Positions 1-64,000 of a stretch of 64,000 nt of DNA are shown here, piece by piece. Numbering within the stretch: position 1 is the first letter of the stretch; each line of letters starts with the position of its first letter. Made by a program: the position numbers and the translations under genes. The stretch lies in the sequence record NC_031010.1. One strand, given 5' to 3'. The notes beneath the pieces are model-generated. The model did not search any database. It was not told the DNA's origin and saw nothing but the letters and a program-made list of their open reading frames with translations.

Positions 1-606
1 CCCCTGATTCAACTGCCGTACCTGCTGGCACCCAAAGAGCAGTTCCTGCGTCTGCACTACCCAGCAAAGCACGCCCCGTTACCTATCTTCGGTACCGATG
101 TCGCTTTTGAAGAAGACAACATGGTTGACCCGGTTGTCTTTAACGTTGCTGACCTGCCCTACCGGTGGAACGATGCACTGCTGCCCTATATCGAGCACTG
201 TCGCCGTATTGACCGCACCGGGATGACCGGGATGTTCCGCTTCCTTGCGTTTGAGGAAGGGGCACTTATCGAGCCACGCCTCTACCATTGGGATAACGGT
301 AACTTCCAGTTGCTGCGTCGTCAAAACGTCACCAAGAACTATTTCGTGCTGGAGACGGTACTCTCTGATTGGCGGGATCTGGACTTGTGGCCCTTGCACC
401 TGTACCCCAAAGCGGCAGAGGTCTTAATCAAGTGGTTGTTCCCGGATTGGGATACCCCGGATTGGTGGTGGGACTTACCGCGCTTACCGCCGTCAGTGAT
501 TGACAAAATCCCACGGGATAAATACAGAGACCGGGACTATTACCTGACCATCTTTAACACGGGCATCCTGACTGTCGAAGGAGTAGAAGATGCTGAAGTC
601 GAGTAA
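1..606 (+). CDS. 5'-truncated phiKZ-like virion structural protein (C-terminal part)
   Basis: Frame 1 is open from base 1 into the 121..606 ORF. It carries an LSDWRDLDLWPL motif and lies in the structural block. Confidence 0.5.
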   Translation, partial: PLIQLPYLLAPKEQFLRLHYPAKHAPLPIFGTDVAFEEDNMVDPVVFNVADLPYRWNDALLPYIEHCRRIDRTGMTGMFRFLAFEEGALIEPRLYHWDNGNFQLLRRQNVTKNYFVLETVLSDWRDLDLWPLHLYPKAAEVLIKWLFPDWDTPDWWWDLPRLPPSVIDKIPRDKYRDRDYYLTIFNTGILTVEGVEDAEVE

Positions 607-1915
607 GTCGGGTGCCGAATGGCAACCTATCAAACAGCCTACCCCGGAATTGGCACAAGCCCAAGACGGGATAAAGGAAGCCTCGAACATTGTGACCGAG
701 CCATTACGCACCACGGTAATGGACTTGCAGCGTGTGTCGAAGCAGCACCTGTTACAGTACGTAACCGGTTCCTCGTGGTCGGTGACGTTCTACCACTTCC
801 TGCGGGGCAAGAATGACCCGTTGAAGATTATCGACCCTAAGGTTGATAACTCCACCCAACAGCTGGAGAAAATCCACAACCTCGAGCTGCGTGTCACCAC
901 CGCACTGCAGCGTAGTCAGCAGTCCGACAACCGCACCTTTGAAATCACCGGGGCTGCGACGGTAGTCAACTCGATTCCGCCGAATGTCACCGACTGCTTT
1001 GTGGCCGAGATGGATGGCGGTCGACTGGGCCTGTTTAACATCACATCCTCCATCCGTGGGTCTGACAATAAAATCGCCACCTACGAGATTGAGTACGCGA
1101 TGCTCTACGAGGTCACGCCGGATATTGCGAACATCCTGAAAGCGTGTACGGTCCGTGAGTATTACTACGTCCGGGAACGTGCGTGGTGGGGCGAGGACAC
1201 CCTCTTACAGCCGGATGAGTGGAATGAGTTTCTACGGGTGGAACGTTTACTGCTGGATATCGAGCAGACGTATGTTAAACGCTTCTACGACCACGAAACC
1301 CAAACGCTGAAGTTCCCTGAGGATGAGTACCGGGTCTACGATGTGTTCTTGGCACGATTCGTTCGGGCAATTGGCCTGACCATGCCGGGTCACGATATCC
1401 GTATCTACCCGCACCCACCCAAACAGGTGAACGATGTCGAAACCTTCTGGGACGCTATCATTAACCAAAGCGGAACCTTCCTTGAGGACTTCAACCGCCG
1501 CTGTGCGTGTTTCTCTGTGAAGACGTTCCGGGTATTGCAGATGATGAACACCATTGGCTGGTCAAAGTTCCATGCCACACTGTTCTTCACTGCGGATAAC
1601 AAGTACGCGACCTACCCGTACAACTTCCCGGGCTTTGCTGGTTTTGTACCAGAGAGCATTAACTACCGCGGCAACGTAGGGGAAACCTTACCGGCCTTCG
1701 GTGTTCCAACTCTCACGCCGTATATCCTGAGTGAAGAGTTTTACAAGGGCAGTTACACCAACGTGCTTGAGTGGGCGTTGCACCTCTTTATCAAACAGCA
1801 GCCGATTTCTCCCCAGCCGATCATTATCTTGGCTGAGATGTTACGTACGCTGCCGAAGACGGCGCAGTTCTACTACACCCCGCTGGTTTACGTGCTCCTC
1901 CGTTACGTGAGGTAG
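590..1915 (+). CDS. conserved phiKZ-like virion structural protein (441 aa)
   Basis: Long ORF with GGAG SD. The IHNLELRVTTAL...PPNVTDCFVAEMDGGRLGLF segment resembles conserved jumbo-phage structural proteins (recalled). Confidence 0.6.
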   Translation: MLKSSKSGAEWQPIKQPTPELAQAQDGIKEASNIVTEPLRTTVMDLQRVSKQHLLQYVTGSSWSVTFYHFLRGKNDPLKIIDPKVDNSTQQLEKIHNLELRVTTALQRSQQSDNRTFEITGAATVVNSIPPNVTDCFVAEMDGGRLGLFNITSSIRGSDNKIATYEIEYAMLYEVTPDIANILKACTVREYYYVRERAWWGEDTLLQPDEWNEFLRVERLLLDIEQTYVKRFYDHETQTLKFPEDEYRVYDVFLARFVRAIGLTMPGHDIRIYPHPPKQVNDVETFWDAIINQSGTFLEDFNRRCACFSVKTFRVLQMMNTIGWSKFHATLFFTADNKYATYPYNFPGFAGFVPESINYRGNVGETLPAFGVPTLTPYILSEEFYKGSYTNVLEWALHLFIKQQPISPQPIIILAEMLRTLPKTAQFYYTPLVYVLLRYVR

Positions 1916-1917
1916 TA

Positions 1918-2463
1918 ATGAGCAAGAAGTTTACCCCCGCCTTCCATTTGTTTCACAGCTGGGTAAGCTGGCGTGTGCCGGCTTATGCAACGTTGACCGA
2001 ATACGCCTTGCAAGAGCACGGTGTCTTTTTGCCGGAAGACAAGAAGAAGGCCAACGCCATCCTGCACGACCGTAAGATGATAATGGCCCGTCCGTTTGAA
2101 ATTGCGGAGTATCTGTCGCAGGGTATGCCACTGGACATCAATGACCCCAACGATGCTATCAAGGTATACGGTTGGATAATGGAGCACATGGCCAACTGGT
2201 TGAACTTTTCCAGTAACCCGTCCCTTATCAAACGGCATATCCCGATAGAAGGAATGCGTGAGTTTAATAACCTTGCGAACAAGCTCTTTCCGGTCGCCCA
2301 CCGTTACGGGTATTTCCGTAAGGCGGAAATCACGATGTCAGACTCGTTGCAGTCGTTCTTCGGTCAGGAGGTGAAAGCCACCAAAGACGAACACCGCTTT
2401 AACGACACCCTGATACGGCGACTGGAAGTGGCAGCGCGTTATCAAACCCGAGGAGCGAGATAA
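1918..2463 (+). CDS. conserved hypothetical protein (181 aa)
   Basis: GAGGT SD, tightly packed between structural genes. Confidence 0.6.
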   Translation: MSKKFTPAFHLFHSWVSWRVPAYATLTEYALQEHGVFLPEDKKKANAILHDRKMIMARPFEIAEYLSQGMPLDINDPNDAIKVYGWIMEHMANWLNFSSNPSLIKRHIPIEGMREFNNLANKLFPVAHRYGYFRKAEITMSDSLQSFFGQEVKATKDEHRFNDTLIRRLEVAARYQTRGAR

Positions 2464-3767
2464 TGTTCGATAGGTTCCAGACAATTGTCAATAGCCACAT
2501 CAGCCGGGCAATTGCGGCACCTGCCATCAACTACAGCGCTATCGTCACCATCAAGGGCATCACGCTCAAAGTGTTGAAGGTGCGGGACGTTATCCACAGC
2601 AGTAACTTCGTGGGGGCGGTCTCAACGATAACGCACATCACGATGGCAGTCCCGACCTCCCAGATGCGACTACTGACCACCCGTGCCAACGGAAACATGA
2701 ATGTCAAACTCCTTACCTTGGCCGGTGAGAAGATTTTGAACACCGTGAACTACAATGGCGTGGTGGTCGGTACCCGTGACCCGGACATGGAATCCCCGAC
2801 GATGTTCTTGGGGGAGTCTGATGATAAGTCGGTGGCCATGGTAACGCTTGAGCTGATGCCAGCCTCACTGTGGTACCAGCGTTTGAAAAACGTGGGCGGG
2901 ACGTATCACGGGACGGATGGTCTCACGCTACTGCGTAAACTGTTGGTTGATACCCTGCCCAATCAGCAGGCCGAAGCCGGCATTGTGCACTCGATTCAGT
3001 ACGAGACGGAAGAGCAGCAACTTTATCGGGATCTGGTGATTCCCGATTCCATTACCTTCTTGGAGGTGTTTGATTACATTCAGGAAAAGTATGGGGTGTA
3101 TTCGAAAGGCTTGGGCGTGTTCCAGTATTTCAATAACTGGTTCTTGTTTAGACCGTACGATGAAACCAAGTTTAACAAGGCCGGATTGAAACTGGTGGTG
3201 ATGAACCTGCCGCGTGAGCGCTCGGCGAACATTGACCGGACGTTACACAGCGAAGCCAGCGTGCGGTATATCATTACCGGCGGTGATACGCTCTCAGAGG
3301 ACGTGCAAGACCAGAATGCCCTGAATCAGGGCACCGGTTATCGGGTAGGGTCGCTCAGGGCCTTAGACGGTCGTACAAGCTCGTTTACGCCGGGTGAAGT
3401 ATCGAAGACCACACCGGACAAGTTCGTGTCGCAGGCTGCCCCTAACAAGCACGCCTCCGGTATGGTTAACGCCCCGGTACTCAAGAAGCACTACGCTGAC
3501 CACGACAAAGACATTCGCTCCAAGCTTGCTATGCAGGACGGGCGGATTGTGAAGGTGACGTGGAACCAGTCAATGCCGAACATTGTGTACCCGGGCATGC
3601 CGGTGAAGTTTATGTATGCCAACGACGTGGGAATGTACACCCGCTTTGGCACTGTATTGGGTGAGGTCTATCACGCCTCGGTGGATGGGCAGACGTTAGC
3701 GTCCGGTCGCTTTAACAGTCAGACCGAGTTGACGCTGTGGCTCTCCAACTCAAAAATAACAAACTGA
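2463..3767 (+). CDS. virion structural protein, possibly baseplate hub or neck (434 aa)
   Basis: TAATG stop/start overlap. FDYIQEKYGVY and YPGMPVKF motifs recalled from phiKZ-like structural proteins. Confidence 0.5.
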   Translation: MFDRFQTIVNSHISRAIAAPAINYSAIVTIKGITLKVLKVRDVIHSSNFVGAVSTITHITMAVPTSQMRLLTTRANGNMNVKLLTLAGEKILNTVNYNGVVVGTRDPDMESPTMFLGESDDKSVAMVTLELMPASLWYQRLKNVGGTYHGTDGLTLLRKLLVDTLPNQQAEAGIVHSIQYETEEQQLYRDLVIPDSITFLEVFDYIQEKYGVYSKGLGVFQYFNNWFLFRPYDETKFNKAGLKLVVMNLPRERSANIDRTLHSEASVRYIITGGDTLSEDVQDQNALNQGTGYRVGSLRALDGRTSSFTPGEVSKTTPDKFVSQAAPNKHASGMVNAPVLKKHYADHDKDIRSKLAMQDGRIVKVTWNQSMPNIVYPGMPVKFMYANDVGMYTRFGTVLGEVYHASVDGQTLASGRFNSQTELTLWLSNSKITN

Positions 3768-3809
3768 TGTTCTACTATGACACTAACACCCCTTAAGGAT
3801 TGATGAAAC

Positions 3810-4610
3810 ATGAGTAACAACAACGTTTATTCCATGCGCATGTCTGGCCAAGTGATTCAGGCTATCGATAACTACGAAGCGAATCATTTCTCTAAACCGT
3901 CTAAGCTGTTCCCACGCATCAGTAAAGTCCTGCCGCAAACTGGCGAAGTGGCGCTGATGTATGTGATGGCCACCTCCATCGATAAACGTGTGGTGATTGT
4001 CTATACCCACGACGGTGTTGAAAGCGGCAAAGAGCTGACCATTGATGAACCGGGTTCACTGGGTAACCTGCTGTTCTTACATGCCATGACGACGGCCACC
4101 TGTGCACAGGCGCTGTCGCTGCAATACGGTTTCGGCTACGCGTATGCGTTTGCGCAGAAACTGGCAGAGGGATTAGTGGCGGGCGATACCACCACCTACC
4201 CACGTTACGTTGACCGCATCACCCCGAACATGCTGACGGACGATCTGCAGTTTGATATGTTCCGCTTTACCATGGTCGGTGCCGCCCGCGATGAAGAGTA
4301 CACCGGTGCCCTGCGTGCGGTGGTGCGTTACACCGCGCTGCCGTGTGCGTCAGATGTCTCTACCAACTTCCGTGAAGTGTGGCCGGTTATCCGTCTGGGG
4401 CACTACGTGACCTTCAACTCGTACATTCCGTTCGATGCACAGATTCTGGGCCCGTTCGATAATGCCTCGATTCTGCCGGCAGCGAAGCGTTACGGTCTGA
4501 CCTGTGACGAAGCCGTGGAAGTGATTGATGAGAACGACCGCATCAACATCTCTATCAAAAACGGCCTCGACCAGAACCCTGAGTTCGAAACGCTGACGTT
4601 TGGCGGCTAA
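3810..4610 (+). CDS. hypothetical protein (266 aa)
   Basis: TAAGGA SD, strong codon bias, followed by a terminator. Confidence 0.75.
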   Translation: MSNNNVYSMRMSGQVIQAIDNYEANHFSKPSKLFPRISKVLPQTGEVALMYVMATSIDKRVVIVYTHDGVESGKELTIDEPGSLGNLLFLHAMTTATCAQALSLQYGFGYAYAFAQKLAEGLVAGDTTTYPRYVDRITPNMLTDDLQFDMFRFTMVGAARDEEYTGALRAVVRYTALPCASDVSTNFREVWPVIRLGHYVTFNSYIPFDAQILGPFDNASILPAAKRYGLTCDEAVEVIDENDRINISIKNGLDQNPEFETLTFGG

Positions 4611-4616
4611 GGTTTA

Positions 4617-4654
4617 CCTCCTTTCCTTCGGGAAGGGAGGATTCCTTCTTTTTT
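4617..4654 (+). terminator. intrinsic terminator
   Basis: CCTCCTTTCC-TTCG-GGAAGGGAGG stem-loop plus T tract. Confidence 0.85.
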
Positions 4655-4757
4655 ACGCATAGGCGTTATTCTAAGAGTATAACCTGTGCGAATCGAATCA
4701 TCATAGCCGTTAACCACAAAACGCCTTAGAACGCGTTACAGCGCGTCTGGCGGGGCT

Positions 4758-4799
4758 AGTTCGAACGCATGAAATCTCAGATAGATATTACTAAGGTGA
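4758..4799 (+). promoter_or_regulatory. early (virion RNAP-type) promoter, extended form
   Basis: AGTTCGAACG...TCTCAGATAGATATTACTAAGGTGA; 37/42 identical to 39035-39076; core resembles the phiKZ early TATATTAC motif. Confidence 0.75.
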
Positions 4800-4850
4800 A
4801 CGAATACATTAATCGTTTACATCGACCATTATAATCGTAAGGAATAATCC

Positions 4851-5231
4851 ATGTCTAAAGTAATCTCTCCTGAAATGAAAGCGCTGGTTAAGTCTTCCCC
4901 GTTCTATCTGATGATGCTGCTTTGCGCTAAAGATTCTGGTGTGGAAGAAACCATCGACGCCATCAAAGCTTGGGAAGAGCAGAACATGCCTAAGCTGCTT
5001 GACGTGATGAACCTGCCAGATGCCGAGGTACCACACGAAGCCAAGCTGATTGCGTTAGTTTATAATTCAAAGTTCAGTCGCCCGTTTGAAGCAGACGACC
5101 TGCACGGCATGATTGACGAGTTCTTGGCACGCGTTGATGCCACGCCGGAACTGGCTGAAGAAGAGCTGAAGCCGTATGGTTCAGCCCGTGCTTATTACAC
5201 CGCGAAGAAAGCAGAGTTCGCTAACGTCTAA
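4851..5231 (+). CDS. early hypothetical protein (126 aa)
   Basis: GTAAGGAATAAT SD, first gene after the early promoter. Confidence 0.75.
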   Translation: MSKVISPEMKALVKSSPFYLMMLLCAKDSGVEETIDAIKAWEEQNMPKLLDVMNLPDAEVPHEAKLIALVYNSKFSRPFEADDLHGMIDEFLARVDATPELAEEELKPYGSARAYYTAKKAEFANV

Positions 5232-5240
5232 GGAAACGCT

Positions 5241-5423
5241 ATGACAATCTCAGGAGTAGGCTCAAGCTATGGTTACGAATCGAAGCGTGTCACTCCTGAG
5301 GAGCGTCATGCACGTATCCAAGCCCGTATCAACATGCTGACCATTGAACTGGCAGCGGCTAAGACCCGTGGCGATATGGCAGAAGTGTCCCGTATCGCTG
5401 CTCTCATTGCTGAACTAAAATAA
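5241..5423 (+). CDS. small helical-hairpin protein, UVR-motif-like (60 aa)
   Basis: TAAGGA SD; LTIELAAAKTRGDMAEVSRIAALIAEL. Confidence 0.65.
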   Translation: MTISGVGSSYGYESKRVTPEERHARIQARINMLTIELAAAKTRGDMAEVSRIAALIAELK

Positions 5424-5446
5424 TCGACTATTCAAAGAGGCCCATT

Positions 5447-5590
5447 ATGTTAACTCGTAACCACCTGAAAGCTATCGCCGGTATCGTTCTGTTTGTCGCT
5501 GCTGCATGCTCTATCATCACTGTCAATAACGATTACAACCATTGTGTTGACTTAGGCAACTCTGCAGCCCAGTGCACAGGACGTGGCTAA
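5447..5590 (+). CDS. small membrane or secreted peptide (47 aa, absent from ORF track)
   Basis: GAGG SD; MLTRNHLKAIAGIVLFVAAACSIITVNNDYNHCVDLGNSAAQCTGRG; fills the gap between genes exactly. Confidence 0.7.
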   Translation: MLTRNHLKAIAGIVLFVAAACSIITVNNDYNHCVDLGNSAAQCTGRG

Positions 5591-5591
5591 G

Positions 5592-5777
5592 ATGACTTTC
5601 TCTGACGCACAGTTCAACGAGTTCTTAACTAACCCACGCATCAAACGTGAGTGGGATAACCTGTCCAACGGTGCAACGCATCGCCAGCAGGATGAGCAGG
5701 CAGTCCGTGTGACTGCCCAAGTATTCGCCGTAGACATGATGGGCAACGTAAGCCCACTGGAGCAATATAATGACTGA
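5592..5777 (+). CDS. hypothetical protein (61 aa)
   Basis: ATG 1 nt after the upstream stop; overlaps the next start. Confidence 0.6.
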   Translation: MTFSDAQFNEFLTNPRIKREWDNLSNGATHRQQDEQAVRVTAQVFAVDMMGNVSPLEQYND

Positions 5778-6111
5778 AGAAAACAAAGGGACTATTGAGA
5801 CCCGTGGCCTTGAAGGTGAGTCCGATCCGAATTGGTGGAAGCAGCCCAAGGTCGAGGGAACGACTGAAATCAGCCCGGAACTGCGGAAGGTGTTGAATGA
5901 TGACATCCCCGTTACACTTGGGGCAACTGCTCGCTTCCTTTCACAGATTCAGAACAGCGAAGGTACGGAAGCTGCAGCAGCGCTGCTGAAAGCCTTCGAC
6001 CACCATGACGGCACCCGCATGCTCCTGAACCCGAAAAAGCGCAAGGAGAGTCCGGCTACCCGGAAGTATCGTAAGGTCATGAGCGGCCTTATCGCTCGTG
6101 CTGCTAAGTAA
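5770..6111 (+). CDS. hypothetical protein (113 aa)
   Basis: GGAG SD, ends before a terminator. Confidence 0.7.
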   Translation: MTEENKGTIETRGLEGESDPNWWKQPKVEGTTEISPELRKVLNDDIPVTLGATARFLSQIQNSEGTEAAAALLKAFDHHDGTRMLLNPKKRKESPATRKYRKVMSGLIARAAK

Positions 6112-6120
6112 CAACCAACG

Positions 6121-6146
6121 GCCACCTTCGGGTGGCTTTCTTTTTT
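6121..6146 (+). terminator. intrinsic terminator
   Basis: GCCACC-TTCG-GGTGGC plus T tract. Confidence 0.85.
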
Positions 6147-6163
6147 CTCGTAAGGAGTATTAC

Positions 6164-7186
6164 ATGTCAACTATCGAAAACGCATTCCCGGGCTTTATTC
6201 TCGTCTCTCCTGAACACACCCTGTTGGCAGGGGCTAACTACGAAACTCTCGCCAAAGTCGAACCCGACCTGTGGGAAGTCAAACGCGCGTTCCACAACGG
6301 TAAAGAAGCCGTCGCTGTCTACCATCGTGGTGACCTGTTCCATCACCAGTATAACTACGAGCAGTCTGGTGTGAAGACCATGCCCATCAGTGCGATTATC
6401 CACGCACAGGCGTATGTCATCACTGCCGGTGGTGACGTGCAAACCATCCGCAACGATGTAGAAGCCCTGAACGTGCTGGCCCGTAAGGTTATCCCACAAC
6501 TCGACCTCCAAGACCAAGGTCGTGCGCAGGAATGGGCAAAGAAAGAATTCAATGACCCCATTACCGCGGCTGATGAATTCTATCACACTTGCATGGGGTT
6601 CATGATGGACAACCTGCGTAAGTGGAAACACAAAGACGGCATGGTTATCACACAGCGCATGTTGTGGGGCATCCAGTCCACCGGCTTCACTATCTCAATG
6701 AAGCACGAAGATGACAAGATTGAATTCAATCGTAAATACGAGTTCTTGTCTGACTTCACCGGGTCGATGCAAGAAGAGTTGAAAGCCTTCACCGAGCTGC
6801 TACTGACCATGGGCTGGATTAGTGCCACCCCAGACCCGATTGACATTGAGCGTCTGCGCAAAGAACGTATTGCCCGTAACTTCGTCAACCACCACCACAA
6901 TGTTGAGCAGAGCTTCAAGCACAAGACACTGACTTCTGAGTGTCGTACTGCAGAGTCGTTCGCTAACCTGCCACCGGCCATGCGTGAAGAAGCGATGGAA
7001 GCCGCCCGTAACGTGAACGTTGAAGACGCTTACCCCTCCATACCCGAGCAAGAACGGCTACAGTTGCGCCGTAATATTCTCGGACGTATCGCTGAGTTAG
7101 AAGCCGCACCTGCGGATACGGAAAGTGAAAAGACCTTGCGCGATGCAGCAATCCGCGAACTGAACGACGCGCTTACTCGCGTGTAA
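6164..7186 (+). CDS. hypothetical protein (340 aa)
   Basis: GTAAGGAGTATT SD. The track start at 6098 would run through the terminator, so the start was moved. Confidence 0.75.
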   Translation: MSTIENAFPGFILVSPEHTLLAGANYETLAKVEPDLWEVKRAFHNGKEAVAVYHRGDLFHHQYNYEQSGVKTMPISAIIHAQAYVITAGGDVQTIRNDVEALNVLARKVIPQLDLQDQGRAQEWAKKEFNDPITAADEFYHTCMGFMMDNLRKWKHKDGMVITQRMLWGIQSTGFTISMKHEDDKIEFNRKYEFLSDFTGSMQEELKAFTELLLTMGWISATPDPIDIERLRKERIARNFVNHHHNVEQSFKHKTLTSECRTAESFANLPPAMREEAMEAARNVNVEDAYPSIPEQERLQLRRNILGRIAELEAAPADTESEKTLRDAAIRELNDALTRV

Positions 7187-7201
7187 GCAAATAAAATAAC
7201 C

Positions 7202-7236
7202 ACCCCTACCCGAAAGAGTAGGGGTTCTTTCTTTTT
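7202..7236 (+). terminator. intrinsic terminator
   Basis: ACCCCTAC...GAAA...GTAGGGGT plus T tract. Confidence 0.8.
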
Positions 7237-7251
7237 GTAAGGAGCAATAGA

Positions 7252-7944
7252 ATGGGCGAGTTTAACCTCGGTAAGTTTTGGAACACGGTTCAAGCTAAAT
7301 ACTACGTTGACGAAACTGACAACCTGTTCGTCTCAGAGAGTCAGCTCTATGAGCTGGCGGGTCGCTACGTGGAGGAGCACGACTTAACAGCACTGGTCGT
7401 GACCTTTGAAGGCACAACGGTTTACGAGCGCGTAATCCACGGCGGTCCCCTCAGCACTCCAGAGATGATGGAGGCCTGCTATTCAACTGTGGCGGCTGCG
7501 ATGCACAGTGCGCTGTTGAGTACGTGGGATGCCAAAACCCGCGATAACTACCTGCGTGACCTGTTCACTATCGTGCGCCAGATTAACGTCAATGCGCCGG
7601 ATGAAGAAGCACAGGAACTGCTGCGCCGCATTAAGCCTGAAAGCGACACTGTTGACCACGCGCCTGATGGTATCTACTGGAACGCATCGCACTATATCCG
7701 TAAGTTCTTCCCGGACAACGATTCGCTCCCACCGGTACAATTCTCCAACGGGGAGATGTTATTCCTGATTCGTCCGATGTACGACGAGCATCAGGTCGAA
7801 GTCCTGACCATGGCCTTCCGCAACGATTTAAGCCTACAGGGACGCAAGCTTATGGCTTGGACCATGGAGTACGACGAAGACCTTCAGCAGCTCATTGATG
7901 AGTTTAAAGCGAGCGTTGACAAGCTCGGCTGGAAGTTGGTCTAA
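7252..7944 (+). CDS. hypothetical protein (230 aa)
   Basis: GTAAGGAGCAAT SD. Confidence 0.75.
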   Translation: MGEFNLGKFWNTVQAKYYVDETDNLFVSESQLYELAGRYVEEHDLTALVVTFEGTTVYERVIHGGPLSTPEMMEACYSTVAAAMHSALLSTWDAKTRDNYLRDLFTIVRQINVNAPDEEAQELLRRIKPESDTVDHAPDGIYWNASHYIRKFFPDNDSLPPVQFSNGEMLFLIRPMYDEHQVEVLTMAFRNDLSLQGRKLMAWTMEYDEDLQQLIDEFKASVDKLGWKLV

Positions 7945-7952
7945 TCAATAAA

Positions 7953-7996
7953 CGGTGTCCTTCGGGGCACTGTTTTTTTTTTGTTTATTTTTTTTT
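7953..7996 (+). terminator. intrinsic terminator
   Basis: CGGTGTCC-TTCG-GGGCACTG plus long T tract. Confidence 0.85.
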
Positions 7997-8001
7997 GCAT
8001 G

Positions 8002-8037
8002 AAAAAGAAAAAGCACCCCCACCGATTGGCAGGGGTG
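8002..8037 (-). terminator. intrinsic terminator for the helicase transcript
   Basis: Minus-strand 10-bp stem CACCCCTGCC/GGTGGGGGTG followed by CTTTTTCTTTTT. Confidence 0.75.
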
Positions 8038-8149
8038 AATATCCGAGCAAGACAAGATCGATTTTCAGTTGTGCAGAGCGGTATTGCCCTACATAAACAT
8101 GAGGGCGGCACATCTAAACCACCCGAGAGCCGGAGCTCTCGGGCAGCTG

Positions 8150-9721
8150 TTAGAACAAATCGTCGCCCATGCCACCGGTAAAGTGGTTGATTGAGGAGGC
8201 GGAGACTTTGTTTTCTTTATCTACATCCCAAGGAAGGATGCCTACGTCATGGAATGGCAACACACAGTAGTGATGCTTTTCATGGGTATCGATAATGGTG
8301 CGGTGTTTCCCTCGTTGCACCTCGAGGTAGCTGCGTCCGTTGACGACACGCTTGTTGAAGAACATTTCGCCGTCAGCCTCGTTATCAAGGCTGGTACAGT
8401 TGTCGTAGAGACCACGACCTGGAAGACTCTTACAGAATCCTACTGGGTCAAGCGCTTTCGCTTGTTTACCCGCTGGTGAAATTTGGTGCGGTGCTAATGC
8501 AAAGCCTTTCTGACGGATAACCATGATGTTACGCACGATACGGTAAATCTCTTTGATATCCGTACCGGCAATGCCGTTACCGTGGCCAGCTTTGTTAATC
8601 GTGCCGAAGTAATCGCCACGCAACCCAACGACATGGAACCCGCGTGTTTTCAGGTCCGAGATAATGTCATTGAGGTAATGAACTTTGAAGTCAGTGTTGG
8701 TGTGTTTCTGGAACACGTAATCCCAACCGTTCTGACGAATCTTGCCACACAGGTAATCAGACATGCCCTGCGTGTGGGCTTCTTTCTCGAGGTCTGTTGC
8801 AGTCTCTGGCATAATCAGCGACGGGGCAACACCTTCGTAGTGACCATACACTGCCTGATAACCGTAGGCAATGTTAACGTCGAGTTCGTTTTCAAACGAC
8901 AAGTCTAAGATAACCGGCGTTAATGTTCCCGGTACGTCAAGCATCACTGAACCCGGGTCATTGAAGATAGGGATAGACAGTGAGGTCAACAGACTGAACA
9001 GTGACTTACAGTTGAATGGCAGGGCCGGCTGTAACCACAGCTCTTCGGTAATCCCTTTGTTACAACCCAGCATGTTGTTGATATCTTGCCAACCGGTACG
9101 CAGACCGTTACCTGCTGCTTTGCGGTTAATGCTACCAAAAACTTTTACGAACGGTGCCGTGTTATTTGTGACGAGCTCATTGACTAAGCTTGGAATCTTA
9201 TTATGAGCGCGTTCACCGAACGCTGATAGCGAGTTCTTAAGTTCGCTCAGTGCTGTGGTGACATCAATACGGGTTTCTGTTCCATTAACAGCACCCCAAG
9301 CACGGCCCAGTTGTTGCTTGAGTGCAACACCTTGGATAACTTGACGCATCTGGAAGTAATAGGAGGCGACAAGCTTACGACGGTACTCTTGTAGCGCTTC
9401 TTCTTCGGCAGGCACGTCCTCACCTTCTTCTTTCAGGAAGTCGGTTATCGTATCGTATAGAGGACGCATTTGTGTTGTGGCCAGTCGAAGACGCTTCATG
9501 ACAACGTGGTGGTCGTATTCGACACCGCTGTCAATGATAGATGTGATGATATCCTTGATTTCGATTAGGGCAGACCTTTCGTCCCCCTCTTCGACATAGT
9601 CAGGTAACCTAGCTTCTAGCAGTATTCTTCTTATGACGTCGTGGTCAATGACCGGGTCGTTAAGAAGGCTCTCCGCATGTAGCGTCGCTAAGGCTGTTAT
9701 CAACATCATTTTACTATTCAT
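8150..9721 (-). CDS. DnaB-like replicative helicase (phiKZ-type)
   Basis: GLRTGWQDINNMLG, divergent P-loop ALPFNCKS, LSFEN, APHQIS and RGKHR motifs. Reverse orientation just upstream of the capsid gene matches phiKZ-like synteny. Confidence 0.85.
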   Translation of the reverse strand: MNSKMMLITALATLHAESLLNDPVIDHDVIRRILLEARLPDYVEEGDERSALIEIKDIITSIIDSGVEYDHHVVMKRLRLATTQMRPLYDTITDFLKEEGEDVPAEEEALQEYRRKLVASYYFQMRQVIQGVALKQQLGRAWGAVNGTETRIDVTTALSELKNSLSAFGERAHNKIPSLVNELVTNNTAPFVKVFGSINRKAAGNGLRTGWQDINNMLGCNKGITEELWLQPALPFNCKSLFSLLTSLSIPIFNDPGSVMLDVPGTLTPVILDLSFENELDVNIAYGYQAVYGHYEGVAPSLIMPETATDLEKEAHTQGMSDYLCGKIRQNGWDYVFQKHTNTDFKVHYLNDIISDLKTRGFHVVGLRGDYFGTINKAGHGNGIAGTDIKEIYRIVRNIMVIRQKGFALAPHQISPAGKQAKALDPVGFCKSLPGRGLYDNCTSLDNEADGEMFFNKRVVNGRSYLEVQRGKHRTIIDTHEKHHYCVLPFHDVGILPWDVDKENKVSASSINHFTGGMGDDLF

Positions 9722-9734
9722 GGAGCATCCTTCA

Positions 9735-10268
9735 ATGCGAATTCGTTTTTACCCATCGTGGGTGGATCAACCTAACATAGATAATGCGGCCGCCAGTAAA
9801 AAGTTAGAAGAGCTACAAGCGGAGTTCTTTAACTGGTTATATGACTGCCCGCAGGGGTTTAGTTCCAAGCTGTTACCGGAACAGTCTCCTGTCGCATTGT
9901 TTAAATCGTTTATGGCAGCAGACCCTGCTCCCATTAAATATTATGACCAAGTGCTTAACTTGGTTGAGAAAGGTACGGAAAGCTCGCTCGCCGATTTATA
10001 TGGGCTAACGAGTTCCGCTGAGTTACGCTGGGTCTTCTCCCAACGTAATGATATGATTGTCGCCACGTTGTCAGAAGCGAAACCCCACCACTCACATGTG
10101 AGTTTTTCGATTGACGACGACAAGGCAGCAAAGAAGACGTTCTGCGCAGAACTTTTTAAATATGTGCGTACCAAGACTCGCGTCGTGGATGATTCGTTCA
10201 GCACTTCAACGCAGTTTGCTACACATCAGGTGCTGACGCAAATTTACGCATGTCATTTATTCAACTAG
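9735..10268 (+). CDS. conserved protein upstream of the major capsid gene (177 aa)
   Basis: GGAG SD at 9722 with 9-nt spacing; syntenic position between helicase and capsid genes. Confidence 0.7.
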   Translation: MRIRFYPSWVDQPNIDNAAASKKLEELQAEFFNWLYDCPQGFSSKLLPEQSPVALFKSFMAADPAPIKYYDQVLNLVEKGTESSLADLYGLTSSAELRWVFSQRNDMIVATLSEAKPHHSHVSFSIDDDKAAKKTFCAELFKYVRTKTRVVDDSFSTSTQFATHQVLTQIYACHLFN

Positions 10269-10274
10269 AGAATT

Positions 10275-12587
10275 GTGAAGATGATTAAAGATACTCGAAT
10301 CACCCAGCTGGAGCAGCTTATCGACGCAGGCAATGCTCTGGTAATGTCGCACAAAGGCACTACTGCCGCCACTGACATGTGGAACCAGGTCGTTGCAGGC
10401 GAGTCAATCCGCCGTGCTAATAACGATGCTTTCACCGTTACCCGCGATTCTGCACAGGTTAAATATAACTCTGTTAGCGGCAAGAAAATGGGCTTCGCAG
10501 CTCAGGTTGCATCAAACATGATTCTGGCAGCGTCGTCTGACCCAGAAGAGTTTGCAACCAAAGTTGCTACCGAATCAAGCAATGCCAAATACAACAGCTA
10601 TATGGACGTTGCTTACCCGGGTAGCGCTGCTGGCGACGACTACGGCAAAAATCCATTCGTTGGTACCGAGTATTACACCAACAAAGATCTGGATAAAAAC
10701 CTCGGTCTGACCTGGACTCTGAACGTTCGTGCACTGGAAACCCAGTCCAAGTTCGCAGAAACCCTGTTCCCAACCATCACCGTTGAAAGCAACGATGTTG
10801 GTATCACCGTGCGTACTAAAGTAACCACGGTAACTCGCGGTGTTCTGAACGCCCTGCTGGCGAAAGACAGCGTGATCGATGACCGTCAGCCGCTGCATAA
10901 CGCTCTGTCTAACCACAAAGTGCTGCAGGATGACGCAATCCGTATCGTTCCTTACGTAATGGAAGATGGCTCTAACGCCGAATTCTTCGTACCGGAAGAT
11001 GTGATTGCCAACGAAACCGTTCGTCTGGGCCGCGTACCTGCGTACCCAACTAACTACCTGAGCTTCGACAAGCAACAGCTGAACCTGTTCCGCCTTGCCG
11101 CACACCCGGGTATCGTTGCTGAAGGCTACGACGAAACTGACGAAATCGCGCCGGGTGCTGCACTGGGCCAGATTCTGCTGTCAGTTCGTAAAGCTGGTGA
11201 AGATGTTAAAGACGGCTCACTGTTCAAACTGACCACGCGCGACATGCAGTTCGCCAGCTTCCAGCGTCCTGCTGAAGGTGAAGGTCGTGAACTGATCCTG
11301 AACTTCCGTCACACCCTGTTCGCAATGAACGGCGAAACTCTGGATTGGCAGGGCAAAGCAATGCCTGCGCTGGAATCGCTGAAGCAGAACGACTACACCC
11401 TGCGTTACGTTGTTAACGTCACCATGAGCCTGTTCACTAACGGACAGCGTTCTGGCTGGGTAGAAATCACTGGTAAAACGCTGCGCGTTGATTCTGTGGT
11501 TGATGGTACCGGCATGTCTCTGCCTATCGACAGCGGCTCTGTTAAAACCATCCTCGACAACATCAAAATCGATCTGGTCGGCTGGCGCTTCGATGGTACT
11601 CGTACCAACGAAAACCGGAGAACCCAGGGCTTGCTGCTGGACCCAGTTTGGGAACAGGAGAACTACAAGCTGCAGTACGGTTCACCAATCCTGACCAAAT
11701 CACCGGTCGGTGTTGAGTACGACGATGCTGAGCGTCTGGATGACCTCGTTTCTGCGGTAAACATCCGTAACGAAATGCTGGCCATCACCCAGACCCTGAA
11801 CTACACCGAAGCAGTTCGCGATGTGTTCAAAACCATGGTAACGCAGTGGGATAAACCTGCTATCCGTGGTCTGGGTCGTCACTGGGTTGGCGCATGGTAC
11901 AACGAAAGCGATTACGACGTCTCTAAAGTTATCCAGTCTCTGGATACTAAAGATGCGCTGATCAACGCCCGTCAGGGTCTGATGCAGCGTCTGGGTGACC
12001 AGGTGACCCGTGCGATTCAGGACAGCCGCTACATGCCGGCTCTGCGCCTGCTGACCGCTGATCCGAACGCCCTGCCGAAAGTCATCATCGCGACCGATGA
12101 ACCAACTGCAGCAATGATGCTGCTGAGCACCGGTGAAACCCGTCTGCTGGGCGACCGCTACGACTTCGAAGTTATCACCACCAACGATGACCGCTGGCGT
12201 GTGAAGAACCAAGAAGACGGCAGCTGGACTCGTCGTCTGCAGTGGATGCTGAAGGTTGCTAACGTTGAGGACGGTTCTTACTGCGTCCTGAACTGGGGTA
12301 ACCACTTCTGGTCACCAATCATGGTTACCAACATCAACATCCAGCGTAACGGTTCAACGTCTAAAGAACTGGCTGTGCAGCCGCGCAACGCGCACATCTG
12401 CCACTGCCCGATCACTGGCGTTATCTGGGTTAAAGGTATCACCAAATTCGTTGAAGAGCGTCTGGCGTACTTCGTCAACGTTATCGACGATGGCACCACC
12501 AACACCGGCGGCACTAACGCTGGTGATGTTGGCGCAGGTACCACTGTCCCAGCGACCGGCGGTAACACTGCTCCAGCCACTGTTTAA
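10275..12587 (+). CDS. major capsid protein precursor
   Basis: 770 aa with the strongest codon bias in the window; FAETLFPTI and LHNALSNHKVL motifs; propeptide with AGE/ATE/GTE protease-type sites; start may be 10281. Confidence 0.92.
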   Translation: MKMIKDTRITQLEQLIDAGNALVMSHKGTTAATDMWNQVVAGESIRRANNDAFTVTRDSAQVKYNSVSGKKMGFAAQVASNMILAASSDPEEFATKVATESSNAKYNSYMDVAYPGSAAGDDYGKNPFVGTEYYTNKDLDKNLGLTWTLNVRALETQSKFAETLFPTITVESNDVGITVRTKVTTVTRGVLNALLAKDSVIDDRQPLHNALSNHKVLQDDAIRIVPYVMEDGSNAEFFVPEDVIANETVRLGRVPAYPTNYLSFDKQQLNLFRLAAHPGIVAEGYDETDEIAPGAALGQILLSVRKAGEDVKDGSLFKLTTRDMQFASFQRPAEGEGRELILNFRHTLFAMNGETLDWQGKAMPALESLKQNDYTLRYVVNVTMSLFTNGQRSGWVEITGKTLRVDSVVDGTGMSLPIDSGSVKTILDNIKIDLVGWRFDGTRTNENRRTQGLLLDPVWEQENYKLQYGSPILTKSPVGVEYDDAERLDDLVSAVNIRNEMLAITQTLNYTEAVRDVFKTMVTQWDKPAIRGLGRHWVGAWYNESDYDVSKVIQSLDTKDALINARQGLMQRLGDQVTRAIQDSRYMPALRLLTADPNALPKVIIATDEPTAAMMLLSTGETRLLGDRYDFEVITTNDDRWRVKNQEDGSWTRRLQWMLKVANVEDGSYCVLNWGNHFWSPIMVTNINIQRNGSTSKELAVQPRNAHICHCPITGVIWVKGITKFVEERLAYFVNVIDDGTTNTGGTNAGDVGAGTTVPATGGNTAPATV

Positions 12588-12610
12588 TCAGTAGCTGAGT
12601 TGTGAAAGAG

Positions 12611-12658
12611 ACCTACCTCCTTCGGGAGGTAGGTTTATCTTTTTTATTTTATTTTTTT
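12611..12658 (+). terminator. intrinsic terminator
   Basis: ACCTACCTCC-TTCG-GGAGGTAGGT plus T tract. Confidence 0.9.
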
Positions 12659-12660
12659 AG

Positions 12661-12681
12661 AGATAGATATTATCAATGTGC
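12661..12681 (+). promoter_or_regulatory. early promoter motif
   Basis: AGATAGATATTATCAATGTGC. Confidence 0.7.
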
Positions 12682-12710
12682 ATACCTCACATTTTCTAAG
12701 GATCTATTTC

Positions 12711-13403
12711 ATGAAACACGAACGCCCTTATCTTCGTTTCCAACTTAACGATAAGATCGTCATCCGGCCACTGTGTGGCGGACGCGTATTCGAACTCGCT
12801 GGGAGTGTCGACCCCATCAACTATCTCGACCAAACAGAACGCAAGCACTGGAAGCCTGAAGTACGGTTGCGCTCGGTTGAAGTAGAGGCGCTAAAAGCAT
12901 GGCTCTCGCTATATACCCCGTACGAGAGTAAAACGCGCGGGCCAGATTCATTGACACTGTCAGGCGTTATCTTCGAAATAGATGGGGACAGTTATGAGCG
13001 CAAGTCGCTTAGTACCAATGCCATTGAAGCGATGGAGGCGCTTGGGTTCAATAACGATAACCCATTCGAGTACGTCCCCGGCCGGGGCTATTTCTACCAT
13101 CGCGATCTCGGAATAAAGATAATCAAATCCTCGGAAGGGGATGGGAGTTATCTGGTAGACAGTTTGCTGGACATAGAGCAGCGCTGGATTGGTGAAACAA
13201 CGCTTAGTCAGTCTCAGGCATACCTTCCGCTATCACATGCCGCTGTGACGCTTGCAGACCGCCTGATGGGCATCATTAGCATGCAGACTGCGCCCGACAA
13301 AGGTTACGACGTGGTTTTACGCAACGGCATCGGTGAACTGAGCCTGCTCCAAAGCACTGACCGTTTGGCCCTGTCCCAAATCTTAGAAGACTTAATTCGA
13401 TAA
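12711..13403 (+). CDS. hypothetical protein, paralog triplet member 1
   Basis: TAAGGA SD; C-terminal LADRLMGII...YDVVLR motif. Confidence 0.7.
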   Translation: MKHERPYLRFQLNDKIVIRPLCGGRVFELAGSVDPINYLDQTERKHWKPEVRLRSVEVEALKAWLSLYTPYESKTRGPDSLTLSGVIFEIDGDSYERKSLSTNAIEAMEALGFNNDNPFEYVPGRGYFYHRDLGIKIIKSSEGDGSYLVDSLLDIEQRWIGETTLSQSQAYLPLSHAAVTLADRLMGIISMQTAPDKGYDVVLRNGIGELSLLQSTDRLALSQILEDLIR

Positions 13404-13414
13404 GGAGTAATTAA

Positions 13415-14074
13415 ATGAAAGAGCTAATTGAAATTAACGCACACCACATTCGCGAGATTGGCTACGACCGCGTTAAACAGGAACACTTCATCGATGCCGC
13501 GGTTATGCACGGTAACCGGCCCGGGGTACACCGTTCTGTCATTAGCGAACAAGAATACATCGCCTTGTGCGGCTGGATACAGATATCAACGACCGTGGAA
13601 CCGAACACTACCGTGCGTGGATTCACTGTGACCGGCATCCTGCTTAAGTCCGTACGGATACGCACTTTGGACGGGGTTAACGATTCCTCCCGCATGCGGG
13701 AGGCTGTCACTGACACCTTTGTCCAGCAGGATCGGTGGGAGCGCATCAAAATCACCCGCGAAGGTGAAGAAGACCAGCTGTTTTGGGAGTCCCGCAATGC
13801 CGGCTTCGGCTTTAAGAAACACGGCGAGTTGTTCATCTATTACACGCTGGAACGCGTTGCGGCTTGTCCACAGGTTGACACGGGCCATTTGCCTGACGTG
13901 GCAGAGAAGCTCGTTGACATCGCACAATCGTCATTGTTCCCACGGGTGGACTACGAGTTGCAGTTACGCTGGCGTAACGGACAGACCGGTATTGATGCTG
14001 GCTATGCCACGGTTGCCCGTATTGATAAGAATGCCATTCTGGCGATGGGCCGTTTATTAGGAGGTAAGAAATGA
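13415..14074 (+). CDS. hypothetical protein, paralog triplet member 2
   Basis: TAAGGAGTAAT SD; VAEKLVDIAQS...YELQLR. Confidence 0.7.
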   Translation: MKELIEINAHHIREIGYDRVKQEHFIDAAVMHGNRPGVHRSVISEQEYIALCGWIQISTTVEPNTTVRGFTVTGILLKSVRIRTLDGVNDSSRMREAVTDTFVQQDRWERIKITREGEEDQLFWESRNAGFGFKKHGELFIYYTLERVAACPQVDTGHLPDVAEKLVDIAQSSLFPRVDYELQLRWRNGQTGIDAGYATVARIDKNAILAMGRLLGGKK

Positions 14075-14715
14075 GAAAGATAGCACTCTCAGAGATTGAC
14101 AGTTTCGGTAGAAGTGAACAACGGATGTCCTACTGCATCTTTCTTAAATCGAAAGGGCCGGACAGTGTGAACGGTAACAATGAGTTCATCGAAGTCACAC
14201 CGGCTCAAGCCGATGCTCTGCACACCTTCCTAAAGGCTATGAACAATCCGGATGTCATTGTCAAGTTCCCCGAGTGGCGTACCCTTACCCTCGGCGATAT
14301 CCAGATCAGTGCAGTGGGCGATCGCCACCCGATGGTGCAAGTAATGAAGGAGCAGCACATCACCGTGGAGCACTATCGTCAATGGGCAAAGGAGATTATC
14401 CACCGCTCGATGAATATCAGCTTCATGGAAGTCATCCGTTTGCCGAATGCTGGCTTTTTATCGGTAACCGGCGACTGGGCACTGTATCCTCGCGCCAACG
14501 ACTTCGTACTCGCCTACCTGCGACCTGAGATGTCAGATGCTGTACCGCCTACTAACGTTGTGGCGTTGGGTGAAAGACTGCGGAAGATCGCTAAATCTGA
14601 GCTGGTAAAAGATGGGGAGCTCGTCCTCAAGAGTGATGGATTCCATTGCGATCTGGGCCCCATTACCAACGCCGAACTTATCTACATTGCAGAAAGCATT
14701 CTCCCGCGAACGTAG
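14071..14715 (+). CDS. hypothetical protein, paralog triplet member 3
   Basis: ATGA overlap; LGERLRKIAKS...GELVLK. Confidence 0.7.
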   Translation: MRKIALSEIDSFGRSEQRMSYCIFLKSKGPDSVNGNNEFIEVTPAQADALHTFLKAMNNPDVIVKFPEWRTLTLGDIQISAVGDRHPMVQVMKEQHITVEHYRQWAKEIIHRSMNISFMEVIRLPNAGFLSVTGDWALYPRANDFVLAYLRPEMSDAVPPTNVVALGERLRKIAKSELVKDGELVLKSDGFHCDLGPITNAELIYIAESILPRT

Positions 14716-14719
14716 ATTT

Positions 14720-14758
14720 ACCCCCTAACCCTTGCGGTTAGGGGTTCTTCTCTTTTTT
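14720..14758 (+). terminator. intrinsic terminator
   Basis: CCCCTAACC/GGTTAGGGG stem plus T tract. Confidence 0.8.
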
Positions 14759-14780
14759 ACATCAGCCGCACACTGTATGT
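14753..14780 (+). promoter_or_regulatory. putative middle/late promoter TAC-N15-TATGT
   Basis: TAC ends at 14760, TATGT starts at 14776. Confidence 0.55.
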
Positions 14781-14803
14781 GCGCTCACGTTGTAAAGAAA
14801 ATG

Positions 14804-14824
14804 AGATAGATGTTATCTAGGTGA
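14804..14824 (+). promoter_or_regulatory. early promoter motif
   Basis: AGATAGATGTTATCTAGGTGA. Confidence 0.7.
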
Positions 14825-14853
14825 TACTGTTGCACTATTTAACTGGATAGCCG

Positions 14854-15858
14854 ATGAATCGAATCGATTTAGACGTAGAGCCGAGCGTCGTGCCGACCCC
14901 TGTCAACGTCGGGGGCTTAGTGAAGTCCATGACCGTCATTAACAACACAGGCTTACCCATCTTCATGACTGACCCCACAGGCAGTCACGTGGTGATACAT
15001 CCGAATCATGATGTCATCTCAATGGATTCCGTTGTGGTGTATGTCACGCATCGGGTGAGGAATGGGGGTGGTAACTTATCGGGTTTGCTCGATGATGTGC
15101 CACCAAAGCTTGCGGCGCAAATGGTTGAGGATTTCAAACGTCGGGGCGAGTGTACTGTAATGTACACCATTGGTGAGATTGATGCACTGCTGCGGGGTGA
15201 GTTGTTGCTGATAAAGAAACTCGGTGTGGGTTTCTCTATCAAACCTGTGGATGTCGATAAGACACCAGTGCGAACATCAATGCGAAACAAAGCAAGTTTG
15301 GTGTTGGGGGTAGTGGTGGTACAAAAGCATGGCGATCCGAGAATCATTCGGCACGTGCGGTACTACACCACTGTCATCGCCGTTGAACCTATGCGCTCAC
15401 GCTTCTTTGAAGAGGGCGTGTATCTGACCATCTCAGGTGGGGAATGTGTCGAAGAAGGCAGCATGCTACGCTTTGGGTTTGATGAGGCCATCTCACCGTT
15501 TCGGTGTTTTGAGACTCGTGAAGAAGCCAAGGCCTTCCGTTGGGAAGATGCACTGCCGGATATCCGTGATGCGAAGCGACAGCTGGAAACTCAGTTGTTG
15601 GAAAGTCAATCGCAGATGGATGAACGTAAACAAGCCATGGAGCTTGAACACAAAACCCGCATGAATGATCTCGCTATCGAAAAAGAGAGGGTGGCTGCGT
15701 ACTATCGCGACCGAGAACTAGAAACCAAACAGAAACAAGAAGAGCGCAAAGACCATTACGAGAGCAGGTCCCTAGTTCGCAAGGACGGCTCCGAAACTTT
15801 GAAAATGATACCAGCATTCCTTGCCGCCGGGCTTACGGTAGTGGGGTTGCTATTATAG
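14854..15858 (+). CDS. conserved protein with C-terminal coiled coil and hydrophobic tail (334 aa)
   Basis: Charged heptad region followed by MIPAFLAAGLTVVGLLL at the C-terminus; precedes the RNAP subunit. Confidence 0.75.
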   Translation: MNRIDLDVEPSVVPTPVNVGGLVKSMTVINNTGLPIFMTDPTGSHVVIHPNHDVISMDSVVVYVTHRVRNGGGNLSGLLDDVPPKLAAQMVEDFKRRGECTVMYTIGEIDALLRGELLLIKKLGVGFSIKPVDVDKTPVRTSMRNKASLVLGVVVVQKHGDPRIIRHVRYYTTVIAVEPMRSRFFEEGVYLTISGGECVEEGSMLRFGFDEAISPFRCFETREEAKAFRWEDALPDIRDAKRQLETQLLESQSQMDERKQAMELEHKTRMNDLAIEKERVAAYYRDRELETKQKQEERKDHYESRSLVRKDGSETLKMIPAFLAAGLTVVGLLL

Positions 15859-15869
15859 CGAGGTGACGC

Positions 15870-17639
15870 GTGTTTAAAGATGCCATACGACGACTTCAGG
15901 AGGATAAACGCATTGCTACGTTTAACCGTGCAGTTGCAGAAGGTGTAGGTTACACCCAAGCAAAGGACGGGATACACGAGCGTGTCAACACAATCCTTCG
16001 ACGGGAACTAACCTACGACCGGGATAATAACCCACGTCTGCCAGAAGGGTTAGGTTATGTTGGCTATCGCTTTATGTCGCCTTTTGAATCATTCATCTTT
16101 AAAATCAGTCGACAAGACAGCCGCAGTGGCCGTGGTAAAGCACCGATTACAATTGCTGAAACCGATACGTACATGATTGGCGCTCGCTTCCGTATTCCGG
16201 GAGAAAGTAAAGTCTTGACTCGTCCGATGTATCTGCCGTTTATCCGTCGCGGTGGGTTGATGAATTACTGGGGCACAAGCTACCATGTTGCACCGGTTAT
16301 CCACCAACCCGGGATCTGCCAAGAGCATAACGGCCTGTTTGTAAACTTCGACTTCACCCGCAAGGTGTCCCTGAAGTTTGGCAAGCACCCTGTGAAGATA
16401 CTGGTGAATGGTCGCAAGGAAGAGTTGTACATTCCGGGCACATCGAACCTGTATACACCGAAGAACCCAACCGGACACGACGCGGATGAAAAGCCGTTGG
16501 TGTACTGGCTGTTCGGTAAGTACGGTTTCACCGATGCTATCAAACGTTATACCGGCGTGGATGTGAAAATCATCCCAGCTTATACCATCCCGGAAGTGGA
16601 CTTAGAAGAGAACGTCATTATCTCTTCGGGTGCTGACCCGCGTGTGTCTCGTACGATTCAATACGCGCTTCAGTTGCCAGTGTCTGCTTTCCCGAACATG
16701 GATAAGCCACGTTGGGAGCAAGACGAGCACACCTTGCTGGTGATGTGTGGTGCTTTCTTTAAAGCAGCGCACTATTACGCCAGTAAGCAGAACAGTCGCA
16801 GTGGCTTGAGCCAACTGACCCCACTGTTCACCAAGCTCGATGAATTCTCGCAAGAAGAGGATGTGGCGAACCTGAACTCACCCGGCGTCTGGAAAGAAGT
16901 CTTGGGTCGCAGTATCATGGGAACCAAAACCTCGGATGTGGAATTGCATCGCAGTATGGCGACACACTTCGGTGAGTGTCCGCGTTACTTAAGCGACACG
17001 TTCCGCGGTGAGTTGATGGTGTCAGACCCGGATATCGATCCGGACATGGATACCTTCGACTTCTTAATGTACGCCACCAAGCTCATGATTCGTACCCGCC
17101 TGACTCGCCAAGACGACATCCCGTCGATGTTTGGCAAGCGTCTGACGGTGGTGGATTATCTGTTGCTTGGCACGCAGGGCTTTACCAGTACGGTATCCCG
17201 TATTCGTTGGAAGCTGGAAGGCTTGGATGATAAGTCATCGGAGAGTTGCGGCACCACGGTGAAAGGACACCTGAACAAAGACATCAACCACAATCTCGTT
17301 ACGCGCAGTATCACCAGTAACGGGGCCATCAGTTTCTTCAACGCGTCTACCGAATCCATGGTGCTGGCTGTGTCAACGCATGCCATCAGCCAGACGGAAA
17401 CGGATAACAAGAAGAAGAAAGGTGGTAAGACAGTTAACCTGAACGACCGTACTAAACACGCCAGTGCTTCCCATGCGGTGTGTGGTAACATCTACTACAT
17501 TCCGAAGTCAAGCCCGTACAAATACGGTATCCTCAACCAGTACATGCAGACATCACGTAATCTCGTGATGGGCTACAACCCGAAACTCGAAACTGTTGTC
17601 CGTGAAACACAGGACGATATCTCGAAGATCGGTCGATAA
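15870..17639 (+). CDS. non-virion RNA polymerase beta subunit, N-terminal part (phiKZ gp123-like)
   Basis: YLPFIRRGGLMNYWGTSYHVAPV and DDIPSMFGKRLTVVDYLL align with RpoB motifs IPLMT..GTFIINGTERV and DDIDHLGNRRIRSVGEML; synteny after the capsid gene. Confidence 0.85.
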   Translation: MFKDAIRRLQEDKRIATFNRAVAEGVGYTQAKDGIHERVNTILRRELTYDRDNNPRLPEGLGYVGYRFMSPFESFIFKISRQDSRSGRGKAPITIAETDTYMIGARFRIPGESKVLTRPMYLPFIRRGGLMNYWGTSYHVAPVIHQPGICQEHNGLFVNFDFTRKVSLKFGKHPVKILVNGRKEELYIPGTSNLYTPKNPTGHDADEKPLVYWLFGKYGFTDAIKRYTGVDVKIIPAYTIPEVDLEENVIISSGADPRVSRTIQYALQLPVSAFPNMDKPRWEQDEHTLLVMCGAFFKAAHYYASKQNSRSGLSQLTPLFTKLDEFSQEEDVANLNSPGVWKEVLGRSIMGTKTSDVELHRSMATHFGECPRYLSDTFRGELMVSDPDIDPDMDTFDFLMYATKLMIRTRLTRQDDIPSMFGKRLTVVDYLLLGTQGFTSTVSRIRWKLEGLDDKSSESCGTTVKGHLNKDINHNLVTRSITSNGAISFFNASTESMVLAVSTHAISQTETDNKKKKGGKTVNLNDRTKHASASHAVCGNIYYIPKSSPYKYGILNQYMQTSRNLVMGYNPKLETVVRETQDDISKIGR

Positions 17640-17671
17640 CAAAATCCAATTTAAACTGCAAGGAGTAACAG

Positions 17672-19279
17672 ATGTCGAACGTAACTATGGAACAAATTCA
17701 GAATATCCTGCGTCAAGCAAAAGGCAATGATGCGGTGCTGGCAAAACTGCTGGAAGCGGCTACTGCCAAAAACATGCAACTGGGTGATGCTGCAAAGATC
17801 GCACATGCTATCGCGCAGATTGCACTGGCGAAAGGTGTGGATCAGAGCACAGCTATCAACTCGCTGGTTGATGCGTTTAAAGCAGCAGTGTATCAGGGGC
17901 TGGTACAACGTGGCGAGCGTTTCCCGGATGCCAACCTGCACAACAGCTTAACCACCACGTTCAACAATGCCGTTGCGCTGATTAAGTCGCATCAGCAGAA
18001 CAGCGGCGGTCTGTTAGGCGGCGGTAACACCGGTACCAGTATTCTGGGTGCACCTAACGGTGGTGGGGTGAGTGTGGCATTGGGCGGTGGCGGTGGTATC
18101 CCACTGACTGTTGAACCTTCTGCTCCGTCGAACCCGAACTCGGAAGCAGGCTTGTCTGTGTTGACGTCTGGCAGTGTTCCTACACCGACCCCAGCGCCAG
18201 TACAGCAGCCTACGGGTCACGACCTGCTGGCCACAGCACAGGTTGCCCCTTCTACGCAAAACGGCGCACAGTTGACAGTCCTGACCGGACAGTCTGACAA
18301 CCGTGAGTTAAACGACAGTGTCTTCAACGTGATGGACGATAACATGGAAAACTATGCAGCGCATGAATTAGAAGTGAAGGTTGAGCAGGTATCTAAACCC
18401 GCTAAACAAGCGAACGCTGATGTGAAGTTGTTCACTGACGGCGGTAGCTGGCGTAAAGAGCTTGCTGACATCACTGAGAAAGATGCAAGCGCTGTGTACT
18501 TCGAAGATGCTGACATTCTGGTGCGTCTGGATGAAGATGTGCGTACCTATTACGTGGGCCATGAAGATTCCGATCGTGATATCATTCGCAGCTTCTACGA
18601 AACCCACCGTAATCTGATGTCGAATCTGTGCAAAGCACAGACCACCGACGATATCGATAAGCTCATTGCGCTGGTGCAGGGTGTGATTGCTACCCTGCGC
18701 AAGAATGCCGTCGAGCTGCATCAGAAAGTCAACGAAGGCAAGTTCAGCACCGTCACCACCGCCGGTGAAGTGCGTCGCTTTGTTAACAGCTATCTGTATC
18801 TGGTCGATATCCACGTTCACAATGCGCTGTCGATCATGACGCAGGGCGGCACTAAACTGCCAAACGGTCGTATCGTATCACTGGAACGTAAAGCAGAAGA
18901 TCTCGAATACTTCACCACGAACGTATACGAATCCACTGTGGCGGAAAACGGTACCAGCACGGAAGAAGATTGGTTCCGTGAGCTGCTGGAAATGGTTGCG
19001 GTGTCGCTGGGCAAACACAGCGTGCGTTGTGAAGGCGAAGGCACAGTGCTGCTGTTGTCCCACACCATTGCAACGGTGGTTATTCCGGGCATGTATGCCG
19101 CGGTGGATAAGGATCACACCATCGGATCACACACACTGGCCTCAACGGCGGATGCTATCTCTGATATCTACGAAGAGCTCTACAAGCATAAGCCGGGCAT
19201 GAACGTGGTACTGGAAACGCCAACCTCGCGTCACCTGCTGCTGAGCAGTGGTGGTGTGGGCGCTGCCATCCGTTACTAA
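17672..19279 (+). CDS. hypothetical two-domain protein with Gly/Pro/Ser/Thr-rich linker (535 aa)
   Basis: AAGGAGTAAC SD; helical N-terminus, low-complexity linker, globular C-terminus. Confidence 0.75.
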   Translation: MSNVTMEQIQNILRQAKGNDAVLAKLLEAATAKNMQLGDAAKIAHAIAQIALAKGVDQSTAINSLVDAFKAAVYQGLVQRGERFPDANLHNSLTTTFNNAVALIKSHQQNSGGLLGGGNTGTSILGAPNGGGVSVALGGGGGIPLTVEPSAPSNPNSEAGLSVLTSGSVPTPTPAPVQQPTGHDLLATAQVAPSTQNGAQLTVLTGQSDNRELNDSVFNVMDDNMENYAAHELEVKVEQVSKPAKQANADVKLFTDGGSWRKELADITEKDASAVYFEDADILVRLDEDVRTYYVGHEDSDRDIIRSFYETHRNLMSNLCKAQTTDDIDKLIALVQGVIATLRKNAVELHQKVNEGKFSTVTTAGEVRRFVNSYLYLVDIHVHNALSIMTQGGTKLPNGRIVSLERKAEDLEYFTTNVYESTVAENGTSTEEDWFRELLEMVAVSLGKHSVRCEGEGTVLLLSHTIATVVIPGMYAAVDKDHTIGSHTLASTADAISDIYEELYKHKPGMNVVLETPTSRHLLLSSGGVGAAIRY

Positions 19280-19287
19280 GTTAAACA

Positions 19288-19318
19288 GGGAGACTTCGGT
19301 CTCCCTTTTCTTTTATTT
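19288..19318 (+). terminator. intrinsic terminator
   Basis: GGGAGAC-TTCG-GTCTCCC plus T tract. Confidence 0.85.
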
Positions 19319-19337
19319 AATAGCAAGGAGTAATAAA

Positions 19338-19778
19338 ATGAACGAACTGCAGAAAGAGTTAATGAATGTGAATTCACTGCCAGCGACCTTTGGTGAGGCT
19401 GAGGGTGGTGTCCGTACCGCGATGATTTCTGATGAGAAACTCGCTGAGCTGTTTGTGGACACAGACGGCAGTACCGATCGCGCAGAGCATTTTGTGGAAG
19501 AGCTGGTTCAGGATGGTCAGATGTTAACCCGCGAAGCCGCTGACAAAATGGCCGAAGGTTATCGCGAAGCTGCTCGCAATACTCTACCGGGTCAGACACT
19601 GATGGTGGACAGCATGGGTAGCCTGATTAGCCATGAGCAGGCAGCACAGATTGTCCAAGATGGTCGCTTCATTCCACCTGCCAAGACACTCAAGCAGAAA
19701 CGCGCTGAGAAGGCCGCTAAGAAGCGCCAAGCGAAATACATGCGTAGCCAGTACCGTCGCGAGATGGGCATGCTCTGA
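19338..19778 (+). CDS. hypothetical protein with basic C-terminus (146 aa)
   Basis: AAGGAGTAAT SD. Confidence 0.75.
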   Translation: MNELQKELMNVNSLPATFGEAEGGVRTAMISDEKLAELFVDTDGSTDRAEHFVEELVQDGQMLTREAADKMAEGYREAARNTLPGQTLMVDSMGSLISHEQAAQIVQDGRFIPPAKTLKQKRAEKAAKKRQAKYMRSQYRREMGML

Positions 19779-19826
19779 ACACCCCAGCCCTGTTTAAATG
19801 AATAGTTACGACGTAAGGAGTAATGT

Positions 19827-19961
19827 GTGGACCCAGTAACGAAGTTCTTTTTGATTGTTTTCTGTGTGCTCTGTGCATTGGCAGGCTGTCTGTGGATCTG
19901 GCAGGAACATGGCTGGATGAAACGTATGGACAAACTCGTCCACGGGGATAAGAAGAGATGA
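19827..19961 (+). CDS. small single-TM protein (44 aa, absent from track)
   Basis: GTAAGGAGTAAT SD, GTG start; MDPVTKFFLIVFCVLCALAGCLWIWQEHGWMKRMDKLVHGDKKR. Confidence 0.7.
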   Translation: MDPVTKFFLIVFCVLCALAGCLWIWQEHGWMKRMDKLVHGDKKR

Positions 19962-20122
19962 TAACACTCTTCTGTTGGTTCTACGGTCTTCTCACTGCCG
20001 CCACGCTTGTGGCCTGCTGTGTTGCGTTCATCAATGAACTCGAAGCAGAAATCCATAAGATGACCGACTTCGAGATCCAAATGGCACGTCTGGGTTTTGT
20101 GCGTATTAAGGATAAGAAATGA
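19958..20122 (+). CDS. small single-TM protein (54 aa, absent from track)
   Basis: ATGA overlaps at both ends; MITLFCWFYGLLTAATLVACCVAFINE... Confidence 0.7.
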   Translation: MITLFCWFYGLLTAATLVACCVAFINELEAEIHKMTDFEIQMARLGFVRIKDKK

Positions 20123-20376
20123 AACGCCCACAATGGCGCGGTAAGCATCACGCGCATCTGAAGTTCCAACGTAAACAAGGTCTGCGTACCACTAAGAAGT
20201 ATCTAACGTCGCCTTACATTGTTCGGGGTAAGCATCGCGGCTCGATATCCGTTGACCCATCGGTGGTTCACGTGGTCGAGACAAGTAATACGCTCTACTT
20301 CGAAAACGAAGTGGATTTGCCGATCACAGTTAAGAGAATAGGACACCTGAATGAAAAAGGCTCAGTGGCGTGGTAA
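20119..20376 (+). CDS. small basic protein, QWRGK-HA family 1
   Basis: ATGA overlap; MKRPQWRGKHHAHLKFQRKQ. Confidence 0.65.
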   Translation: MKRPQWRGKHHAHLKFQRKQGLRTTKKYLTSPYIVRGKHRGSISVDPSVVHVVETSNTLYFENEVDLPITVKRIGHLNEKGSVAW

Positions 20377-20554
20377 GCGACATGCTTACGAACAGTTCCA
20401 GTTAAAGCAAATCCAACGGGTCTGGGTAGATTTCGTCGGGGGTGATTTTCACGAGGATACACCCGCCGAACAAATCTTGAGCAACGTGGGTATTCGGCTG
20501 GTTAAATCTGCTGACGTGAAACTGTGTTCTGATCAGCACATCGGCAACAAATAA
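20351..20554 (+). CDS. small protein, QWRGK-HA family 2
   Basis: AGGA SD; MKKAQWRGKRHAYEQFQLKQ. Confidence 0.65.
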   Translation: MKKAQWRGKRHAYEQFQLKQIQRVWVDFVGGDFHEDTPAEQILSNVGIRLVKSADVKLCSDQHIGNK

Positions 20555-20609
20555 AATAAAGTAACCCACCCCTCGGGGTGGGTACTTGCCACTACTTTCT
20601 TTTTTTTTG
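20551..20609. terminator. bidirectional terminator between convergent genes
   Basis: A tract, ACCCACCC-CTCG-GGGTGGGT, then T tract. Confidence 0.8.
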
Positions 20610-20610
20610 T

Positions 20611-23364
20611 TTACGCAGGCGGTTGAGTTGGATCGTCTGCGTTCACTGTCGGTGCAGCGCCCGGTTCGCCTTCGGCATTGTCGTCTTCCTCATTCTCATC
20701 ACCGGCATTCTCATCCGTTGACTCGTCTGATTCATCACCCATGTCGAAGTCGTCTTCGTCACCGCCTTCAGAGAACATGTCATCATCTCCTCCACCGGTG
20801 TCGTCACCACCTGCATCATCGCCAAACGACGAAGTACCGAAACCGCCACCCGCCGCATCCGGGTCACCAGACTGTTTTGCAACGGTGTCCAGTTTACCTT
20901 TCACACGGGATGCCAACTGCATCAGCATCTTGGTAGCAGACTGCTCTTCATCCGAGATAGTCTTGATAACGTCTTGACGTTTATCGTCATCGTACACCAA
21001 GTCAAACATCTCGTTCTCAATGCCCTGTTGACGCAACCACTGGCGGGCGTAGAACGTCTTAACCATGTTCTTCACATCGCCAGCGTCCATCGCAATACCG
21101 GCGTTGTTCAGCGCATTCACACGGTCATCGGTCACCACCAAGTCAGCCAGTTTATCCCAGAACTCCATACGCTTATCAAACAGATCCATCTGCGATGCTG
21201 CAGCAGAGGTATCCGGTGGTGGCAGACGGGTCTGCATGCCGTTGATAAAGGCGCGCATGTATTCACTGATACGGGTCACCAGCTCAGTTCCGGTCTTACG
21301 TTCTGAATCGCTCAGGTAGTTCGCAATGATTTCAATCATCTTCGCTTGCAGGCGAGGTGAAGACTGAATGCCGTTGGTCACGTAGCGGTTCAGTGGCTTT
21401 TCCAGAATCTCTTGCTTCTTCACAATCTGCTGGGTCACAATCAGTGACTTCGAGTAAATCTGTGAAGCGAACTCAAGGTTCTCTGGTGTCAACACGAGGT
21501 CTGGGTCAACACCGGCCAAGTGACAGGTACGACGCAGCAGCTCTTGGTCAAACTCCATGTCCGGTTCTTTATAGTCCGGCGTGGTGTCGGAAACCGAGAT
21601 TTTGTGTGACGCGTAGTGGTCGTTACCCTCAACGTTAAAGGCAATACCGGAGTTGGTTGCCATTGACCAGACATCCGACATATTCCCCCACATCGGCATA
21701 CGGCGGTTGGTGCCGTTCAGGATATCTGACTTGATACGGTCAACAGCTTCTTTACCGTTCATCGCATCCGGTGACAGGGTGATGTCGTATTGCAGGTGAC
21801 GGGCTGAGTTCAGAACCGCCGCGTTCATCCCCGCGAACAACAACGCCATACGGATGGTCGAGATAACGAACGAGCGCTCAGTAATAGAAATACCGATACC
21901 GTTGTCATCAAAGTCGGTAGCGAAGTAACACAAGTTCTCAGCCGGGATATACACCACTTGGGTATAACGTTTCGCCAAGTGACGGGTTAACACCACACGA
22001 CCAAACATTTCCGTGATACCGATATCGAGCTCTACGCCACCCAGAGCCGGTGACAGCGCTTCAGCCAACTGACCCTCAGCTAACTCGCCAAAACGTGCTG
22101 TGAGGCGATTAGAGATGTCTGGCGTCACTAACTGACCGTTACCCATGCCGAGGTTGGCACGGTTAATGATAGAATCGGTGGCACCGTCGTTGTTGAGGTA
22201 GTTCATGAAACTCGCATCGCCATACATCGACGACTTCTCATTCACGAAGTTACCGAGCTCATCAATGATGGTCAGGTAGCCGATTGGGTTCGCCGTGTCC
22301 CCTGCAATGATAACGGGCAACGTCGAAGCTGCTGGCAACTCACGCTCGATAAACTCAAGGTGGTTGTTATCGGCCATGCTGATACGCGGAACTTCTGCGT
22401 ACATCTGCTGCTCAGGGGTTTTATTGTACGTCTCATTTAAGTCACCGAGATTGAGCCAATTCTTCTTTTGCTCATTCGCATCCTTAAACTGATCCGCATC
22501 AAAGCGACCATTAAGACCCCCGTTGACCTGTTCATATGCGGTCTGTTCTAACTGACCGTACAAGCTGCTACGGCTGTCTTCACGGGCTGCACGCTGGATA
22601 GTTTCGTGTGCCACCAAGATACGATCGTTGTCGGTAATCCCGATTTCGATGCTGGTACGCCCGCCCTTGATATCGGCTTCTTTCATGCCGAGCTCAGTGA
22701 ACAACGGCTTCAGGTCAATGGTGATTTTCTGTGGGCCGTCTGGCACTTTGTTACGACGACTGAGGATACTCTCCAAACCGACTTTCTGCTCGCCATCCGG
22801 TTTCAGACTGCCTAAGTGACCCTGTTGCTTTTCAAAGACTTCTTTGTACGTCTTGGTCGCTTTGCTGGACTCGGTACCTACACGGGCATCCGTGCCTTTG
22901 AGGTTGAACAACTCGTCAAAGCCGGCATCTGAAATAAACAGCACCGGGGTAGCCCCTTGGTCACGGTTGGCGTTGTAAAGCCACTTGTAGAGCTTCTTCG
23001 GTAACTGACGCTCGCGGTCGTTAAAGTCACGCACCACTTCAATCAAGTCCGCACGCAAGTCCAACGGGATGTCTGCGTCGTTGTCGTAAATGATGGTGGT
23101 GTTAATCAAGTCTTTTGTGGACAGGACAGACGAGGTTGCGATTGTAACAATCGTTTCCAACTCCGGTAACGCCTGAAAGATTTGTTTTGAGTTACGAACA
23201 CTACGGAGACGTGAAGACGCGAATCCCATGAGTTCTGCACGGGTAGGTGTTGTACCACCCTCTTCACGCTTGCCACGCTGCTGGCCTTGGCTAGGGCTCG
23301 TTGTTTTACGCAGTAGCGCTTCAACGGCCGGGTCGCGTTCTACCAACTTCTTATTCTCGCTCAT
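20611..23364 (-). CDS. portal protein (phiKZ-type), start MSENKK
   Basis: 917 aa; IFQALPELETIVTIATSSVLS, VGTES/VGLES sites, acidic C-terminal tail; reverse-strand position before the baseplate gene matches phiKZ-like synteny; GGAGA SD. Confidence 0.8.
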   Translation of the reverse strand: MSENKKLVERDPAVEALLRKTTSPSQGQQRGKREEGGTTPTRAELMGFASSRLRSVRNSKQIFQALPELETIVTIATSSVLSTKDLINTTIIYDNDADIPLDLRADLIEVVRDFNDRERQLPKKLYKWLYNANRDQGATPVLFISDAGFDELFNLKGTDARVGTESSKATKTYKEVFEKQQGHLGSLKPDGEQKVGLESILSRRNKVPDGPQKITIDLKPLFTELGMKEADIKGGRTSIEIGITDNDRILVAHETIQRAAREDSRSSLYGQLEQTAYEQVNGGLNGRFDADQFKDANEQKKNWLNLGDLNETYNKTPEQQMYAEVPRISMADNNHLEFIERELPAASTLPVIIAGDTANPIGYLTIIDELGNFVNEKSSMYGDASFMNYLNNDGATDSIINRANLGMGNGQLVTPDISNRLTARFGELAEGQLAEALSPALGGVELDIGITEMFGRVVLTRHLAKRYTQVVYIPAENLCYFATDFDDNGIGISITERSFVISTIRMALLFAGMNAAVLNSARHLQYDITLSPDAMNGKEAVDRIKSDILNGTNRRMPMWGNMSDVWSMATNSGIAFNVEGNDHYASHKISVSDTTPDYKEPDMEFDQELLRRTCHLAGVDPDLVLTPENLEFASQIYSKSLIVTQQIVKKQEILEKPLNRYVTNGIQSSPRLQAKMIEIIANYLSDSERKTGTELVTRISEYMRAFINGMQTRLPPPDTSAAASQMDLFDKRMEFWDKLADLVVTDDRVNALNNAGIAMDAGDVKNMVKTFYARQWLRQQGIENEMFDLVYDDDKRQDVIKTISDEEQSATKMLMQLASRVKGKLDTVAKQSGDPDAAGGGFGTSSFGDDAGGDDTGGGDDDMFSEGGDEDDFDMGDESDESTDENAGDENEEDDNAEGEPGAAPTVNADDPTQPPA

Positions 23365-23376
23365 CGGGGTCTCCGG

Positions 23377-25557
23377 ATGCAAAGGTTCAATATATTTCGT
23401 GACCAGAATATCGCACTGGCGAAGTCGTTGATTTTCAAATCCGACATCATCGCCCAGCAGATGAATCTGGCTATTACAGAGAATGGCGGCACGGTCTTAA
23501 GCGACCGTTTCACATGGCGTTATTACCAACACCTTGCAGGTATTCGTCATGAAACAGACAAGCCGTTGTTAATAAGGTCACTGGATACGAAAAAGGACAT
23601 CGAGTTAACGCCGGCTAACATGGCGTTACATAAGAAAACCTCGAATGCTTATCGGGGTGACCCTGACACGTATATCGATGGTTTGATTGGCACCTACCCG
23701 GACTACGCTGTGTATATTCGTGGGGTGTTTAATCCCGTTCCTCTTTCTGTGTCGGTGCCTGCACGCGAATGCAGTATCCTTTATTACAACAAGTCATTGG
23801 TGGAGCCGCAAGAAACCTCGCTTATCACCCGAATGGAAGAATGGATTTATGCCGTTCACGTTCGTTGGATGGCCGAAGGGTGGCGGGTACACAATGATGC
23901 TTTTGTGCTGGCCTTTTACCTGAAACTGTTCCCACGCTTAGGGGCGGAGTTAATGGACCGGCGGTTGGAGAAAATCCACACCGTTGAAACCCACTCATTC
24001 CACGTCACCGAGTTCTTGGCCTCGCATCAGGAGCTGCACGAGTTTGTGCCCTACCTGACGAACAAGATGAAGTTTACGTTGTATCGCAACATCCGCTTCT
24101 GGGAACGCAACTCCGGGAAAAGCACCATCTTTGATTGGATGGTCGATACCCTGTTCACTGGCTGGTCAATGCCTGCGGTGTCCTACACGGTGAGTCAGAA
24201 GATTCACGACCCTACCACAGGTAGTGACGATGATGTAAACCCACTTCCGATCGCCTATTCGAAGTCACTGAACTACGAAGAGCGTGACTCCGGCCGTGAC
24301 TTGAATCTGTTGTCCACGAACGATGTGATTCAGAAAGAGTACGGGCTGGCGTATGACAACGCCGAGTACCAGCAGGAGTACCAAGACGACCTCGACAGCC
24401 GTTTAGGTCTCACGCTGTATGCCGCTCAGCCAACCAAGCTCGTGGAAGTGACCTCGATTGACCCGGAAGCTATCGAACGCTGGGAGTTCACGCACCTGCT
24501 GTTCAACGAATGGCTGCACTATACCGCCCGTGGCACGTACAACATCATGCACGAGGTGTTGAACCCGACCACCGGGGACACCATCAAAATCTCCACTAAA
24601 GAACTGCTGGCCTTGTATCTGTACGCTGGCTTCAAAGGCTTTAGCGGGGTGGCACTGGAGAAGATTCCTGACTTCAATGCCATGGGGGTGCTGATTAAGC
24701 GCTGGGTGTCGGTCGAGGAGATGCACAACTACCTTATCCCAAGCTGGCCCGGTCGTTACGATCGCATGGTTTCTTACTTCGCAGACACACACTACGAGCA
24801 ACTCACGCCAATTGAGAATGCCGAAGAGATGTATTCTGTGGCACAGACCATCATGCAGAACAAACGCCGCCGTTGGGTCTTTGCCGGTAACCGCAAAGTC
24901 TTGACGGAGAATGCTGCCGGTAAGCTGTTGTTCCAATACTTCTACCGCGACTACAAGTGTCCCCTGAATCTGAACTACAAGTCTTACGACGAGTTCTTCA
25001 AGATTTACAATATCGACTATACGTTGATATCACAGGAGACATGGCAGGACATCGCGAAGGACGCCTTCAACCTCGGTACCGCGTTTGAATCCAGTGCGAG
25101 TATTTCGCAGGCTGAAATCCAACGGGCCATGGTGAAACTGATATCGAAGCTTGCCTCCTATACCGTGCACTTTGCGGCGAGGATGTCAAGTGATACCTTC
25201 GACGTCACCGACCCTATCACCCCGCTGATTGATGACATGTTACTGGCCGGCTCCGGTACGATTGATGTTGACCATACCCCGGCAACCGTTGTCAGTGTGA
25301 AGTCGAAGTCCCGTGCACACTGCGACACCGTGCTGGATGTGACCCCGTCAATCAAGACGTCTGTGCCAACGCGTATTCGTGCCACGATGAACGTGTTCAT
25401 GGGCATTCAGGTCTCTACGAAGTCCAGCATCCGTGTCAACATCGAACAGCCACCGCTGGAGGTGACCGATGCTGAGTGGGAAAGCGGCGAGAAGACACTG
25501 ACCCGTCGTGTCCGCCATCGTGACCTGCCCGGATTCACCACCGACAACTTAGAGTGA
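23377..25557 (+). CDS. virion structural protein, probable baseplate wedge (726 aa)
   Basis: WRYYQHLAGIRHETD, IRSLDT, IHTVETHSFHVTEFLASH and LYRNIRF motifs recalled from phiKZ-like baseplate proteins. Confidence 0.65.
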   Translation: MQRFNIFRDQNIALAKSLIFKSDIIAQQMNLAITENGGTVLSDRFTWRYYQHLAGIRHETDKPLLIRSLDTKKDIELTPANMALHKKTSNAYRGDPDTYIDGLIGTYPDYAVYIRGVFNPVPLSVSVPARECSILYYNKSLVEPQETSLITRMEEWIYAVHVRWMAEGWRVHNDAFVLAFYLKLFPRLGAELMDRRLEKIHTVETHSFHVTEFLASHQELHEFVPYLTNKMKFTLYRNIRFWERNSGKSTIFDWMVDTLFTGWSMPAVSYTVSQKIHDPTTGSDDDVNPLPIAYSKSLNYEERDSGRDLNLLSTNDVIQKEYGLAYDNAEYQQEYQDDLDSRLGLTLYAAQPTKLVEVTSIDPEAIERWEFTHLLFNEWLHYTARGTYNIMHEVLNPTTGDTIKISTKELLALYLYAGFKGFSGVALEKIPDFNAMGVLIKRWVSVEEMHNYLIPSWPGRYDRMVSYFADTHYEQLTPIENAEEMYSVAQTIMQNKRRRWVFAGNRKVLTENAAGKLLFQYFYRDYKCPLNLNYKSYDEFFKIYNIDYTLISQETWQDIAKDAFNLGTAFESSASISQAEIQRAMVKLISKLASYTVHFAARMSSDTFDVTDPITPLIDDMLLAGSGTIDVDHTPATVVSVKSKSRAHCDTVLDVTPSIKTSVPTRIRATMNVFMGIQVSTKSSIRVNIEQPPLEVTDAEWESGEKTLTRRVRHRDLPGFTTDNLE

Positions 25558-25564
25558 GAGGCTT

Positions 25565-26092
25565 ATGACGTACCGTGTGGATTTATCTAAAACCGCACCT
25601 GAGATTCTAATTAACCGCATCAATTACGTGTTCGGCACATCTTATACTCCCGACCAACTCACCTTTGATTCGCGTGGTGCAGTGCCGTTGAGTATAGAAG
25701 AAGCCCGCCGTGAAGGTGTGGAATCGAAAGCAGCGGCGTACTATCGCAACGGGTACTCAGGTTCGCAGAACTTTGTCTTTACCCGCGGTGACTTGAACAA
25801 ACTGTTGCGGGGTGTTGTGGTGCCGGTGCCTTTGGGTGCGGTAAAGTCCAGCGAAGAGTTGGCCCCCTACATCTTTGATGAGTTAGGTGTGAACCTCAAC
25901 CCGCATCAAATCTTGATTGAACCTATCCCTGAGGATGCAACCGACTTTACGGTGCGTCTGATACCACGTCATCTGTCGTTGAAGGGTACCATTGCTATTG
26001 AGTTCGTCGACCCTACGCCGCGCAAGCTCAAAGTGCTTGTGTCCAAAACCGAACTTGATGGTTTTAGCTTTCCAGGAGAATTAAATGGCTAA
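25565..26092 (+). CDS. virion structural protein of the tail/baseplate paralog family
   Basis: LINRINYVFG...FTRGDL...LGVNL pattern shared with the 61-64 kb genes. Confidence 0.6.
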   Translation: MTYRVDLSKTAPEILINRINYVFGTSYTPDQLTFDSRGAVPLSIEEARREGVESKAAAYYRNGYSGSQNFVFTRGDLNKLLRGVVVPVPLGAVKSSEELAPYIFDELGVNLNPHQILIEPIPEDATDFTVRLIPRHLSLKGTIAIEFVDPTPRKLKVLVSKTELDGFSFPGELNG

Positions 26093-26972
26093 CAGTAAAG
26101 TCTATGACGGCAAGATTAACACGGTGACGCTGAGCGCCATGCGCTTGACGTCTGCACTGCTTTGTGGTGCACCGGTTAAGTACCCGCAGAAATCCACGTT
26201 GAATGAACACCTCAACCTGATGACGGCGAAAATACCAGACCCAGCGGCCCGTCCGACCATCAAGTACATGTGTATCGGTATCAAAGGCCACACGGCTGAA
26301 CTGGCAGATGACGACATCTACGACTTCGTCCCGCTTGGGAAGAAAGCCTCGTACTCGGGCATGTACAAAGCCATGCCGTTTGTGCTGCGCCGCATGGACA
26401 ACGACCTTTCGGATGCCCAGCGTGCCAACTACGCCTTCCGTACCAAGCTCACCATCGGTGGCGTAGACTACTGGGCGTATTACCTGAAACGTATCGACAT
26501 GCGTTCGGTGGAAACCACAGACTACGATATCCGTCGTGAGAACGGTGAAGAACGCGTTGACCTGTTTAACTACACCGACAACGAGCTGTACCCAACGCCG
26601 GGGACGCTGCCAGAATTCAACTACGACGATGACACCACCGTTGAGTTGCCGGATGGCCGTTACGCGAAGTCCAACGTGGAACTGCGGATCGGCTGGAACG
26701 ATTTCGATGTGCAGGAATACATGAACGTCTGTGCTATCATGCGCGGCAGTTCACAGTCTTCTATTGTGTCAGAAATCGCGGTGTGTTCAGGCCTTGACGC
26801 TGTTGAGTCAGGTGAGTCCGCAACCGGGTCGAAGTTCAGTTACGACGAAGCCATTGGTGTGCAGGTGATGTACTACATCGACCTCTATGCCAACCTTGCC
26901 GTAACCAACGACAACCTTGAGCTGACCATCAACATCGGCCAGACCGTGCCATTCTGGTTAGGCCCGAACTGA
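26085..26972 (+). CDS. conserved virion structural protein (295 aa)
   Basis: STLNEHL, YMCIGIKGH, PFVLRRMDNDL...RANYAFR and WAYYLKRID motifs recalled from phiKZ-like virion proteins. Confidence 0.7.
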   Translation: MANSKVYDGKINTVTLSAMRLTSALLCGAPVKYPQKSTLNEHLNLMTAKIPDPAARPTIKYMCIGIKGHTAELADDDIYDFVPLGKKASYSGMYKAMPFVLRRMDNDLSDAQRANYAFRTKLTIGGVDYWAYYLKRIDMRSVETTDYDIRRENGEERVDLFNYTDNELYPTPGTLPEFNYDDDTTVELPDGRYAKSNVELRIGWNDFDVQEYMNVCAIMRGSSQSSIVSEIAVCSGLDAVESGESATGSKFSYDEAIGVQVMYYIDLYANLAVTNDNLELTINIGQTVPFWLGPN

Positions 26973-27625
26973 TGCTGATACCCGAACCGCGGTTTCCCGA
27001 TAACTCGGTTCGAATCTGTGCTGTTGACCCCGGTACCTCGTATCTGGGTCTGGCGGTGCTCGACTGGGTGTACGGTGAGCCTCAGGCGGAAGTTGTCTGG
27101 GCAGGCACCTTGCACGCAGTTGACCCGACGCATCAAAACAGCCATTCCGAGGTGTGCGGTAAACGTGACGCCCGAATGGCAAAGTTGCAACAGGGTTACG
27201 CAGAGTTTCTGCGTATCTCACGGCCAACCTTCTGTTGTACTGAAACACCGTTTATGCAGCGTCTGAAGCTCTCGGCTTACGAGTCGGGGGTTGAGCTTCA
27301 ACAGATGCTGCGGACAACGCTGTTTGAGATCTTCCCGGAAAAGTGGCTCCATGGGTTCAATCCCATTATTGTGAAGTCCTACGTAGGTGTTGAAGCGAAG
27401 GGTACGGATAAAACGCACATGTTTAATGCCGTGACCAAGCTTTACGCTAACCGCACGTTAATCGACCTGACGGCTCTTGATGAGCACTCAATCGATGCCG
27501 TCGCGGTTGGCAACATCTTTGTCCGCACTTCACTCTTATCACTAAACAGTCTGCTCCCGCCTCGTGAGAAGAAGCCTAAAGCGCCGAAGGGCTCACGGCG
27601 GAGAAGTAGACGCCGGAGGAAGTGA
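26972..27625 (+). CDS. ruvC: RuvC-like Holliday junction resolvase
   Basis: ICAVDPGTSYLGLA, ETPF, NPIIVKSYVG and DEHSIDAVAVG give the acidic catalytic residues. Confidence 0.85.
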   Translation: MLIPEPRFPDNSVRICAVDPGTSYLGLAVLDWVYGEPQAEVVWAGTLHAVDPTHQNSHSEVCGKRDARMAKLQQGYAEFLRISRPTFCCTETPFMQRLKLSAYESGVELQQMLRTTLFEIFPEKWLHGFNPIIVKSYVGVEAKGTDKTHMFNAVTKLYANRTLIDLTALDEHSIDAVAVGNIFVRTSLLSLNSLLPPREKKPKAPKGSRRRSRRRRK

Positions 27626-27627
27626 CC

Positions 27628-28170
27628 ATGACCCAATCCTTGCAAACCGCAGCGCCTGCATTACTGGATACGTTGATTCAAGCCGGTGGCCGCGTCTTAT
27701 CACCGGATGAAGCCTCGCGTGTTCAGGATGCTGCACTGGCCATTGGTGCCGCTGCTGTTAACACCACGCTTCCTGCGAACTCTATCTTAGCCTCCCTGCG
27801 CCCACTCCTTGTGGACAAAGTCGGGGTGATGGCAGAGGCGTTTGAAAAGCTGGCGGTGGACTCCTTAGAGGGGATGGATACGAAGTACAGCAAGGAAACC
27901 GTGATGACCTTATACCCAACGCTCCTGTCAGGTCAGAAACTGTTGATTTGGTTTCTGGCGTTGGCACTGGTGGCCTTCACAGGCGTTGCGCTTTGGGATG
28001 TACTACAGCAGCCACAGGTTGACCGAACGGATGTGCTTCTGACAGCGCTCGTACCACTCGGCGGGTTGATTGCTTTTGCAGCGTTGCCAATTAAAACATT
28101 GGCGTACAGCTCACTGGCAATTACGGCTAAAGTGGTGGAACACAAGATGAACAAAGCGTCCACCAAGTAA
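27628..28170 (+). CDS. membrane protein with two C-terminal TM helices
   Basis: GGAGGA SD; LLIWFLALALVAFTGVALW and VLLTALVPLGGLIAFAALP. Confidence 0.7.
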   Translation: MTQSLQTAAPALLDTLIQAGGRVLSPDEASRVQDAALAIGAAAVNTTLPANSILASLRPLLVDKVGVMAEAFEKLAVDSLEGMDTKYSKETVMTLYPTLLSGQKLLIWFLALALVAFTGVALWDVLQQPQVDRTDVLLTALVPLGGLIAFAALPIKTLAYSSLAITAKVVEHKMNKASTK

Positions 28171-28174
28171 GACC

Positions 28175-28213
28175 GTCGAGTCCTTCGGGACTCGACTTCT
28201 TTTATTTCTTTTT
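28175..28213 (+). terminator. intrinsic terminator
   Basis: GTCGAGTCC-TTCG-GGACTCGAC plus T tract. Confidence 0.9.
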
Positions 28214-28233
28214 ACATTTTGACGTCTTTATGT
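28209..28233 (+). promoter_or_regulatory. putative promoter TAC-N13-TATGT (spacing variant)
   Basis: TAC ends at 28215, TATGT starts at 28229. Confidence 0.35.
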
Positions 28234-28259
28234 GTATTTTCACCTCAAGGGCAGCTCCC

Positions 28260-28952
28260 ATGGATTTAAAATTTGACAGACGTGCGATACTGATACCGGT
28301 GGCCGGGCTCGCCGCAGGCATCGCAAACGGTGACACGTACCGCTACCGTGAAGACCAACGCAAGGCCATGGTTGAGTGCCTGCTGCGTGACGTATTAGAA
28401 GAGAGCGGGGGTCGGGAAGATGCGCACACTCTTTCGACGCCCCGTGGTAAACTGGGCCGGCATTACTTTGAACTCAGTCGCTACTACGAAGAAGACAACC
28501 CGTCCTCCGAGGTCTGCAACGCCTACAACCGCTCGGTGATTAAAGCCCGCATCAAAGCACTGCTCGCCAAACACAGTCTCTATGAGGCGTGTGTTGCCGA
28601 AGACCAGTCTGTTGTGAATAGCATCAGTGCTGGCTACACCGTGACATGGTTCGGGAAAAAGGGGAAGCACCTGCCGTTGCAACACAAACACATTGTGGTG
28701 ACGTGGGTGAGACCAAGGCTGGATTACCAGTCTATGGATGTGACGACTTTTATTGAACGTGTTATTACAGCGCTCGGAAAGAAATATCCGCGCGAGCAGG
28801 TAAAGCAGACAGTACATGCGATACCGCTTGGCGTCTTACTCAGCTCCTACCCACACGGTGCGATGGCGGAAGACCTTCGCGAACATCCGTACCAAACGTG
28901 GGATGGGCTATTACAGTTCGTGACTTCACGACTGAAAGGGGGTTTAAAATGA
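28260..28952 (+). CDS. hypothetical protein (230 aa)
   Basis: AAGG SD; overlaps the GNAT start (ATGA). Confidence 0.7.
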   Translation: MDLKFDRRAILIPVAGLAAGIANGDTYRYREDQRKAMVECLLRDVLEESGGREDAHTLSTPRGKLGRHYFELSRYYEEDNPSSEVCNAYNRSVIKARIKALLAKHSLYEACVAEDQSVVNSISAGYTVTWFGKKGKHLPLQHKHIVVTWVRPRLDYQSMDVTTFIERVITALGKKYPREQVKQTVHAIPLGVLLSSYPHGAMAEDLREHPYQTWDGLLQFVTSRLKGGLK

Positions 28953-29428
28953 TTGTGATGTCTATCGAGATTGACAAAATCTCACCCGACGTGTATCCGG
29001 AGCTGGCTGAGTTCCTTGCCGATGCCAACAGCATTCGTAAAGAACCCCTGCAGGTCTTGATGGCCGTCGAAGATGACATCGTGCACGGGATGGTGATTTA
29101 CGAACCGGGTAACATCGTTTACCTGTACGTGGTCCCGGAGTCCCGTCGCAGTGGTGTGGCGCGTTTCCTTGTGAAGCACGTTGCCTCACAGTCGCCGGGT
29201 AAGCAGATGACGGCGATAGTCAATCCCGACGCGGTCGATGCCCAGTGTTTCTTTTTGCAGAACGGTTGGCGAATAGAGAATTGGTTCAAAGGCCTCGATG
29301 ATAAGTGGTATTTCCGTATGACGACTAAGGCGACACAACCGGCTCAGTCCCCGCCGGTTGAAGTAGGATTGGCCCGGTTTGCGAAGACGGTTCCAATCTT
29401 TATTTCGGTGGGTAACAAAATAATATAA
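28949..29428 (+). CDS. GNAT-family acetyltransferase
   Basis: Acetyl-CoA motif A LYVVPESRRSGVARFLV; motif B AQCFFLQNGW. Confidence 0.85.
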   Translation: MIVMSIEIDKISPDVYPELAEFLADANSIRKEPLQVLMAVEDDIVHGMVIYEPGNIVYLYVVPESRRSGVARFLVKHVASQSPGKQMTAIVNPDAVDAQCFFLQNGWRIENWFKGLDDKWYFRMTTKATQPAQSPPVEVGLARFAKTVPIFISVGNKII

Positions 29429-29442
29429 AACTCACGGGAAGT

Positions 29443-29937
29443 ATGAAAATGCAGCGTGTCGTCTATGAAACACGTCAACAGTGTGATAGCGGTGTGGAAG
29501 TTATCTGCGTTACTGAAAAGATAGCCGATTGTGACCTTGACCTTATTCGGTCGACCGTCCGCGGTCAGCCTGTCAAGATAATCCAAAGCACCGCCCTTAA
29601 AATTGCTTTACCTAAATCTACACCAGCAATACGACCTAGTCGAAAGGCAGACTACCAAGCCCTGAGACAGCACTTCCTTAAACACTATCGCCGCTCGCTC
29701 TGGAAGGACGTGGTGATGATGTTGGTGGATGAGTTTATCAAGGACTTGGAATGGGAAGTGATTTTAGCCGGTTCCGGCTTTAAGAGCAAACCGCCTGCCT
29801 ATCACTGGGAACGTTTCAAAAAACAGTACCTCAAAACGATGCCAAACTGCCGCTACACGTGGAGCACCCGTAACATGCTCCCCCGACTAGAGGAGCAGCC
29901 TTGGCTTCAAGCTTACCTGAAAGAGGATAAAAATTGA
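29443..29937 (+). CDS. hypothetical protein (164 aa)
   Basis: Packed ORF with ATGA overlap downstream. Confidence 0.65.
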   Translation: MKMQRVVYETRQQCDSGVEVICVTEKIADCDLDLIRSTVRGQPVKIIQSTALKIALPKSTPAIRPSRKADYQALRQHFLKHYRRSLWKDVVMMLVDEFIKDLEWEVILAGSGFKSKPPAYHWERFKKQYLKTMPNCRYTWSTRNMLPRLEEQPWLQAYLKEDKN

Positions 29938-30329
29938 TGCGTTCTGTATTGGCTGTTTTGCTGTTATTGGTATTTTCTCAGACTGCACATGCGGACTTCA
30001 ATCCAAGTGAGATGCTGGGATACCAGCCTAACAGTCCCGACGAACCGAAAGTCAAATTCGAAGCGACCGACCGTGCGCGTACGGTGACGGAAGGCGGGGA
30101 TTTTGCCGTTGTCAACTTCGGAAAAACAGACACCTGCCCGGGCGGTGGCTTTTACTTGGTAAACACCAAACGTAAAATCTACCAGTTCATCGACGCGGGG
30201 AGTTGTTATGAGAACGTACGTGCAGACCTCTCGACGCCGCCGACTTCAATGAAGACGATAGCGACGCAAGTTCTCACGTTCTATATTGGCAAAACCATTA
30301 TAGCCCGCTACCCGCTCTACGGGTACTGA
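29934..30329 (+). CDS. secreted (Sec signal) protein with a cysteine pair
   Basis: MMRSVLAVLLLLVFSQTAHA|D fits an A-x-A signal peptidase I site; two Cys in the mature region. Confidence 0.7.
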   Translation: MMRSVLAVLLLLVFSQTAHADFNPSEMLGYQPNSPDEPKVKFEATDRARTVTEGGDFAVVNFGKTDTCPGGGFYLVNTKRKIYQFIDAGSCYENVRADLSTPPTSMKTIATQVLTFYIGKTIIARYPLYGY

Positions 30330-30335
30330 CCGTCT

Positions 30336-30371
30336 CCCTGCTTACTTCGGTAGGCAGGGGGCTTTTCTTTT
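30336..30371 (+). terminator. intrinsic terminator
   Basis: CCCTGCTTAC-TTCG-GTAGGCAGGG plus T tract. Confidence 0.8.
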
Positions 30372-30383
30372 CGGAGCCGGACT

Positions 30384-31469
30384 ATGACCTTTATCATTAC
30401 CCGCACCCGAACACACCAACAGTCGCTATTGGATTTGGTGAACTATGCCAATGACGATACGATCGATACGCCTTTGACGGTAGCGAACACCGGTATCACA
30501 AAGCGTGGGGAACTCTACCCGGGTGTTTACGGGCTGCGACTCACTAACCTGTCGAAGGAAGACGACACGGTCGATGTGCAACACACCAAGATTCAACTCG
30601 GTGATATCCTCCTCTTTAGCAAGGCAGACTTAAGTTGGTTCAACCCGCTTAACGTTCCGCCAAGCAACCGGGTGTGGGACAATGCTGCACAGGCGATGGT
30701 TGAGAATGCCATTGCCAAAATGGGCTTTAACATCAGTAAAATCTTTACCCCACCGAATGCGTGTTTCGTCACGTACAACACGGATGAAAGCGGGTGGTTC
30801 ATTACGTTTCGTTGTGACTCGTTCGTGTTTGAAGAAGTATTTCTCTATCGCCTGCCGCACTACTTCGGCGAGTTTGTAACGAACAAAGATTTAGTGGGTT
30901 TTCAGTTTAATCCAGTGGGGAGCACGGAGCCACCCATTCCAGATGCGTATCCTGTGGTGTTTACGAAAGCGCCGTGGGATTTATTGATTGGGCTGGTTAA
31001 CTTTGAGAACGGTTTCACGTTTGACAAGAACCAGTTTGCATGGAAGGACTTAACGGTCCTGAGCACGCCATCAGTGAAAGGCGGGGATACCGGCATCGAT
31101 TTAGATTTGCTGGCTGAGCCTTCGGAGGTAATAGAAGACTGGGTGACCTTTACGTACAAACGTATGGCCCTGTCTGCGGTGTGGCCAAAGACACCGGTGT
31201 TAACCACGGCAGAGGTGGGGTTCAATCGCAATGACCGCACCATCGATGTCCCGACGTTAATCGCCACACTGGCAGGCCGCTTCTACCTCGACCAAAGCAA
31301 CTATGGATTCACGTTTGATTACCTCAAACGTCGGGTAACGATTACCGCACTCAGCACCAACGTCGCCTTTACGGGGAGCGTACAGCTTACTGTTGCTATC
31401 ACGATAGGGTTGGCCGAACTGGTGACGGTGCGGATGTTAAACGGCTTTGAGCCGGGCAAGTTTTACTGA
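30384..31469 (+). CDS. virion structural protein with two tail-paralog-family domains
   Basis: SLLDLVNYAN and LLIGLVNFEN...FTYKRMAL...FTGSV repeats; ends in TVRMLNGF, like the 25565 gene (SKTELDGF). Confidence 0.6.
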   Translation: MTFIITRTRTHQQSLLDLVNYANDDTIDTPLTVANTGITKRGELYPGVYGLRLTNLSKEDDTVDVQHTKIQLGDILLFSKADLSWFNPLNVPPSNRVWDNAAQAMVENAIAKMGFNISKIFTPPNACFVTYNTDESGWFITFRCDSFVFEEVFLYRLPHYFGEFVTNKDLVGFQFNPVGSTEPPIPDAYPVVFTKAPWDLLIGLVNFENGFTFDKNQFAWKDLTVLSTPSVKGGDTGIDLDLLAEPSEVIEDWVTFTYKRMALSAVWPKTPVLTTAEVGFNRNDRTIDVPTLIATLAGRFYLDQSNYGFTFDYLKRRVTITALSTNVAFTGSVQLTVAITIGLAELVTVRMLNGFEPGKFY

Positions 31470-31477
31470 CGTGCCCC

Positions 31478-31515
31478 TACCCTCTCTTCGGAGGGGGTAA
31501 AACCTCTTATTTTTT
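31478..31515 (+). terminator. intrinsic terminator
   Basis: TACCCTCTC-TTCG-GAGGGGGTA. Confidence 0.7.
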
Positions 31516-31550
31516 GCGTCACCCGCGTTGGTTATAGGAGGTACGCAACC

Positions 31551-32117
31551 ATGAAAAAATATAAACTGGCTATTATTGGCTCACGTGAGACCGATCAAGA
31601 AACCATGCAAGAAATGTATGCCCAATTACTGGCCGGTATTAATATCCTGTTGGAGAAAGGGTACGACCTTGAAATCACAAGCGGCGGCTGCTGGAAAGGT
31701 CCCGACCAGTTGCAGTTTATGCTGGCCCGGTACTTTAAAGGCGACCCCCGCCTGACCTTTATTTGTTATCTCCCCGATGACAAGAAGCTGTGGCTGAAAG
31801 AAAAGAACCCGTTTGTGGACTTCCGGGTAATTGAGCAAACTCCGCTGTATCAGGAGATTGTACGTTCGCTGCACCCGGCACCCGATTACCTGAATGACTG
31901 GGCGCACAAACTGCACGGACGTAACTTGAATATCATTATGGGTGATGATTTGCACACGCCATCGGATGCTGTGTACTACTCAGCACCGATCAATAAGCAA
32001 GGCAACCCAACTGGCGGTACGTTTATGGGCGTACAATACGCGAAGTCCGTCAACGTCCCAACCTTCCATCACGCAAACCAAGGCCAAGACTGGCTGGCGT
32101 CCTTGCGTTTATTATGA
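31551..32117 (+). CDS. SLOG (DprA/Smf-like) family protein
   Basis: LAIIGSRET, SGGCWKGPD, GRNLNIIMG and GGT motifs. Confidence 0.75.
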   Translation: MKKYKLAIIGSRETDQETMQEMYAQLLAGINILLEKGYDLEITSGGCWKGPDQLQFMLARYFKGDPRLTFICYLPDDKKLWLKEKNPFVDFRVIEQTPLYQEIVRSLHPAPDYLNDWAHKLHGRNLNIIMGDDLHTPSDAVYYSAPINKQGNPTGGTFMGVQYAKSVNVPTFHHANQGQDWLASLRLL

Positions 32118-32133
32118 TTCCTCTGAGGCACAC

Positions 32134-32397
32134 ATGCAATCAACATCTCTGCTGCAAAGATTGAAGGAGGCGTTCTGCCCGCCCCCGCCTAAACCTGCGC
32201 CGATTCAACAGCCGGTCGAATGGCAAGGGACGGAGAAGGAGTTCTTCGAGTATCTGGATAAACGTGACTTCCTGTCCGTGCCAGATAATGCAGAGCGTCC
32301 ACGCGTGATTAACTACGTAGACGGGAAGACCAACGAGCTGTTCGCCGTTGCCGTCCGCTGGCCAAATCGTTATTACTACTATTTAATCGAAACCTGA
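32134..32397 (+). CDS. hypothetical protein (87 aa)
   Basis: GAGG SD, start MQSTSLLQRLK. Confidence 0.65.
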   Translation: MQSTSLLQRLKEAFCPPPPKPAPIQQPVEWQGTEKEFFEYLDKRDFLSVPDNAERPRVINYVDGKTNELFAVAVRWPNRYYYYLIET

Positions 32398-32418
32398 TAA
32401 CGGTTCGAGGGTAGACTC

Positions 32419-33417
32419 ATGTCATTAGAACAAGATTTTGAAACGTTGTGGGAGAACTACGATACCGTGGTCGCACTCGAGTCTATCGGTGTGGGTATTG
32501 ACAACCCTGCAATCCAGTCTATCGCCAAGCGCTGGGGGTTAGATGATGTGGTGTTAGTGGCGGGTGAATCTGCTCGTGATAAAACACCTAAGAAAACCTC
32601 TTCTCTGTTGGCGCAAGTCTTCAATGACTTTGCTGGCTTCTTCGGTACCCGTTATGTGGAACTCCTGAAGAAGATGAACAACCAAGCAGACCTGTTGGAG
32701 AAGCACGCCACTGACATGGAATCGCGCCTGAATAAAATCAGTGCGTTGCATGCCCATGAGGTGCCAAGCGGTAGTTGGACATCCAAAGTCTGTTTTGAAG
32801 ACCTGCCCAATTTCAAAGAGTGCATTAAGCTTGCGAACTCTGCTGATGGGTTAGAAGCCGTGGTGAAGCAGTACACGGTTCTGACCCGCCAGATTGTATT
32901 CTCGCCGGTGATTGACCGCCGTAAGATGGAGAACGGGGAGCTGACCAAAATTGGTTACAGTTCCAACGCCGCTATCCATCGTGCGTCAGGGTATTTAGGT
33001 CGCCTTGGTGAGGCAGATGTTCAAGCCCGTCCACTGGCTGGCAATGTGATTGTTGTCACCCGGGGTGAAGGCGAGAAGGGCAAGGTGCAGTTTGCCGTGG
33101 CGCACGGCGGCGATTACAAAGGTGAGATTCCCTCGCTGGAGCTGTCCGAGTGTAAGAAGGCACTGGGCGCAGTTCGTACCATCGCTAAAACGCTGCGTAA
33201 TCGCGGTGCGAAGAATGGCGTGTTTGGTTACAGCGGCATCTACGAAGAAATCGAGAAGATGAAAGCGGGGCTCAAACAGCACGAAGGTGCCGAGCTGCGT
33301 CTGGCCACCCTGCGTTACAAAAACGCACTGGAACTCGAGAATGCATTCACTACCGCACTTGACCGTGTCGGTGATGGTTTAATTAACTGGGTAGCCGCAA
33401 GTATTAAAGCCGGTTAG
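32419..33417 (+). CDS. putative internal head protein precursor, paralog A
   Basis: ALES and VAGES sites in the N-terminal propeptide; PLAGNV...IPSLELSEC pattern recalls phiKZ internal head proteins. Confidence 0.6.
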   Translation: MSLEQDFETLWENYDTVVALESIGVGIDNPAIQSIAKRWGLDDVVLVAGESARDKTPKKTSSLLAQVFNDFAGFFGTRYVELLKKMNNQADLLEKHATDMESRLNKISALHAHEVPSGSWTSKVCFEDLPNFKECIKLANSADGLEAVVKQYTVLTRQIVFSPVIDRRKMENGELTKIGYSSNAAIHRASGYLGRLGEADVQARPLAGNVIVVTRGEGEKGKVQFAVAHGGDYKGEIPSLELSECKKALGAVRTIAKTLRNRGAKNGVFGYSGIYEEIEKMKAGLKQHEGAELRLATLRYKNALELENAFTTALDRVGDGLINWVAASIKAG

Positions 33418-33429
33418 TAGGAGACGACG

Positions 33430-34572
33430 ATGTCAGCGCTCGAGAAAGATTTGGAAATCCTGAACGACGATTGGGATCGTTTAGTGGCATTAGAAGCACT
33501 GGGCGCTGGCCCCGACTATCCTGCGATTGCGGCGATTCGTCAACGGTGGTGTTTGTCAGACGACACAGGCCACTTTGTTGCCGGTGAATCTAACGCCATG
33601 GAACGGGCCCAAGTCTTACACGACGAGGCCCGGTTCGGCAGTATCCGTAACGTCTATACCCGTAAAGCCGCAGGGGCGGTTGGTAAAGGCGTGGCAAACG
33701 TCGCCGGTGCTGCCGGACGGGTTGCTGGGAAAGGTGTGAAAGCGGCCGGTGTTGCAGCGGGTCGCACATCCCATCAGCTGGCCATGCGTTTTGTGGACTT
33801 CGCCGATGAGCTGGCCAAAGATACCACGAAGAAAATCAAACACGTGGTGAACAAGGCAACCCTTTTAGAAAACCAATTGCACAAGCTCCGCAAGGCCCTC
33901 AGTGAGGCAGGCGAGTTAGGCAAGGGGACGGTGGAAGCCGGTAAGTGGACTTCGAAGGTGTGCGTTGAGGATAAAGTCGACCTCGACAAGACCATTGAGT
34001 TTACCAACCACACCAAGGCGATTGAAGCCCGTGTCGATGAGTTCACGGTACATGTCCGTAGCGTGATGAAAGGCAAGAAGGAAATGGAGGACGGGACGGT
34101 TGCTAAACTGGGTCGGTCAACCAACTGGGCGGTCAAGCGCGCATCGGGTATCATTGGTATCGTGAGCCCTGCGAAAGAAATCACCGCAACCTGTTTCGGT
34201 GGGAACGTGATTATCGTTGAGCGCATTAACGGTAACATTACCTACGCGGTCGCCAAAGACGGTGACTACGGGCACACCATGCCTGCCCTGTCTAAGGCAG
34301 ATTGCGAACGGGCGTTGGACGGTGCTGAGAAAGCCATTGAAACATTACGGGCACTCGGCGTGAAACGCAAAATCACCGGCTTTACGGCCGTGGATGAAGA
34401 AGCAGAAGCGCTGAAGGCTGACCTCAAGAACGTGGCCCTGAAAGACCTGCGTCGTGCCACGGGCTACTACAAGTCCGCCATGGCACTGAACGACGGGTTT
34501 GTCACCGCGATGGTTCGCTCAACCGAGGGTCTTCTGGAGTACGTCCGCCAGTCTATCAAGGAGGGGCAATGA
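33430..34572 (+). CDS. putative internal head protein precursor, paralog B
   Basis: ALEA and VAGES sites; shares WTSKVC, RASG, GNVI and GDY motifs with paralog A. Confidence 0.6.
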   Translation: MSALEKDLEILNDDWDRLVALEALGAGPDYPAIAAIRQRWCLSDDTGHFVAGESNAMERAQVLHDEARFGSIRNVYTRKAAGAVGKGVANVAGAAGRVAGKGVKAAGVAAGRTSHQLAMRFVDFADELAKDTTKKIKHVVNKATLLENQLHKLRKALSEAGELGKGTVEAGKWTSKVCVEDKVDLDKTIEFTNHTKAIEARVDEFTVHVRSVMKGKKEMEDGTVAKLGRSTNWAVKRASGIIGIVSPAKEITATCFGGNVIIVERINGNITYAVAKDGDYGHTMPALSKADCERALDGAEKAIETLRALGVKRKITGFTAVDEEAEALKADLKNVALKDLRRATGYYKSAMALNDGFVTAMVRSTEGLLEYVRQSIKEGQ

Positions 34573-35036
34573 TTATTAAAGTTGCCCTTTCGGTTACGTC
34601 ACCACTTGGGAAGAAGTACCAAGACCAGATACTCACGCAGTATCGAAGTCTGTTTGCGACGATGCAACCGTTGGTCAAAGAAATCAACGGGCGTCACGCA
34701 TACCGCCAGTTCGGGAGTCTCGCTGCAAAGTGGGGTCCCGGGGAATGCATGGCATTGGCGATTGATGAGTCAACGGAAACGTTGCTCGGTTTTCTACATT
34801 TCTCATACAGCACCTCAGGGGATCGGTTCCTCTGGATTCACAACTTCTTCGTGTCTGAATCAGAACGGGGTCGGGGGACAGGCAAGGCATTAATGGAGTG
34901 GACGCAAAACTACGGCCGGACAAAAGGCTGTCAGTGGGCGCAACTCTATGTGTTGGACAATAACACTTCCGCACAACGCCTGTATGAATCCATGGGCTTT
35001 CAAACCGAGAACCGGGGTATGACTCTGGAGCTCTAA
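34569..35036 (+). CDS. GNAT-family acetyltransferase
   Basis: FFVSESERGRGTGKALM; LYVLDNNTSAQRLYESMGF. Confidence 0.9.
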   Translation: MIIKVALSVTSPLGKKYQDQILTQYRSLFATMQPLVKEINGRHAYRQFGSLAAKWGPGECMALAIDESTETLLGFLHFSYSTSGDRFLWIHNFFVSESERGRGTGKALMEWTQNYGRTKGCQWAQLYVLDNNTSAQRLYESMGFQTENRGMTLEL

Positions 35037-35037
35037 C

Positions 35038-35628
35038 ATGACACAGTTTCGCACGGTGCCGCACCACAGCGGTCAACGGTTTACGTTTGGTATCAAACGC
35101 TTTGCTATTCCCCATCGTCCGGGTTGGAAAACCGTTCGGGCCATGGGACAGTTCTGGCGTTTGCCACCGGGTCTTTCGCAGTACCTAACGGATGACGATG
35201 TACAACGGTTGGCCACCACCTGTGATGCACGACAGCGTGCGAGCTTTGAGGTCGTGTGCCAAGCAACAGAGATGCGCAAGACGTGTAATGCGTGTGAGCA
35301 GGGGATTTACTGGACGGGGCAGAAAGCGTTTCAAGTCGGGGCAGTCGATGACACTGTTAAGGTGACGCCGTGGCACGGTGAAATCAACGGGGTTATCTTT
35401 ACAGGCATTCGCATCACCACCGGTGAGCATGATTACCTGTTGGCCACCGACAAAGACGTTCCCATGGCTACGTTCTACAAATACCTGATGTTCTACTCCC
35501 ACTACATTTCAAAGCGGTCTTTGACCACCACTGATGCGGGCTACTCAATTAGCAGACTGCCCTATCGATCGGACAAGAGGCTGGAGAAATGTTCTATCGA
35601 GACCTTGAGCGCTTTGCCGAAGCATTAA
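35038..35628 (+). CDS. hypothetical protein (196 aa)
   Basis: GGAG SD, CxxC motif. Confidence 0.65.
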   Translation: MTQFRTVPHHSGQRFTFGIKRFAIPHRPGWKTVRAMGQFWRLPPGLSQYLTDDDVQRLATTCDARQRASFEVVCQATEMRKTCNACEQGIYWTGQKAFQVGAVDDTVKVTPWHGEINGVIFTGIRITTGEHDYLLATDKDVPMATFYKYLMFYSHYISKRSLTTTDAGYSISRLPYRSDKRLEKCSIETLSALPKH

Positions 35629-35657
35629 ACCGGCAAGATTTAGCTAAGGACGGCAAA

Positions 35658-35966
35658 TTGCACGATGTGATTTACGTCCTTGAACACGTTGACGATGCAC
35701 CCCGGGTTGCGGTGTCCTGCGAACCATGTGGGGCCGGTGTAAACCGGGTGTGTCTGAGTGTCCGTTCTGCCCACGGTGAGATTGTATTGAACTTTCGCGC
35801 TGACCACGAATATCTGTTGGTGCTGCGTTCTTATATCCGTCAGCCTGACCACGATAACAGTCTTATCGTGCGATGGTGTGATGACTACCAAGGGTTTGGC
35901 TTCCCACTCGAGGCCCACAAACGCACGGTATATGAGTTCGTCCGTGCTGTTGTTAACGGCTTTTAG
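35658..35966 (+). CDS. hypothetical protein (102 aa)
   Basis: TAAGGA SD before a TTG start. Confidence 0.55.
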   Translation: MHDVIYVLEHVDDAPRVAVSCEPCGAGVNRVCLSVRSAHGEIVLNFRADHEYLLVLRSYIRQPDHDNSLIVRWCDDYQGFGFPLEAHKRTVYEFVRAVVNGF

Positions 35967-35974
35967 GAGGGAAG

Positions 35975-36565
35975 ATGATACTCGACTCGATTATTTTAAT
36001 CGCCAACAAATCTGTAACGACCAAAAAAGAAATCCCTCCGACCGTTGCCGTTCATCGTGGACGCTATAAGCGACTCTACCACATCGCAACCGTTGTGGAG
36101 ATTGCCTGCAAAGTTGCCAAAATGAAACGCCCACCGTCGTCAAGGGATTTCAACCGTGTTAAAGGTATTCTGCACAAAGCGATTTGTGTGATTCATCAAA
36201 AGCGTCACAAATCACCTTACCGTGGTTTGCTGCGCACCCCACAGGAGGTTCCCATGACCCGTGAGGGAATTGTGGACTTGCGTGAGAAGACGTGTAACGT
36301 TGTTGGGTTAGCCCGCCAGCGTCTGACGTCGATTATCAACGAAACCAAAAGTCCAGCCAGTCTGCAAGAAGCCACCGCCGCCATCGAACTGATGAAAACC
36401 GCGGAGCTTGTGATTGTAGAGACCGACATCCAGTCGTATCGTCTGCAGCACTACCTTGCCGAACGCGGACTGCTCCCGTTAGTCATCACCAGTGAAAAGG
36501 CCGTCGGTCTTGACATGCCCGCCACCGATGATGATTGGTCTGAGCCCACCGTTGATCTTCAGTAA
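35975..36565 (+). CDS. hypothetical protein (196 aa)
   Basis: AGGAGG SD, ends at a terminator. Confidence 0.7.
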   Translation: MILDSIILIANKSVTTKKEIPPTVAVHRGRYKRLYHIATVVEIACKVAKMKRPPSSRDFNRVKGILHKAICVIHQKRHKSPYRGLLRTPQEVPMTREGIVDLREKTCNVVGLARQRLTSIINETKSPASLQEATAAIELMKTAELVIVETDIQSYRLQHYLAERGLLPLVITSEKAVGLDMPATDDDWSEPTVDLQ

Positions 36566-36570
36566 CAGTC

Positions 36571-36605
36571 TCCACCTCTTCGGAGGTGGAATTGTTATTT
36601 TCTTT
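36571..36605 (+). terminator. intrinsic terminator
   Basis: TCCACCTC-TTCG-GAGGTGGA. Confidence 0.8.
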
Positions 36606-36677
36606 AGTCCCAACATCAATTACAGATGTTGCCTATAATTTGACCAATCCGCAGCAGTGAATACGGAAATAAACAAC

Positions 36678-37307
36678 GTGAGAAAAATAGTTTCTTGGGA
36701 CGGGCCCGACTATGCAGGCAAAACATTCCTGCGCAAGAAAGTGCAAGCCATGTTAGAAGTCTTGGGCTACACGGTGAAGGCTTACGGTAACCCCCGCACA
36801 GATTCCCCCACTGGGCAAGAGGCACGTCGTCTCCTGCTCCAGTCTGCCTCGAGTGAACGTGTCGCAGAAGCCATGGTTGCGGATTTTCAAGCAACCCTAA
36901 ACGCGCCTGAAAATCAGGACGTGGACTTCTTGTTCATGGACCACTTCCTCGCGAGTACCACAGTCCATCAGGGTGAAGCCGGTAAGGTGGCTGCTTTCCG
37001 TTCAGGCATTATCGAACAGATGGCACCGCCCCACGTATTCGTCTCGTTAGATGTAGACTACAACACAGCAATGAAGCGCGCTCGTCAGAGACGCGCACAA
37101 GAAGGTAAGCCGTGGGAGGACGATGTCCTGACCTACAAATACACTCAGAACGAGGAGTCATGGAATGGGTTGCGCGATAAGTTTCGCTTCGCCCTGCACA
37201 TCCTGACCGAAGGGGGTAACCGGTGTAACCACATCGCGATGCCGTCCGGGGAAATCGGCCCGAGTGATATTGCAAAGTTAGTCCATGAGCTGACCCGAGA
37301 TAAATAG
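36678..37307 (+). CDS. tmk: thymidylate (dNMP) kinase
   Basis: P-loop DGPDYAGKT, DHFLASTTVHQG (DRY..S..AYQG equivalent) and PPHVFVSLDV. Confidence 0.8.
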   Translation: MRKIVSWDGPDYAGKTFLRKKVQAMLEVLGYTVKAYGNPRTDSPTGQEARRLLLQSASSERVAEAMVADFQATLNAPENQDVDFLFMDHFLASTTVHQGEAGKVAAFRSGIIEQMAPPHVFVSLDVDYNTAMKRARQRRAQEGKPWEDDVLTYKYTQNEESWNGLRDKFRFALHILTEGGNRCNHIAMPSGEIGPSDIAKLVHELTRDK

Positions 37308-37311
37308 CAGT

Positions 37312-37346
37312 ACCCCCTACTCTTTGGAGTAGGGGTCTTTTCTTTT
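37312..37346 (+). terminator. intrinsic terminator
   Basis: CCCCTACTC-TTTG-GAGTAGGGG plus T tract. Confidence 0.85.
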
Positions 37347-37362
37347 CATCCTAAAAATTTAC

Positions 37363-37383
37363 AGGTAGATATTATCATTGTGA
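37363..37383 (+). promoter_or_regulatory. early promoter motif
   Basis: AGGTAGATATTATCATTGTGA. Confidence 0.7.
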
Positions 37384-37458
37384 GTATTAAGCAATCACTT
37401 GATTAATGCCGACAAAAAGGAAATAAAAAAGATGAGAACATAACAGAGGAGAAATATC

Positions 37459-37845
37459 ATGTTCTATTTAATGAAAGAAAGTGTCGTAGAGTTTATTGTA
37501 AAATTGCGCGTTGCGCATTGGGTAAGGAAGTACGGTTGCAGTTTTCGTAATGTGGTAAGTTACCACAAAAACGGATATGTTCGTCCACTGGTTCCGCAGT
37601 TTCATCAGGGCCGTGTGAAGTTCGATGAAGAAGCGTATCAGAAGCTGTGTAAGATATTGCACCGCAAAGTTACTGTGGACACATGGGAAATTGATATACC
37701 GGACAGTGAAACTAAAACCAAAATCCATCCGGTTACAACCCCGTGTGTGGCTATCCCCGCTTGGCTGGTGACAGGTGAAGTGCGTGACTTCGGTCGCAAG
37801 CACCACGGCCAGATTTACATCCCGCTTTACAAAGACGTTATTTAA
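37459..37845 (+). CDS. early hypothetical protein, TTPC..IYIPLY family 1
   Basis: GAGGAG SD; TTPCVAIPAWLV...GQIYIPLY. Confidence 0.7.
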   Translation: MFYLMKESVVEFIVKLRVAHWVRKYGCSFRNVVSYHKNGYVRPLVPQFHQGRVKFDEEAYQKLCKILHRKVTVDTWEIDIPDSETKTKIHPVTTPCVAIPAWLVTGEVRDFGRKHHGQIYIPLYKDVI

Positions 37846-37851
37846 GCTGTG

Positions 37852-37880
37852 GGGAACATCCGTTTGGGTGTTCCCTTTTT
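37852..37880 (+). terminator. intrinsic terminator (probably leaky)
   Basis: GGGAACATCC/GGGTGTTCCC plus short T tract. Confidence 0.7.
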
Positions 37881-37903
37881 CCAATTAAAAGTAAGGAGTA
37901 ATC

Positions 37904-38314
37904 ATGATAGCCACATTTGTAAAAGAGACCTTCTCAGAAGGCCTGAGCGAAGCGATGCGAAACTACGCCATCAATCGTTTAGTCGTAAAGTATGCCCAAC
38001 CCTTTCGTAACGACTGCGTGCAAGGTGCGTGGTCAGAACTGTCACGTGGCGAATGGCCTCACCTGACGCACCGTGGTGGGGAATTCCATGCCCGCTTTAA
38101 CATCGCCGCTTACGAGAAGTTTGAATCTGTATTAGGTCGCGGCATTCCGATTGTGTCGTGGGAGTGCGTTGGTAACGAGTGCGACGTATTGAAAGAACCT
38201 AATGGGCGCACCACGCCGTGCATCGCGATAAACGCAGGGTACCTGACCGAAGCGAATCTGCGTCTGGGCCGCCAAGTGAAACACTATATCTACATCCCGC
38301 TGTATACCCGCTAA
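37904..38314 (+). CDS. hypothetical protein, TTPC..IYIPLY family 2
   Basis: GTAAGGAGTAAT SD; TTPCIAINAGYL...HYIYIPLY. Confidence 0.7.
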   Translation: MIATFVKETFSEGLSEAMRNYAINRLVVKYAQPFRNDCVQGAWSELSRGEWPHLTHRGGEFHARFNIAAYEKFESVLGRGIPIVSWECVGNECDVLKEPNGRTTPCIAINAGYLTEANLRLGRQVKHYIYIPLYTR

Positions 38315-38338
38315 CTGAAACTTGTAAGGAGTAATCTC

Positions 38339-38689
38339 ATGGCTAAACGTATCAAATGTGTTGACCTGAATCGCGCAAAGAACCAGTTCTTAAACCAGCT
38401 GTCTTTGGTGATTGCCCGCTTGAACTACAAACACACCCAGCGTGAAATCGCAGCGGTCTGTGGTGTTTCCACCTCCATCATCAGTAACATCAAGAACGAC
38501 AAGAAAGACATGGTGTCGCTCGACGCGTTGATGACGGTTGCGAAGAAGCTTGGTTTAGACTTCGAAGTTGCCCTGCGCAACAAAGATAACCAAACCCAAG
38601 TGCGTGTGCATGTGGAGTCAGCTTTAGAATACCAGACCCGTATCAAAGGGGCAGGGTTCAAAGTCCACCACGAACTGCGTTTACACTAA
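38339..38689 (+). CDS. XRE/Cro-like helix-turn-helix protein
   Basis: TQREIAAVCGVSTSIISNIKNDK...SLDALMTVAKKLG. Confidence 0.85.
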   Translation: MAKRIKCVDLNRAKNQFLNQLSLVIARLNYKHTQREIAAVCGVSTSIISNIKNDKKDMVSLDALMTVAKKLGLDFEVALRNKDNQTQVRVHVESALEYQTRIKGAGFKVHHELRLH

Positions 38690-38698
38690 GGGCCAATC

Positions 38699-38989
38699 AT
38701 GGGATTGTCAGCAGAGACCAAACGGATAAAAATGGAAGGTATTCGCGTTGCCTTACAGAGAAGCCGGACAAAGTTGGATGAAGAGATGGCCAAGCTTCCT
38801 GCTACGGGCATTATTCCGTTTGATACGGTTCCGCACTTTAACGAAATCAACCGACTACTGGTGCGTATTCGTAATCTGAACATCGCCCTAGCGTATCTTG
38901 CGGGGATTCCAAATGGCGTTCAAGCGTTAGCGTATAAAGTCACTGCACCGCGTATCTCGCAAGTGGTGAAAGCTGTGTTAAAGATGTAG
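38699..38989 (+). CDS. hypothetical helical protein (96 aa)
   Basis: AAGG SD, packed ORF. Confidence 0.65.
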   Translation: MGLSAETKRIKMEGIRVALQRSRTKLDEEMAKLPATGIIPFDTVPHFNEINRLLVRIRNLNIALAYLAGIPNGVQALAYKVTAPRISQVVKAVLKM

Positions 38990-38996
38990 TAGAAAA

Positions 38997-39033
38997 TGGG
39001 GGCCTAAACCGCCCCCGCTTCTTTTTTTTGTTT
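38997..39033 (+). terminator. intrinsic terminator
   Basis: GGGGGC/GCCCCC stem plus T tract. Confidence 0.65.
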
Positions 39034-39034
39034 A

Positions 39035-39076
39035 AGTTCGAACGGATGATATCTCAGATATATATTACCTAGGTGA
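39035..39076 (+). promoter_or_regulatory. early promoter, extended form
   Basis: AGTTCGAACG...TCTCAGATATATATTACCTAGGTGA; contains exact TATATTAC. Confidence 0.8.
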
Positions 39077-39126
39077 GAGAATACTAATACTCTCTTATAA
39101 TCCACTTAAACAAAAGGAAATTTATC

Positions 39127-39432
39127 ATGGGCTTATTATCTAAACTGTTCGGCGAAGAAACCACTACCACTACTGTTAAGAATCCACTGGACAACACTAT
39201 CGTTGTTGACAAAGACCTTGGCTTCTTTGCTGAAGAAGTTGCACGTATCGGTGTTGCATTATCTCATGCACACTCTCGTAGCGACAGCCGCAAAATGGCA
39301 CGCTGCTTAGCGGCACTGCGCTTACTGCGCGAAATGAACGAAGACTCTGGTTTCCAGTTGGCAATGCCTAAGAACCTGAGCAAATATCGTATGCGTAAAG
39401 CACGCGGCGATTTCCCATTCCTGAATGTGTAA
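39127..39432 (+). CDS. early hypothetical protein (101 aa)
   Basis: AAGGA SD, strong codon bias, amphipathic MGLLSKLF start. Confidence 0.75.
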   Translation: MGLLSKLFGEETTTTTVKNPLDNTIVVDKDLGFFAEEVARIGVALSHAHSRSDSRKMARCLAALRLLREMNEDSGFQLAMPKNLSKYRMRKARGDFPFLNV

Positions 39433-39460
39433 ACTAATCATCCCCCTCAAGGAGTTCACC

Positions 39461-39667
39461 ATGTTTAATGCAGTTCTGTCCATCGTCAGCCGTTTCACCA
39501 CTAAAGAAGTAGTAGAAGTTGCTGCTCCCGCTGTGGAGCCGCGCCCGGAGAATTTCGGCGTGCGTCTGGCTGTGCTGTGCACAGACCTGCATCAAGCAAT
39601 GGCTGATAACCGCTGGAAGGATGTCGAAGTTCTGCGCAAGCAGATTGACGCCCTTCTGGGTAAATAA
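39461..39667 (+). CDS. small protein with UVR-like helical hairpin (68 aa)
   Basis: AAGGAG SD; LHQAMADNRWKDVEVLRKQIDAL. Confidence 0.7.
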   Translation: MFNAVLSIVSRFTTKEVVEVAAPAVEPRPENFGVRLAVLCTDLHQAMADNRWKDVEVLRKQIDALLGK

Positions 39668-39669
39668 AA

Positions 39670-39697
39670 GAGGCACCTTCGGGTGCCCTTATTTTTT
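39670..39697 (+). terminator. intrinsic terminator
   Basis: GGCACC-TTCG-GGTGCC plus T tract. Confidence 0.85.
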
Positions 39698-39721
39698 CTG
39701 TAATTGTAAGGAGTAATCACA

Positions 39722-40354
39722 ATGGATAATAACCAAACCAAGCGTATAGGTAATCGTCGTAGCAACCTGCCGATTGTGGGAGAGGTGGTGTATATAAGGG
39801 GTCTTCTTACAGAAGATTCTTTTGACCCTGCGAAAATTGAAAAGCGTGGCGGTGTCGTTAAGATGCTGGACTACAAAACAGGCGTTCATCTCCGTTTGTA
39901 CCGGAAAGCCGTGGACTACATGCTCTCTCTGGCAGAGTTCGCGGACGGCTATAAAGCTGTCGGCATGGAATCCACTGTGGCGGTATCGGATTACTCAGCT
40001 CACATCGAGCAGCTTTTCGAGGCACTCGAGGCTGTCGAAACTGTGTCCGAAGGCATTCCAACCACCCTTGCGGAGTCTGCGCAAGAAAACGTCCCCGGGT
40101 CAGAAAAGCAGCCAGCATTAACGTTGGAACTGGCGGAGGTGATGGCGTGGCTGAATAACCCTAATGCGGTTAACGGCTTAACCCTAGAACAGGTCTTGGA
40201 ACTGACCCAAGCGCTCCAAATGCAACTTGGCTACATCGTCGGGAAAGTTGGACTGTTGCATAACGAAGCGACGCGTCCCGAGCGTACCAGTTCACTGCTC
40301 GGCGGTAGTTCCCTACTCAGCCCTTGCGGTAGTAGCCAATCTTTTAGACTCTAA
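39722..40354 (+). CDS. hypothetical protein (210 aa)
   Basis: GTAAGGAGTAAT SD. Confidence 0.7.
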   Translation: MDNNQTKRIGNRRSNLPIVGEVVYIRGLLTEDSFDPAKIEKRGGVVKMLDYKTGVHLRLYRKAVDYMLSLAEFADGYKAVGMESTVAVSDYSAHIEQLFEALEAVETVSEGIPTTLAESAQENVPGSEKQPALTLELAEVMAWLNNPNAVNGLTLEQVLELTQALQMQLGYIVGKVGLLHNEATRPERTSSLLGGSSLLSPCGSSQSFRL

Positions 40355-40390
40355 TAGACCCATCGACCTTTTATCCGTAAGGAGTAATCT

Positions 40391-41038
40391 ATGTTAACAC
40401 CAGTACAGTCTCTGTTAGACGTGTCGTACGCCCCTGCCATCGTTGGCATGAAAGATGCCGTAGAGCAATTTTTGACAACCGTCGAGAGTGTTCCTTTCGA
40501 CCAGTTTGCGTACCTGAATGAAAACCTTGAAGTTGAGCAGCTCGCCATCTGCTTCTTGGATGCGGACGTTGTCAGTGTGGTTATCCAAGGGGGCTTAGAT
40601 AAAGCCGCCATTAAGTCACTGACCAACTACTACACCAACGCCGTTGCGGTGCGTGTGTACTACAGCGATCAAGAAGATTTCCCGAAAGGCGATGACTGGT
40701 CTGTAGAGGGCCTGTCGTTCCTGATGGACAACCCAGCGTTTGACGAATCCCTGCCGGCGTTCGAAGCCGAACAAGATGATGTGTTCGTGACCATCAAAGT
40801 CGGCGACAAGGCCATGCTCGGTACCCTGCTCAGCGACCTCAACACCTTCTCGGTCATGGCAACCGGTGAATACCAGCCTGAGATGGAAAACGAACTGAAA
40901 GTGGCGATGGCCTATTGCAATGGGCAAGAGTGTCGCTTACTGGTACAAGTGTATCACAACTCATGGATAAAGCCGATGCTGGACATGGGCTTTGAAGCAA
41001 ACCGCTGGATTCTCAAGGCTGACTTCAATCACCTCTGA
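40391..41038 (+). CDS. acidic protein, possible degenerate tandem GNAT fold
   Basis: GTAAGGAGTAAT SD; the C-terminus LLVQVYHNSWIKPMLDMGFEANRWIL resembles GNAT motif B. The ORF is solid, the fold call is tentative. Confidence 0.45.
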   Translation: MLTPVQSLLDVSYAPAIVGMKDAVEQFLTTVESVPFDQFAYLNENLEVEQLAICFLDADVVSVVIQGGLDKAAIKSLTNYYTNAVAVRVYYSDQEDFPKGDDWSVEGLSFLMDNPAFDESLPAFEAEQDDVFVTIKVGDKAMLGTLLSDLNTFSVMATGEYQPEMENELKVAMAYCNGQECRLLVQVYHNSWIKPMLDMGFEANRWILKADFNHL

Positions 41039-41118
41039 TAATTTACAGCACCTACCGATGTTATAGCCGCCGCTGTCCGGTTAAAGACAGCCCCAACCTT
41101 AATTGAGAGAAAATAGAA

Positions 41119-41877
41119 ATGGCTAAAGTATTTGCGACCTACCAAGAGATGCAGCAGACAGTTGATGTCATGGCAACGATGATTTCCACCGACCACAAAC
41201 GTCGGCTGGCTTTTTATCGTGAGAAAGCAACCAACCATTCTGTGCGCACCGTCCGTACCGCAATTATTGATCTGACAACAGACGAGGTCACGCCGTTGCA
41301 GGCCTCGTTTAAGATGGACGGCCCGACCAACGCCCCATTGACCCCAATGGCGAAATGGAAAGGGTTACGTCATGCCTTCTCTAGGTTCTTCTTTACGCGT
41401 ATTGCTCGTAAACCGGAGTTGTTGTTACTGGCGAACAACCGTGACCTCAACTTACTGGTAACGGAGCTGCCTGAGTTAGCGTATCTGTTGGAGTTCAACA
41501 AATACCTGAAACGGGCTTGCTTCACGCACATCGCAGCAGAAGACATGGAGAGCAAGGACGGCTGGCCGACCTACTTTACGTGGTCATCAACGCACCGCCA
41601 CCAACACAGCGTCCGCCAGATACTTGTAGGGCGTACACTGAAATGGCGTGGCAATGGCATCGGCGATCTGCCGCATGTCCTCGTTGAGGTTAATATCTCA
41701 AAGTACGGCATCACGGCGAAAGACATCGGTAAGATTCAGCACCTGAGTTTTGCCTTGACCTATCCGGTTGCAGATTGGCCAAAGATTGACGATTTACTGC
41801 AAGACCCGCAGATTGAGCCACTGGTTGACCTGTGGTTATGTCCGCGTATTACTATCGAGCCGAAGCACGCCGGTTAA
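41119..41877 (+). CDS. hypothetical protein, W-x9-P triplet member 1
   Basis: C-terminal WPKIDDLLQDPQIEPLVDLW. Confidence 0.7.
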   Translation: MAKVFATYQEMQQTVDVMATMISTDHKRRLAFYREKATNHSVRTVRTAIIDLTTDEVTPLQASFKMDGPTNAPLTPMAKWKGLRHAFSRFFFTRIARKPELLLLANNRDLNLLVTELPELAYLLEFNKYLKRACFTHIAAEDMESKDGWPTYFTWSSTHRHQHSVRQILVGRTLKWRGNGIGDLPHVLVEVNISKYGITAKDIGKIQHLSFALTYPVADWPKIDDLLQDPQIEPLVDLWLCPRITIEPKHAG

Positions 41878-41908
41878 AGCGTGACCCTTACTCACTGGAG
41901 ATAAAAGA

Positions 41909-42583
41909 ATGGCAACACTGGATTTCGTTAAGAAAGGTATGGCGATTGAAGAACTGACAAAGAAGCCGAGCGTGGTAGAGCACCCTGAACTCCCAACGAT
42001 TATGATGGCGGGACAGAAGCTGCATCTACTGAGCGACTCCGTTGCTAACATCCACTTCATTGTGGCGGAAGCAGGCGGCTTTGTTACGCGTGTCTTCAAC
42101 CGGGTAAAGCCTGTGGCTGATGGAAAGGCCACACTCACTATCTATCGTCAGATCATTCGCGACGAACGCGGCATGTACTTCTTCAAAGTCTTGGCCAGTA
42201 AGCCCAAGGCGTTGGAAGCATTCATGAAGCAAGACCAGCAGGGACTGATTGCAGCCTCACCGCTGTTTTACGGTCTGTGCCGGGCGTACGTGGAATCAGG
42301 ACAACATCGCATCAGCGGTGTGGATACACGCGAGCAGTGGTCTGCCCCGCAATGGGTAGGTTCGCTGCGGGGTGAAGTGGCCGGGAAAGCCATTAACTTC
42401 AAACGCACCGTGGGTTATCGTCCTGCAACCAAAGATACACGTGTTGTCTATCGCTTCGAAGGCGCATTCGGAATGACCCTGACCTTAGCGCAGGACTTAC
42501 CGGGTGTGGCGTGGAGCAAAGCTGCGGACTATTTAGCGTTACCGAAAGTCACGGCGATTCTCAAAGAGTTCTACGAGCTGTAA
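41909..42583 (+). CDS. hypothetical protein, triplet member 2
   Basis: SPLFYGL; WSKAADYLALPKVTAILKEFY. Confidence 0.7.
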   Translation: MATLDFVKKGMAIEELTKKPSVVEHPELPTIMMAGQKLHLLSDSVANIHFIVAEAGGFVTRVFNRVKPVADGKATLTIYRQIIRDERGMYFFKVLASKPKALEAFMKQDQQGLIAASPLFYGLCRAYVESGQHRISGVDTREQWSAPQWVGSLRGEVAGKAINFKRTVGYRPATKDTRVVYRFEGAFGMTLTLAQDLPGVAWSKAADYLALPKVTAILKEFYEL

Positions 42584-42588
42584 TAAGC

Positions 42589-42618
42589 AGGCCGCCTTCG
42601 GGTGGCCTCTTTTATTTT
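42589..42618 (+). terminator. intrinsic terminator
   Basis: AGGCCGCC-TTCG-GGTGGCCT plus T tract. Confidence 0.85.
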
Positions 42619-42675
42619 AACCCGATGCATCGCGGGCAAATGATGCCAACTTAAAAAATAAAAGAGAGTATTACC

Positions 42676-43455
42676 ATGCAGAAATCTATCAGTGTAGGTC
42701 AGAACCTTCGGACGTTATGTGATGAAGGCCACATCATCGAGCAATACAACTACGAAAATAAAGAGACCGACGTTGGTTTCGCATTGATTAGAAAACCCAA
42801 TAGTGCGAATATAGAAGGGGTGATGTTCAACACCGTGACCCACGACGTACTTTATGCATTCCGAAGACCTGTCACTGCGCCCCAAGTAAGACTCGGGGTG
42901 AATACGCCGTTCGCACCATTGTGTAATGTGCAACCAAAATATATCCACGATGAATTCTTTCGCGAAGACATCGGACATTACTTCTTTCGGAAACATGCCA
43001 ATAATCTCGAGCTTCTCAAGGCCGTGTGGTGCGACGACAGAAAGAGGATACACGAGATAGACCCAGTGTTCTATGGCATGCTCTGGGTGGCGAACAGACT
43101 GCGTCACATAGATGACCCCCATTCACCACCGCGTCGTAAGTTGTATTCCGGTGGGGTATTCGGTGCAGGCGGTGATAATCTGCGTTTTATCCATAACGAG
43201 CAAGAACGCAGTTGTTCGCGCACGATGGTAATGTACTTCCATAACGTAGACGCTGCCACAAACGTCCCACCGATTATTGTGGAATATGCTTTCCACCACC
43301 CGAGTCGTCCGCGTCCCGGGCATGTATCAGGATCGCCGCACGTGTTAAAGTTAAGTCGCAGGTATTATCAGGGTGAATGGCCCAACATCAAAGTCTTTAT
43401 GGATGACCCGCGTAACAAACCGTATCTCGATTTGTTCTACGCCGAGAACCCGTAA
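42676..43455 (+). CDS. hypothetical protein, triplet member 3
   Basis: DPVFYGM; WPNIKVFMDDPRNKPYLDLFY. Confidence 0.7.
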   Translation: MQKSISVGQNLRTLCDEGHIIEQYNYENKETDVGFALIRKPNSANIEGVMFNTVTHDVLYAFRRPVTAPQVRLGVNTPFAPLCNVQPKYIHDEFFREDIGHYFFRKHANNLELLKAVWCDDRKRIHEIDPVFYGMLWVANRLRHIDDPHSPPRRKLYSGGVFGAGGDNLRFIHNEQERSCSRTMVMYFHNVDAATNVPPIIVEYAFHHPSRPRPGHVSGSPHVLKLSRRYYQGEWPNIKVFMDDPRNKPYLDLFYAENP

Positions 43456-43461
43456 AATCAT

Positions 43462-43496
43462 AGGCCACCTTCGGGTGGTCTTTTTCTTTTATTTTT
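43462..43496 (+). terminator. intrinsic terminator
   Basis: GGCCACC-TTCG-GGTGGTC plus T tract. Confidence 0.85.
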
Positions 43497-43518
43497 ACAC
43501 TAACTCCCGAATGTATGT
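43492..43518 (+). promoter_or_regulatory. putative middle/late promoter TAC-N15-TATGT
   Basis: TAC ends at 43498, TATGT starts at 43514. Confidence 0.55.
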
Positions 43519-43549
43519 ATCACGCTCATTATAATCTCAGGAGTCATTC

Positions 43550-44503
43550 ATGCCCATTATTCGACTGTCAGTCGGTGTGCTAAAAACCCAAGAGTTTGCA
43601 CATCTGGCCGATAACCCCAAACTGTGGATGCGACTTAAGTCGCACGTTAAAGATGACGACATGCGCGTCTATGCCTTGGTTACCGCCGGTGGCATTCCCC
43701 AAGCTTACGCGGTGTGCAGTTACACCAGTGGGTCTACGTCGCTGCTGTGCAGTTACTTCGAAGACCTTATCCCGAACAGCATTAACCGTCCGTTCTGGTT
43801 GGCGCTACTCGACTACACCGGCTTTGACGTTCTGCGCATCGTCGCCCCGAACGACGCCATCGGTGAAATCGTTAAGGGTTACGAGTTCAAACTGGTTGAA
43901 GAGATGTGGGTCGGTAACGTTACCCCGTACCGTGGCTTCCCGGTCTCGGAGAACATCCACAGTGTCTCTGGTGATGCGTTCTATAAGCTCAGCACCGAAG
44001 ATGTGGAAGACCTGCACAAACTCATCTGGGCGGCAACCGTCGCTGAAATTAATACCGATGTCTTGGAACGCCGTCTCACGCAGATGGTGCCCAACGGTAT
44101 GGATGAAGTGCTGGGACGCACCGGGGATTACCACTACGAAGTGTTTGTGCTGCGTGAACCCGAGCTGAAGAATAGAATCATTGGCTTTGCCTACTGCCAC
44201 AAACTCGAACCGGGGTATGTTGCGGTTGGGGGTCTCGGTGTTGCACAGGAGCACCAGAACAAACGTCACGGGCGTAAGCTTGCGGCGGCGGTATTGGCCC
44301 ATGCCTCGGGGATGACCGATCAGGTGTACGCAACGGTGTTGTCGCAGAACCATGCGTCACGTCATCTGTTTGCGGATATCTTAAAGTTCAAACCGGTGAT
44401 GTCCGTTTACGGCATCAGTCGTAACGAAGTGGATAAGCCTGTACCGCACGTGACCAAGGTCGCTGCTGAGAAGCGCGCCAAACAGATGCTGGGACTGTTA
44501 TAG
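43550..44503 (+). CDS. tandem-domain GNAT acetyltransferase
   Basis: C-domain GLGVAQEHQNKRHGRKLA and TVLSQNHASRHLF...LKF; degenerate N-domain. Confidence 0.8.
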   Translation: MPIIRLSVGVLKTQEFAHLADNPKLWMRLKSHVKDDDMRVYALVTAGGIPQAYAVCSYTSGSTSLLCSYFEDLIPNSINRPFWLALLDYTGFDVLRIVAPNDAIGEIVKGYEFKLVEEMWVGNVTPYRGFPVSENIHSVSGDAFYKLSTEDVEDLHKLIWAATVAEINTDVLERRLTQMVPNGMDEVLGRTGDYHYEVFVLREPELKNRIIGFAYCHKLEPGYVAVGGLGVAQEHQNKRHGRKLAAAVLAHASGMTDQVYATVLSQNHASRHLFADILKFKPVMSVYGISRNEVDKPVPHVTKVAAEKRAKQMLGLL

Positions 44504-44582
44504 TCCGAAGGCACGGCTAACTATTATAAAAGGGTGAGCGACGCTCTGGATAGCTTACAGGGCGTCTGACGAGGTATTTCGG

Positions 44583-45404
44583 ATGAAGCGATCGTTTATA
44601 AAATGGATGGGGGGTAAATCCCGTGTAATGGATGCGCTGAAGCACCATCTTCCCAAGGGGGACGTGTTCATTGAACCGTTCGTTGGCGGTGGGTCCGTGT
44701 TTCTGAACACCGACTATCCTGAATACATTTTGGCCGATTCAAATCCTGACCTTATTCAGTTAATGGAAGTTGCCGCTTACCAACCGGCATTGTTAATTGA
44801 GCAAGCGAAGGTGTTGTTCGGCGGTGGTGAACGTGATGATTACATGGCACACCGCAAAGCCTTTAACACCCGGGACGGGGAGCCGCACGTCAGGGCTGCT
44901 ATGTTCCTGTATTTGAATCGCCATGGTTATAACGGCCTGTGCCGTTACAATAAATCTGGGGGGTACAACGTCCCGTACGGTCGCCACCCCAGTAAGCCGT
45001 ATCTGCCCGAGAAGGAGATTCTCGAATTTGCAGAGAAGGTGAAGAAAGGAAAGGTGACTTTCTTGTGTGCTGACTTTCAGCAGACGGTTGCACTCGCACA
45101 ACAGCAGAATAAGCGTAAGGTCGTCATCTATTGTGATCCGCCTTACGTACCCAGTAGCAAGACATCTTCCTTTGCGCAGTACCACAAAAACGAATTTGGT
45201 CAAGCCGAGCACCGTGCATTAGCCAACGTGCTGATGGATGCCAGACGCTCGGGAGCCAAAGTGGTATTGTCAAACTCCGATACCGTTCTGACCCGCGATA
45301 TCTACCACGGCTTTACCTTTCACACGGTAGAAGTCGGTAGACACATGGCGGCGAAGAAAGAGAAACGGGGTAAAGTAATTGAAGTGATTGCAACGCTATT
45401 CTGA
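44583..45404 (+). CDS. dam: Dam-family N6-adenine DNA methyltransferase
   Basis: KWMGGK, FIEPFVGGGSVFLN, YLNRHGYNGLCRYN...NVPYG and IYCDPPY motifs. Confidence 0.95.
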   Translation: MKRSFIKWMGGKSRVMDALKHHLPKGDVFIEPFVGGGSVFLNTDYPEYILADSNPDLIQLMEVAAYQPALLIEQAKVLFGGGERDDYMAHRKAFNTRDGEPHVRAAMFLYLNRHGYNGLCRYNKSGGYNVPYGRHPSKPYLPEKEILEFAEKVKKGKVTFLCADFQQTVALAQQQNKRKVVIYCDPPYVPSSKTSSFAQYHKNEFGQAEHRALANVLMDARRSGAKVVLSNSDTVLTRDIYHGFTFHTVEVGRHMAAKKEKRGKVIEVIATLF

Positions 45405-45413
45405 GAGGTGCCT

Positions 45414-46244
45414 ATGCGAGTTTATGATTTACGCGACCAAACCACACACCGTGAGAAGGTGAACTTCAACGGAGCAACGACCATGATAGGCAGTGTCTAT
45501 CGGGCCGTCCAACACTTACTGGCGGGTAAGCTGGTGAGTTCGGAAGTGTTCCTTGTGGTCACCCGGGGTAACAACGCACAGATGATGTTCACCTGTGACC
45601 GTGATAACCGTTGTCTGTATATCCACGGTGTGACGCCTTTGGCGGACACGCCTTTTACAAATTGGAAGACACTGCTGAAGCACCTTGAGTGTGAGGTCGT
45701 GGATGTGACGTGTAACCCGCACGATTATGAACGGCACGACGATTGCAGGAAGATGGGGTTGGTCAATGTCAGTCAGCGCGTCAAGATAGCGGTGGCGCGT
45801 CAAGCACCCCTGCCGGAGATGGTGTACTGGCGATTGGATGAAATCAACCTCACGCAATCGGTCGAGCTTGGGCGCATTGCGCTGAACCGTTCGGGTAAGT
45901 TTGGTCAGTCCCTGCTTGAGGGCTTAGCCCTTGGCAATACCACCGGCGTTGTGGTACCCAATGATGCAGGCGACATCGTTGGGGCGCTGTTGTATGTTGA
46001 TGGCGAAAAGGAAATTCAATCGGAGGGCGTCATCATTAATGCGGCCGCAGGTACCCCTGTGTACGTGCAGTGGTTTATGTTATTGATGAATGCTTTTATA
46101 CGTGAAGCTAAGCGGTTACGTAAACCGGCTATCGCCTCCTTTGCTCCGGCAATCGATGTGAAAGTACCGATACCGCATGTTGAGACTACAGTTGTCACCG
46201 TCCACTTCGGTTTGGCTGGACGGGAGGCAGGCGCAGTCTTTTAG
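45414..46244 (+). CDS. probable degenerate tandem GNAT-fold protein
   Basis: GAGGTG SD; two-domain layout like 43550 (RKMGLVNV at mid-protein; GDIVGALLY). Motif A is eroded. Confidence 0.45.
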   Translation: MRVYDLRDQTTHREKVNFNGATTMIGSVYRAVQHLLAGKLVSSEVFLVVTRGNNAQMMFTCDRDNRCLYIHGVTPLADTPFTNWKTLLKHLECEVVDVTCNPHDYERHDDCRKMGLVNVSQRVKIAVARQAPLPEMVYWRLDEINLTQSVELGRIALNRSGKFGQSLLEGLALGNTTGVVVPNDAGDIVGALLYVDGEKEIQSEGVIINAAAGTPVYVQWFMLLMNAFIREAKRLRKPAIASFAPAIDVKVPIPHVETTVVTVHFGLAGREAGAVF

Positions 46245-46253
46245 GAGAGACTG

Positions 46254-46991
46254 ATGATTAATGATATCACCGAGCAGGTTCTGCGTGGTGAGGGCATCGA
46301 CCCTCAGTACGTGGATATGGTCAACGCGTGGCTCGCGCTGCCCGTTGAGCAGAAGACTGAAAAGCGTGTCTTCATTATCGCCAAAAACCGTTTGATGTTT
46401 ATGGTTATCGACCGGGAGTTCTTAGTGGGTACTGTACAACAGTACATTGCCCTTAATGACGGCCCGGCGGATATGACGATGCTACCGGCGTATTTAGGTT
46501 TGCGTGAGATTCACCTTTATACCCAACAGCCGTCACTCTATGAACCAGACGGATGGCGATTAAGCCGGGTTATCATGACGAAAGAAACCGGGTTCTCTAC
46601 CTCGTTTCCTGTTTCTGTTGAGACGAACGCAGTGCTCAGTGAAAACGAGTTATGGGATTTCTTAGTGCTGATGCGAGAACAAGGTCAGACGGAAGTGCTA
46701 AGAATGCTCGGCGAAGGTACGGCGTGTATCCATGTTTACCGTGATGGGTTAGAACGTGGGTTCATTGTAACAAACGTTGAGGGGCCACTGGGTCTCTTGG
46801 CAATGGTAGGCGAAGGTATACCGGCGTTCGACGCACTTATTCGGGCGTTTGACTATATTGCGGGTCAGCGGGGCTTTGGCACCGTCGCAGGCACTTACGG
46901 CAACCCCTTACTGGGTGTCGCTGCAGAAATTGGGTATGTACCCACACTCACCACTGTCATCCTGACAGACCATTTAACAGAGAAGGAGTAA
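46254..46991 (+). CDS. probable degenerate tandem GNAT-fold protein
   Basis: PDGWRLSRVIMT at mid-protein, ERGFIV and terminal AEIGYVPTLTTV. Confidence 0.45.
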   Translation: MINDITEQVLRGEGIDPQYVDMVNAWLALPVEQKTEKRVFIIAKNRLMFMVIDREFLVGTVQQYIALNDGPADMTMLPAYLGLREIHLYTQQPSLYEPDGWRLSRVIMTKETGFSTSFPVSVETNAVLSENELWDFLVLMREQGQTEVLRMLGEGTACIHVYRDGLERGFIVTNVEGPLGLLAMVGEGIPAFDALIRAFDYIAGQRGFGTVAGTYGNPLLGVAAEIGYVPTLTTVILTDHLTEKE

Positions 46992-46993
46992 TA

Positions 46994-47272
46994 ATGCAGA
47001 TCAATCGTCGTTTAGCAAAAAACAAAGACATCGTTTATGAAGTTAAAGACGGTAACGATGTCGCGTTCCACGGTTTAGTTGACGTCAACACGCGTCGCTT
47101 ACACATCGTGGTACCCGAAACTGTGACACGCGGTATTGAGCGCGCTGTGGTTAAGCTTGTTGCGAAAGCCAAGCATCGGGATGGGATTCTCAGTGAGTAC
47201 ACCACTCACGAGTTTTCTGAGTTTGTTGAAGAAGGCGGTGAAACGCTGATTAAGCAGGCAGTCGCTGTTTAA
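46994..47272 (+). CDS. minimal GNAT-like protein (92 aa)
   Basis: IVVPETVTRGIERAVVKLV parallels LYVVPESRRSGVARFLVKHV of the 28949 GNAT. Confidence 0.45.
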   Translation: MQINRRLAKNKDIVYEVKDGNDVAFHGLVDVNTRRLHIVVPETVTRGIERAVVKLVAKAKHRDGILSEYTTHEFSEFVEEGGETLIKQAVAV

Positions 47273-47305
47273 TTGTATGACCCTACAACTGTTCGAGGTT
47301 AGACC

Positions 47306-47764
47306 ATGAAAGTAATCGAACTTGAGCAGCTGCCACAGCATGACTTCGACCAAGGCCTCCGTGACCAAACGGGCGTCACTGGCGAACAATTCTGTTCGAC
47401 CTATAACGAAGTCATCACCGGTGAACCTCTGGACGACGAGCACATGTCGCGTTTTGAGAAATCACTGGTGGGGGCGCTGAACGAGCGTGCGGGTGCGGTT
47501 GCACTTCTGCACGAACTGGCCTTTTCGGATATCGATCCGTATAACGCAAGGCTGATTCTGGAAAAGGGTGTTGTCCCCGCGGATGAGATTCTTGACAAGG
47601 CAGCGGTATTGCGGGCCAACATCGACGAGCTTATCGAGGACTATCTGCCTCAGTTAGCCGAGCTCGAGGTTACTGGCGAAGGCGACAATGTCCGTCAACG
47701 CTTAGCCCGTTATGTCATCGCATCGATTCTGTTTGACGATCGCGAAGAAGAAAACGGCGACTGA
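47306..47764 (+). CDS. acidic helical protein (152 aa)
   Basis: GAGGT SD; about 34 D/E versus 13 K/R by hand count. Confidence 0.7.
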   Translation: MKVIELEQLPQHDFDQGLRDQTGVTGEQFCSTYNEVITGEPLDDEHMSRFEKSLVGALNERAGAVALLHELAFSDIDPYNARLILEKGVVPADEILDKAAVLRANIDELIEDYLPQLAELEVTGEGDNVRQRLARYVIASILFDDREEENGD

Positions 47765-47769
47765 GAATG

Positions 47770-47804
47770 ACCCCTTACCGCAAGGTAGGGGGTTTTCTTT
47801 TTTT
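47770..47804 (+). terminator. intrinsic terminator
   Basis: CCCCTTACC-GCAA-GGTAGGGG plus T tract. Confidence 0.85.
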
Positions 47805-47826
47805 ACACTGCACGTCCTCTTTATGT
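47797..47826 (+). promoter_or_regulatory. putative middle/late promoter TAC-N15-TATGT
   Basis: TAC ends at 47806, TATGT starts at 47822. Confidence 0.55.
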
Positions 47827-47854
47827 ACAACAACTGAAACGGAGTAATAACCCC

Positions 47855-48181
47855 ATGTGGTTAAGCGCTATCAATCGTGACCTCACGAAATATAAGAACA
47901 CCACCCTGTCTTCAACTGGCGACCAGGGTCAAGAAATCGAAGTTGGTCTGGGCTACGTCACTGGGATGGAAGAAGGCCAGTATGTGGTAGAAGACGACCA
48001 GCAGAACGAGTTTTTGCTGTTCCACCCTGAGGTGGACGTCTCTGAGATTAAGCCTCCGTGTGCGGTTGCGTCGTGGCAAGACCCGTCGAACAATGAATGG
48101 ATGTGGGCGGTTGCAGAAATCACCAGTCCGTCAACCTTCAAAATCGTGGGCAAGCATCATGTCGAACCTGAGCCGCATTGA
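47855..48181 (+). CDS. small beta-rich hypothetical protein
   Basis: GGAGTAAT SD. Confidence 0.7.
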   Translation: MWLSAINRDLTKYKNTTLSSTGDQGQEIEVGLGYVTGMEEGQYVVEDDQQNEFLLFHPEVDVSEIKPPCAVASWQDPSNNEWMWAVAEITSPSTFKIVGKHHVEPEPH

Positions 48182-48485
48182 GTTAGGGGCCGACTGTGAT
48201 GCAACGCTTCGTGCACGTATCGCAGCGTTTGGTCCGCCGTTAGGGCAATCGCTTGAGTGTCGTGGCTTCTACGCGGAGTGCATTGATTTCGACCGGGAGA
48301 ACATAACGTTCCGCCCGCGTGACAGCGGGGATGAGTTTACCTTGCCAACGTCGGTGTTCGCGTATATCCCCTGTGTTGGGGCCGTGACGTATATCGACCG
48401 GGTGCATCATCGGGTGCTGATTCATATCCCGGACAGTCCGTCCATCGTCGATGGCATCTCCGGCTTTTCTCGCGAACGCACATAA
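48159..48485 (+). CDS. small beta-rich hypothetical protein (start MSNLSRI)
   Basis: Overlapping start, ends at a terminator. Confidence 0.6.
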   Translation: MSNLSRIELGADCDATLRARIAAFGPPLGQSLECRGFYAECIDFDRENITFRPRDSGDEFTLPTSVFAYIPCVGAVTYIDRVHHRVLIHIPDSPSIVDGISGFSRERT

Positions 48486-48488
48486 CCT

Positions 48489-48529
48489 GACTCCCTACCC
48501 GCAAAGGTAGGGAGTCTGTATTTCATTTC
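48489..48529 (+). terminator. intrinsic terminator
   Basis: GACTCCCTACC/GGTAGGGAGTC 11-bp stem. Confidence 0.75.
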
Positions 48530-48550
48530 AGATAGATATTATTTTCACGA
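48530..48550 (+). promoter_or_regulatory. early promoter motif
   Basis: AGATAGATATTATTTTCACGA. Confidence 0.6.
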
Positions 48551-48578
48551 ACCCATCCTTTCACTCTTAGGAGTTAGC

Positions 48579-48842
48579 ATGTTTACTCGTTACAATGTCG
48601 TGGGCAAGAAAGGCTCACACCTTAAACTCGAAGAACGCTTAGGCGTTACTGAGAAACCGCGCGAATTAAAGACGCGGGAAATTGATATCCCCAACCACGC
48701 CTACAGCAAAGTGGCACTGGGTGATGTACTGGCACTTCCAACCGAACTTGACACCGGTTCTGAGGTGTGGGCAACCGCTGACATTCAGCACAGTCCCCAC
48801 GCCATGACCCGTCAGTTCCCGTTAATGCGTCGAGGTATGTAA
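48579..48842 (+). CDS. hypothetical protein (87 aa)
   Basis: TAGGAG SD, TAATG coupling to the next gene. Confidence 0.7.
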   Translation: MFTRYNVVGKKGSHLKLEERLGVTEKPRELKTREIDIPNHAYSKVALGDVLALPTELDTGSEVWATADIQHSPHAMTRQFPLMRRGM

Positions 48843-49312
48843 TGGACTTTGCAGTTGTTAGTACCGACACTATCGTTCGGATGAAGAAAGCTGCAGCCAT
48901 TACGTTGGCGACTGAACGACTCATCGACAAGAACATCGCAGCGCACTGTGAACTGTTAAACAAAGTTTCAGGTGTGGCGACCGTCTACTCCTGCGAGGGC
49001 CATCTAACCCAAGAAGACGGCTTGCCACGCCGGCCGTATATCATGATGGCCTGCACCCGTCAGGGTTTGCCTTTCGTGGAAGCTTTAATGAAAGCCGCGC
49101 TGGACGACCCTACCTACGCGGTCTGTCGTTGTGAAGTGACTTTGGCGGAACTGCCGTGGGTTGAAAACAGTCAGGGGTACGAGTATGAACCCCAAGACTT
49201 TTACTACGCGTGGATACTGCGGGGTGACACGTCAGACCACCACATGTTAATGAGTCAGATTCGCGAGCACTGGCTTGTTGCCATTAACAACACCATCAAA
49301 CAATTTTCATAA
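48842..49312 (+). CDS. TYW3-like (T-x-x-SC-x-GH) protein 1
   Basis: LIDKNIAAHCELLNKVSGVATVYSCEGH resembles the TYW3/Taw3 N-terminal ID...IN...TTSSCSGR. Confidence 0.5.
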   Translation: MDFAVVSTDTIVRMKKAAAITLATERLIDKNIAAHCELLNKVSGVATVYSCEGHLTQEDGLPRRPYIMMACTRQGLPFVEALMKAALDDPTYAVCRCEVTLAELPWVENSQGYEYEPQDFYYAWILRGDTSDHHMLMSQIREHWLVAINNTIKQFS

Positions 49313-49321
49313 GGACCGACG

Positions 49322-49774
49322 ATGTTTGCCAATACCACAGTCAGTGATGAGATGCTGGCCTTCTTCTCTTCCCGCACACAAGCGCAGTTAACGACCGGTG
49401 GTGTCATTGATATCCCGATGGTGCCTGTGATCGAAAGTCTTAACCAGTTACCACATGTCGCCACTGTGCTCTGCTGTGGCGGGCACATCCGTGTGGAGAA
49501 TGGCAAACGGCGTACACGAACGCCCCACCACGTGATGCTCGTGGTGGATGCAGTGGGTTATGCAACCTTAGAGCGCATTTACCGTCTCTGGCAGGAAACC
49601 GAATACGCAGACAATATCCATCTCTGTGTCTCCCGGTTATTGCACATGCGGGAAAGTGGCTTTAAAGGGTATTACCCAGTGTGGAAGTTTCAACTTAACC
49701 TGCGCCCTGAACCTGAAGTTATTGAGGGAATGTGCAAGGCGTGGGTGCGTATCGCTAATGCCTGTAAGGAATAA
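49322..49774 (+). CDS. TYW3-like protein 2
   Basis: VIDIPMVPVIESLNQLPHVATVLCCGGH. Confidence 0.5.
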   Translation: MFANTTVSDEMLAFFSSRTQAQLTTGGVIDIPMVPVIESLNQLPHVATVLCCGGHIRVENGKRRTRTPHHVMLVVDAVGYATLERIYRLWQETEYADNIHLCVSRLLHMRESGFKGYYPVWKFQLNLRPEPEVIEGMCKAWVRIANACKE

Positions 49775-49785
49775 TCCTCTGTATT

Positions 49786-49817
49786 GCTAGCCTCTGGGGC
49801 TAGCTTTCTTCTTTTTA
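49786..49817 (+). terminator. intrinsic terminator
   Basis: GCTAGCC/GGCTAGC plus T tract. Confidence 0.75.
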
Positions 49818-49882
49818 TTCGCAAAAATAATAGTCCCGTTTTTCACGTATTAGACGTTTCTAATGTAAGGAGAATATACGCA

Positions 49883-50506
49883 ATGGCAACCCCAAAGAAA
49901 CGTAATAAAAAGTACAACCGTGTGAAGTCCATGGACAACATCGCACTCAGCGCTGCACAGAACGCACTGAACCGTATCGCCTTCGTGGGCAGCTCTATCC
50001 GACCGCTTGCCCCTTATGGCGGGCGGTCTTTTCAATTAACATCAACCGGCAACATGCGTATCGCGGTGGCTGAGATTCTGACCTCGTCGCTGTTCGAAGA
50101 AGCACGGGATTGGCGGGCGTGGATTCTGCATCTGTATCAGGACGGTGAGGCGATTACTGCTGAGAGCATGCGCTTGCTGCTGCCGGAGTACACGCTGGCG
50201 GACTTCACCGAGCACGCTGACTTCCTTATCGAACAAACCCGCGATAAAGAACAGGTGCACTACGGCTATGCCATCTTTGCCTCCCCGACCGACAAGTTCG
50301 ATTTGGACGCCATGGATGAGGGACTCACGGAGAACTTCATGCACTCCGGTATCCTCGACAAGTCTCAGCACTTAACGCCTGAAGAGCACAAGGTGGATAA
50401 AGCTTTGATGCTGGCAAAGATTGTGGGTTATCAGACCAAGTTTGATGTCACCCGCAAACACAAAGTGGAGATGCCTGAAACCTACGTGAAAACCGGGGAG
50501 GAGTAA
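49883..50506 (+). CDS. hypothetical protein with basic N-terminus (207 aa)
   Basis: GTAAGGAG SD; MATPKKRNKKYN. Confidence 0.7.
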   Translation: MATPKKRNKKYNRVKSMDNIALSAAQNALNRIAFVGSSIRPLAPYGGRSFQLTSTGNMRIAVAEILTSSLFEEARDWRAWILHLYQDGEAITAESMRLLLPEYTLADFTEHADFLIEQTRDKEQVHYGYAIFASPTDKFDLDAMDEGLTENFMHSGILDKSQHLTPEEHKVDKALMLAKIVGYQTKFDVTRKHKVEMPETYVKTGEE

Positions 50507-50808
50507 TGGCGAACGCACGCGGATTATTGCGAGGGCCGAAATTCAGTGGACGCCACCAAACGATCATTGAAGAGGCCAAGACCCTGTTAGTATTCGCGAA
50601 AGACTGCGATGTGATTAAGAAAGTCGTGTTAGGTAAAATCAAACCTACGGGCGGTAAAGCCTCGGGATTGAAGTTTAAGTTAATGGAAACCTCGGTTGCG
50701 GTCGAGGTTATTTCACCCCGTCAATGGCAAGTCCTCTACTTTATCGGCAACCCGCCTGAAGTATTGGAAGTATTACAACACAATTACCCACAAGGATTAA
50801 TCTCATGA
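50506..50808 (+). CDS. DUF2103-like protein
   Basis: KFSGRHQTIIE...VVLGKI...Q.LY pattern recalls DUF2103. Confidence 0.45.
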   Translation: MANARGLLRGPKFSGRHQTIIEEAKTLLVFAKDCDVIKKVVLGKIKPTGGKASGLKFKLMETSVAVEVISPRQWQVLYFIGNPPEVLEVLQHNYPQGLIS

Positions 50809-51236
50809 AAATCAAAGTAATCAAAACGGAAGAAGTAAAACACATTGCCAATGGTATTCTGTTGGAGCGCCCACTGTCCGACTTCGCTAATCCTGACGAT
50901 CTTCAATCCGCGTTCCGTCGTCTGGTGCGGGGGCTGCTCTACTGCGAAAAAGGTGTGCCGGATACCTCTGGCATGAACGCCTTTGATGCACTGTTTCGTG
51001 TGAAAACCATCGAGCCCGACAGCGTCTGCGGTTCCATCGTTGACGCTGCAATTGACGTGGTGGATAACAAAGTTGTGGTGCGGGGCACCTTTGTCCCGGC
51101 GGGTCCATTAAAAGAGCTGGCGAAGGCTGCGATGGATATCCTCGATGAGCTGCCGCTGGTTCCGCGCTACGTGCTGGACTACGACGGCAAAATCGTATCG
51201 ATTGAGACGTGGGACCTGCTGGAACTGCAGGGATGA
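50805..51236 (+). CDS. prohead-protease-fold paralog, apparently catalytically dead (143 aa)
   Basis: GLLYCEKGVP, IEPDSVCGSI, GTFVPAGP, LVPR and IETWD follow the motif order of phiKZ gp175-type proteases, but GHP reads GVP and FSIR reads LVPR. Confidence 0.55.
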   Translation: MKIKVIKTEEVKHIANGILLERPLSDFANPDDLQSAFRRLVRGLLYCEKGVPDTSGMNAFDALFRVKTIEPDSVCGSIVDAAIDVVDNKVVVRGTFVPAGPLKELAKAAMDILDELPLVPRYVLDYDGKIVSIETWDLLELQG

Positions 51237-51436
51237 ATCCGCTTCAAATCTGGGGCGTAGTTGTCTACGCCATCTTCTCCTTTGTGATGGCGCTCGCATT
51301 GATGTCGCTTGCGCCACGCTATAAGCCGGGAAGATTACTCCCGATTGTTCTCTTCTACCTCGCCGTGATTGCGGTATTAACCGCCGGCGGGTATCTTTTT
51401 GGTTGGTATGTTTTAAGTGGATTAAAGGTGGATTAA
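51233..51436 (+). CDS. small 2-TM membrane protein (67 aa)
   Basis: ATGA and TAATG couplings; two hydrophobic helices. Confidence 0.7.
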   Translation: MNPLQIWGVVVYAIFSFVMALALMSLAPRYKPGRLLPIVLFYLAVIAVLTAGGYLFGWYVLSGLKVD

Positions 51437-52422
51437 TGCCGACGTATATTGCATTAACTGGCGGGTTGGATTCAACGTGGTGTTTGGTCAACGGTAAGAA
51501 GGCTGGAAACAGTCTGGAGCCTGTGGTGTTTAACATGGGCAACGGCATCAACGCGGTTATCATTGAGTATCTGTTGGGTCGTGAAATGGTACGTCGTCTC
51601 TGGAAGGATAAAAAAGGTGACGTGATGCCCCACCATGCGTGGGGTAAGCAAAAACTCGGCGGGTACATTTTCACTAACAACAATACGCCGACCATGCGCA
51701 TGATTCAACAGGGGCGGGTGGTCAATGGTCTGGCACGGGTTGCCTGCGATGATAGCCGTATACGTGACCCGATTCATTGTATCGTTGGCTGGCATCGTGA
51801 TGACGCGTTTGAGAACAACGGTGAGTACGGTGATTGGTCACTGGACGACTACAGTAAACTCAAGCAGTTGTTTGAATTGCAATGCTACTTTGCAGACACG
51901 GGTCGCCGTATTCAGCCGCTGGGCACCCCGGCTTGGGATAAGCCGAAGATTGACATGTGGAATGAGCTACCGGCCGACATCCGTCCGCTGGTGACTGTTC
52001 ACTGGCATAACCCGCTAAACATTTACTATTCTGACAAACGCAAAGAGCTGCTGATTTGCACCCAACCAAGATATTTCTCGCACAAGGTTAACGAGTATAT
52101 TGCGCTGGGTATTGACCCAACAGCCGCGTGGATATTCAAAGAAGATGAAAACCTCCTGCGTGAACTTTCTGCCCCGCTGTTTAAAGAGGATGTGTTACCG
52201 ATGGCCATTAAACACATGCTGAGTGTGGTGCCACCGGGCTCTGTCACGAATATGGAAAAAGTCCACATCGATGACAGCATCACTATTAATCAAACCTATT
52301 CGCATAGCCGCTGGAGTGTCGAAGGTGAATCAATCTTACAAGAGTTTAAAGAAGACTTTGAAGAGACTCATTACGCTGCTCTTCAAAAAGAAAAAGCCGG
52401 AACAGCCGAAGCGGACGCTTGA
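51436..52422 (+). CDS. QueC-like PP-loop (adenine nucleotide alpha-hydrolase) protein
   Basis: IALTGGLDST PP-loop and PAWDKPKIDMW (QueC P.x.K.EI equivalent); no C-terminal Zn-binding Cys cluster. Confidence 0.65.
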   Translation: MPTYIALTGGLDSTWCLVNGKKAGNSLEPVVFNMGNGINAVIIEYLLGREMVRRLWKDKKGDVMPHHAWGKQKLGGYIFTNNNTPTMRMIQQGRVVNGLARVACDDSRIRDPIHCIVGWHRDDAFENNGEYGDWSLDDYSKLKQLFELQCYFADTGRRIQPLGTPAWDKPKIDMWNELPADIRPLVTVHWHNPLNIYYSDKRKELLICTQPRYFSHKVNEYIALGIDPTAAWIFKEDENLLRELSAPLFKEDVLPMAIKHMLSVVPPGSVTNMEKVHIDDSITINQTYSHSRWSVEGESILQEFKEDFEETHYAALQKEKAGTAEADA

Positions 52423-52858
52423 CGACATCGTTCGTGAGTTGTTTGATTCGGAAGACCGGGATATCCCGGCTTTTGCCTCGGCCATGGGGATGTCGGTACC
52501 TGACCTGTACTTCGCCGTGAAAGACCCTTATCTGCGTGGTAACATCAAAGGCTTTGCAGGACAGGAAGCCAAGGTCATCATTAACGAACGGAACGATCGC
52601 CTCATCTTTGGTCGCAATGCCGTCCTCATCAGCATGCCTGATCGGGGCAACTTGCGTTTCGAGAACCTCGACGAGGGGATTGACCACCTTCGTCGCATGG
52701 CAAAACCGGATACGTTGCTTAAGATGTTCCCGCATGACATCAAAGAGCACACTGTGATGTTCTCGCTGACTGATGTGAAGGGCGACGCGGCTTTGGGCGT
52801 AATCTCGCAGCTCTCTAAAGCGCAGTTCGAGAAATTACTGGAAAGGTTCAAGGAGTAG
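52358..52858 (+). CDS. protein with HTH-like N-terminus
   Basis: Probable TTG start (MKRLITLLFKK); IPAFASAMGMSVPDLY. Start uncertain. Confidence 0.55.
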   Translation: MKRLITLLFKKKKPEQPKRTLDDIVRELFDSEDRDIPAFASAMGMSVPDLYFAVKDPYLRGNIKGFAGQEAKVIINERNDRLIFGRNAVLISMPDRGNLRFENLDEGIDHLRRMAKPDTLLKMFPHDIKEHTVMFSLTDVKGDAALGVISQLSKAQFEKLLERFKE

Positions 52859-52860
52859 CA

Positions 52861-54603
52861 ATGAAGATAATGGTGAACTTGCCGGAGATGACGCCATCGG
52901 ACTTTGTGGCATTGTTTGATAAGCACGTTTACGGGCAGGAACAAGCCAAGAAGATGCTGGCCATTGCCCTGCGTAACCGCTACCGCACCTCGCTCTTACT
53001 CGGGCAAGACCGCTTTAGCGTGAACAAGCAGAACGTGTTATTGCATGGCCCGACGGGTACCGGTAAAACGGCCCTGATTCGTGTGTTGCGCAAAGACCTC
53101 GAATTGCCGGTGCTGGAGTTCGACATGACCTCCTTTACTGAGTCGGGCTACGTCGGGCGTAGCATCGAAGAGATTGGCAAGGAGCTGAGGGAGCTGACCA
53201 AAGGCCTGAAGATTCCGAACTGGTATCTGGAAGCGCACGGTCAGCCCATTAACAAAGAGCCGGAAAGGAAGTACACCCGGGCGGAGTTAGAGGAACTGCA
53301 AAGGCAGGAGCTGCGCAACGACATGCAGGAGCGGGACGAACACCGTAAGCGTTTCAATGAAGCGTACAACGCCGCCTTGGACGAACTCAAGGCGTCGGGT
53401 GTGCTGGATATCGAAAAGCACGGTACGTACCTCAGCGTCTACTATTACCGCTGCCTGTTGTTAGGGCTTTACCGCTCTAACCACATTGAGGATGTATCGG
53501 GGCTGCAAGAACTCACCACGCTTAATATCGATGGTCTGGATTTCGGTGCTGTGTTTAAGGATACGGCCCGTTTGAAAGAGTTGTCCGATCTGGAGAACAG
53601 TGATGAAGAGCTCAGCGAAATGGGTGAGGCAGAACTCGAAGCGGAAGTGGCAGCCATCATGGCGCGGTTACTCAGGACAATGGGTCCAATTGAGTCTGAG
53701 TTTATTGAGCTGGGTCGTCGTTACATGAACAGCTATCCGTCCATGGCAACGGCCCCTCACGAAACGTGGGCACAGTTCGCTGACCAGTTTGAGGAAAGTG
53801 ATGATGCGCTGCGACCCATCGGGTTCAAAGCGATCCGTGTGGAAGACCCTGAACTGCACGCCCTGACCTTGTTGCATAGCGACATTGAGCTTGCAGAGAA
53901 ACAGCTCACCACCTGTGACGATTTTTCACACTACGTTGACGACGACCTCTGGGTGCTGCCGAAGTTTGAGCAGTTAAGTAAGGAAGCCATTGAAGCGCAA
54001 GAAAAGAGCGACAGCCCGAAACGGCGTATCGATCCTAAGTCGTTTGTGGAGAACTTCGCGGTGGTATTCTTAGATGAGATTGACAAACTCATTGAAGAAG
54101 ACACCACCCGAACCCACGTCTCGCGTTCTGGGGTACAGCGCAGTTTATTGAAGATGGTCGAAGGCGGAACCTACCACGGTATCGACACCACAAATATCTT
54201 GTTCGTGGCCGCGGGCGCGTTTGCCATTTCTCCTATCAGTAAACTGATGCCAGAGCTGCAAGGTCGTTTCCCACTACGGGGCCGGCTGAACGCACTGGAC
54301 GCCGATGCGTTTGTGCACATCTGTAAGATGACGGGCAGCGAGTTCCAAGGTCACATCGCGCTGATGCGTACTGAGAACGTCCAAGTCAAATACGACATGG
54401 ACACGTATCAGGTGATTGCAGAACGCACGCTTGCCCAAAACATGGTGGACAATCTCGGTGCCCGACGTCTGGGTGCGGTGATTAATGCCATCTTCCAACC
54501 TGCTATGTACGAGCCGGAGAAATACCGTCAAAACGGTTTTGATATCCGCGGTGAAACTTTACGAGCCATGAGTAAACCCAATGATGGAAACCAAAAGCAT
54601 TAG
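52861..54603 (+). CDS. hslU: HslU-like AAA+ ATPase with enlarged I-domain
   Basis: GQEQAK..AIALRNR, GPTGTGKT, GYVG, FLDEIDK, GVQRSLL, PELQGR and NLGARRL motifs. Confidence 0.92.
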   Translation: MKIMVNLPEMTPSDFVALFDKHVYGQEQAKKMLAIALRNRYRTSLLLGQDRFSVNKQNVLLHGPTGTGKTALIRVLRKDLELPVLEFDMTSFTESGYVGRSIEEIGKELRELTKGLKIPNWYLEAHGQPINKEPERKYTRAELEELQRQELRNDMQERDEHRKRFNEAYNAALDELKASGVLDIEKHGTYLSVYYYRCLLLGLYRSNHIEDVSGLQELTTLNIDGLDFGAVFKDTARLKELSDLENSDEELSEMGEAELEAEVAAIMARLLRTMGPIESEFIELGRRYMNSYPSMATAPHETWAQFADQFEESDDALRPIGFKAIRVEDPELHALTLLHSDIELAEKQLTTCDDFSHYVDDDLWVLPKFEQLSKEAIEAQEKSDSPKRRIDPKSFVENFAVVFLDEIDKLIEEDTTRTHVSRSGVQRSLLKMVEGGTYHGIDTTNILFVAAGAFAISPISKLMPELQGRFPLRGRLNALDADAFVHICKMTGSEFQGHIALMRTENVQVKYDMDTYQVIAERTLAQNMVDNLGARRLGAVINAIFQPAMYEPEKYRQNGFDIRGETLRAMSKPNDGNQKH

Positions 54604-54907
54604 TCAGGAAGAAGCTGTAATCGAGTTGCAAAGCAACTTCGACAGACTGAAGGAGCAGGCTAAGGATGGACACTCTCCGCTGTATCTCGTATACACAGGT
54701 GACGTGGGGGCCGTCGTCCATCCCAAGACGTGGGTAATGCGTGACGTGCTTGGCCAGCGGACGATTCTCGGCAAATCGATTGCCATGGTGCCAGCGCCCG
54801 AAGAACGGACGTTGTACATCTTGGAATACGAGACAGGGGCGAAGTTGGGTGAGATTAGCAACCCGCCTTTAGACCTGCTCAATGAACTCACCGGGCTTTC
54901 AACGTGA
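54581..54907 (+). CDS. hypothetical protein (108 aa)
   Basis: Overlapping ORF in the operon. Confidence 0.6.
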   Translation: MMETKSISQEEAVIELQSNFDRLKEQAKDGHSPLYLVYTGDVGAVVHPKTWVMRDVLGQRTILGKSIAMVPAPEERTLYILEYETGAKLGEISNPPLDLLNELTGLST

Positions 54908-54933
54908 GGAAACCTTAAACCTTAGGAGTGTGT

Positions 54934-55314
54934 ATGTCAGCCTTACGAGTATGGACAATTCAGATGGGCCAGTGGCGTAAAGCCGTGGAGAAAGACATAC
55001 CCCTCCTGAATATCACTATCAAGTCCGGTGAAGCTATCTTTGCACCGGACTGGGATTTCTTGATGACGTATAAAGATTCCGCCAAAACCCCCGAGGATGA
55101 ACGCATCTACACTCGGGCCTATGCCGCGAAGATTAACCGTAAGCTCAAAGAATTCCCGAATAAGTTTTCAGATATATTTAATAACAGTGAGATAGCCTTA
55201 GCCTGTTATTGTCCGGACGGTGAATTCTGTCATCGGCATTTGTTTGTCAAAGTCTTACAACAGCTCGGTAAGCAACTCGGTAGAGAAGTTATTTACATGG
55301 GCGAAATCACTTAA
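54934..55314 (+). CDS. DUF488-like protein
   Basis: AGGAG SD; FAPDWDFL and LACYCPDGEFCHRHL motifs. Confidence 0.6.
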   Translation: MSALRVWTIQMGQWRKAVEKDIPLLNITIKSGEAIFAPDWDFLMTYKDSAKTPEDERIYTRAYAAKINRKLKEFPNKFSDIFNNSEIALACYCPDGEFCHRHLFVKVLQQLGKQLGREVIYMGEIT

Positions 55315-55340
55315 TTGCAACACCGTAAGGAGTAATAGAA

Positions 55341-55946
55341 ATGAGCGTTAAGAAAGTTATCCACGTGCCGATTGTTAACAACGTCAATACCCCGGACACA
55401 CGGCACAAAGATGGCGCGCGTAATGTTCTTGTTACCAAACGACACTTTGAAATCGTAGAGCGCCTGAAAGCGGAAGGGCACCCCGTCGTGGCATACGCCG
55501 TGGATTATGTGCCCGTGGCCGGAAGCGACATGGGCTTTGCGCTGACGGCGACATTAACGTTGCTGTGTCTTAAGCCCAACGATGCCGAAGCAGTAATTCT
55601 TTACAAGGCGCTTGAAGAATCGTTTAAGTACGCCAAGTACGCCGAGCATCTCAGTAACACGAGCTCAATCTGGAGTGGCGAAGCAGCGGCAATCCTTAAC
55701 AAATACGCCACCCAAGTCAGCGGTACAATCATGAAGTCGCTGACCGACGAAAGGGTGGTTGATAAGATTGCCAAACCGTGGATGGTACGCGAACCGTCCG
55801 GCTTCGATCGTAAGCAACGTCGCCCGCAGTCGAACCTCCCCGTGCTGACCATTGAATTACCCATCGGTGAAGAATCTACCGGTGCTCGTCACCATATCGC
55901 CCTGCACCTCGAGCAGATTGGCTACGCTGTTAAATTCAAAAACTAA
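55341..55946 (+). CDS. hypothetical protein (201 aa)
   Basis: GTAAGGAGTAAT SD. Confidence 0.7.
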   Translation: MSVKKVIHVPIVNNVNTPDTRHKDGARNVLVTKRHFEIVERLKAEGHPVVAYAVDYVPVAGSDMGFALTATLTLLCLKPNDAEAVILYKALEESFKYAKYAEHLSNTSSIWSGEAAAILNKYATQVSGTIMKSLTDERVVDKIAKPWMVREPSGFDRKQRRPQSNLPVLTIELPIGEESTGARHHIALHLEQIGYAVKFKN

Positions 55947-55959
55947 GTAAGGATTAATC

Positions 55960-56274
55960 ATGAAAACTGAACAAGTAAGCAAAATTGAAGAAGTTATCGA
56001 CACTGCGCTGGCTGATGCCAACAAGCCTATCACCGCTGTCGGTATCGTTGCCCGCCATTTTGGTGCGAACATTGAAAAGCGTAAAGCACCGAAAATCTTT
56101 GTGCGCTCTGAGCTGCCGTTGACCCACGACGAAGCAGCCCGCGTAGCTGAAGCACTGGAGGCCGAAGGTTTCGAATGGGAAATCGCTGGCGCTACCCTTA
56201 ACCCTATCGAAGTATCGGACAACGTGGTACGTCGTTCGAAGTCGGTTCCCCGCATTAAACGAGGTGCGAAATGA
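55960..56274 (+). CDS. hypothetical protein (104 aa)
   Basis: GTAAGGATTAAT SD, strong codon bias. Confidence 0.7.
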   Translation: MKTEQVSKIEEVIDTALADANKPITAVGIVARHFGANIEKRKAPKIFVRSELPLTHDEAARVAEALEAEGFEWEIAGATLNPIEVSDNVVRRSKSVPRIKRGAK

Positions 56275-56798
56275 ACACCGCGCAATTAAACTGTTTTACC
56301 AAACGTGAACGTACTGAACTGATTCGCATCACCCGCGGTCAGCAGGTTAACGACAGCTTCAATATCGACCCGAAGAAGCTTGCCATCGCCAAGCACTTCC
56401 CGGAAGTGGAATGGGACATTGAGTTCTTCCGTCTGCAGGCGTTTACGAACGCCTTAACCCAGATGGGGAATTACAACAGTGCCAAAGTGCCGGCGTGGAC
56501 GTGGCATATCCGCCATATACCGTCGTCCATCTGCAATCGTCAGTCCGGTGAGATGTTTAATGTCAAGCCGATTGCGCACCCCCGCTACATGGATCAGTTC
56601 ATCGAACTCATTGCCAAGACCCCGCTCTCTTCGATTGATGCATACTGCGATATCATTAAAGAGATTGGTCACCCGAGCATCAAATGTATCGGGTCGGACA
56701 CCGCAGACAAGAACGGGCACTTCACCCGCCTGTCTTGGATTGCCGGACCGTTTGACAATGAGAACATCCTTTATCTGGATCGGAATCGCCATAAATGA
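56271..56798 (+). CDS. hypothetical protein (175 aa)
   Basis: GAGGTG SD, ATGA overlap. Confidence 0.7.
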   Translation: MNTAQLNCFTKRERTELIRITRGQQVNDSFNIDPKKLAIAKHFPEVEWDIEFFRLQAFTNALTQMGNYNSAKVPAWTWHIRHIPSSICNRQSGEMFNVKPIAHPRYMDQFIELIAKTPLSSIDAYCDIIKEIGHPSIKCIGSDTADKNGHFTRLSWIAGPFDNENILYLDRNRHK

Positions 56799-57094
56799 AA
56801 CCGTTAGAGATGACGCAGAAGGAGCTCTTAGACCATCTGCTCTACGGCGGGAAAATAGAAGACACTCGGGAGTGGGCTGATGCGCTCCTGATGTCTCTTA
56901 TTCCTGCGCGCAGTAACCATTACGAAATCGCGGTCTTGGGTGAGGAGTATTGTTTTCGTACCAAAGACCGTGAATACGAAATCCAACGCGTCCCCGCCAC
57001 AGTCGGTGGGGTGTTGTTGTTGGCCGCTAACCAACTCACGTTCATCGAGGTGGCGTTGAACTATTACGCCACCGGCGGACAAAGGGGGTTCTGA
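56795..57094 (+). CDS. hypothetical protein (99 aa)
   Basis: ATGA overlap. Confidence 0.65.
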   Translation: MKPLEMTQKELLDHLLYGGKIEDTREWADALLMSLIPARSNHYEIAVLGEEYCFRTKDREYEIQRVPATVGGVLLLAANQLTFIEVALNYYATGGQRGF

Positions 57095-57321
57095 TGACAT
57101 ACGACCCACTCAAGCCAACGAACAACCCCATCATGTTAATCGTGGGGATTGTTATTGGTTTGTTGCAGTTGATTTGGATGGTCATCCGTCTTCCGGTTGA
57201 CCGCAAGAAAGGTTACGATGAAATGCGCGATCAGTTAATCGCGCGTTGTGTCGATGCAGAAGTGGAACGTGACCAGCTCCGCGTCGAAGTGAAGTCATTG
57301 AAGAGTGAACTCGGGAGGTAA
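57094..57321 (+). CDS. small TM plus coiled-coil protein
   Basis: IMLIVGIVIGLLQLIWMVI followed by heptads. Confidence 0.7.
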   Translation: MTYDPLKPTNNPIMLIVGIVIGLLQLIWMVIRLPVDRKKGYDEMRDQLIARCVDAEVERDQLRVEVKSLKSELGR

Positions 57322-57324
57322 TCC

Positions 57325-57663
57325 ATGCTCGGTTGGTTCCGCCGTTATAAGCAGTTAAAGGAAGAGCACGCCGAGTTAACCGAGACCACGGAGTTTCAGG
57401 CTCAACTGATCGATGTGCTTCGTGAGCAGGTAAAAGCAGCCACCGGTCTCTCGGACACGCAACGCGACACCATAAACCTGTTGCGCAAGAACCGTGACAT
57501 GAATGAGCGGACACTTGACTTGGTGTTAACCATACTCGCCACCGCAGTCTACGACCGCCGTGACCCGCTCGACGCCATCGGTCGGGTGTTTAGAGCGATG
57601 ACACCAAAAACCTGCGCACGGGTTGCAAAATTAATCATCACCGGAAGGAGTAATAAATGTTAA
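57325..57663 (+). CDS. coiled-coil protein (112 aa)
   Basis: GGAGGT SD. Confidence 0.7.
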   Translation: MLGWFRRYKQLKEEHAELTETTEFQAQLIDVLREQVKAATGLSDTQRDTINLLRKNRDMNERTLDLVLTILATAVYDRRDPLDAIGRVFRAMTPKTCARVAKLIITGRSNKC

Positions 57664-58916
57664 AACCACGTAAGACCCGTAAGAACCGTGCACAAATGAC
57701 GTTCCGCAATGATGGTACGGCAACGTACTATTCCCCGAACCGTAAACCGCTGAAGTTAAGCGAAGAGAGTTTCGCGACAATCGCCAAGCTTAGGTTTCGT
57801 AACCCAGCGAACATTTGGTACGGCATGCGTGCCATGCAAGCGCATATCGAACGACCTGAATACCCGTATCATGCATTACGGGCAATGACCAAGAAAGAAT
57901 GGAACTTCCATTGGCAATGGAAAGCCTTATCGCGCGCCGTACATGTTGACCAAGTGGAACAGTGTGCTCTTCGTGACGAAGTTAACCCACTGGACTGGTC
58001 TTGGCAGCCTGAGTTCTTGCAGAACATGGATTACCTCGCCCGCAAAGCGTCGCTGCTCCATCCCGTATTTGGTACTGACCCGGGTCGTCCCGAAGGTTCA
58101 GCGATGGCGATGGTACTTAAAGGTCGTCGTCCGGGAATGAGTACACTCTTTGAAAACGGTATTGGAGATTCCCCGCGCATCAGTCCATCTATGCGCAAAT
58201 CCGATATTGAATTGGGCATGGCAATGAAGCTGGGGCCAGAGGCAACCAAGAAGTTACTTGTGGAACGTCTCACTATCGCTGGTCCAAACGGTGAGCGTTA
58301 TTTCATTTCCAGTGAATCAGGCAGCGAGCGCGTCAATGATTCACTCAATGCGATGATAAAAGCGGAAGAGCACACACGCTTTAGCGTTCGTGAAGTGTCA
58401 CCTGAACGCGTTCTCCAGAAGCTGGATAACATGGGTCATGTCGGTGCATTGGACATCGAGCCGAATGGGAGACCTCCGCTCACCATGGCAAGAGAATACG
58501 CTATGGCAGGATCGTGGGGCACACCTAAGGACGACACCGAAGTCGAGCCATTCAACGGGGAAGTTAAAGGTGTGGAATTGAGAAAGTCTTCGGTTTCGTT
58601 AAACAATCCTGAGCTAGAAGACATCGACCCGTTCTCTGAAGAGTTGACCGTCGAACAAAAGGCAGCCATTCTCGAAGAAGCGAAAATCAACCCGATGTAT
58701 TTTTATCGGATTGTGAGACAGGCCATGAGCTCCGCATGGACAGATAGTCGTTTCCCGTTCTCGGAAGAAGACGTTAACAGCCTTAGAGCTTTGTACAGTC
58801 TCGCGAAAAAGAACGAGTATCACCCACAGCCCATCGATACTACCAAAAAGCATTATTTCTCACCTATCTCGCCAGATGAGTTAATCGCTGCTCCGAAGGC
58901 GGAGGATGACAAATAA
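57657..58916 (+). CDS. hypothetical protein with terminase-like motifs (419 aa)
   Basis: AAGGAGTAAT SD; VLKGRRPGMST and DIDPFSEELTVEQKAAILEEAKINPMYFYRIVR. Confidence 0.65.
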   Translation: MLKPRKTRKNRAQMTFRNDGTATYYSPNRKPLKLSEESFATIAKLRFRNPANIWYGMRAMQAHIERPEYPYHALRAMTKKEWNFHWQWKALSRAVHVDQVEQCALRDEVNPLDWSWQPEFLQNMDYLARKASLLHPVFGTDPGRPEGSAMAMVLKGRRPGMSTLFENGIGDSPRISPSMRKSDIELGMAMKLGPEATKKLLVERLTIAGPNGERYFISSESGSERVNDSLNAMIKAEEHTRFSVREVSPERVLQKLDNMGHVGALDIEPNGRPPLTMAREYAMAGSWGTPKDDTEVEPFNGEVKGVELRKSSVSLNNPELEDIDPFSEELTVEQKAAILEEAKINPMYFYRIVRQAMSSAWTDSRFPFSEEDVNSLRALYSLAKKNEYHPQPIDTTKKHYFSPISPDELIAAPKAEDDK

Positions 58917-58927
58917 ATAAAAAGACC

Positions 58928-58961
58928 GGTAGCCCTTAGTGGCTACCCTCTTTTATTTTTT
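58928..58961 (+). terminator. intrinsic terminator
   Basis: GGTAGCC/GGCTACC plus T tract. Confidence 0.8.
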
Positions 58962-59120
58962 GGCCCTAAGTCAAATACGTTCAGCCGCCCTACTTTCTTT
59001 TTTTATTTCTGGTGAGGCCCCGTGTCAACCCGGTAATGGTTTACGCACACCCCCGTATATTTTTTTGCCTATGGCGAGAGTGCCACCTACACCACACCAA
59101 TGTAAAATGAGGACATCCCC

Positions 59121-61019
59121 ATGGCTGGACAATCTGTCCCTGCTCCAAAAGCGCTTGATTTAACCGCGTCCATTGTGGGCGGAACCGTTCTCTTAAACAA
59201 AGATGGCTTTATCTACGAAATGCCACTGTCTGCCCTGTTGCAGAAATTCGATTTAGCAGCGGAAGATGGCCTGAGCCAAATTGGCCGTTGTGCATCCGTT
59301 GCCAACCTGCGCAAAATGGAACCCAAGACACCGGGTCAGCGCATTGACATTGCAGAATACGCACCGGGTAGCAAAAACGGTGGCGGTTACTTCTTCTACG
59401 ATGCAGATGACAAAACGTCAAAAGACGATGGTGGCTTCTGTATCGTTACCCCAAAAGGCGCACGCTGGAAGCGCGACATCGGACACATCGGTGCACTGAA
59501 CGTCACCCACTTCGGGGCTATCCCGGATGGTAAGACAGACTGTATCGATGCCGTTAACAAGATGTGGGCGTTCTCCAAAGCAAACTTAATTCAGTTGGGT
59601 ATTCAGTTCCCGTCTGGTAAGTTCTTCCTGTCTAAGTTCGCACAGGCCAGTGAAGTGGGCTACTTCCGTGTTGTTGGCTTTAACAGCACCAACGCGTTTG
59701 GTTACTTCAACACCACGACCATCTATTCCGATGACCAAGATGAGTTCGTGTTTGATGTGAATGCGCGCCGTACTGAAATCAGCGGAATCGAATTCAACGG
59801 TCAAATCGATTTGGGTAACAAGCAGTACCGTTGCTCGAAGAAAGGTTTCTTCCGTAACGTCGATCCGGGCGGCCAGTATATCCGTGTCTCGAACTTCATG
59901 AGCTCATGGGTTGGCGGCACAAGCTTTGACATGCTGGACAACCTCGACACCAAGTTCGATCAGTTCTACGCCTCTCGGTGTACGGGTACCGTCCTGAAAG
60001 GGCGTCCGTCGTTCCGTGATGCGGGCGGTTGGAACCACCTGACTGCTATCGAGCTGACCAACTTCAACATGCAATATTGTACCGGCAACCTCGTGTTCGA
60101 CCTGCCACGTGCAACCCAGTCACTGATTCGTAACGGTTGGATTGAACACTGTGAGTTCCCGGGTAACCTGTCTGACGGTCAGTGGCAGATTGACTCGTTC
60201 TCCATGGAAGACTGTGACAACCCAATGCAGGTGCAGAATGCTCGCTTGGTGCGTTTCGCAACCAACCTGCAAGGCAAGTCTAACTGGGATGCCAACAGCG
60301 GTGAAAGTGGCTGGAAGGAAATCTCTGCCTACGAGTACGGCATGACGGACATCCACAACCACGGTATCAAAACCGACGGTTCGGTGCAGGCCGGTTACTA
60401 CGGCTCACTGGTGAAGATGGACAACAACACCGGCGCTGCGCAGTGGTTCCATGCCTGCTGGGTGAAACCGGTTTCCATTGGCGACACTATCCAACTGCGG
60501 ATGTTTGGTACACTGGCGTACAGCGGTAACAAAATTGATAACGATGTTATCGGTGGCGGCCGTCAGTCCGGTGGCTATGCAGACGTGTTCATCAAAGTCC
60601 TGCAAGACTCGTCTCTGGCGATTCAGTGGGACGGGGTTGGTAGTTGCCCAATTCTGGATGTGCGCTCTGACAACAGCAAAGGTTCAACCAACATCTACGT
60701 GAAAGTGGCGGCATGGTCACGTAACGTCGGTGTGGAGTGCTACACCACCAGTAAGACCCGTTTTGAAGCGGGTATCCGTTTCCAGATTCAGCGCAAAGGC
60801 GTGAAGGTCGACGAAGCGGCAATTACCGGTGACGCATTCCCGACTGTCCCAACGGGCATGACCCTCGGTACCAAAAACGGTATCGGTTGGAACGGTCAGG
60901 GCGACCTGCTGATGAAGTTCGAACTGCAAAACGGGTATCTGCCTGTGAAGATTCAGTCTCCGTCTTCCGGTAAGATTACCCAAGGTTACATCAAGGTAGA
61001 GACCTCTTTACCTAAGTAA
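59121..61019 (+). CDS. beta-helix tailspike / exopolysaccharide depolymerase, AmsF/WceF-like
   Basis: Tailspike N-domain GGGYFFYD...DDGG...RWKR; beta-helix start VTHFGAIPDGKTD; body recalls AmsF/WceF. Confidence 0.65.
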   Translation: MAGQSVPAPKALDLTASIVGGTVLLNKDGFIYEMPLSALLQKFDLAAEDGLSQIGRCASVANLRKMEPKTPGQRIDIAEYAPGSKNGGGYFFYDADDKTSKDDGGFCIVTPKGARWKRDIGHIGALNVTHFGAIPDGKTDCIDAVNKMWAFSKANLIQLGIQFPSGKFFLSKFAQASEVGYFRVVGFNSTNAFGYFNTTTIYSDDQDEFVFDVNARRTEISGIEFNGQIDLGNKQYRCSKKGFFRNVDPGGQYIRVSNFMSSWVGGTSFDMLDNLDTKFDQFYASRCTGTVLKGRPSFRDAGGWNHLTAIELTNFNMQYCTGNLVFDLPRATQSLIRNGWIEHCEFPGNLSDGQWQIDSFSMEDCDNPMQVQNARLVRFATNLQGKSNWDANSGESGWKEISAYEYGMTDIHNHGIKTDGSVQAGYYGSLVKMDNNTGAAQWFHACWVKPVSIGDTIQLRMFGTLAYSGNKIDNDVIGGGRQSGGYADVFIKVLQDSSLAIQWDGVGSCPILDVRSDNSKGSTNIYVKVAAWSRNVGVECYTTSKTRFEAGIRFQIQRKGVKVDEAAITGDAFPTVPTGMTLGTKNGIGWNGQGDLLMKFELQNGYLPVKIQSPSSGKITQGYIKVETSLPK

Positions 61020-61025
61020 TCTGGT

Positions 61026-61058
61026 GAGACCCCTTCGGGGGTCTCTCTTTTCTTTTTT
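61026..61058 (+). terminator. intrinsic terminator
   Basis: GAGACCCC-TTCG-GGGGTCTC plus T tract. Confidence 0.9.
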
Positions 61059-61063
61059 GTCCC

Positions 61064-61086
61064 TACGTTATCTTTCTGTTATATGT
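61064..61086 (+). promoter_or_regulatory. putative middle/late promoter TAC-N15-TATGT
   Basis: TAC ends at 61066, TATGT starts at 61082. Confidence 0.55.
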
Positions 61087-61179
61087 CAAAGTACCAATAG
61101 GGGCTTACCGATTTATTATGCTGGCAGGAGGGTTACGGCAGACGCTGTAGCCTTTGGAAACCTTAACCGAGTTAACGCG

Positions 61180-61980
61180 ATGTCTATTACCTCCAAAGAG
61201 AATCTGCTAAAACTCATCAACGAAGAATGTCAGATTAGCCCTGCGCTAACTTTCAACGACGTTGATATTTCTCTGCCGGAAGTGGTGTCCGTCGACGGTC
61301 GCGATTCGAGTGTGGTGTTAACGTCCAAGATAAAAGATGATGAGGGGTCTCAGGTTGAGGTCTTTTACCATCGTCGTCCCTTACCGGACTATATCAAAAA
61401 CAACAACACTTTTGGTGACGAAGATATTGCGTCTGCGCATGACATTCTCACTGCGATTAATGATCGTTTCGGCCTCAACATTCTTCCTGACGATGTGGAA
61501 GATACGCCGCGCTCCGGCAATGCAATAACGTTGACAGCAGAACCTCTCTCCCACGAGTGGCGAGGTGATGTTGTCATTCAACTTAAACCGGCGGTTCAAC
61601 TGAACTCCGTGTTGACCAACACGCAACTGGATGGCTTGCAGTACCCAGACCATCAGGATGCGTTAACCGTGGGCCAAGCCTACATCTATTCTCGTGACAC
61701 CGATTTTAGTCACATCAAGAAATTCCTTAACACCCTTGCGGTTGGGCTGGATTTAGATGACACCGCGATGGCAGAGCAGGTTAACAAATGTGTGCCAGAA
61801 CTGTGGGTGTCAGTAGATACCCCTGCGGCGTACAACTTCCGTGATGCCACTGTGGTGTTTGTCGGTGAACCAAAAGACCGTGTTGGGGCGAACACCGCCT
61901 TTACCAACGTGGTATCGATTGCGCTCTCTGACAAGTGTACGAACTTCCAAGGCGTCCTTAACTTACACTTTAACAACTAG
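61180..61980 (+). CDS. tail/baseplate paralog-family structural protein
   Basis: LLKLINEE...VFYHRRPL...INDRFGLNI...C-terminal GVLNLHFN. Confidence 0.7.
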   Translation: MSITSKENLLKLINEECQISPALTFNDVDISLPEVVSVDGRDSSVVLTSKIKDDEGSQVEVFYHRRPLPDYIKNNNTFGDEDIASAHDILTAINDRFGLNILPDDVEDTPRSGNAITLTAEPLSHEWRGDVVIQLKPAVQLNSVLTNTQLDGLQYPDHQDALTVGQAYIYSRDTDFSHIKKFLNTLAVGLDLDDTAMAEQVNKCVPELWVSVDTPAAYNFRDATVVFVGEPKDRVGANTAFTNVVSIALSDKCTNFQGVLNLHFNN

Positions 61981-61990
61981 GAGGGTCTAG

Positions 61991-62824
61991 GTGTCTATTT
62001 ACGATAAACCCTCGAAAGAGATGTTGTTAGAGGCCATCAACGTTCAGAACGGGACCTCGTTAACGTGGAATCAGATTGCTGCGGGTTTCCCGGAGAAAAT
62101 CAGTACCCCGTTAGCGCCCCGCGATACCCGTGTCTTAATCTACGGGTTGAACGGTGGTGGGTACAAGGGCAACGTCACCATTGAATACAACCGCATTGAC
62201 TTTGCGGTGCTGTTCCGTAATGTGATTCCGGTTGTCGTCACGAACCCTGTTGCGAAGCTCTCTGACCTGCTGCCTTTCTTAAATAAGAAATACGGCTTGT
62301 CATTAACCGCGGATGATATCGTTGACCAGTCTGTGGCGGATTTAGGCGAGAGCTGGATTCTGCCGGTGCAGATAAAGTCGGGTAACCTTGCATGGCAAAC
62401 CGATTTCAATCTGCGCTTTGCGAAGTTCTTCCCGAACCTGAAAGACGTTGTGACCGACGTGGACTTGACTGCCATCGTTGCGCCATTTGAAGCCGGGCTT
62501 AAGCCCCATGCGGAATACGTGGCCTACGGCTATGACTACACCGAGATTGCCAGTACCTTTAATAATGATTGGACAACCAATCGGGTGCTGACACAAGCGG
62601 ATGTGGATGTGCTGAATGGCGTGGTGCCGTTGAAGTTTGCGTTGGTAACGGGTGCGAATGCACAGGCGGGTCAAATCGCCTTAGCCGGGGCCCGGTTAGC
62701 AGGTTCAGTGGGGATTACGCCCAACGACCGTTACGACCAAGGTTACTCGCGGGCGTTCTTGATTACCTTGGCCGCCGACAGTAACTACACCGGTCAGTTA
62801 ATCCTCCACTACACACCGAAGTAG
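61991..62824 (+). CDS. tail/baseplate paralog-family structural protein
   Basis: LLEAINVQN...IEYNRIDF...LNKKYGLSL...GQLILHYT. Confidence 0.7.
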   Translation: MSIYDKPSKEMLLEAINVQNGTSLTWNQIAAGFPEKISTPLAPRDTRVLIYGLNGGGYKGNVTIEYNRIDFAVLFRNVIPVVVTNPVAKLSDLLPFLNKKYGLSLTADDIVDQSVADLGESWILPVQIKSGNLAWQTDFNLRFAKFFPNLKDVVTDVDLTAIVAPFEAGLKPHAEYVAYGYDYTEIASTFNNDWTTNRVLTQADVDVLNGVVPLKFALVTGANAQAGQIALAGARLAGSVGITPNDRYDQGYSRAFLITLAADSNYTGQLILHYTPK

Positions 62825-62832
62825 GAACTATT

Positions 62833-63678
62833 ATGCCACTGTTAGCGACCGCTGAAGAGATTATCTTAGCCGAGCTGAACACCGAGAACCACCTCGACTT
62901 AAAAGTCGCTGACGTGCTTTACGGTGAGCCTCAGATTCCGACTTCGGCTGAGGACTTGGCACTCGCCAACGGGCACAACTCGATGGTGCGTATCCAAGCG
63001 CTCGCCACTGCCAATGCGGTGGGTGCCACCACGGTGTTTTACGACCGTGTAGACTTTGGGGTCATGTTCACCGACCTTGATGGACTACAGCCGTTGCGTG
63101 TCCCTGCTCGTCTGGACAGTGTCTTTACTTCTCACGATATCGTGAGTTTGATTAACCAGTATTACGGACTGCGTCTACGGCCCACCGATGTGGAGATGAC
63201 CTACATCGACCGCACGAACTGGACGGTACAGCTCACGGCTGCCAATAACTCCTTAGGGTGGATTGGTACGCAAGAGGTACAGCTCCTGCCGGGTGATGCG
63301 TTGTTACCGGGTAACTTCGATGCTAAAGAAGTGGAACCGTTTTCGTATCCGTATTTCAACACCAGAGTCGGTCAGGGGGCGGTCTACTCCTATCCTTGGC
63401 GTTTTGATGATTACGCAGCGGAGTTTAAAGCCGGGGGACTCAACATCACCCAAGCGCGACTCGCTGCTATTCTGAAAACGGTGACTGGCGACAGTTGGTT
63501 AGTCTACCGCAGCCCGATAAACTACAACCTCAAAGAGGCCACGGTGGTTTATAACGGAAAGAACAGCGCAGACTTACCGACCAATCCGTCAGTTGATAAC
63601 GTCTTGGTTATCGAACTGTCTTTGTATTGCCTCAACCTTGGCGGACGTTTGTATCTCCACTACAACGACCCTGACTAA
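62833..63678 (+). CDS. tail/baseplate paralog-family structural protein
   Basis: ILAELNTEN...VFYDRVDF...INQYYGLRL...GRLYLHYN. Confidence 0.7.
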   Translation: MPLLATAEEIILAELNTENHLDLKVADVLYGEPQIPTSAEDLALANGHNSMVRIQALATANAVGATTVFYDRVDFGVMFTDLDGLQPLRVPARLDSVFTSHDIVSLINQYYGLRLRPTDVEMTYIDRTNWTVQLTAANNSLGWIGTQEVQLLPGDALLPGNFDAKEVEPFSYPYFNTRVGQGAVYSYPWRFDDYAAEFKAGGLNITQARLAAILKTVTGDSWLVYRSPINYNLKEATVVYNGKNSADLPTNPSVDNVLVIELSLYCLNLGGRLYLHYNDPD

Positions 63679-63698
63679 TCCCGATAAAGGAAGTTAGA

Positions 63699-64000
63699 AT
63701 GAAACCTTTAAACAAAACCTCCGACCTCTTGGTTCTGGACTTCATTAACGAAAAGAACGTCGATGCGGATTTGGAACTCTCCAAAGTGCTGCTGGGTACC
63801 CCAGTGGTTAACGACGGTGATGACGCGGATACCCGTAACACCAAAATGGTGGTAACGGCGCGTAAGAATTCCGGTCTGGTCGGCACACAGGGCGTAACCT
63901 ATTCCCGTCTGGCTGGTGAAGCGCTGTTCCGCAACGTCACCGCGTACATCGATGTGAAAACACCGAAGACCACCGCTGACCTGCTGGATAAGCTGAATGC
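63699..64000 (+). CDS. 3'-truncated tail/baseplate paralog-family protein
   Basis: AAGGA SD; VLDFINEKN...VTYSRL; runs off the window. Confidence 0.7.
   Translation, partial: MKPLNKTSDLLVLDFINEKNVDADLELSKVLLGTPVVNDGDDADTRNTKMVVTARKNSGLVGTQGVTYSRLAGEALFRNVTAYIDVKTPKTTADLLDKLN

Follow-up and report, generated by a model that had tools for sequence, protein, structure and literature searches.

[quoted passage not shown] (PMC5694885). The same report (Ali et al. 2017, Front Microbiol 8:2251; PMC5694885) presented SPN3US gp117 as a paralog that has diverged from the prohead protease and listed Stratton gp135 and Kwan gp144 among its homologs, together with 201phi2-1 gp206 and PhiPA3 gp143; the assigned proteases of Stratton and Kwan are gp267 and gp271, respectively. 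In gp117, S126 and D144 align with the catalytic Ser and Asp, and an aligned His is absent. The authors proposed that gp117 is the remnant of a protease whose missing 3' part is possibly the downstream gene, gp118, and they termed the second copy of a head protease unprecedented (PMC5694885).

Phages seldom carry a second, disarmed copy of the head protease. Since Ali et al. named Kwan gp144 in 2017, the core finding presented here was already known: the family, and this member by name, are in print, and our additions are modest. A full-text literature search found no functional study of gp117 after 2017. What we add shifts the picture from a "possible remnant" towards a maintained pseudoenzyme, in that the catalytic residues are not conserved, the gene is under purifying selection and it behaves as a fast-diverging accessory gene.

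The gp144 gene and its neighbours

The window, that is, the whole stretch of 64,000 nucleotides analysed, corresponds to bases 62001-126000 of the genome record of Erwinia phage vB_EamM_Kwan (NC_031010.1/KX397369.1); window positions 49800-52500 match record positions 111800-114500 with 100% identity. In the record, gp144 lies at 112805-113236. Its ATG is preceded, at a distance of 9 nt, by a Shine-Dalgarno-like AAGGA sequence. In window coordinates, gp144 and the genes around it are as follows.

50506-50808, plus strand: gp143, 100 aa, weak DUF2103 match (E 0.003); overlaps the start of gp144 with its stop codon (ATGA)
50805-51236, plus strand: gp144 (YP_009278749.1) of Erwinia phage vB_EamM_Kwan, ORF of 143 aa
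51233-51436, plus strand: gp145, 67 aa, membrane protein with two transmembrane segments (2-TM) predicted from hydropathy; overlaps the stop of gp144 with its start codon (ATGA)
51436-52422, plus strand: gp146, 328 aa (phrog_8825), PP-loop-like motif at the N-terminus; overlaps the stop of gp145 with its start codon (TAATG)

Through the ATGA overlap, gp144 and gp145 are translationally coupled, and gp145 is a possible partner of gp144. The gp145 proteins of Kwan and its sister phage Wellington are 100% identical in amino acid sequence (dN = 0); gp143 is missing from Wellington. The gene belongs to a conserved block, with a phrog_7413 pair and phrog_6965 upstream and a small envelope protein plus a phrog_8825 gene of about 330 aa downstream. 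In pEa_SNUABM_11, SPAsTU, Stratton, Machina, pEa_SNUABM_4 and SPN3US, the gene after the paralog is likewise a small one for a 2-TM or signal-peptide protein, and in each SPN3US-like phage examined this block of paralog and small protein is followed by a gene of the size expected for a gp146 homolog. PHROG assignments were made for the Kwan genes; for the other phages, the comparison is limited to the order and size of the genes. In SPAsTU and Machina, the HslU/ClpX-like ATPase gp148 adjoins the paralog. As a partner of the paralogs in general it was discarded: searching with gp148 of Kwan, without a positive control, returned nothing in SPN3US, Stratton, PCH45, PhiPA3 and 201phi2-1, each of which carries a paralog.

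gp144 is a gene separate from, and additional to, the assigned prohead protease. Searched in six frames, the Kwan record matched the Peptidase_S80 model of Pfam (PF20034) with 298.6 bits at record positions 224684-225379, where gp271 (271 aa) is encoded, and otherwise yielded only the weak match to gp144. The two genes are 112 kb apart. The sequence-only reading had placed gp144 far from the morphogenesis genes, which holds with respect to gp271 and fails with respect to the large terminase gene, gp157, which starts about 6.4 kb downstream and is followed by an EPS depolymerase/fibre gene. In the databases, gp144 goes under "head maturation protease" in RefSeq and as hypothetical in GenBank. 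The RefSeq name, which is also attached to homologs, misleads, the real enzyme being gp271.

gp144 is homologous to S80/gp21-type prohead proteases

From its sequence, gp144 had been proposed to be a paralog of prohead proteases of the gp175/gp21 type, and both profile-profile and structural matches back this proposal. PF20034 aligns to residues 37-111 of gp144 with 22.3 bits (E 8.4e-5), just below the cut-off of 23.4 bits, and phrog_7478 matches residues 1-140 on positions 4-145 of its 147 (E 2.9e-37). When a profile of 16 paralog sequences was compared with one of 10 true-protease sequences using hhalign, the two aligned over 127 columns with a probability of 98.8% (E 6.1e-17), so that homology is secure in spite of the Pfam score. 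Conversely, an HMM built from nine paralogs recovers true proteases with E values from 2e-5 to 5e-12 when run against SPN3US, Stratton, SPAsTU, Machina, PCH45, pEa_SNUABM_4, phiKZ, PhiPA3 and 201phi2-1.

The AlphaFold2 model of gp144, computed from 15 sequences (gp144 and relatives from the protein search), has a pLDDT of 86.4 and a pTM of 0.77. T4 gp21 (5JBL) is its top match in a Foldseek search of the PDB (probability 0.97). The superposition on gp21 that the earlier reading had suggested as a check gave a clear fit: aligned to 5JBL_A with VIA-align, the model scores Z 10.8 with an rmsd of 2.8 A over 125 of its 143 residues, spanning gp21 residues 12-172. Entries ranking after 5JBL score Z 4.5 or less, with herpesvirus assemblins and proteases at Z 3-4.4. 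In the model, then, gp144 has the entire protease domain of the gp21/assemblin type. Altogether, three independent lines place the likeness of gp144 to S80/gp21 proteases beyond chance.

Searching PDB sequences with a profile of the family alignment returned nothing at E <= 10; the relation to T4 gp21 is therefore visible by structure or profile-profile comparison only. Sensitivity was also low within the family. With the single gp144 sequence, a search of a representative library found 12 relatives at E <= 1e-3, which indicates that one sequence detects the gp117-like family poorly; structure matches in BFVD show the family to be broader than these 12. A search for related loci with the gp144 protein alone found Wellington only, and the family alignment contained no stretch of sufficient conservation for such a search.

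The description of gp144 as "trimmed" is accurate in the sense that a full protease-fold domain is kept and the C-terminal part of gp271, some 85-125 residues, is lacking. By hhalign, gp144 covers residues 43-187 of gp271 and stops 6 residues past the W-D motif; gp271 runs on for about 90 residues further, and this C-terminal extension includes an A-Q-E site. By analogy with gp245, the missing region would carry the auto-cleavage site and the prohead-targeting function.

Both catalytic columns are occupied by valine

Five motifs had been noted in gp144 in the order in which they occur in the proteases, and all five are present in the ORF translation, in that order: G43-L-L-Y-C47-E48-K-G50-V51-P52, I-E-P-D-S-V-C75-G-S-I, G-T-F-V-P98-A-G100-P, L-V119-P-R121 and I-E-T-W136-D137. 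The positions discussed below are these.

50805-51236, plus strand: single domain, C-terminally truncated paralog of S80/gp21-type prohead proteases (phrog_7478, PF20034, hhalign, AlphaFold2, 5JBL)
50943-50960, plus strand: "His loop", C47-E48-K-G50-V51-P52, with V51 in the catalytic His column of the alignments
51027-51029, plus strand: C75 in the V-C-G strand, near-invariant among paralogs
51096-51107, plus strand: P98-A-G100-P101 loop motif, common to paralogs and true proteases
51159-51167, plus strand: V119-P-R121, with V119 in the catalytic Ser column of the alignments
51210-51215, plus strand: W136-D137, with D137 aligned to the third triad residue, D178 (gp271/gp245)

Columns were assigned by aligning gp144 with gp271 and with the paralogs of ten other phages. 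In both MAFFT and hhalign alignments, V51 falls opposite H77 and V119 opposite S153 of gp271, in agreement with the earlier assignment of Val to the His and Ser positions, and D137 is aligned with D178. The catalytic dyad, whose presence would have contradicted a dead paralog, is thus replaced at both columns.

Alignment of about 24 gp117-like paralogs indicates that neither catalytic column is conserved in the family. The His column holds V, S, H, A, N, P, R, Q, E and others, and the Ser column V, A, G, S, R or K; the consensus of the paralog profile used with hhalign is likewise unconserved at both. SPAsTU gene 41 and 201phi2-1 gp210 are the only members that have all three of His, Ser and Asp. 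Ser is kept in about a third of the members. Among close relatives of Kwan, position 119 is V or A, and a V119A variant arises from a T>C change at 51160.

Other positions are far more constant. E48, P52, P98/G100, R121 and D137 are common to the true proteases and kept by nearly all paralogs: R121 is found in 23 of 25 aligned paralog sequences (the two others, metagenomic representatives, have His), and D137 in all full-length members aligned. Two cysteines set the paralogs apart. C47 is paralog-specific and occurs in about 75% of them, five members having A, V or T instead; C75 occurs in more than 90% (G in one), the true proteases carrying Ser or another residue. The conserved motifs may also be structural and not belong to a peptide-binding cleft. 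The two members with the full triad, and the third or so with Ser, leave room for some relatives still being enzymes.

gp144 is under purifying selection and diverges faster than the protease

Between Kwan and Wellington, gp144 shows a dN of 0.029 and a dS of 0.30 (dN/dS 0.096), and its neighbours give similar values; gp271 is 100% identical in the two phages. Environmental variants of gp144 comprise 24 synonymous and 8 non-synonymous changes, V119A included. The gene is under purifying selection. Its reading frame is intact in all phages examined, which infect Erwinia, Salmonella, Serratia and Pseudomonas.

Variants were taken from near-identical phage contigs in four public runs, two of which are labelled plant or soil metagenome. 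The runs that best cover the window hold DNA-type contigs (plant, soil and leaf metagenomes), RNA-labelled ones making up small shares; these data were used for variation only.

Over larger distances the two proteins part company. Compared in the same pairs of phages, paralogs are 25-37% identical and protease domains 79-82%. Maximum-likelihood analysis unites the true proteases in a single clade (support 99/96), and the branches of the paralogs are much longer. Among the paralogs, two or more subfamilies are apparent, one of which joins Kwan gp144 to SPN3US gp117, Stratton gp135 and Machina gp130; the duplication is therefore older than the phage genera concerned. Genomes carry one to three copies, many of them two or three, some in tandem or fused to extra domains. 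In phiKZ the paralog profile finds gp175 only, and a paralog is not detectable.

Dispensability and virion content

Transposon sequencing of the Serratia phage PCH45 classified gp220 as non-essential and gp81 as essential (preprint 10.64898/2025.12.19.695335). The paralog HMM finds exactly two protease-related loci in this phage, and the paralog CDS, at 208566-209045, is feature 220 of 225 annotated. From the two loci and the feature position, we infer that gp220 is the paralog and gp81 the true protease; plaques of PCH45 thus form without the paralog. PCH45 gp220, a member of the other subfamily, is 29% identical to gp144.

SPN3US gp117 was not found in the portions covered of the virion-proteome supplementary text of the 2017 and 2023 studies. 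Within those portions, this is weak evidence that gp117 is not packaged in the virion.

A maintained protease fold that probably acts by binding

The account that we favour, and consider probable, is that of gp144 as an accessory pseudoprotease that is maintained without being catalytic and works through binding. A maintained pseudoenzyme is the best reading because base and nucleophile are both lost, the family has no conserved alternative His, the gene is under purifying selection and the predicted fold is confident. A dead domain that lacks the prohead-targeting tail should remain outside the prohead and can only bind; gp144 would thus probably be cytoplasmic and not packaged. There, most likely, it would occupy peptide loops recognised by the real protease, or surfaces of the protease itself, and in this way buffer off-target or premature proteolysis. 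Fast evolution, variable copy number, dispensability and a location among accessory genes point more to a changeable, host-side partner, such as protease-sensing immune baits, than to the near-invariant protease. Fast evolution and dispensability are equally expected of a weakly constrained gene.

If gp144 does act by binding, a host-directed decoy is a possible form of it, short of an even chance; a role as regulator of the true protease is a less likely one, and a partnership with the neighbouring membrane proteins is doubtful. The remainder goes to some other binding role.

The decoy had been suggested from the sequence on the premise that phage prohead proteases trigger CBASS, and this premise is sound: T4 gp21 cleaves a CD-NTase loop (PMC12991175). 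According to the 2026 preprint of Hobbs and Kranzusch, activation of CBASS needs gp21 catalysis (H85/S140) and not its mere presence (PMC12991175), and after this preprint a decoy for protease-sensing immunity is plausible. The dead protease domain, residing in the cytoplasm, would bind protease-cleavable "tripwire" loops and shield them from the active protease of the phage. Such a role would explain why the motifs of the cleft are kept without His and Ser, why the paralogs evolve fast and vary in copy number, and why one of them is dispensable on a permissive laboratory host. In its specific form, with gp144 and its relatives serving as counter-defence decoys against tripwire loops such as the activation loops of CBASS CD-NTases, the proposal is rather unlikely to be right. 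The preprints of 2025-2026, on the CBASS trigger and on the PCH45 knockout, make the question of decoy or regulator testable through SPN3US amber genetics and PCH45 Tn-seq.

Dead paralogs commonly regulate active ones, as cFLIP does caspase-8, and gp144 could, by the same logic, be a regulatory or "poison" subunit that co-oligomerises with gp271 and keeps it inactive or untargeted until prohead assembly, in effect a timer of head maturation. Herpesvirus assemblins are dimers, and T4 gp21 reportedly crystallised as a pentamer (the 5JBL structure). gp144 has the protease-domain fold without the targeting C-terminus, as such a subunit would, and the non-essential phenotype is compatible with fine-tuning. 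The partner it would need, however, is near-invariant (100% identity with Wellington, 79-82% between genera), while the paralogs retain 25-37%, come in one to three copies and are missing from phiKZ; a fast-evolving, copy-variable paralog is not expected to maintain a co-evolving interface with a fixed partner, which weakens the proposal, and gp144 moreover lies 112 kb from the head module. We regard this regulator as unlikely. Prospects are poorer for the reading in which gp144 stays in the cytoplasm and serves the small envelope proteins encoded next to it (gp145 and counterparts) as a partner, for instance as a regulator of a membrane protein. The ATGA coupling to the 2-TM gp145 and the small 2-TM or signal-peptide gene after the paralog in six other SPN3US-like phages speak for it, and there is a precedent in phiKZ, where a cytoplasmic regulator, gp143, binds the holin (PMC12894885). 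As the phages are all related, their common gene order does not amount to independent evidence; homology between the small proteins of different genera is not detectable, and membrane-protein genes do not follow the paralogs of PCH45, PhiPA3 and 201phi2-1. phiKZ gp143 is unrelated to gp144, and a direct link to this lysis regulator (PMC12894885) was rejected, it being a different protein and phiKZ yielding gp175 only. Such a partnership is quite unlikely.

The selection data weigh against the proposal that gp144 is a functionless remnant, a truncated protease gene left after gene displacement, as discussed by Ali et al. 2017 (PMC5694885). Loss of His, Ser and the C-terminal part, high divergence and the non-essential PCH45 homolog are what a remnant would show. 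Against this, frames are intact in every phage examined and the motifs are kept; dN/dS is 0.096, and 24 of the environmental variants are synonymous as opposed to 8 non-synonymous; the fold is predicted with confidence, and tandem duplicates and domain fusions are retained. SPN3US gp118, the proposed missing half, has a signal-peptide-like N-terminus and no similarity to a protease C-terminus. The notion of a C-terminal half split off into the gene downstream was rejected, all BLAST comparisons with protease C-termini giving E >= 1; the signal-peptide-like N-termini of gp118 and its homologs and the 2-TM character of Kwan gp145 disfavour it further. Because of the selection data, a functionless remnant is very unlikely. 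The least probable proposal, and a highly improbable one, is that gp144 is still an enzyme, working through a non-canonical nucleophile such as Cys47 or Cys75. Both cysteines are present in most paralogs and not in the true proteases, and D137, E48 and R121 are kept; yet the family has no conserved His or other general base, the sole His of gp144, H13, lies in a poorly conserved N-terminal stretch, and the cysteines are not invariant: five members have A, V or T at C47, and one has G at C75.

Comparison with known systems

With the S80 proteases (phiKZ gp175, SPN3US gp245 and Kwan gp271), gp144 shares the fold and the order of motifs, including E48, P52, P-x-G-P, R121 and the W/F-D residues. 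It differs from them in lacking the catalytic His and Ser and the C-terminal targeting and auto-cleavage region, in scoring under the Pfam gathering threshold, in lying outside the head module and in evolving about 4-5 times faster. In PCH45, the paralog is non-essential whereas the true protease is essential. T4 gp21 (5JBL), followed by the herpesvirus assemblins, provides the best structural match, yet sequence identity is 13-15%, and where gp21 has H85 and S140, the equivalent columns of gp144 both hold Val.

The closest system in the literature is the family of SPN3US gp117, a protein with which gp144 shares 34.5% identity over 97% of the query in a tblastn search. The two proteins are alike in size class, in missing the C-terminal part and the aligned His, in gene neighbourhood and in membership of subfamily A and phrog_7478. 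SPN3US gp117 retains the Ser (S126), whereas Kwan gp144 lacks both His and Ser. The 2017 paper left the activity of gp117 open and suggested a remnant; here, gp144 is found to be under purifying selection. In keeping fold and cleft motifs while losing nucleophile and base, and in being held by purifying selection, gp144 resembles regulatory pseudoenzyme paralogs such as cFLIP, the counterpart of caspase-8. A regulatory effect like that of cFLIP on caspase-8 would extend to the gp117-like family by analogy only.

RefSeq naming of the paralogs

The product name "head maturation protease" is carried in RefSeq by gp144 (window positions 50805-51236) and by its homologs (NC_031010, NC_048016, NC_027402, NC_042056, NC_010821). 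Applied to these paralogs, the name is an over-annotation; it fits the real enzyme. The PHROG label is probably its source.

Genes and hairpins upstream of gp144

The following features precede gp144:

48842-49774, + strand: gp140 and gp141, tandem paralogs of 156 and 150 aa
50001-50028, + strand: strong terminator-like hairpin (11-bp stem, 8 GC pairs, followed by a T-run)

Both tandem genes belong to phrog_7413 (E 1.7e-51 for gp140, 2e-55 for gp141) and show a faint TYW3-like match. In SPN3US, SPAsTU, Stratton and Wellington, the same pair likewise lies 5' of the protease paralog. Similar hairpins occupy intergenic positions at 47769, 48489 and 49786; the one at 50001-50028 falls within the annotated gp142 ORF (49883-50506). 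This leaves two readings: a gp142 start placed too far upstream in the annotation, or an internal attenuator.

The next gene, gp143 (50506-50808), is wholly absent from Wellington, a phage of the same species as Kwan, in which the paralog directly follows the gp142 homolog. Thus, gp143 is dispensable for whatever the paralog block does. Plant, leaf, soil and food metagenome contigs from numerous separate studies hold sequence approximately 97% identical to positions 50506-51436, which suggests that plant-associated samples commonly carry Wellingtonvirus-like phages.

Short protease-fold genes and the split-protease suggestion

In the Pseudomonas jumbo phages PhiPA3 and 201phi2-1, additional short protease-fold genes adjoin the known paralogs:

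PhiPA3 locus (L040), 2592-3101: gp142, among the BFVD structure matches
201phi2-1 locus (L041), 5091-5468: gp210, with His, Ser and Asp all kept

Since it retains all three residues, 201phi2-1 gp210 might still be active.

SPN3US gp118 had been suggested to be the missing part of gp117, the SPN3US paralog, in a "split protease" (PMC5694885):

SPN3US locus (L004), 6468-6800: gp118; homologs at L008:4175-4516 and L010:4632-4928

These proteins share a signal-peptide-like hydrophobic N-terminal segment ending in A-H-A. We rejected gp118 as a split-off protease C-terminus, as neither it nor its homologs are related to that C-terminus.

Genes downstream of gp144

Three genes on the 3' side were considered:

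51233-51436, + strand: gp145, 67 aa, two predicted transmembrane helices
51436-52422, + strand: gp146, 328 aa, phrog_8825 (E 2.8e-122)
52861-54603, + strand: gp148, 580 aa, HslU/ClpX-like AAA+ ATPase (PF07724, PF00004; phrog_4339)

Translationally coupled to gp144, gp145 shows zero non-synonymous changes between Kwan and Wellington (dS 0.13). Its slot in related genera is filled by small two-TM genes, non-homologous and functionally similar. A gene of gp146-like size lies 3' of the paralog block in every SPN3US-like phage examined; gp146 itself carries a PP-loop-like N-terminal motif (L-T-G-G-L-D-S) and gives just a very weak QueC match (E 0.21).

Searching SPN3US, Stratton, PCH45, PhiPA3 and 201phi2-1 with gp148, without a positive control, revealed no homolog. 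In SPAsTU and Machina, the HslU/ClpX-like ATPase gene directly adjoins the protease paralog. An HslU homolog from Erwinia phage RAY, gp116, has been reported to localize to the phage nucleus (bioRxiv 10.1101/2023.02.24.529968).

Follow-up and report, generated by a model that had tools for sequence, protein, structure and literature searches.

An HslU-like AAA+ ATPase of Erwinia jumbo phage Kwan with an enlarged acidic insert and without the HslV-activating tail

Introduction

The locus described here raises the question of whether an HslU-like ATPase carried by a jumbo phage still delivers substrates to a peptidase or works as an unfolding machine in its own right. In bacterial HslU, the I-domain serves substrate recognition and is able to plug the channel (PMC7468587, PMC7849044), and the C-terminal motif docks in grooves between HslV subunits (PMC7468587).

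The DNA analyzed, a stretch of 64,000 nucleotides referred to as the window, is identical base for base to positions 62001-126000 of NC_031010.1. The ORF at 52861..54603 on its + strand starts with ATG, encodes 580 amino acids plus a stop codon, and matches, at 100% identity, gp148 of Erwinia phage vB_EamM_Kwan (record coordinates 114861-116603), which GenBank labels 'putative heat shock protein; ATPase subunit HslU domain-containing protein' and which belongs to the family phrog_4339. Kwan is a 246-kb jumbo phage of the species Wellingtonvirus wellington that has its own RNA polymerases and infects Erwinia amylovora, the fire-blight bacterium.

Results

gp148 Retains a Complete HslU-Type Motor

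The first-pass annotation of the window, made from the sequence alone, had called this protein a phage HslU, and its assignment as an HslU-like AAA+ ATPase was borne out by profile, PDB alignment, motifs and fold. In the family scan the HslU equivalog model TIGR00390 ranked first, with 222.3 bits over two stretches and below its whole-protein cut-off of 362.45, followed by the ClpX models (TIGR00382 / NF003745) with 127-142 bits, below their cut-offs of 359-371. The Pfam scan returned only generic AAA and AAA_2 domains, and the phrog_4339 profile (552 positions) matched residues 9-570 through its positions 4-529, with an E-value of 1.1e-168. The best solved-structure match was E. coli HslU (E 2e-50), gp148 residues 8-111 aligning with E. 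coli HslU 2-105 and residues 387-553 with 238-411. The AlphaFold2 model of gp148, computed from a 60-sequence alignment, had a mean pLDDT of 91, and its top PDB fold matches were HslU/ClpY chains (E 1e-19) over both AAA sub-domains. ClpX, which has an IGF loop and a zinc-binding N-domain, resembles gp148 in that its N-terminal AAA+ part aligns (E 1e-29 to PDB ClpX chains), but that PDB-search match is confined to the first ~100 residues and the profile score reaches only 142 bits against 222 for HslU.

The large AAA+ domain is formed by residues 1-111 (52861..53193, + strand; 43-45% identity to bacterial HslUs) and is completed, together with the small domain, by residues 391-570 (54031..54570, + strand). 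The first part holds the Walker A motif GPTGTGKT (G63-T70, with the lysine at K69; 53047-53070, + strand) and the GYVG pore-1 loop (G96-Y97-V98-G99; 53146-53157, + strand). The second part holds the Walker B motif VVFLDEIDK (V401-K409, with D405/E406; 54061-54087, + strand), the Arg finger motif ELQGRFP (residues 465-471, with R469; 54253-54273, + strand) and the sensor-2 motif GARRL (residues 533-537, with R535/R536; 54457-54471, + strand). Both the HslU catalytic set and the pore-1 loop are thus complete in gp148, and the Walker A, Walker B, Arg finger and sensor-2 positions showed no variation over 60 aligned sequences. Bacterial HslU (ClpY; TIGR00390; PDB 1G4A, 1E94, 6PXK) shares with gp148 the fold of the large and small AAA+ domains, all of these motifs including the GYVG loop, and the position of a helical insert between Walker A and Walker B. 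The spacing of 336 residues between K69 and D405 that had been noted at first pass, against 193 between K63 and D256 of E. coli HslU, was confirmed, the correspondence of these residues being fixed by the PDB alignment.

The HslV-Activating Tail Is Missing From gp148 and Its Phage Relatives

Where bacterial HslU has its HslV-activating helix and tail, gp148 has only a short stretch, residues 571-580 (54571..54600, + strand), that is polar and disordered. The protein ends in the polar sequence ...AMSKPNDGNQKH, pLDDT falls below 50 at residues 575-580, and, compared with bacterial HslU, the last ~20 residues including the activating tail are absent. An ending of the form D(L/V)(S/T)(R/K)(Y/F)IL was found in 90/90 bacterial HslUs of the match list and is absent from gp148, in agreement with the first-pass claim that the protein has no HslV-activating tail. 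The same held for the phage clade as a whole, where 0/30 proteins carried the tail and all had endings of unrelated sequence, mostly polar or charged. The tail was also missing in ATPases of phages that have HslV-like genes (e.g., P0011). Because the ATPase lacks the tail even where the phage also encodes an HslV-like peptidase, docking of the canonical kind appears impossible in the phage clade.

No HslV-Type Peptidase Gene Was Found in Wellingtonvirus

The whole 246-kb Kwan genome was searched with the profiles TIGR03692 (HslV), PF00227 (proteasome) and PF00574 (ClpP) and gave no match, control genomes being positive. Likewise, phrog_1040 ('peptidase HslV family') had no match in the Kwan genome while other phages were positive in the same searches, and it had none in the Wellington and pEa_SNUABM_11 genomes. 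Unfiltered HMMER searches with four phage HslV-like seeds against the six-frame ORFs of Kwan of at least 60 aa gave a best E-value of 0.29. The first-pass statement that no hslV lies adjacent to the gene, for which a genome search had been suggested, can therefore be widened, since profiles and unfiltered HMMER found none either adjacent or genome-wide. At the level of sequence profiles the absence appears to cover all of Wellingtonvirus (Kwan, Wellington and pEa_SNUABM_11), a partner of unrelated fold lying beyond the reach of sequence searches.

The picture is different in related phages. 'HslV' genes have been reported in Salmonella phage pSal-SNUABM-04 (PMC7823757); its ORF 1 and ORF 116 both start with M-T-T and match phrog_1040, and they were accepted as HslV-like and used as positive controls, while against PF00227 neither reached an E-value of 0.01. 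Besides these two genes, phrog_1040 was positive in EarlPhillipIV and, weakly and elsewhere in the genome, in RAY, and such genes are present in Machinavirus, phiEaH2, Asesino, SPAsTU, the SPN3US group and Derbicusvirus. Of the two copies in Machinavirus, one is located five genes upstream of the ATPase; in both Machinavirus and Derbicusvirus an HslV-like gene lies 2-3 kb upstream of the ATPase gene (about 2 kb in Derbicusvirus). Genes of phrog_1040 were also found in Klebsiella, Proteus and Erwinia phages of about 49 kb that are absent from the HslU-like tblastn matches, and Wellingtonvirus is the reverse case, with the ATPase present and the HslV-like peptidase gene absent. Since each occurs without the other, the HslV-like and HslU-like genes seem to be inherited independently.

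These distributions bear on the possibility that gp148 is the ATPase half of a two-part protease that docks in a non-canonical way, with host HslV, gp144 or an unrecognized phage peptidase as its partner. Most related genera do carry phrog_1040 genes, in some cases no more than 2-3 kb from the ATPase gene, and the authors who studied RAY named gp116 an 'HslUV-like protease'; in addition, a short, prohead-protease-like paralog of the S80 type, gp144, is encoded four genes upstream of gp148 in Kwan. However, gp144 scored 22.3 bits against the S80 model, below the cut-off of 23.4, and has 143 aa against a 229-position profile. Docking to AAA+ rings is not known for S80/assemblin-fold proteases. 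Together with the loss of the tail even in phages that have HslV-like genes (P0011 and others), the lack of any HslV-like gene in Wellingtonvirus and the occurrence of the HslV-like and HslU-like genes each without the other, this argues against such a pairing, which we regard as unlikely for gp148.

gp147 Is a Conserved Neighbor of gp148

Immediately upstream of gp148 lies gp147 (phrog_11712; about 166 aa; 52358..52858, + strand), a conserved gene. In the 16 phage records in which tblastn found a homologue of gp147, this gene lies directly against the start of the HslU-like gene or overlaps it (16/16), and profile scans showed the same linkage of phrog_11712 with the ATPase in Caitlin, ChrisDB, pEa_SNUABM_29 and pEa_SNUABM_11. 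The linkage is not universal, as in phage 1252 (SPN3US-type), Derbicusvirus and RAY the upstream position is taken by other small genes. In pSal-SNUABM-04, phrog_6965 is followed directly by phrog_11712 and the HslU-like gene, and then come a small gene, an S80-like gene, another two small genes, a QueC-like gene and DUF488. In Kwan and pEa_SNUABM_11, phrog_6965 is followed by a small gene, the S80-like gene, another small gene and the QueC-like gene; next come phrog_11712 and the HslU-like gene, with one or two small genes between these and DUF488. Given that the gene orders differ around a pair that is kept, gp147 and gp148 appear to have moved as a unit.

In bacteria, hslV is located upstream of hslU. 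Given this order and its hslV-like size, gp147 was examined as a degenerate HslV. This was ruled out, as hhalign against the HslV-like family gave 0.9% and the positive control gave 84.8%. In the model of gp147 (pLDDT 85), a bundle of five short helices precedes a small domain rich in beta structure; compared with the PDB it had no Ntn-hydrolase match, and its best match, to PH-like domains with a Z of 5.6, was within noise. We hypothesize that gp147 is a partner or adaptor of gp148.

On the other side, gp149 (107 aa; 54584..54907, + strand) overlaps the end of gp148 by 20 nt and was found in Kwan and Wellington only. Many studies of plant, phyllosphere and food metagenomes contain close relatives of the gp148 locus. 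In two RNA-labelled libraries, contigs of 90-97% relatives span gp147, both motor parts of gp148 and gp149; as DNA carry-over is possible, these contigs do not demonstrate transcription.

The I-Domain Position Is Occupied by an Enlarged Acidic Insert

Between the two parts of the motor, residues 112-390 (53194..54030, + strand) form an enlarged, all-helical and acidic insert at the position of the I-domain. Counted between the anchors L109 and E397 it comprises 287 aa in Kwan gp148. Across 24 close phage homologs its median length is 300 aa; for 31 bacterial HslUs the corresponding median is 152 aa (136-208). It contains 58 D+E against 33 K+R, a net charge of -25, and the remainder of gp148 has a net charge of 0. 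The AlphaFold2 model shows the insert as wholly helical, with several long helices and pLDDT mostly above 90. The extra acidic helical residues claimed at first pass are thus present, with a net charge of -25 and an all-helical insert in a model of mean pLDDT 91. The accompanying description as a doubled I-domain is correct for length only (287 against a median of 152 aa) and not for origin by internal duplication, which was ruled out because the two halves are dissimilar (blastp E 1.9, hhalign 0.1%).

Compared with that of bacterial HslU, the insert is roughly double in length, unalignable and far more acidic, with 9-16% identity to bacterial I-domains. It shares the position of the I-domain, from which homology of the insert itself does not follow. 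A search of the ESM Atlas for structural look-alikes returned none that was usable (TM 0.33 or below). Between genera, the motor has 56-66% identity and the fast-evolving insert only about 20%. Its net charge lies between -19 and -31 in 24/24 members of the clade of 570-586-aa proteins, against a bacterial median of -4; the inserts of Derbicus-type phages and RAY are not strongly acidic. The conserved property of the insert looks like charge rather than sequence. Given that the bacterial I-domain recognizes substrates and that this region has been rebuilt, gp148 would be expected to follow new substrate rules.

The Phage Proteins Form an Old Clade Under Purifying Selection

Erwinia and Salmonella jumbo phages, as well as metagenomes, contain full-length homologs of gp148 with 41-82% identity. 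Derbicusvirus-type phages have a longer form (720-740 aa), and the forms of RAY-type and Miami-type phages are more distant. The gene is carried by at least five named genera (Wellingtonvirus, Machinavirus, Seoulvirus, Derbicusvirus and Agricanvirus) and by further lineages. The phrog_4339 orthologs of Machinavirus, Seoulvirus-type and SPN3US-type phages (e.g., pSal-SNUABM-04 ORF121 and Caitlin gp127), with 41-44% full-length identity to gp148, have the same architecture, no tail, an acidic insert and mostly phrog_11712 upstream; unlike Kwan, these phages carry one or two HslV-like peptidase genes and a different gene order around the cassette.

A maximum-likelihood tree was computed from the motor domains only (271 columns; LG+G4 model; 1000 ultrafast bootstraps), with 31 bacterial HslUs sampled. 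The results showed that all phage-type proteins, including RAY gp116, form one clade with 100% support apart from the 31 bacterial HslUs, the placement of RAY possibly being inflated by long-branch attraction; the 570-586-aa group and the Wellingtonvirus-type group each had 99% support. The motor of gp148 is about 40-45% identical to bacterial HslUs, and gp148 scored 175 bits to E. coli HslU against 199 to the best bacterial match. Since the motor is no nearer to enterobacterial than to other bacterial HslUs, the gene appears to belong to an old phage lineage and not to a recent capture from the host. Between Kwan and Wellington, gp148 differs at 38 synonymous and 8 nonsynonymous positions, small counts with a clear direction, giving a dN/dS of 0.056 for the whole gene and 0.053 for the insert. 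gp148 is under strong purifying selection, insert included.

Two further explanations were weighed against these data. The first holds that gp148 is a decaying, functionless remnant of a captured hslU, in which the missing tail and the missing partner gene might mark stages of decay. The open reading frame is, however, kept in all relatives of gp148, the catalytic motifs are invariant, dN/dS is 0.056, and the gene has been retained across at least five named genera, close relatives occurring in sequencing runs from many studies. Decay is hardly credible on these grounds, and this reading is effectively refuted by the conservation data.

The second, raised as an alternative at first pass, is that gp148 acts as a poison subunit or competitor of host HslUV, either by mixing into its rings or by soaking up substrates and thereby shielding phage proteins. 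An HslU architecture without the activating tail would be expected to make a mixed ring defective, and the order to which the host belongs is known to carry hslVU, the E. coli control having been positive in the hslV search. Nevertheless, the motor shares no more than about 40-45% identity with bacterial HslUs and is not especially close to the enterobacterial ones, and its clade is old and monophyletic, which speaks against it; an intact pore loop and strong purifying selection on the catalytic parts would be needless for a mere poison, and a distant relative, RAY gp116, resides within the phage nucleus, separated from host HslV. The proposal thus found no positive evidence and is, in our judgment, improbable.

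A Distant Relative Localizes to the Phage Nucleus

Wellington is listed among the chimallin-encoding, nucleus-forming phages (Prichard et al., 2023; PMC10299810). In the same study, a GFP fusion of RAY gp116 co-localized with phage DNA inside the nucleus, and gp116 was termed an accessory 'HslUV-like protease' of unclear function (PMC10299810). RAY, like Kwan, is a jumbo chimallin-encoding phage of E. amylovora, and gp116 resembles gp148 in falling within the same monophyletic clade on motor domains (UFBoot 100) and in having no tail. It differs from gp148 in several respects: tblastn identity is about 31%, covering roughly 45% of the query; the pore loop is GYYG; the insert is shorter and non-acidic; and the upstream gene is phrog_12322. 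Given the low identity, the GYYG loop and the non-acidic insert, the localization of gp116 may or may not carry over to Kwan gp148. The window itself encodes phiKZ-type virion proteins such as a homolog of phiKZ gp128. When two large ORFs of the window without assigned function were compared with the PDB in a search for chimallin, one proved to be this phiKZ gp128 homolog and the other had no match; as no chimallin was among the ORFs tested, nucleus formation rests on the listing of Wellington.

The nuclear localization of gp116 with DNA could also be taken to mean that gp148 is an AAA+ ATPase for DNA-protein transactions (e.g., a loader or initiator) and not a polypeptide translocase. pSal-SNUABM-04 ORF121 is in fact labelled 'putative DnaA protein' in GenBank, and gp148 has weak generic P-loop matches to the ORC/Cdc6 and RFC families. 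These matches, however, stay below 35 bits for any replication family against 222 bits for the HslU model. Furthermore, the polypeptide-gripping GYVG loop is retained, the fold match to HslU/ClpY extends over both AAA sub-domains, and a strongly acidic insert disfavors direct DNA binding. We therefore consider a role of this kind very improbable.

Discussion

The evidence taken together favors, with reasonable though not high confidence, the reading that gp148 is a protease-independent unfoldase or remodeller, an active AAA+ machine of HslU descent that has given up delivering substrates to a peptidase. Of the first-pass proposal of a stand-alone unfoldase or remodeller with new specificity, it can be said that it is the best supported by the intact motor, the absent tail, the absent peptidase gene and a dN/dS of 0.056, and that it is still reached by inference. 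We infer that gp148 assembles into hexamers, has unfoldase activity, is independent of a protease in vivo and is located in the nucleus, and that gp147 may play a part.

Since its catalytic and pore elements are intact and under purifying selection, gp148 should be able to grip and translocate polypeptides, which it would do as an ATP-driven ring. In the proposed mechanism, ATP hydrolysis would drive the GYVG pore loops so that substrates are drawn through the central channel, and the enlarged acidic helical insert on the entry face would pick these substrates, possibly with the help of gp147. As the tail is absent and the genus has no HslV-type gene, translocation would end in release and thus in unfolding, disassembly or remodelling of the substrate, not in its degradation. 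By analogy with RAY gp116, gp148 would probably act inside the phage nucleus. A counter-point is that most sister genera keep an HslV-like peptidase; a non-canonical pairing of ATPase and peptidase is possible in those phages, and it may be ancestral.

A more specific version of the unfoldase reading, to which we give little weight, is that gp148 and gp147 form a dedicated protease-free unfolding machine in the nucleus. Its acidic entry domain would then imitate nucleic acid and in this way bait and capture basic DNA-binding proteins, and the machine would strip or recycle these from phage DNA or handle proteins that cross the chimallin shell.

Of the elements of this account, the phrog_4339 family was already annotated and is widespread in jumbo phages, and the localization of RAY gp116 has been published. 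A literature search on HslU with jumbo phages or SPN3US returned, for the gp148 clade, only genome notes and the RAY localization, and no published description was found of the loss of the tail, the enlarged acidic insert, the inheritance independent of HslV-like genes or the linkage to gp147. The labels 'heat shock protein', 'HslUV protease' and 'DnaA' are misleading for genes of the gp148 family.

The gp148 family can be seen as a natural experiment on how HslU may function without HslV and on how an I-domain may be rebuilt to take new substrates. Nucleus-forming jumbo phages enclose a compartment with a protein wall, and because a conserved, probable unfoldase appears to have dropped its coupling to a protease and one member of its clade is located in the nucleus, the gp148 family is a testable candidate for protein remodelling in that compartment.

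HslU-like and HslV-like genes in other phages

The genome paper on Salmonella phage pSal-SNUABM-04, a Machinavirus related to Kwan, stated that HslV is present and HslU absent (PMC7823757). Contrary to that account, the phage does carry an HslU-like gene, the gp148 ortholog ORF121 (MT710307.1, 3798-5531), which was deposited as 'putative DnaA protein', and its second HslV-like gene is located five genes upstream of ORF121. Genes for the HslV-like peptidase family phrog_1040 are also found in Klebsiella, Proteus and Erwinia phages of ~42-49 kb (for example NC_071128.1, MG575421.1 and OL944604.1). Since none of these carriers was among the HslU-like tblastn hits, the phage Ntn-peptidase family phrog_1040 leads an existence of its own.

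Genes surrounding the gp147-gp148-gp149 cassette

The cassette is flanked by gp146 (51436-52422; phrog_8825), whose pEa_SNUABM_11 ortholog is weakly QueC-like, and by gp150 (54964-55314). The latter is annotated as 'GIY-YIG catalytic domain protein', a label that looks wrong because Pfam assigns the product to DUF488-N3a (E 1e-09). The counterparts of gp146 and gp150 neighbour each other in Machinavirus; in Wellingtonvirus, the cassette separates them. The annotated start of gp147, the first gene of the cassette, is not an ATG codon in Kwan and gives a 65-nt overlap with the end of gp146 (52358-52422). Metagenomic relatives have ATG at this position and diverge directly upstream of it, which supports the annotated start as the correct one.

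Further upstream, gp144 (50805-51236, + strand; 143 aa) is annotated as 'head maturation protease'. Its product matched phrog_7478 (E 3e-37) and scored 22.3 bits against Pfam S80, slightly below the 23.4 cut-off and with only part of the profile covered. Despite its annotation, the protein is no more than a short paralog of the S80 prohead protease of phiKZ type. In pSal-SNUABM-04, a gp144-type S80 paralog lies a short way downstream of the HslU-like gene. Two strong terminator-like hairpins on the + strand, at 50001-50028 (11 stem pairs) and 49786-49804 (8 stem pairs), each followed by a T-run, are positioned at the start of gp142 (phrog_6965) and inside it; the surrounding 7-kb region holds 15 terminator-like elements versus 7.9 expected.

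Elsewhere in the window, the 419-aa 'putative terminase large subunit' (57657-58916, + strand) gave a weak partial match to the terminase PHROG (E 5.5e-06), with no stretch passing alone. The 726-aa protein of 'unknown function' (phrog_3222) encoded at 23377-25557 (+ strand) shows clear homology (E 1e-70) to gp128 of phiKZ, a structural component of the virion for which structures have been solved.

Environmental occurrence

Near-identical relatives of the locus 52358-54907 were found in public sequencing runs from plant, phyllosphere, food and food-production metagenomes, with about half of the sampled 31-mers in common and more than 10 studies represented. Plant material seems to commonly harbour Wellingtonvirus-like phages.
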